A stretch of 20,000 bases of DNA from an uncultured virus (IMG/VR IMGVR_UViG_3300037067_016734) (lineage: Duplodnaviria; Heunggongvirae; Uroviricota; Caudoviricetes). The stretch lies in the IMG/VR virus record IMGVR_UViG_3300037067_016734; one strand, 5' to 3'. Under the pieces are notes generated by a model. It did not search any database, had not been told where the DNA came from, and worked only from the letters and a program-made list of their open reading frames with translations. Below are positions 1 to 20,000 of this stretch, piece after piece. A program made the position numbers and the translations under genes. Within the stretch, counting starts at the first letter, position 1. Every line of letters begins with the position of its first letter.

Positions 1-891
1 CTTTATCCAGCCATAATTGGACAAGCCAAGGCGAAAGCGTTGTTGTCTGAGAGCATTGCGTTCGTCAAGAAGCGTAACGCTAGATTTCCGCATACCATTT
101 TCGAGAGTGCTACCGGTGGTACCGGTAAGACCTCAATGGTGCGCTTGACGGCTCAATATCTTGATGCAGACGTTGTAACGATTAATGCGATAGACGCCAA
201 ACCTCTTGATATAGCTAAGGCTATTGCGAAACACAATCCTTTTCGTAAGCTGGTTGTGTTTATTGAAGAATGGAATAGTCCAAATAAAGCATTGGATTAT
301 TTTTTGAGACCTCTCATTGAAGAAGATAGAGTGTTGGTAGAGGGAGAGGAGTATGAGTGCGATTATTTAAATCAAGTTTCTATTATCATTAGCTCCAACG
401 ACAAGACCGCTCTCCCGCAACCACTTCTTTCTCGTCTTGAGAGAGTCAAGATGGTTGATTATTCTCAGGAGGAACTGTATAAGATAGCTTGTCTATATCG
501 TGACTCTCAGCCTGACTTAAAGATTAGCGATGATGCTTTGCATGAGATTGCTAGTCGTAGTAGGGGGGTTCCTAGAACCATAGTTAAGATTATTGGAGCG
601 TGTTATAGGCACTTTGTAGTCACCGAAAAAGCTCTATCTAAATTAGATGTCATAGATGTCATGGTTAACTTCGATATTTATAAACATGGATTAAATGCGA
701 TAGATCTTAAGATTCTAAAAATGTTAAACGACCAGGATAGTCTCAGCTTAACCGCATTGTGCGGTATGACTAATGAAACACCTGAATCAATTCGTTATCA
801 GGAAGCTTTATTAATGCAGCTTGGTTTGATGGAGATCACCAATAAGAGAAGAATTACTATGAAAGGTAGATCTTTTCTGAGGGACTTATAA
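1..891 (+). CDS. ruvB: RuvB-like Holliday junction branch-migration AAA+ ATPase (5' partial, divergent)
   Basis: Frame is open from base 1 (LYPAIIGQAKAK..., matching the RuvB N-terminal 'iGQ'). Walker A GGTGKT, Walker B variant VFIEE, PLLSRL (cf. PLRDRF), sensor-2 RSRGVPR (cf. RSRGTPR), and C-terminal winged-helix region GLNAIDLKIL...LMQLGLMEIT. Confidence 0.8.
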   Translation, partial: LYPAIIGQAKAKALLSESIAFVKKRNARFPHTIFESATGGTGKTSMVRLTAQYLDADVVTINAIDAKPLDIAKAIAKHNPFRKLVVFIEEWNSPNKALDYFLRPLIEEDRVLVEGEEYECDYLNQVSIIISSNDKTALPQPLLSRLERVKMVDYSQEELYKIACLYRDSQPDLKISDDALHEIASRSRGVPRTIVKIIGACYRHFVVTEKALSKLDVIDVMVNFDIYKHGLNAIDLKILKMLNDQDSLSLTALCGMTNETPESIRYQEALLMQLGLMEITNKRRITMKGRSFLRDL

Positions 892-1109
892 TGATATTAA
901 CAGATTTGAATATTCTGAATTTATTTGAAAGTTTAGGAGTAGAAGATATCCATATTGTACGGAGTGCTACAGATGATGTTTATGTTCAGTCTAAAAGAAT
1001 TCTTCGTCCACTTGATCCTCATGATCACTTATACATAAATAGGTCGTGGGGAACATATCAAAGTTTTGCACGTGCAATGATGGCGTACATAAAAGATGAC
1101 ACACTGTAA
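891..1109 (+). CDS. Small protein, 'TxLNxxNL' N-terminal motif family, copy 1
   Basis: 72 aa, starts MILTDLNILNLFESLG; TAATG overlap with the ruvB stop. Confidence 0.75.
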   Translation: MILTDLNILNLFESLGVEDIHIVRSATDDVYVQSKRILRPLDPHDHLYINRSWGTYQSFARAMMAYIKDDTL

Positions 1110-1374
1110 ATATTGTAAGACACAACTAGGATCAAGAGAGAAAAAGATTTGTTTTTCCTGTTCTAATAAATACGGTAAAATGAAGATGAAATTATTTAAG
1201 GAAGCGAAGGCAATATTTGGTGTTCTTGATACACCGCAGAAACTAAAACAATTAAAAGATTATATTGATCATAGAATGGTACAGGCTCAAAAAATTACAC
1301 ATTCAAGAGAAAACAATATCGTATGGATTGATTTTATTTTATTTGAACCAAAAATATATGATGTGGAATTATGA
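1096..1374 (+). CDS. Hypothetical protein with N-terminal CxxC...CxxC zinc-binding motif
   Basis: CKYC...CFSC in 92 aa; overlaps both neighbours. Confidence 0.65.
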   Translation: MTHCKYCKTQLGSREKKICFSCSNKYGKMKMKLFKEAKAIFGVLDTPQKLKQLKDYIDHRMVQAQKITHSRENNIVWIDFILFEPKIYDVEL

Positions 1375-1571
1375 CTGAATTGAATCTTCTTAATTTGTGT
1401 TGGTATTGTGGGCTAGAGGACGCTCAAATAATTCATCGGGGCGGTATATGGATCAAGAGTGATATATTTACGAAGGCTAGACACCATATGGTATGTATTG
1501 ATAAATATCAACAAAGAGATGTGTATGATAATGTGCAATTTATATATAATTATTTAGAACATTATAGTTAA
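1371..1571 (+). CDS. Small protein, 'TxLNxxNL' family, copy 2
   Basis: 66 aa, starts MTELNLLNLCWYCG; ATGA overlap. Confidence 0.75.
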   Translation: MTELNLLNLCWYCGLEDAQIIHRGGIWIKSDIFTKARHHMVCIDKYQQRDVYDNVQFIYNYLEHYS

Positions 1572-1577
1572 ATATTT

Positions 1578-1700
1578 CTATGGTTTTTTAATCTTCAAGG
1601 ATTCTTCAGCTTCCTCTTCGATTTCTTTTATCTTCTCTTTGAGTAGATTATCCATATATTCTTGAAGCTTTTCAGGGGATGATGATTTGTCTTTGTCCAC
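1578..1700 (-). CDS. Small charged helical peptide (40 aa), not in ORF track
   Basis: GTG at 1700 reads (M)DKDKSSSPEKLQEYMDNLLKEKIKEIEEEAEESLKIKKP, TAG at 1580-1578; fills the gap at the end of the minus-strand operon. Confidence 0.45.
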   Translation of the reverse strand: MDKDKSSSPEKLQEYMDNLLKEKIKEIEEEAEESLKIKKP

Positions 1701-2280
1701 TTGCCCTCATGCGCTCCATTACAAATCTATCTACAAATTGTTTTCCTGTGATATCTAAAATATCACGATTAGATCCTCTTACTGCTAACCAAGGAATATG
1801 AATTAGACTTGCAGGATAAGGTAGACTTAAGAGATCGCGTCTAACTTCTGGAATACAGAAAACGGCAGGGTTCTCTAAAGATCCCAATGAGTGATCTTTC
1901 TTTAATAGATTAGCGAAAAATCCAAAAATTAACATATTACTACCGGCTCTAAGATCAAATTTTTCGTCTCCTCTATCTCCTAAAGCTCTTTCCATGATTT
2001 TTCCATAATCTTCATTAAAACTATTACCTTCTGTAGTCATCTTTCTAGCTAATTCATCCATCATTTTTGTAGATAAATCAAGATGCATTCCTTGTAATAG
2101 ATTCCCTTCAATATAGCTTTTAGCGATAGTAGGATTACCAACTCGATCTAACATAGCATAACCAAAAGTTAAATCTAGGATTCCCATATCCCAAGCGTCA
2201 TCATCCAAAATTAAATCAATTGCACCAACAGCACTGGCACCTTGATATGAACCATCTAATGTACTAACTCTTCCCTTCAT
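1672..2280 (-). CDS. Hypothetical protein (202 aa)
   Basis: Long ORF coupled to the upstream gene; no recognised motif. Confidence 0.75.
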   Translation of the reverse strand: MKGRVSTLDGSYQGASAVGAIDLILDDDAWDMGILDLTFGYAMLDRVGNPTIAKSYIEGNLLQGMHLDLSTKMMDELARKMTTEGNSFNEDYGKIMERALGDRGDEKFDLRAGSNMLIFGFFANLLKKDHSLGSLENPAVFCIPEVRRDLLSLPYPASLIHIPWLAVRGSNRDILDITGKQFVDRFVMERMRASGQRQIIIP

Positions 2281-2575
2281 CAGCTTCTATCTCCTTGACG
2301 ATTTCATCTAGAGGAGCAAAACCTTGGAATTGTTTCTTAAGGAAACTAATCCAATTCTTATTGCTATAAGAAAAGCCTTGTCCAAACCCTATAAAATGTC
2401 CTGCATCATAAGCTATATAAAAACTAATATAAAAAATTGATGCTACTATCATACCACCTATAATTGCAAGGGGTGTTTTAGTAACAAAAGTTAATCCATA
2501 CCACGTTAATATAGCAATGATAAGAGGAAAAAGGATAATATAGATTTCTCTAGCTTTTTGTTGGTAGAATCTCAT
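2264..2575 (-). CDS. Hypothetical membrane protein (2 TM segments)
   Basis: Hydrophobic stretches IYIILFPLIIAILTWYGL and LAIIGGMIVASIFYISFYIAY; AGGAG SD upstream; ATGA overlap with the tnpB stop. Confidence 0.75.
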   Translation of the reverse strand: MRFYQQKAREIYIILFPLIIAILTWYGLTFVTKTPLAIIGGMIVASIFYISFYIAYDAGHFIGFGQGFSYSNKNWISFLKKQFQGFAPLDEIVKEIEADEGKS

Positions 2576-3675
2576 TTTGAGTTTTCTCCTATATGTTTTT
2601 TAGGAGCGGCATCTACCATTGCGATTGAAAATCGCGCTGCTGCCGCTTCCCCGCGCTGAAGGATGTTCTTTGCCGCATTGATATCGGCGTGTTCTCTGTG
2701 GCTACACGAACATCGAAAAACATCTCCGACACGGTTCTTTTTGTCGGCTTTTCCACACGCGGAACAGGTGATGCTTGTTTGATAAGGACTAACGCTTCTA
2801 AAAGCAACACGGTTGTCTTCACAGAAGCGTTGAATCCTCGACAAAGCATAGCCTTGATTCCAACTGCCGATCAAACAACGAGTCCGTTTTTGAACTCGTC
2901 TCTGTTTTGTGCCTGAAGAGATTCCCTTCAGACGTTCAACATACAAAGTTTTGGCTTCACTCGGAAGCGATTTGATTGTCCGGTTCATTTCATTGCGGAG
3001 ATGGATTGCTTGTCCTCTACGTCCCTTTGAACCCGGTCTTTTGCGAAGCATTTTTTCAATGATTGGTTTGATGTCTCCTAACAATTCTCCTTCCGAAGTT
3101 GCAAGGAAATGATTGATTCCAAGATCAATCCCGATTGCTCTTCCCTCTTCTCTTTTTGTTCCCGTTTCAATCTCGAAAGAGAATTGAACTTTGTCGGGAG
3201 AAAGAAGGCAGGCTTGATTCATGCGTCCGCGTTTTTGTAGGTTCTTGAAATGTTTATGAGATTTGATGGGGAGATCAAAGATTAAACCATCACCGATGCT
3301 TTTAAGATGCAACCAATAATCAAAATAAGTCGTTTCTTCTGGAAATTGCAATTCCGCGAATTGATTCATATCCCTTAAACGAATCGATTTTCCAGAATGT
3401 TTTGGTTTGGAATATTCGCATTTTAAGCTTTTAGCGGCATTTTTTGTTGCTTTGATCATGTAGATTGCTTCGTTGGCGGCTTCCCGTTTCAGTCCAGCGG
3501 ACAACCAAGAATCGATTTTAATTTTTGTGATTCGTTTTTCAGGAACGTCTTTCCAAAATCGATCTATAAATAAATTCACCAATCGGCTATATTCCGCAAT
3601 CACAATTCGCACCAAATCCCGCTTTTCCTGAGAAGCAAATTTTAGAGAACAAGTTGTGGAACGAATTGTTTTCAC
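2572..3675 (-). CDS. tnpB: TnpB / Cas12f-like RNA-guided RuvC endonuclease (IS200/IS605 TnpB family)
   Basis: RuvC-I AIGIDLGINHFLATS, RuvC-II LYVERL, zinc finger TSITCSACG...FRCSCS, RuvC-III HADINAAKNIL; 367 aa; catalytic D/E/D appear intact; visibly more GC-rich than its flanks. Confidence 0.9.
   Translation of the reverse strand: MKTIRSTTCSLKFASQEKRDLVRIVIAEYSRLVNLFIDRFWKDVPEKRITKIKIDSWLSAGLKREAANEAIYMIKATKNAAKSLKCEYSKPKHSGKSIRLRDMNQFAELQFPEETTYFDYWLHLKSIGDGLIFDLPIKSHKHFKNLQKRGRMNQACLLSPDKVQFSFEIETGTKREEGRAIGIDLGINHFLATSEGELLGDIKPIIEKMLRKRPGSKGRRGQAIHLRNEMNRTIKSLPSEAKTLYVERLKGISSGTKQRRVQKRTRCLIGSWNQGYALSRIQRFCEDNRVAFRSVSPYQTSITCSACGKADKKNRVGDVFRCSCSHREHADINAAKNILQRGEAAAARFSIAMVDAAPKKHIGENSK
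2603..2650 (-). other. Nested RNA/DNA hairpin at the tnpB 3' end (candidate omegaRNA/right-end element)
   Basis: Outer stem GGAGCGGCA (2603-2611) / TGCCGCTTCC (2641-2650) with one bulge, enclosing inner stem GCGAT-TGAAA-ATCGC (2621-2635); lies directly downstream of the RuvC-III codons. Confidence 0.45.
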
Positions 3676-3701
3676 AAAAACATTGTACCCGTTTTAGAAA
3701 A

Positions 3702-3989
3702 TTAAAATGAGTTACTATTTTTTGTTTCATTGGCTTGTATAATCCCTGTTTCAAGATAAAACTTAACAATATCTTCTTCTGAAATCTTAAAAATGATATT
3801 CAAGATAGAGGTTGCGGTTCCGAGGAGATATTTTAGATCATCTGTGAGTGGTGTTAAAAACACTTGTTCGTCATCCTTGACGGAAAGAATGGCTTCTTTA
3901 TAGCCGTACTCATTTATCAAGGTTTGGATTTTTTCAATGAATTCGTTGAGTTTGTTTGTGTTCTCGATATTTGCTTCGTTTTCTGCCAT
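3702..3989 (-). CDS. Hypothetical acidic protein (about 95 aa)
   Basis: ATG at 3989 preceded by GGAG SD (TTGGAGTATATTATG) is more likely than the TTG at 4001. Confidence 0.7.
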   Translation of the reverse strand: MAENEANIENTNKLNEFIEKIQTLINEYGYKEAILSVKDDEQVFLTPLTDDLKYLLGTATSILNIIFKISEEDIVKFYLETGIIQANETKNSNSF

Positions 3990-4086
3990 AATATACTCCA
4001 AAATTTGATTAAGAGAGACGATCCTCTCTACAATGTTTTACCCATTCGATAAAATTTTTGTAAAGCGAAACCAATATACCGGATAA

Positions 4087-4097
4087 TGTGGTATAGT
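4087..4097 (+). promoter_or_regulatory. Extended -10 promoter (TGTGG-TATAGT)
   Basis: In the divergent intergenic region; same TGTG-N-TAnnnT pattern as other promoters; no clear -35. Confidence 0.45.
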
Positions 4098-4131
4098 AAA
4101 TTGTCGTAAATTTAGCTTAAAAGGTGCTTAT

Positions 4132-4332
4132 ATGGACGAAAAAAAGCCTACCATCAATCAACTTATTTATACCGGACGTATTAACGAAGAAGTTCGGTAT
4201 ATGACTTATTATCCTTGTTATGTTCGAGATATTTCTTCAGACAAAACAAGATTAATCATAGAATTTCATTCGTATAATCATACATATTCTTGGGAAGTCC
4301 CTGCCAGTTCCGTTCTACGTACTATAAACTAA
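4132..4332 (+). CDS. Hypothetical protein (66 aa)
   Basis: AAGGT SD upstream; first gene of the rightward block. Confidence 0.65.
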   Translation: MDEKKPTINQLIYTGRINEEVRYMTYYPCYVRDISSDKTRLIIEFHSYNHTYSWEVPASSVLRTIN

Positions 4333-4348
4333 TTCGGGAGAATATGAA

Positions 4349-4963
4349 TTGAAGCTTGTAAGAAATAATAACAGCGAAGACCAAACCACGTTTAATTCAT
4401 ATGATTATGAACACGGCATTATACGCCTTTATGATGAGATTAATTTTAAAACTGTAAAAGAAATAAGTGAATTTCTTTGGAGTTATTTAGATATTCCGCC
4501 AATCGCAATCACTTCCAATGGTACCTGTATCACAAAGCCTCTAACAGTTGAGATTATGTCTCATGGTGGTTGTTTAAAGAGTGGGATGGCTGTTTACGAC
4601 ATGTTTCAAAAATTAAAGGTAGCCTATGCCCAATTACCTAGTCGTCTTCAGTTAACTACGGTTGGGATTGGGTATGTAGCTTCTAGTGCTACTATTATAT
4701 ATGCAGCGGGAGATAGAAGGTTGGCTTATCCTCATACAGAATTCCTTCTTCATCAACCCGCTCTAACCGGTGTTGGTGGAACAAGTGATGTTATTCTACA
4801 AGAAGGAAAATATTTAAAACTTGTAGAAGACGAAATGGTAGCCGTATACAGTAAAGTATGTAAAAAGAAAGTTGAACGTGTTCGTCTTGATATTGCAAAC
4901 AAAGAACTAGTTTTGACAGCCGAAGAAGCTATTAAATACGGACTGGTACACGAAATAATTTAA
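4349..4963 (+). CDS. clpP: ClpP-like serine protease (peptidase S14)
   Basis: IMSHGG (cf. INSPGG), GMAVYD, VASSATII (catalytic Ser), RRLAYPHTEFLLHQP (catalytic His), LTAEEAIKYGLVHEII; GGGAG SD before TTG. Confidence 0.9.
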   Translation: MKLVRNNNSEDQTTFNSYDYEHGIIRLYDEINFKTVKEISEFLWSYLDIPPIAITSNGTCITKPLTVEIMSHGGCLKSGMAVYDMFQKLKVAYAQLPSRLQLTTVGIGYVASSATIIYAAGDRRLAYPHTEFLLHQPALTGVGGTSDVILQEGKYLKLVEDEMVAVYSKVCKKKVERVRLDIANKELVLTAEEAIKYGLVHEII

Positions 4964-4972
4964 TTTCAGACC

Positions 4973-5001
4973 TTGACTTTCTACAAAGGATGTGGTAGAC
5001 T
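4973..5001 (+). promoter_or_regulatory. Sigma70-type promoter, likely leaderless transcript of the HD gene
   Basis: TTGACT (4973-4978), 17 nt, TAGACT (4996-5001) with TGTG extended -10; ATG at 5008, 7 nt downstream. Confidence 0.75.
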
Positions 5002-5007
5002 GTATAT

Positions 5008-5640
5008 ATGAAAAGATCCTTTTTTACCATCACGCACGGTGGAACAATTGTAACGGAAAATTTCGGAATCCCCTCGATTGCTGATATTGCATTTTGTTTG
5101 AACAAAATTAATAGATATAACGGTTCGAGTGATCAGGCGATTAGTGTTGCATCTCATTCTTTATTAGTATGGGCTTTTGCGAAAGATAGAGGGTGGGACT
5201 GCAAGCTTCAAATTGGCTCTCTTTTTCATGATGCAGCCGAAGCCGTAATTGGAGATATTCCGTCACCCCTAAAAACTGAATACTTTGATAAATTTGAAAA
5301 GAAGATTATCAATAGAATTATGTATAGTATTGGGGTACCAGAATTAACAGAAGAAGAAGATAAGGCTGTCAATGTAATCGATAAAGAAGTTTTATCCCTT
5401 GAGGTTCATAGTGGTTTTGGACCAAATGAATTGAAATTGTTTGTCCCGCGTTTTAATTATGAATCTGAATTTGGACATATTTATGATGAAGATTATATGA
5501 GTAAATATCCCAACGTTTTAGAAATTTTAGAAGAAGTATATCATTATAACAAAGGTCTCTCATGTGAAAATAGATCACATGAAATTGTCTTCAAAAACAC
5601 CGCTCTATCTTTAATAGCACAATATCATAATTTGGAGTAA
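5008..5640 (+). CDS. HD-domain phosphohydrolase (YfbR/YfdR-like 5'-deoxynucleotidase)
   Basis: DIAFCLNKINRYNG...SVASHS...LFHDAAEAVIGDIPSPLK, the typical phage HD pattern. Confidence 0.85.
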   Translation: MKRSFFTITHGGTIVTENFGIPSIADIAFCLNKINRYNGSSDQAISVASHSLLVWAFAKDRGWDCKLQIGSLFHDAAEAVIGDIPSPLKTEYFDKFEKKIINRIMYSIGVPELTEEEDKAVNVIDKEVLSLEVHSGFGPNELKLFVPRFNYESEFGHIYDEDYMSKYPNVLEILEEVYHYNKGLSCENRSHEIVFKNTALSLIAQYHNLE

Positions 5641-5642
5641 TA

Positions 5643-5909
5643 ATGGAAGTATATAGATATAGAATTCATAAAATGTCGTTCAAGTTTGGCGGTCCTACGT
5701 GGTACATTAGTAGGGTAGAAATACACGGTACAGTAGAATGGTATGCTACTTTAAACCATGAGGTAATTTGGGTTGAATCACATGTTGATGCGGACACATT
5801 TGCAAACTTCGAATTAGCGGATAGTACATTGCAGTTATATTTTAATGATATTGATGGTCAAACTATTCTTAACGATGAAATTGTAAAGGAGATTGCCAGA
5901 GAAGAATGA
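5643..5909 (+). CDS. Hypothetical protein (88 aa)
   Basis: GGAG SD; ATGA overlap with recA. Confidence 0.7.
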   Translation: MEVYRYRIHKMSFKFGGPTWYISRVEIHGTVEWYATLNHEVIWVESHVDADTFANFELADSTLQLYFNDIDGQTILNDEIVKEIAREE

Positions 5910-6853
5910 AGACAGAAGAGGATTTAATTACAGAAATAAATAAAAAATATGGAAAAGGAACCATTAAAAGTCTAGATGATCTAGTAGATGCAGAAAGAAT
6001 ATCTACTGGTTCTTTGAAGATAGATAATCTTATTGGAGGCGGAATCCCAAGAGGACATATGACTGAGATTTATGGTACAGAATACTCAGGCAAAACTACT
6101 CTAAGTCTTCAGACTATAGCCAATGCTCAGAGACAAGGTATAAGGTGTCTTTATATATTAGTAGAACAAGTCCTAGACAAAAACTATGCTCTATCTTTAG
6201 GTGTAAATCAAAATCCTGATAATCAATTAATAATAACTCAACCTAATTGCGGAGAAGACGTTATCGGGATAGCAAAGTCGTTTTGTGAAAGTGGAACAAT
6301 TGGAGTTATTGTCTTGGATTCCGTAGCTGCCATGACATCTCATCAAGAGTTAGAAGGAAACATTGGGGATGCTAATATGGGAGTAAGGGCCAGAATCATG
6401 AATCAGGCTGTTAGAGTATTAATGAAGCCCGTAGTCGATAATAATGTTGCAATGATCTTTGTTAATCAAATCCGTCAAAACCTATCCGGTTACGGAGGTA
6501 AGTCTATTCCGGGAGGAAAGGCGTTGGGTTATGGATGCACTATTATCTTGGATTTAACTAGGGTTAAAAAAGAAGAAGGGATTATTGAGGTAAAGGCGAC
6601 AGTAGAGAAGAACAAAATCGGTATAGCCCCCAAAACTACTTTAATTAATGTCTTCTTCAACAAAGGAACCTCTATCTATCGTGAAATGGTAGATGTTGGT
6701 TTAGAAAAGAAGCTCTGGATACAAGGAGGAGCATGGATTTCTGGAATTTCAGATCAAAAAATACAAGGAGTAGATAAAGCTACTGCATATTTTGAAGAGT
6801 TAGAAAAATCAGATAATAAGTCGTTTCAAGAATATTTGGAGAAGTTAAAGTAG
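5906..6853 (+). CDS. recA: RecA recombinase (divergent, bacterial-type)
   Basis: INKKYGKG, ISTGSLKIDNLIGGGIPRG, Walker A GTEYSGKTT, Walker B VIVLDSVAAM, ELEG...ARIMNQA, FVNQIR, PGGKAL, VEKNKI. Confidence 0.95.
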   Translation: MKTEEDLITEINKKYGKGTIKSLDDLVDAERISTGSLKIDNLIGGGIPRGHMTEIYGTEYSGKTTLSLQTIANAQRQGIRCLYILVEQVLDKNYALSLGVNQNPDNQLIITQPNCGEDVIGIAKSFCESGTIGVIVLDSVAAMTSHQELEGNIGDANMGVRARIMNQAVRVLMKPVVDNNVAMIFVNQIRQNLSGYGGKSIPGGKALGYGCTIILDLTRVKKEEGIIEVKATVEKNKIGIAPKTTLINVFFNKGTSIYREMVDVGLEKKLWIQGGAWISGISDQKIQGVDKATAYFEELEKSDNKSFQEYLEKLK

Positions 6854-6861
6854 ACGTTAAA

Positions 6862-6972
6862 ATGAGTGGACCATTAAACCCTCTACAACTTAAAAATTTT
6901 AAGTATAATGAATTTTTAGACTTAATGTTGTATTCTATAGACGCAAGTGCAGTATTATACGGACTAAAATAA
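6862..6972 (+). CDS. Possible small protein (36 aa)
   Basis: MSGPLNPLQLKNFKYNEFLDLMLYSIDASAVLYGLK fills the recA-IMPDH gap; no clear SD. Confidence 0.3.
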   Translation: MSGPLNPLQLKNFKYNEFLDLMLYSIDASAVLYGLK

Positions 6973-6986
6973 TAAAGGTTTAAAGA

Positions 6987-8075
6987 ATGAAAAAAGGTTT
7001 AAATTTTGATGATGTCTTGCTTTTCCCTCGTTTTTCCGATATTAGTTCTAGAACCGAACCGATTGTGAAAAGTAAAATCGTTGAAGGAATAGAGATAGAG
7101 TGTCCAATAATTCCCGCCAATATGGATTGCATCGCTTCTCCTGCGATGCATGACCTTATGTTTAAAATAAATAATAATAAAACGGGAAACTTTATTTATC
7201 ATAGATTTATAGAGATGAAAGCCTTAAAACCGGGAGATTTTGTTACTATTGGTTTGAGAGGTTTTCCTTCTGACGAATGGAACGTTAGAACATTGGCGAT
7301 AAACAATCATGATTGTCATTTTGTGATTGATATCGCTCACGCTCACTCTAAACAGGTTTTTGATGCTTTAGCCTTTTTAAAGAAAAAATATACTAAAAAA
7401 ATTATTGTTGGAAACGTAGGTACAAAAGAAGCAGCGCGTGATTTCTGTATGGCGGGAGTAGACGGATTAAAGATAGGTATAGGCTCAGGACATCCCTGTT
7501 TAACCAGAAACGTAACGGGTTGTGGAGTACCACAAATTACGGCTATCAAATGGGTATCCAAGATAGCGCATCAATTTGGAGTAACCACTATTGCAGATGG
7601 AGGGATCGGATCTTCTGATGATGCAGCGAAAGCATTGGCGGCAGGAGCCGATTCGATAATGATAGGATCAATGCTTGCAGGTACCGATGAAGCCGCAGGA
7701 AGATGGGTTAATAAATACGGGAATCCGTTAGTATATTACAAACATATTTCTCCTTCTCAACCAGATGAGCATATAGAAATCAATGATCATCCAGAATATT
7801 TAGAAGAATATATAAAACAATATGGAACAAAGGGTGTCTATAGAGAATATTGGGGTCAGAGTAGTGCCGACTATCAAAAAGTTTGGTTCGGGGGAATCAA
7901 ACCGGGAATAGTCCCAGAAGGCGAGACTCTATCTATTCCTTATAGTGGACCAGCAGAAGATACTATATATAAATTAGCTGCCGGATTAAAGTCCTCTATG
8001 TCTTATGTAGGAGCAAGAGATCTTGATGAATTTCGTAGAAAAGCTGAGTTTATTAAAGTTAACAAAATAAAATAG
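6987..8075 (+). CDS. IMP dehydrogenase / GMP reductase family oxidoreductase (no CBS domains)
   Basis: LNFDDVLLFP, IPANMD, IDIAHAHS, IVGNVGT, catalytic loop KIGIGSGHPCLTR...GCGVPQ, IADGGI, MIGSMLAGTDEA, PEG, GLKSSMSYVGA. Confidence 0.9.
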   Translation: MKKGLNFDDVLLFPRFSDISSRTEPIVKSKIVEGIEIECPIIPANMDCIASPAMHDLMFKINNNKTGNFIYHRFIEMKALKPGDFVTIGLRGFPSDEWNVRTLAINNHDCHFVIDIAHAHSKQVFDALAFLKKKYTKKIIVGNVGTKEAARDFCMAGVDGLKIGIGSGHPCLTRNVTGCGVPQITAIKWVSKIAHQFGVTTIADGGIGSSDDAAKALAAGADSIMIGSMLAGTDEAAGRWVNKYGNPLVYYKHISPSQPDEHIEINDHPEYLEEYIKQYGTKGVYREYWGQSSADYQKVWFGGIKPGIVPEGETLSIPYSGPAEDTIYKLAAGLKSSMSYVGARDLDEFRRKAEFIKVNKIK

Positions 8076-8087
8076 TAAGGATTATAG

Positions 8088-8756
8088 ATGCAAAAAACAG
8101 TTGTAGAAAGAGAAAATGATCATAAGTTTGGAAATGTGGTAGTTGTTGAAATAAAAACAATTACAACGATAGAAAAAAGTGGTGAAATTACAGAAACGTC
8201 AGATTCTAGATATTTCATTGTAGATGGTAGGGAACTTGAAAATAAGACTTATAATGAATGCCGTCACTATCGTTATTTTAAAGATGACGTAGACATACAT
8301 TCGTTTGAACCTTGGTTTATGACATTTTGGGAGGCCATAGATAAAATTACAATCTCTCCCGAAGATATTATTAGGGATGGAAAGGTTAACGAAGATAGAC
8401 TTTACGAATGTTCACATAATAATCATCTTACTTATAAGTTTGGAGAAAAAGAGCCGATCACTAATTATCTTTATGATTGGATATCTTATAAAGATTACAA
8501 AAAAGAAAAATTGTTAGGGCAATTTAAACAAGATCCCCGCGTAATAATTTTAGACGAGAATTATTATATTCCGCATAGTGGATATTTTGCAGAGATTAAA
8601 TATCTTTTGTCTCAGGATGATTTTGATGCATTTAGAAAGAAATCATATCATAAATATCCAGATTTTACTTATGATGGTGTCGATAAAGTCCTTTTAATTT
8701 GTGAACCAGAATGTGATTTTCTACACATTCAACAATTCAGGAAAAAGAGGGATTGA
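8088..8756 (+). CDS. Hypothetical protein (222 aa)
   Basis: TAAGGA SD; no recognised motif. Confidence 0.75.
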   Translation: MQKTVVERENDHKFGNVVVVEIKTITTIEKSGEITETSDSRYFIVDGRELENKTYNECRHYRYFKDDVDIHSFEPWFMTFWEAIDKITISPEDIIRDGKVNEDRLYECSHNNHLTYKFGEKEPITNYLYDWISYKDYKKEKLLGQFKQDPRVIILDENYYIPHSGYFAEIKYLLSQDDFDAFRKKSYHKYPDFTYDGVDKVLLICEPECDFLHIQQFRKKRD

Positions 8757-8781
8757 TTTTTTTAGAGGCATGTGATATGTT
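8753..8781 (+). promoter_or_regulatory. Sigma70-type promoter
   Basis: TTGATT (8753-8758), 17 nt, TATGTT (8776-8781) with TGTG extended -10. Confidence 0.55.
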
Positions 8782-8812
8782 GATAGTACTCTTATAGAGT
8801 TGGAGTTTGTTT

Positions 8813-9088
8813 GTGCCCGAATTAACAGAATTAAATTTTTTCAATTTATGTCAAGTTGTTTTAAATAGTACTATTTTAGAAAAACTAATAGTTGATAATA
8901 GAACTCTTTATTATGCTAATAAATTCTTTGTAGGAGATACAGATACTATTTCTCAACTATCTGATACTAAAGAATTAGTATATTATATGGCACTTCCTTA
9001 TAATAAATATGAGGATGATCTTTATAGGCACCATAAAGCCAAAATTGAAGTAGTTTTTGATATCAGAAAAAAAAGAAAGTGGATTTAA
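8813..9088 (+). CDS. Small protein, 'TxLNxxNL' family, copy 3
   Basis: GTG at 8813 with GGAG SD (8802-8805); begins (M)PELTELNFFNLCQVVL. Confidence 0.7.
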   Translation: MPELTELNFFNLCQVVLNSTILEKLIVDNRTLYYANKFFVGDTDTISQLSDTKELVYYMALPYNKYEDDLYRHHKAKIEVVFDIRKKRKWI

Positions 9089-9109
9089 CCAGAATTTAAC
9101 CTATTTCCC

Positions 9110-9138
9110 TTGACACCATCAAAATAATCTGCTATACT
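9110..9138 (+). promoter_or_regulatory. Near-consensus sigma70 promoter
   Basis: TTGACA (9110-9115), 17 nt, TATACT (9133-9138) with TG extended -10. Confidence 0.8.
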
Positions 9139-9147
9139 CATGGCATC

Positions 9148-9297
9148 ATGAGGGCCGACGAATACGACATTTTGTTTGAAGAGAAACTTTCCTATTACGT
9201 AAGTTTAGGATACTCTTACGCACAAGCTTTAGTGTGGGTTTACAATGATATCGGTAAGAGACAGGATGTGATAAAAGATGAGGATATCAAATGTTAA
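9148..9297 (+). CDS. Small hypothetical protein (49 aa), not in ORF track
   Basis: MRADEYDILFEEKLSYYVSLGYSYAQALVWVYNDIGKRQDVIKDEDIKC; directly downstream of the promoter and overlapping the next start. Confidence 0.55.
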   Translation: MRADEYDILFEEKLSYYVSLGYSYAQALVWVYNDIGKRQDVIKDEDIKC

Positions 9298-10229
9298 TTA
9301 CCTTTTTATATGATGTTGAACTTGACGTATATGGAGATACTATCCAAAGAGCTATTTTGATGCCTCTTTATCCTGATGCTACGTTTAAACCGCAAGTTTT
9401 TACTGTCGGACGGCCTATTTTACTGAATTCTAAAAATATTAGTGTTAGAGTAGATAAAAAAATAAATCAACAAATCCTTGATAACATAGTTCGCGGAATA
9501 TATGAAGGATATCCCGGAATAAATGAAGCATATCCTAATGAAATAATAGCTTGTGTAGAGCAAGGTTTTACTTCTTCGACTAAAAGGGTCGAGGAGATAA
9601 AAGAAGCCTATAAAACAGCGCCTTTAGTTCCCATTCGTTCTAACTATGCTTGTGAGAGTAATTATTCTTTTGGAGATGACGATCAAGTGAGACGTTATAA
9701 AAAGAATTTAACAAACCCTTGTTTGACTAAGGAGTTTGCTTATCCTTCTCAGGATTCTTCTAACTATCTTCAAGAGAGAGATAGAGTGAAGTTGATTGTG
9801 AAGGATTTTATCAAGGAATCGCTTTTCGAAGCTCTATCTTTGATTGATGATTCAAAAGCGTTCAATGCAACTACTTTAAGAGGGATGTTTATTACAAACC
9901 TAAGAAGAAAGCTTTGTACGATTGGAATTTACTCTAGTACTAATTTACTAGATGTCGATAATTGGTTGACGGCAGGGATTTGGAATGGTAGTGCAAATAA
10001 TCTAAGGGTAGGTACTTTTATGTTTTCTCCGGACGAAATTAATGCGAAAATCGGATTGGGGACAGAGATTCCCTTCGAACAAGGGGTTCAATCAGAGATC
10101 CAATCCATTCACCATGATTTGATAGCGATGCGCTCTATCTTTGTAGATAAGGTTGAAGAGGAGGTAGTGAAGTTCAACAACATAGCAGATCGAGTCGAAA
10201 AGTTGATTTTGGACAATCAGGATTTATAA
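9291..10229 (+). CDS. Hypothetical protein (312 aa)
   Basis: GAGG SD; long ORF with a helical C-terminus; no recognised family. Confidence 0.8.
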   Translation: MLITFLYDVELDVYGDTIQRAILMPLYPDATFKPQVFTVGRPILLNSKNISVRVDKKINQQILDNIVRGIYEGYPGINEAYPNEIIACVEQGFTSSTKRVEEIKEAYKTAPLVPIRSNYACESNYSFGDDDQVRRYKKNLTNPCLTKEFAYPSQDSSNYLQERDRVKLIVKDFIKESLFEALSLIDDSKAFNATTLRGMFITNLRRKLCTIGIYSSTNLLDVDNWLTAGIWNGSANNLRVGTFMFSPDEINAKIGLGTEIPFEQGVQSEIQSIHHDLIAMRSIFVDKVEEEVVKFNNIADRVEKLILDNQDL

Positions 10230-10252
10230 AATTAATTAAGGAGTATTGTATT

Positions 10253-10600
10253 ATGTCAGATGACGGTAATGTAATTGGTAGACTGAGCGAAATGCTTGGT
10301 TTCAATGCGGCTTCTAAGCCCGAGAGCGGTATCGCGGGTTCCATTCTTTCCGCTCTTGATGATATCAAGAAGGAAAGGACAGAGAAGGCGAAGGAGGCTG
10401 CAAAGGCTCTGATTCTTCAGGCTCTCACTGAAGCCGAGGGTTTAGATAAGCTGAAGAAGGACTTTGACGCTGCTTTCAACAAGCGGAACAAGGCGCTTCA
10501 GAAGCTGGTTAATCGTATCCAGGCTTATTTTGCAGGCAAGGAGCCTGAGCCAGAGAAGCCGGACAACGAACCGGACAAGCCAGAGTCGGATAACTCTTAA
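10253..10600 (+). CDS. Coiled-coil protein with Pro/acidic tail, probably highly expressed
   Basis: Strong TAAGGAG SD; Ala/Lys/Glu-rich helix; EPEPEKPDNEPDKPESDNS tail; AAG/GAG/GCT-biased codons unlike its neighbours. Confidence 0.8.
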   Translation: MSDDGNVIGRLSEMLGFNAASKPESGIAGSILSALDDIKKERTEKAKEAAKALILQALTEAEGLDKLKKDFDAAFNKRNKALQKLVNRIQAYFAGKEPEPEKPDNEPDKPESDNS

Positions 10601-10610
10601 AGGATAGTGC

Positions 10611-10639
10611 ATTGTGGGGCGGAAAATCCGCCCCACAAT
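10611..10639. terminator. Perfect 13-bp stem-loop (terminator/attenuator or stabilising hairpin)
   Basis: ATTGTGGGGCGGA-AAA-TCCGCCCCACAAT just after the 10600 stop; no classical U-tract on either strand. Confidence 0.6.
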
Positions 10640-10660
10640 CTAAATAAGGAGAAGAATTAT

Positions 10661-11707
10661 ATGTACGATCAAGAATTCACAGAAAAAATGATTAAAAACA
10701 CAGGAAGAAGTCTTACTGAGATTTCTAAGCTAGTGAACGAGAAGCCTTCTCTTGTCGATGTTAAGTTTGACGTACATCATTTAACTCCCGTTGTTTATCA
10801 CGCTAAAGAAAAAGTTGTTCAATTGGTTGCTAAAGATAGAGTGATGTTTATGCATCCAAACGCGCTTTATCAGCTTTACGGAAAATCTCATTTTCCGGCT
10901 TCCGCTGAATTTCGTAACAACATTGAACTTGATACGATGCAAAGAGTTATTAATGATCTTTGGAAGAATGTTATTTGTAGGGTTCCTAAGAGAGGGGAAA
11001 AGAAGAAGCTTTTACTTAGGATGAATCAAGACACCGATGAGATTATTGCGTTCCTCTCAGAACGTTATAACCCCTACGACAATAAGGATATGATGAGTAG
11101 CGTAGAAGGTGGCTTTTCGAACGTTAAGTGGGAGAAGTTTGTTACTCATTTTTATTGCGATGATTATAAACTCGGAATGCGTATTGTTTTTCCCGGTCAT
11201 GCCTTTAAAGATCCTCAAGGTAGAGTACTTTGGCCTGCACTTTTTGTTCGGAACGATGAAACCGGAAACGGCGCAGTACATGTCAATCAATCAATTTTCA
11301 ACGTAAGAACCTTTTCTGGACTTATTTCTCTTCGTCATTTTCAGGCGCAAAAGGCATATCACACTCGTAAATATCAGGATATTGTAACTGTAGCAAGAAA
11401 GGCTTGCGGAGACATTCCTGATTTTACAAGAAAATTCATTGATGATATGACTAAAGCTCACCAAGTCTTTCTTCCAGAATTTGACATTAAAGAGCTTCAA
11501 GAGTATCTTGGTAGTATCAGCGTTAAGAAAGACGAAGTTAAAGAAATTCTTGAATACTTCATTTATATTGTAAATCGTGACGGTGTTCAGGCTAGAAACA
11601 AATGGACTCTATCTCAGGCGATTAGCTATGCGTCTCGTCTCTTTCCATATGACAGACAGATGGAATTAGAGCAACTCGCTACCAAACTGCTTGTGAGGAA
11701 ATACTAA
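10661..11707 (+). CDS. DUF932/DUF945-like phage/plasmid protein (divergent)
   Basis: LLLR...IIAFLSERYNPYDN and LFVRNDETGNGAVHV...SGLI resemble DUF932 motifs; ATG 10661 follows the TAAGGAG SD (the ORF-track start lies upstream of the hairpin). Confidence 0.6.
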   Translation: MYDQEFTEKMIKNTGRSLTEISKLVNEKPSLVDVKFDVHHLTPVVYHAKEKVVQLVAKDRVMFMHPNALYQLYGKSHFPASAEFRNNIELDTMQRVINDLWKNVICRVPKRGEKKKLLLRMNQDTDEIIAFLSERYNPYDNKDMMSSVEGGFSNVKWEKFVTHFYCDDYKLGMRIVFPGHAFKDPQGRVLWPALFVRNDETGNGAVHVNQSIFNVRTFSGLISLRHFQAQKAYHTRKYQDIVTVARKACGDIPDFTRKFIDDMTKAHQVFLPEFDIKELQEYLGSISVKKDEVKEILEYFIYIVNRDGVQARNKWTLSQAISYASRLFPYDRQMELEQLATKLLVRKY

Positions 11708-11714
11708 AGCATCA

Positions 11715-11743
11715 TTGACTTTTCTTCTTGGTTGTGCTATACT
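11715..11743 (+). promoter_or_regulatory. Sigma70-type promoter, likely leaderless transcript
   Basis: TTGACT (11715-11720), 17 nt, TATACT (11738-11743) with TGTG extended -10; ATG at 11750. Confidence 0.8.
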
Positions 11744-11749
11744 ATAATC

Positions 11750-12022
11750 ATGCATTTGGTAATAAGAAACTCTAAAACGGGACAGTTTGCTAATTGTGGT
11801 ACCACCAAGAGATTGCCTCCCGTTAAAACCGACAGAGGCGTTAGATCGTTAGAACAGCTTATAGGTTATTGGTTGTTCTCTTTTAAAGATAGAGCCGAGG
11901 ACTGCATAACTCCCTTCTTTGTTGAATGCTATACAGAGAAGAGAAAGTTTAAGGCTTTGATCTCTAGTCACGGAGCGGTAAGAACGGTTGAATGGGTTCT
12001 TATAGAAAAGAAGAAAAGATGA
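11750..12022 (+). CDS. Basic hypothetical protein (90 aa)
   Basis: ATG 11750 (MHLVIRNSKTG...) lies 7 nt after the -10 box; the ORF-track start is inside the promoter. Confidence 0.7.
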   Translation: MHLVIRNSKTGQFANCGTTKRLPPVKTDRGVRSLEQLIGYWLFSFKDRAEDCITPFFVECYTEKRKFKALISSHGAVRTVEWVLIEKKKR

Positions 12023-12549
12023 ACATATTTATTTTAGATTATGATCATGAAATAAATGCTCAATATCTTGTTGATCGACATATTCTAAAGATGCCGATTG
12101 AGGCTTGTCAGTTACTTTCTAATGCAATCGCTGATAATCTTCCAGTAGCCTATGAAAAGATGCTTAAATGCGATATGGTTTATCCTATTTCTCATTTTAA
12201 TCATCCATGTTCAAAATGGGTGAGGCATTCTTTTGCTAATTTTAAATGGTTAATTGATAATGCTGAAGCGATGTTTCAAGAATACTACTTCAGATATGAC
12301 AAACCTTATTTCATTCATAAGTCTCATAAGAAGTTGTTCTATATAAGTACTTTAAAGAATGGTTGCATTATAGATGGTTGGAAAGAACCTACCTCCTGGT
12401 CCTTTTCCGACACTCTATCTCCTTTTGTATCAGCAATGCCTGAACAATATAAAGTAGAAGATTCTGTCGAAAGCTACAGAAACTATTATCGTGGAGCTAA
12501 ACAGCATCTTTATTCTTGGAAAAAGAGGAATTGTCCCGAATGGCTATGA
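12019..12549 (+). CDS. Pyrimidine-dimer DNA glycosylase (DenV/Pyr_excise)-like protein
   Basis: MNIFILD...DRHILKMPIEACQLLS, NHPCSKWVR, EYYFRYDK..HKS, AMPEQYK...SYRNYY...K...WKKR..PEW; start at the ATGA overlap 12019. Confidence 0.75.
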   Translation: MNIFILDYDHEINAQYLVDRHILKMPIEACQLLSNAIADNLPVAYEKMLKCDMVYPISHFNHPCSKWVRHSFANFKWLIDNAEAMFQEYYFRYDKPYFIHKSHKKLFYISTLKNGCIIDGWKEPTSWSFSDTLSPFVSAMPEQYKVEDSVESYRNYYRGAKQHLYSWKKRNCPEWL

Positions 12550-12746
12550 CTAAATTAAACGTGGAAAATCTTTGTCAATCTGTCTTAGGAAACGATTTTT
12601 CTCATTTAGTAGATTATTATAATGGTTATGACGTAGTTATGGAAGATGGGTGGGTTTCTGATTCAGAGTTTATGGACCCAGTAGTAGAGTGGTATGAAAA
12701 CGCGAATCGAATTACTAAAATACAAGATGAATATTTGTCCCGATGA
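12546..12746 (+). CDS. Small protein, 'TxLNxxNL' family, copy 4
   Basis: ATGA-overlap start 12546: MTKLNVENLCQSVLG. Confidence 0.75.
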   Translation: MTKLNVENLCQSVLGNDFSHLVDYYNGYDVVMEDGWVSDSEFMDPVVEWYENANRITKIQDEYLSR

Positions 12747-12979
12747 CAGAACTTAATATATGTAATAGGATAGAAGGTTTAACCGGTTTTAAGGTTAAAA
12801 CGAGTCATACGAAAAATTGGAAAGAAGAACCTTTAATTGAATTTTGTTATGGGGGTACTTGGTTTAGGCTTTTAGAGAAAGATATAAAAGATCAAACAAG
12901 TTTATGTGTAATACATATAATGGGTTTTGGTCCCGGAAGTTTTGATGACTACATTTTACATTTGGCAGGATTAAAATGA
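12743..12979 (+). CDS. Small protein, 'TxLNxxNL' family, copy 5
   Basis: MTELNICNRIEGLTG; ATGA overlap. Confidence 0.75.
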   Translation: MTELNICNRIEGLTGFKVKTSHTKNWKEEPLIEFCYGGTWFRLLEKDIKDQTSLCVIHIMGFGPGSFDDYILHLAGLK

Positions 12980-13182
12980 AAGACGAAAAATCTCTTCTAA
13001 ATTATATGATTGGGTATTTAGTATTTCTTTTAGCAACATTTCTAATGTGGTATTTCTTACCATTGAAAGCTATGAAGGATATATGTTATGTTGCTGGAAT
13101 TACTTATTGGTGGATAATGATTGTCGTTTTAACCTTTACTTTTGGGAATTGGATATATCTCAAGTATTGGCATAAGGAATAG
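12976..13182 (+). CDS. Small membrane protein (2 TM)
   Basis: Two hydrophobic segments; ATGA overlap. Confidence 0.7.
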   Translation: MKDEKSLLNYMIGYLVFLLATFLMWYFLPLKAMKDICYVAGITYWWIMIVVLTFTFGNWIYLKYWHKE

Positions 13183-13184
13183 AG

Positions 13185-13367
13185 ATGTCTATTAAAGAAA
13201 TTCTAAAAGATTTGGAATCCAAAGAAGAGATAAAATTGGATACCAGCATGTATCTTTCCATGATAGCGGAAATTTATGATCTTGTAACGGAAAGAAATGT
13301 TGTTAGAAGTGGAGAGATCGTAGATATTATAAATAAATATCTTAAAGATATTATTGTAAGGAGATAG
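13185..13367 (+). CDS. Hypothetical protein (60 aa)
   Basis: TAAGGA SD; helical. Confidence 0.65.
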   Translation: MSIKEILKDLESKEEIKLDTSMYLSMIAEIYDLVTERNVVRSGEIVDIINKYLKDIIVRR

Positions 13368-13369
13368 AA

Positions 13370-13726
13370 GTGCAAGTAGAGCTTGATGATGATGGGTATC
13401 CCACAGAAAAATTCCTTCAAGAGATCAGAGACTATAAGGATTCTGATCCTATTCCTCTTTTAGAGGCCATAATTGAGGCATGGACTTATGATACAGCATC
13501 TTCTCCTCGTCCCGGCATTTATAGCTTTGCCACGATGGGATGGAGCGGAAATGAATCTTTATTGGATGCTTTACAGTCGTCTGTCATTTCTTTTGTTCTT
13601 CATTGGGACTCTATCTCTGCACCAGGAGGATTATATTGTGTAGCAATTACTAAAGAAGCAAAAGAAGAAATGGAGAAATTACACATGAGCATAGTAGAAT
13701 GGGCTTGGAGGAAAAATGATACCTAA
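13370..13726 (+). CDS. Phage-type hypothetical protein (DDDGYPTE...GWSGNE motif)
   Basis: GGAG SD before GTG; motif pattern resembles uncharacterised phage proteins. Confidence 0.7.
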   Translation: MQVELDDDGYPTEKFLQEIRDYKDSDPIPLLEAIIEAWTYDTASSPRPGIYSFATMGWSGNESLLDALQSSVISFVLHWDSISAPGGLYCVAITKEAKEEMEKLHMSIVEWAWRKNDT

Positions 13727-14009
13727 AGAGAAACTAGATAGACTTGAAGAGCTTTTAGAAGTTGTAAGCGGAGATGAACCATTTGGGTATATACCATTGG
13801 AGCTTATCTATACCAAAAGCGAAGGCTCAAGTATAGGTGTACTTCCTACAATTATTGATTGTCATGGTGACGGGATTATAAACAGATTAGAAGCCACTAA
13901 TGAGGTTTATATTGAACCAGATTTAGGGGAATATATTGTTTTGTGTTGCAATCTAGTCCCAGAATTAATTCAAATAATCAAAGAATTAGGAGAAGAATCT
14001 GAAAAATAA
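13716..14009 (+). CDS. Hypothetical protein (97 aa)
   Basis: GGAGG SD; overlaps the upstream gene. Confidence 0.7.
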   Translation: MIPKEKLDRLEELLEVVSGDEPFGYIPLELIYTKSEGSSIGVLPTIIDCHGDGIINRLEATNEVYIEPDLGEYIVLCCNLVPELIQIIKELGEESEK

Positions 14010-14010
14010 A

Positions 14011-14283
14011 ATGGAGAAAGTTTTTGCACCTTGGGATAGTATTCAAATAGAAAGCTTGAGGGCATTTCAGGCTGTAGGAGTACTGCATCCTTATACATGT
14101 GGAAATGGTGGACACTCTCATGGAGTTCTAAAGGCTACTCGGGATGGTTGGGTTTGTGAACATTGTGATTACAAACAAGATTGGGCGCTTGAGATAATGA
14201 CTGATTGGACATGGATAACTATTCATATGGACCATCAAAATATTAAAGAATTGATTAAAAATTTATCAGGATTAATAGAATGA
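14011..14283 (+). CDS. Hypothetical Zn-binding protein (HPYTC...WVCxxC..QDWA)
   Basis: Cys/His pattern; coupled to neighbours. Confidence 0.7.
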   Translation: MEKVFAPWDSIQIESLRAFQAVGVLHPYTCGNGGHSHGVLKATRDGWVCEHCDYKQDWALEIMTDWTWITIHMDHQNIKELIKNLSGLIE

Positions 14284-14504
14284 CGGACTTAAATGTTAGT
14301 AATTTTTTTGAAGGAATTTCCGGAAAAAAACCTATATCAGTCAAGAGACAATCTGGAATTCAACTTGATTCAGATGGAACAGAATATGTTGAGTATTATG
14401 TTGAGTTTAAACCGTCTTTCCATATCTTACAAGGAGGATGGTCTATTTCTGATGATCTTAATGAATTAAGAATGCAAAATATTTTTCAACACGTAAAAGT
14501 ATAA
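14280..14504 (+). CDS. Small protein, 'TxLNxxNL' family, copy 6
   Basis: MTDLNVSNFFEGISG; ATGA overlap. Confidence 0.75.
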   Translation: MTDLNVSNFFEGISGKKPISVKRQSGIQLDSDGTEYVEYYVEFKPSFHILQGGWSISDDLNELRMQNIFQHVKV

Positions 14505-14527
14505 TAAAATTTAAATAAGAGAAAAAA

Positions 14528-14695
14528 ATGCATGAAAGTCTTATATGTCCTCATTGTGAAGAGGAGGTTAGTATTGGTTGGAGATATAGATGTATAAAAT
14601 GTGATTATGTTGCAGTCTATCATTATAATGAAGATTATGAAGAATGCTCCGAATGTGGTAACGATATGGTTAACGAGGGCATGGTATTGATATGA
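14528..14695 (+). CDS. Small zinc-ribbon protein (55 aa), not in ORF track
   Basis: Three CxxC pairs (CPHC, CIKC, CSEC); TGA at 14693-14695 overlaps the next ATG. Confidence 0.7.
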   Translation: MHESLICPHCEEEVSIGWRYRCIKCDYVAVYHYNEDYEECSECGNDMVNEGMVLI

Positions 14696-14898
14696 CAGAG
14701 AGAAATTTTGAAAATCTAATAGAATGTTTTATTGGAAAAATAATTATGACAGACGAAATAAATATAACGGTTGTTCCCTACAATCGATTTTATCCTGTTC
14801 AATTGTTTAGATTTTATAACTGTGGAGATTATTCACAATGGGATCACGATCAGGCAACAAATTGGGCATTAAATCTTTTTGATCGCATAAATCAATGA
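14692..14898 (+). CDS. Small protein, 'TxLNxxNL' family, copy 7
   Basis: MTERNFENLIECFIG; ATGA overlap. Confidence 0.72.
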   Translation: MTERNFENLIECFIGKIIMTDEINITVVPYNRFYPVQLFRFYNCGDYSQWDHDQATNWALNLFDRINQ

Positions 14899-15113
14899 AG
14901 ATCTTAAATCTTTGTAATCTGCTTCAAAGTTGTTCTGATATCTCTATCTCCTGTGAAGGTGAATCAGAAATAGTAATAGATGGTGGAAGAATTAATATGT
15001 CTTGTTTTCTAAAGGATTATTCAAGTGATGAAGAAGAGAGTCTTAAAGAATTAATATATAATTTACTAGAGATAATGTATGATAATAACCAACGAAGACT
15101 TAGTAATTGTTAA
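14895..15113 (+). CDS. Small protein, 'TxLNxxNL' family, copy 8 (variant)
   Basis: MKILNLCNLLQSCS; ATGA overlap. Confidence 0.65.
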   Translation: MKILNLCNLLQSCSDISISCEGESEIVIDGGRINMSCFLKDYSSDEEESLKELIYNLLEIMYDNNQRRLSNC

Positions 15114-15540
15114 AGAGACTGCACATAAAAGACGTTCAGAGAGTATTAAAAAACACTTAAGAAACGACTTATTTGGATCTAAAAAATCTTATGATTTTCT
15201 GGGAGCATTAGGCGAACTAGCTCTATCTAAATATCTAGGGATACCTTATGTACCTACAGTTAATACATATAAACAACCAGATGTAGCAGGATATCAAGTT
15301 AGGACTACAACTAGACCGGATGGATGTTTGATAATTAGAAAGAAAGATAGAGTAGAAGATGTGTATGTTTTGGTGGTAGCGAAAGAATGTTCTGAGGGTT
15401 ATGATTGTGATATAATAGGTTGGTGTCGTGGAGATTTACGTGAAGATCGGTTTCTACGTAACCCAGGAGATTTTGTGGACGGAGAGAGTTGGTTCATTCC
15501 ACAACTCTATCTTAATAAAATGGAAACATTGGAGAATTAA
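15079..15540 (+). CDS. PD-(D/E)XK-like (restriction-endonuclease fold) phage protein
   Basis: GALGELALSKYLG...PDVAGYQVRTT...YVLV...IIGW; the catalytic motif is a variant (Q-V-R for E/D-x-K). Confidence 0.55.
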   Translation: MIITNEDLVIVKETAHKRRSESIKKHLRNDLFGSKKSYDFLGALGELALSKYLGIPYVPTVNTYKQPDVAGYQVRTTTRPDGCLIIRKKDRVEDVYVLVVAKECSEGYDCDIIGWCRGDLREDRFLRNPGDFVDGESWFIPQLYLNKMETLEN

Positions 15541-15993
15541 ATGGATATGGTAGAATATATTATACTTATTAGTGTTCTTTCTTTGATTATAGGAGGAATG
15601 CTATTTTTTCTAATATATATGTTATGTATGTCAACCATAGGGGCGCATCTTAGATGGAAGAAAAGAATGAAATGTTGGTCAAAAGAACCAGCCACCATTG
15701 AAACATTAATTAACGATAATGGCGATATTGAATATCGCCTGACTCTTTATTATCCTACTATTGATGGGGATGGTAACTATATAGACTGGAATGAATCGAT
15801 AGGTACTTGGAAAAGCAAAGAGAAGGCTGCTGATTATGCAAAAAAGAATATTGAAGAATATATAAGCAAAGCTAACTCTAAAAGAAAACATGTTATTTAT
15901 TCAGATGTTATATATCCGAGCGATATCGAACTAGAAGAGATACCAAGTAAGACAGAATCACAAAAGGAGAAAATGACTTATGAAAAAGGGTAA
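15541..15993 (+). CDS. Hypothetical protein with N-terminal TM anchor
   Basis: GGAG SD; hydrophobic N-terminal ~30 aa. Confidence 0.7.
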   Translation: MDMVEYIILISVLSLIIGGMLFFLIYMLCMSTIGAHLRWKKRMKCWSKEPATIETLINDNGDIEYRLTLYYPTIDGDGNYIDWNESIGTWKSKEKAADYAKKNIEEYISKANSKRKHVIYSDVIYPSDIELEEIPSKTESQKEKMTYEKG

Positions 15994-16267
15994 TTATGTT
16001 TATTTATTAGAACATGATACGAAAAACGGTACAGCTAACACCTGTTTAATTGTTTCTCATTTTCCAGCAGAACCATTAGACAAAGATATGTTTCCAGATG
16101 AACCAGATAAAAGGTTGATAATTGTTTCTAATGGAGTAAACTCTCCAACTATAAGAATTGAAATTTATGATAAAGAGGAAGAAGAATCTAAATGGGTAGA
16201 AACTAGTTTTGATGAATTGATTCGGGGAGTAAACGATGAAGATTGGGTATTTGATTCTGAAGAGTAA
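15980..16267 (+). CDS. Hypothetical protein (95 aa)
   Basis: AAGGAG SD; overlaps the upstream gene. Confidence 0.7.
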   Translation: MKKGNYVYLLEHDTKNGTANTCLIVSHFPAEPLDKDMFPDEPDKRLIIVSNGVNSPTIRIEIYDKEEEESKWVETSFDELIRGVNDEDWVFDSEE

Positions 16268-16281
16268 AAAGGAGTAATTCG

Positions 16282-16965
16282 ATGAATGCAATTTTAACAA
16301 TTCATAGTGGTGCCGGTGGAACAGAAGCAACGGCTTGGGCCGAAATGCTTTATTGAATGTATATCGGTTATGCCAATAAAAATAGCATAAAATATGATAT
16401 AATAGAACTAAACAAAAAGGATTCAGGTATTCAATCGGCTGTTCTTAGGTTAGAAAACGTTTCTGACGATATAGAGAAAGAACACGGTATCCACCGTATT
16501 CAGAGAGTTTCGCCGTTTGATAAAAGAAAAAGACGACACACAAGTTTTGCATCCGTTACAGTGATTCCGGAAATAGAAGATAGAGTCTTAGAGATCCCCG
16601 AGAGGGACTTAGAGGAGACCTTTAATCGTTCTACTGGACATGGCGGACAAAACATTAACAAAGTATCTACGGCTGTTAGGTTGAAACATAAACCTACCGG
16701 TATCGTGGTAAATTGTCAAATGGAGCGTTCTCAATACCAGAATAGAATGCTTGCTCTATCTTTATTAAAAAGTAAATTACAATACCTAATGGAACAACAA
16801 CAGAAAACAGAGCTTGCAAACTTGGTAGTTAGGGAAGATATTGCTTTTGGAAATAAGATTAGAACATACTCTTTCCATCCTCAAGAATATATTGTTGATC
16901 ATAGGACGAATAAAAAAGCTAACCTTAAAAGTGTTTTGGATGGAAACCTAGAACTGGTATGGTAA
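16282..16965 (+). CDS. prfB: Peptide chain release factor 2-like protein lacking domain 1, with in-frame TGA at codon 25 (16354-16356)
   Basis: AAGGAG SD then ATG 16282: MNAILTIHSGAGGTEATAWAEMLY*MYIGYA (cf. RF2 [26 protein letters not shown]). Also HGIHRIQRVSPFD (SPF = RF2 specificity), RRHTSFASV, GHGGQNINKVSTAVRLKHKPTGIVV, ERSQYQNR, IRTY. Confidence 0.9.
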
Positions 16966-16966
16966 A

Positions 16967-17158
16967 ATGACTCAATTAAACATAGACAACTTGGTTTATT
17001 CCTGTTTTGGATCTTTTCATAAAAACAATAGAAGCACATATATTCTTGAAAGACCAGAAGGGGGAAGTTGGCATTGTTTACAAGAATTCTATTACTTTAA
17101 AACAGAAGACGAACGAATGAGATTAATAGAAAATATGGATTATTGGTTTAATTATTAG
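16967..17158 (+). CDS. Small protein, 'TxLNxxNL' family, copy 9
   Basis: MTQLNIDNLVYSCFG; starts 1 nt after the RF2 stop. Confidence 0.75.
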   Translation: MTQLNIDNLVYSCFGSFHKNNRSTYILERPEGGSWHCLQEFYYFKTEDERMRLIENMDYWFNY

Positions 17159-17171
17159 GATAAAGTATTGT

Positions 17172-17459
17172 GTGGAACAAGACGTATTTGACTATTGGTA
17201 TACAATGGTGTATTTTTTATTAGTAATTGGTACTATTATATTTCTAGTCGTAGGGATAGGTTATCTGAATAATCTATTACCTTTAGTGATTTCTCAACGA
17301 CATGAGATTAGAATGCATCCAAAGAGACTGAGAAATAGAGTCTTGCTCTATCTTGTGAGATGGGAAGATTTAATGATTAAGAGTCTAGATTATGACGAAC
17401 AAGATGAAGATTTAAATTTTATTATAGGGTACAAAAGAAATGGGAACCATCGCTTATAA
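17172..17459 (+). CDS. Hypothetical single-TM protein
   Basis: Hydrophobic segment MVYFLLVIGTIIFLVVGIGYL. Confidence 0.65.
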   Translation: MEQDVFDYWYTMVYFLLVIGTIIFLVVGIGYLNNLLPLVISQRHEIRMHPKRLRNRVLLYLVRWEDLMIKSLDYDEQDEDLNFIIGYKRNGNHRL

Positions 17460-17886
17460 ACAAACCATCTCTCCCGATGTGAGTAGTGACAATATAACCG
17501 CACTATGTGATGTTTTAAAAGAAGAAGCTTATAAAAGTTTCTTAGCTCTTAAAAATTGGAAAGAAGCTCTTGACGAATATACTCCAATTTTAGCAAGAGT
17601 GGTATTTGATCACGCTTTGGCTCATAATCCTAATGCTTTTGATTTTGATACTGTTAAAAATGCTGTTATCATAAAAGTGAATACTACTCAAGTTAAACAA
17701 ATTTTAGTAGAAATGCTTGATCCTGTAGCTTTACAAGCTATATACATAGGTCTTGTAGATCAAAAGTTAGCTAATTGGATAAAACGAGTAGAGTGGATGG
17801 ATAAAAGAATTTGTGATATAGAAAGTGGGTTAATATCTCTGAACCCTCATTGTCCTAAAATTACATGGGTGGAATTTATCGAATGA
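17440..17886 (+). CDS. Hypothetical protein (148 aa)
   Basis: Coupled ORF; no recognised motif. Confidence 0.7.
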   Translation: MGTIAYKQTISPDVSSDNITALCDVLKEEAYKSFLALKNWKEALDEYTPILARVVFDHALAHNPNAFDFDTVKNAVIIKVNTTQVKQILVEMLDPVALQAIYIGLVDQKLANWIKRVEWMDKRICDIESGLISLNPHCPKITWVEFIE

Positions 17887-18704
17887 AAAATGCTTACTCA
17901 AAACCAGAAATTGATGAACTTTACACAGAATTTCCAAATTCAACACCTTTATGGAGAGCCATAGTAAGTTTTCTTATAATTTTAATGTTATCGTTGAGCA
18001 TAATGCTGCTATCGAACAAATGTTCAAACACTCAGGATAGTTTTGATTGGTCTAAACAGCCATATCAAAACATTGTTCCTCCTGTAGTGGGAAAGTGGTT
18101 TGATCCTAATGTTTCAGTTAGGATCGATCCTGCTGTATATCCCGCTAGTGGTGACGTTACTCCTATTCCTGCTTATATCAAAGATCTTTGTGCTAAAGAT
18201 ACACAAGATATTTCTACTGGTGTATTTAGTTATTGTAAAGATTTCGGGTTGAATTTTTCTCCTTCAGAAACAAATCCTGAAGTTGTTATAAAATTCTATT
18301 ATGGACCTTGGGCCACTAAGGGCGTAAAAGGGATAGAGGGAGGAGTAAGAGATGTGGTGATTGTCCGTGAAAAATCTACGTCTGTTAATGAGGCTCCCAC
18401 TAGAGAAAACAATTACAACGGTCTGACTTATGTTAACGCTAAATCCAAACACTACGTTTCAGTAATAGTATGGATTAATGTTTATATTTATGAGGACTAT
18501 CGTATTCAGTGTCTCAACAATCCATCTCTTGATTTTAAGACTCTATCTAAAAATGCAATAAGTCAGATAGAGTGGCATGAATTCTTCCATGTTGTAGGAC
18601 TGAACGATGATAGAGTTGGTACCATTCCAGGTTTAATGGTCTATAAGGTAATGAAGACCAGACCTAGTGATGCTGAGAGAGGGGTATGTGAGTGGCTTTA
18701 TTGA
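17883..18704 (+). CDS. Membrane-anchored metzincin (matrixin-like) zinc metalloprotease
   Basis: N-terminal TM (AIVSFLIILMLSLSIMLLS); HEFFHVVGLND (HExxHxxGxxD) followed by Met-turn-like GLMVY; start at ATGA overlap 17883. Confidence 0.7.
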   Translation: MKNAYSKPEIDELYTEFPNSTPLWRAIVSFLIILMLSLSIMLLSNKCSNTQDSFDWSKQPYQNIVPPVVGKWFDPNVSVRIDPAVYPASGDVTPIPAYIKDLCAKDTQDISTGVFSYCKDFGLNFSPSETNPEVVIKFYYGPWATKGVKGIEGGVRDVVIVREKSTSVNEAPTRENNYNGLTYVNAKSKHYVSVIVWINVYIYEDYRIQCLNNPSLDFKTLSKNAISQIEWHEFFHVVGLNDDRVGTIPGLMVYKVMKTRPSDAERGVCEWLY

Positions 18705-18729
18705 TTTTTTTAAGGATGTGTGATATCAT
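18701..18729 (+). promoter_or_regulatory. Sigma70-type promoter, likely leaderless transcript
   Basis: TTGATT (18701-18706), 17 nt, TATCAT (18724-18729) with TGTG extended -10; ATG at 18736. Confidence 0.7.
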
Positions 18730-18735
18730 TGTATT

Positions 18736-19038
18736 ATGGCAGAAGAAAAGAAAATCATCGTTGATGGAGCCGAAATCATTTTTGTAGAATTTGACTCTCC
18801 TCCCGGAGTGAATTCTATGACAGATAAAGCCAAAGGGTTTATTCTTCATAATGAAACCGAAGAAGAAGACGAAGATCATGAATTTAGTGCAGTAATTTGT
18901 CCGGTTGTTTTGTTTACCAAAGAACCAAAACAGGTGGTTATTGAGCTTACCTCCCAAGAAAGTCATCATCTTTTCACTCTATCTTCTAATCAAGCTAAAG
19001 AATTAGCTAAATGGATAATTGAGAACTTAGGAGTATAA
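18736..19038 (+). CDS. Acidic hypothetical protein (100 aa)
   Basis: No SD; start 7 nt after the -10 box. Confidence 0.7.
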   Translation: MAEEKKIIVDGAEIIFVEFDSPPGVNSMTDKAKGFILHNETEEEDEDHEFSAVICPVVLFTKEPKQVVIELTSQESHHLFTLSSNQAKELAKWIIENLGV

Positions 19039-19040
19039 CA

Positions 19041-19679
19041 ATGGGTATATGGGAAACTAATGACAATTTGAGTGTTGAAGATCTTCAACAAGCTCTAGAT
19101 GACGACAGTTATCTTGAAACTCATCTAAACATAATGAAAGAAAATATGTATAAGTCAGTCTTCATTAAACTCTGTGCAAATGTTGAAGAAACGATTAAAA
19201 GAGAGAGAGAAGCATATCCTAAAAAAAGAGAAGAATTGCTTGAAGCGTTAAAAGTTCATAACCAAATTAAAGGACAACTTGATTCCATCGGTATGAGAGG
19301 TTATTTGGAAGAATTTTGTTCTATTAAAAAGAAAGTTGTTCACTTGACGAGATGTGGTTATTTTCATGATGAATATAACACGACCCTCTATATATCAATT
19401 GATGTTCCTGACTACCAGAATAAGATAGTGTTTCTATGGGAAGAGGAGACGTGGCATTGTGGAGACTCAGACTGGAATACCTCTGTTGTGGTCTTGAATG
19501 ATTATGATGATGCGGTTAAATGGTTAAAGGAAAACTTTTCAAGCTCGGACCGTATCAAAGGTATTTGGCATAAAGATCAAATAGTAGAATTGGATTATGA
19601 TGACAGAGATGAAAGATACTATATTATTCTTAAACTTAGACAGATGCTCGGTATAGAGGGCGAGATTCTGTTCGAATAA
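19041..19679 (+). CDS. Hypothetical protein (212 aa)
   Basis: AGGAG SD; no recognised motif. Confidence 0.75.
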   Translation: MGIWETNDNLSVEDLQQALDDDSYLETHLNIMKENMYKSVFIKLCANVEETIKREREAYPKKREELLEALKVHNQIKGQLDSIGMRGYLEEFCSIKKKVVHLTRCGYFHDEYNTTLYISIDVPDYQNKIVFLWEEETWHCGDSDWNTSVVVLNDYDDAVKWLKENFSSSDRIKGIWHKDQIVELDYDDRDERYYIILKLRQMLGIEGEILFE

Positions 19680-19691
19680 GAGGAGACAAAA

Positions 19692-19778
19692 ATGATGTCA
19701 ATGATTTGTACAATTGGATTGGTTATTATTGTGGGTGTTGTGGCTACTATTATTTTTAAAATTACAAATGGAGAATAG
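19692..19778 (+). CDS. Small single-TM peptide (28 aa), not in ORF track
   Basis: GAGGAG SD; MMSMICTIGLVIIVGVVATIIFKITNGE. Confidence 0.55.
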   Translation: MMSMICTIGLVIIVGVVATIIFKITNGE

Positions 19779-19779
19779 A

Positions 19780-20000
19780 GTGGAAAACAAGTTATTAGAA
19801 AAATTTCTTACAAGTTTCTTGATAACCGGGGAGGATTTTGGGTTTTTTCAAGGATTGATTACTGCTATAATATTAATAACTGTAGATTATTACTTTAATT
19901 TAAACGTTTTTGTCATGATGTTGATAGCTATAATTACTATGACAATCCTAAAGCTACTATCCTTGATATGGTATAGAAGTCAGATCGGAAGAGCGTCGTG
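19780..20000 (+). CDS. Membrane protein (runs to window edge)
   Basis: GGAG SD, GTG 19780; frame open to the end with two hydrophobic segments. Confidence 0.55.
   Translation, partial: MENKLLEKFLTSFLITGEDFGFFQGLITAIILITVDYYFNLNVFVMMLIAIITMTILKLLSLIWYRSQIGRAS

Follow-up and report, generated by a model that had tools for sequence, protein, structure and literature searches.

An in-frame UGA at codon 25 of a phage gene for an RF2-type release factor: a candidate read-through gate

A short RF2-type gene interrupted by a stop codon

The stretch of DNA analysed here, referred to below as the window, comprises 20 kb of a 72,979-bp contig from an uncultured virus, in which 43 genes (6,358 codons) were called. 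On its plus strand lies a gene of the bacterial release factor type whose reading frame is interrupted by a TGA at codon 25 and continues, in the same frame, to a terminal TAA. The positions first assigned to its Shine-Dalgarno element, its two ATG codons, the TGA and the TAA by a reading of the sequence alone (hereafter the sequence-only reading) proved exact, and the anatomy of the locus is as follows:

16269..16274, plus strand: Shine-Dalgarno sequence AAGGAG, 7 nt upstream of the ATG (read from the sequence and found by a Shine-Dalgarno scan)
16282..16353, plus strand: first 24 codons of the RF2-like gene, start ATG at 16282-16284 (translation, alignment, AlphaFold2)
16354..16356, plus strand: in-frame TGA, codon 25, the proposed gate, in the column of an invariant Arg; same letters in sequencing runs X1 and X3
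16357..16965, plus strand: remaining 202 codons and TAA, with ATG at 16357-16359, TAA at 16963-16965 and the SPF and GGQ motifs inside

Translated in one frame, the gene yields 24 residues, a stop and 202 further residues, or a product of 227 residues when it is read through with X at the stop. This read-through product matches the Pfam families PCRF (1.3e-29, residues 2–92, profile positions 101–194 of 194) and RF-1 (1.3e-33, residues 103–208), both above their cutoffs, with SPF at residues 77–79 and GGQ at residues 121–123. The best NCBIfam model is prfB (TIGR00020), at 267.4 bits over model positions 117–345 of 353 and short of its cutoff of 370; two prfA-type models follow at 201.7 and 189 bits, below their cutoffs, and prfH (TIGR03072), at 88.1 bits, does not reach its cutoff of 166.65. 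Among solved structures, the closest are chains of bacterial RF2 such as 9fy1_8 (2.1e-51, with the alignment covering residues 126–354 of that chain), and SPF is the codon-recognition motif of RF2 (PMC6742477, in excerpt). Since the preceding gene ends at 16267, there is no room upstream in which domain 1 could be encoded, and the gene, to judge from these matches, encodes an RF2-type release factor without domain 1. The Pfam and NCBIfam matches, together with the alignment described below, agree with the initial impression that both halves are intact, with SPF and GGQ present and a TAA at the end. A Shine-Dalgarno scan of 39 starts found the 6-mer AAGGAG before ATG 16282 at a spacing of 7 nt, one of four 6-mer matches, and no such sequence before ATG 16357.

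Authenticity of the stop codon

Six sequencing runs, none of RNA, matched positions 15900–17200, and Logan contigs of four of these (X1–X4) were compared with the window. In X1, a groundwater run and the probable source, one contig is identical across the whole compared stretch, and in X3, a landfill run belonging to a different study, a contig of 236 nt (record 12, covering 16211–16446 at a depth of about 2) shows no differences, TGA included. Pieces from X2 (landfill) and X4 (wastewater) are identical to other parts of the stretch and do not span the codon. Other contigs that pile up on 16296–16351 derive from release factor genes of bacteria, unrelated to the window, in which the codon is AGG, CGC or AGA. 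For two diverged pieces that do span it (X1 record 3 and X3 record 13), the comparison leaves out differences near the ends of a piece, so that the TGA is not scorable in them. The letters at 16354 are unchanged in the contigs of both X1 and X3. The stop is genuine, because the identical contig recurs in a second study, and the sequencing error that had been listed among its possible origins is unlikely.

Relatives and age of the interruption

A protein search returned 7,999 matches, the nearest of which are P0002 (205 aa, 71% identity), P0003 (206 aa, 69%) and P0004 (207 aa, 55%); beyond P0004 identity drops to about 50%, and the matches are ordinary bacterial RF2. All three of these proteins begin at the Met directly after the stop column, as does the database call for the window itself (P0001, 202 aa), where the cause is the TGA. 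A start at that Met occurs in none of the 116 other aligned homologues, and when 1.84 billion representatives were searched with a profile, the match began at the protein's own first residue in four of the 149 other listed proteins, all four opening with MY. Within the same set of representatives the clade forms one cluster at 50% identity, scoring 410 bits, with the next match at 235 bits. P0001–P0004 share 87 invariant columns, SPF and GGQ among them, and no frame is disrupted; with the downstream 202 codons intact in all four, decay is a poor fit.

A Met three codons before the stop is conserved in 116 of 116 homologues. If the relatives keep it, a stop lying beyond it would most likely have led gene callers to choose it as the start, and the break in the relatives should hence lie within about three codons of the same place. 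From the points at which the relatives' called proteins begin, we infer that the stop is old and common to the clade; their shared start would also be seen if that Met were the true first codon of their genes. A TGA held in common by homologous release factor genes, which the sequence-only reading had proposed as a check, would fit the close relatives (3 of 3 start after the codon); the other 116 homologues all carry Arg.

These relatives also bear on whether the stop is a plain nonsense mutation, from CGA or AGA to TGA, in a gene that is dead or dying. One base change from an Arg codon would be enough, the Arg is invariant, a second invariant residue (an Asp seven positions upstream) has been lost as well, and the clade has few members. 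Relatives down to 55% identity nevertheless imply a break at the same point, while their frames of 202–207 residues are open and keep the catalytic motifs, and the same letters stand in the contig from the second study. A one-base accident, which the sequence-only reading had allowed for, is disfavoured by this shared break with intact frames, and we consider it highly improbable.

No DNA of the clade was found in IMG/VR, either by protein search or with the four-member alignment. Searched with that alignment, metagenome contigs gave 15 loci, all at 48% identity or less and none of the clade, and GTDB genome contigs gave five ordinary bacterial RF2 genes only. A scan of IMG/VR for the junction produced no match with a strict pattern and 44 stretches with a loose one, none of the 44 being a release factor gene. 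Among phage records, megablast of positions 15000–18500 found no match, and tblastn found 91 records, all below 47% identity and mostly bacterial-type RF2. One homologue (H34) seemingly starts at residue 26; it is a damaged bacterial-type prfB and was set aside as no parallel case.

The stop column, the upstream codons and the predicted fold

When the read-through product is aligned with 119 homologues from the protein search, all 116 that reach the TGA column have Arg there, the remaining three (P0002–P0004) starting one residue later, which upholds the initial placement of the stop at the Arg of an LRMY motif. The Met after the stop column (R-M-Y) is present in all 119. Upstream, the 24 codons carry the RF2 majority residue, as defined by the 116 homologues, at 20 of 23 aligned positions, keeping the invariant H, G-A-G-G-T-E, W and M; the window has Ala in place of the invariant Asp seven residues ahead of the stop.

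An AlphaFold2 model built on 34 sequences (mean pLDDT 80.6) predicts a strand at residues 3–9, the GAGGTE loop and a helix spanning residues 14–33, and places codon 25 in the middle of this helix, where the mean pLDDT is 95 for residues 21–30. In the bacterial and mitochondrial mechanism of stop-codon reading, a conserved Gly and Glu at a helix tip select U at the first position (bioRxiv 10.1101/2021.03.10.434893, in excerpt), and helix 14–33 is, by its sequence, probably the equivalent of this first-base-reading helix. Because the cut falls mid-helix, the 202-residue piece alone would be without one strand, half a helix and the codon-reading element.

In a separate observation, RF2-like genes from gut metagenomes (L004–L008, at about 5400–5470) have Glu in the otherwise invariant Arg column. 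Between GIVA and CQAERDQ, the same genes also contain about 11 inserted codons that include an in-frame stop and resemble a small intron or an inserted element.

The predicted fold is of consequence for another reading of the locus, in which the functional protein is the one of 202 residues that starts at ATG 16357, made by UGA termination followed by immediate re-initiation at the adjacent AUG, and the 24-codon open reading frame only delivers ribosomes or yields a peptide that binds non-covalently. The adjacency of TGA and ATG is a classic form of coupling, and ATGA coupling is found at 10 of the 12 plus-strand TGA stops in the window; moreover, all four clade proteins are called from this Met, and the piece still scores with PCRF and RF-1 and keeps SPF and GGQ. 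A mere leader, however, would not hold 20 of 23 RF2 majority residues, and the mid-helix cut would remove the first strand together with the helix tip responsible for reading the first base of the stop codon. Nor is ATG 16357 a sign of a designed restart, because its Met occurs in 119 of 119 homologues and is thus present by homology. The split, two-peptide arrangement offered by the sequence-only reading therefore retains its resemblance to the phage's own ATGA overlaps and suffers from the upstream conservation and the position of the cut; we regard it as quite unlikely.

TGA as a stop codon elsewhere in the window

TGA ends 14 of the 43 genes called in the window, the other 29 ending in TAA or TAG, in accordance with the early remark that many of this phage's genes terminate at TGA. 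In their 6,358 codons TGG occurs 101 times and TGA once, as codon 25 of the RF2-like gene, while internal TAG and TAA are absent; 10 of the 12 plus-strand TGA stops form ATGA stop-start overlaps. TGA is a working stop for the phage, with the RF2-like gene as the sole exception in the window.

An A follows the codon-25 TGA, and 5 of the 12 plus-strand TGAs at gene ends share this next base. The 121 nt around the stop fold no better than their shuffles (z-score 0.13, 114 of 200 shuffles being as good), and Rfam has no match within the window. The minimum-energy fold does contain a weak AU-rich hairpin of 6 bp that starts 11 nt past the TGA, to which one might turn if the UGA were decoded as selenocysteine with the help of a downstream SECIS element, but the comparison with shuffles and the Rfam result for the window speak against such an element, and the helix Arg position has no plausible use for selenocysteine, which leaves this option with next to no probability. 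ARAGORN found no tRNA of any kind within the 20-kb window, and hence none with the UCA anticodon that the sequence-only reading had proposed looking for.

By its protein matches, the window resembles a part of a phage genome devoted to replication and nucleotide metabolism, and the genes matched in PHROGs include the following:

1-891: clamp-loader-like
2572-3675, minus strand: TnpB-like transposase (IS605 OrfB/TnpB-like)
4349-4963: ClpP-like protease
5008-5640: HD phosphatase
5906-6853: RecA/UvsX-like
6987-8075: IMPDH/GMP-reductase-like

A second TnpB copy (P0122, 88% identical) is recorded on a contig that is likewise 72,979 bp long and is presumably located elsewhere in the same phage. At least nine small paralogous genes (about 60–90 aa) share the N-terminus M-T-E/D-L-N-x-x-N-L and are found at window positions 891, 1371, 8807, 12546, 12743, 14280, 14692, 14895 and 16967, most of them starting in an ATGA overlap with the TGA stop of the upstream gene. 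The longest-ORF starts at 11992–12022 and 17865–17886 are probably too far upstream; starting these genes at ATG 12019 and ATG 17883 gives ATGA overlaps with the TGA stops ahead of them, fitting the phage's usual coupling.

UGA encodes Gly under code 25, in Gracilibacteria or Absconditabacteria, and Trp under code 4, and code-25 lineages live in habitats of the groundwater, landfill and wastewater type. The locus might be explained by a host in which UGA is a sense codon (code 25 or 4) and RF2 is missing. A host tRNA would then translate the RF2 gene through its UGA, after which the phage RF2 would impose UGA termination, truncating host proteins, ending the phage's own TGA genes and shutting itself off. 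This would be the neatest account of why a phage carries RF2, as a host without the factor gives it an obvious use, and the other window genes indeed have no internal TGA, as has been described (PMC10746230, in excerpt) for code-11-compatible phages whose predicted hosts use code 25. Identical pieces are present in groundwater, landfill and wastewater runs, and the best named relative of the phage TnpB comes from a Patescibacteria MAG, at only 44% identity. The idea of a phage RF2 acting against a TGA-recoded host is credited to an earlier study in the preprint by Borges et al. (10.1101/2021.08.26.457843, in excerpt).

Against this, the named clues to the host are weak, those for the GMP-reductase-like protein coming from Chlamydiae and Parcubacteria at 36–38% identity; assigning a host from either this protein or TnpB was rejected, the named matches being too distant. 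The ATGA overlaps at 10 of the 12 plus-strand TGA stops would require ribosomes to terminate at UGA as soon as infection begins, and many TGA stops combined with no internal TGA are what any standard-code phage would display. A shorter distance to the next back-up stop after TGA (median 6.5 versus 12 codons, one-sided p = 0.051) was likewise rejected as evidence, because the conserved N-terminal codons of the paralogue family put a TAA in the frame of the upstream gene. The genetic-code switch proposed in the sequence-only reading thus draws no specific support from the tRNA search of the window, the back-up stops or the host matches, and we regard it as unlikely. If true, it would be the mirror image of what is known from phages that recode a standard-code host, and a phage would for the first time have been described as forcing the standard code on a recoded one.

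A possible read-through gate with negative feedback

RF2 is the only factor that reads UGA, and its self-control via an early UGA is a textbook example of recoding, known only in frameshift form. For the present gene we propose, with moderate confidence, a read-through gate that would exert negative feedback on RF2. Ribosomes would start at ATG 16282 and meet the UGA at codon 25. When RF2 activity, contributed by host and phage together, is high, most of them would terminate there, yielding a peptide of 24 residues; at low activity the UGA would more often be read by a tRNA and the full 227-residue factor would be made. Output would thus fall as RF2 activity rises, providing an in-frame counterpart of the +1 frameshift of prfB. 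Since an SPF-type factor reads UGA, such a gate would report the activity of its own product.

The gate proceeds from a stop that is real, a frame that is intact and conserved on both sides of it, and a phage that uses TGA to end its genes, and it would entail read-through, an inserted residue and an active product. It is the best-supported reading because a Shine-Dalgarno sequence precedes only ATG 16282, the upstream codons hold 20 of 23 majority residues and the stop lies mid-helix, and the upstream conservation is not expected of a leader that is untranslated or serves merely for coupling. The anatomy of the gene is compatible with the in-frame feedback anticipated in the sequence-only reading, and the protein starts suggest that the stop extends to the clade. 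The logic is the same as that established for prfB, and by analogy the release factor gene of Mimivirus indicates that an internal stop in such a gene can be read through.

Several observations weigh against the gate. The lost Arg is invariant (116 of 116), so that a product carrying Trp, Cys or Gly in its place might be impaired, and the invariant Asp seven residues upstream is also lost, being replaced by Ala. The stop bears no mark of leakiness, the next base being A as at 5 of the 12 TGAs and RNA structure being absent, and ARAGORN found no tRNA within the window. A host with normal RF2 would be expected to give only a small fraction of full-length protein. Finally, the clade is tiny, a single cluster at 50% identity, and the IMG/VR scans returned no second TGA case.

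Should the gate work, it would supply the missing in-frame form of RF2 control, located in a phage and in a factor without domain 1. It would also constitute a compact natural sensor of the capacity for UGA termination, and would imply that phages keep watch on termination in infected cells and supplement it.

Comparison with known recoded release factor genes

The closest precedent is prfB, in which RF2 is autoregulated by a +1 programmed frameshift at CUU UGA C (Atkins et al. 2016, PMC5009743, in excerpt). According to the same excerpt, an in-frame early UGA read by a near-cognate tRNA was considered for RF2 before its gene was sequenced, and among the sequenced bacterial RF2 genes that it covers none has an early in-frame UGA with continuation of the open reading frame in the same frame. 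The phage gene shares with prfB an early in-frame UGA in an RF2 gene, here at codon 25, but its frame is unchanged and no slip is needed. The context is CTT TAT TGA ATG, without CUU-UGA-C and without a Shine-Dalgarno-like stimulator 3 nt upstream, and no GGAGG-like element occurs in the 20 nt preceding the TGA. Moreover, it is a conserved Arg of domain 2 that the stop replaces and not a residue of domain 1, a domain that the phage protein lacks. Because the defining shift site and the change of frame are absent, the gene falls outside the prfB frameshift family, although autoregulatory recoding of release factors is itself a known theme. The open-access and bioRxiv literature, supplements aside, yielded no published in-frame UGA in a phage RF2 gene.

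A viral parallel is found in Mimivirus and Megavirus, whose class-I release factor gene contains internal stops passed by read-through and frameshift, with autoregulation proposed (Jeudy et al. 2012, PMC3521657, in excerpt). In both cases a virus-borne release factor needs passage through an internal stop for its full product. The Mimivirus/Megavirus factor is, however, of the eRF1 type found in eukaryotes and archaea, also requires a frameshift and belongs to giant viruses of amoebae, whereas here a bacterial-type RF2 with a single in-frame UGA resides in a tailed-phage-like genome.

Class-I release factors are also encoded by phages with altered codes, RF2 by the TAG-recoded Lak and Agate phages and RF1 by the TGA-recoded Jade phages, and as with the present gene they are presumed to adjust termination in the infected cell (10.1101/2021.08.26.457843, in excerpt). 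Those phages have in-frame recoded stops in their late genes as well as suppressor tRNAs, in contrast to the 20-kb window, with no in-frame TAG and one TGA in 6,358 codons and no tRNA. The excerpted text contains no mention of an internal stop in the Lak, Agate or Jade release factor genes, and the Lak RF2 is only about 36% identical to the present one (tblastn).

In its size and its missing first domain the protein resembles PrfH (RF-H), a release-factor homologue of about 200 residues without domain 1. It differs in its profile scores, 267.4 bits with prfB versus 88.1 with prfH, and among those window proteins that were scanned no RtcB-type partner stood out.

A similar arrangement is found in a group of short RF1-type phage release factor genes (L009–L015) that lack domain 1, are interrupted by UGA and have PxT-like motifs (PPT, SPT, PPS):

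L009, about 371-560: N-terminal part in another frame
L010, about 1692-1880: N-terminal part in another frame
L014, about 495-690: N-terminal part in another frame
L015: N-terminal part in another frame
L011, 5043: in-frame TGA at the column of the relatives' frameshift site, frame continues
L012, 474: in-frame TGA at the column of the relatives' frameshift site, frame continues
L013, 397: in-frame TGA at the column of the relatives' frameshift site, frame continues

The junction GGAG TGT CTT TGA C in L009, L010, L014 and L015 is a prfB-style +1 frameshift cassette placed in an RF1-type gene, and from the sequences of its members the gate in this short RF1-type family seems to switch between frameshift and read-through forms. 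These genes and the phage gene have in common the absence of domain 1 and an interruption by UGA, which in the RF1-type family is either in frame (L011–L013) or of the +1 kind; the phage gene differs in its SPF motif and in the column occupied by its stop. As RF1-type factors would not read UGA, a gate of theirs would report the activity of another factor. What sets the phage gene apart from them, judging by its RF2-type motif, is that the gated factor is itself the reader of UGA.
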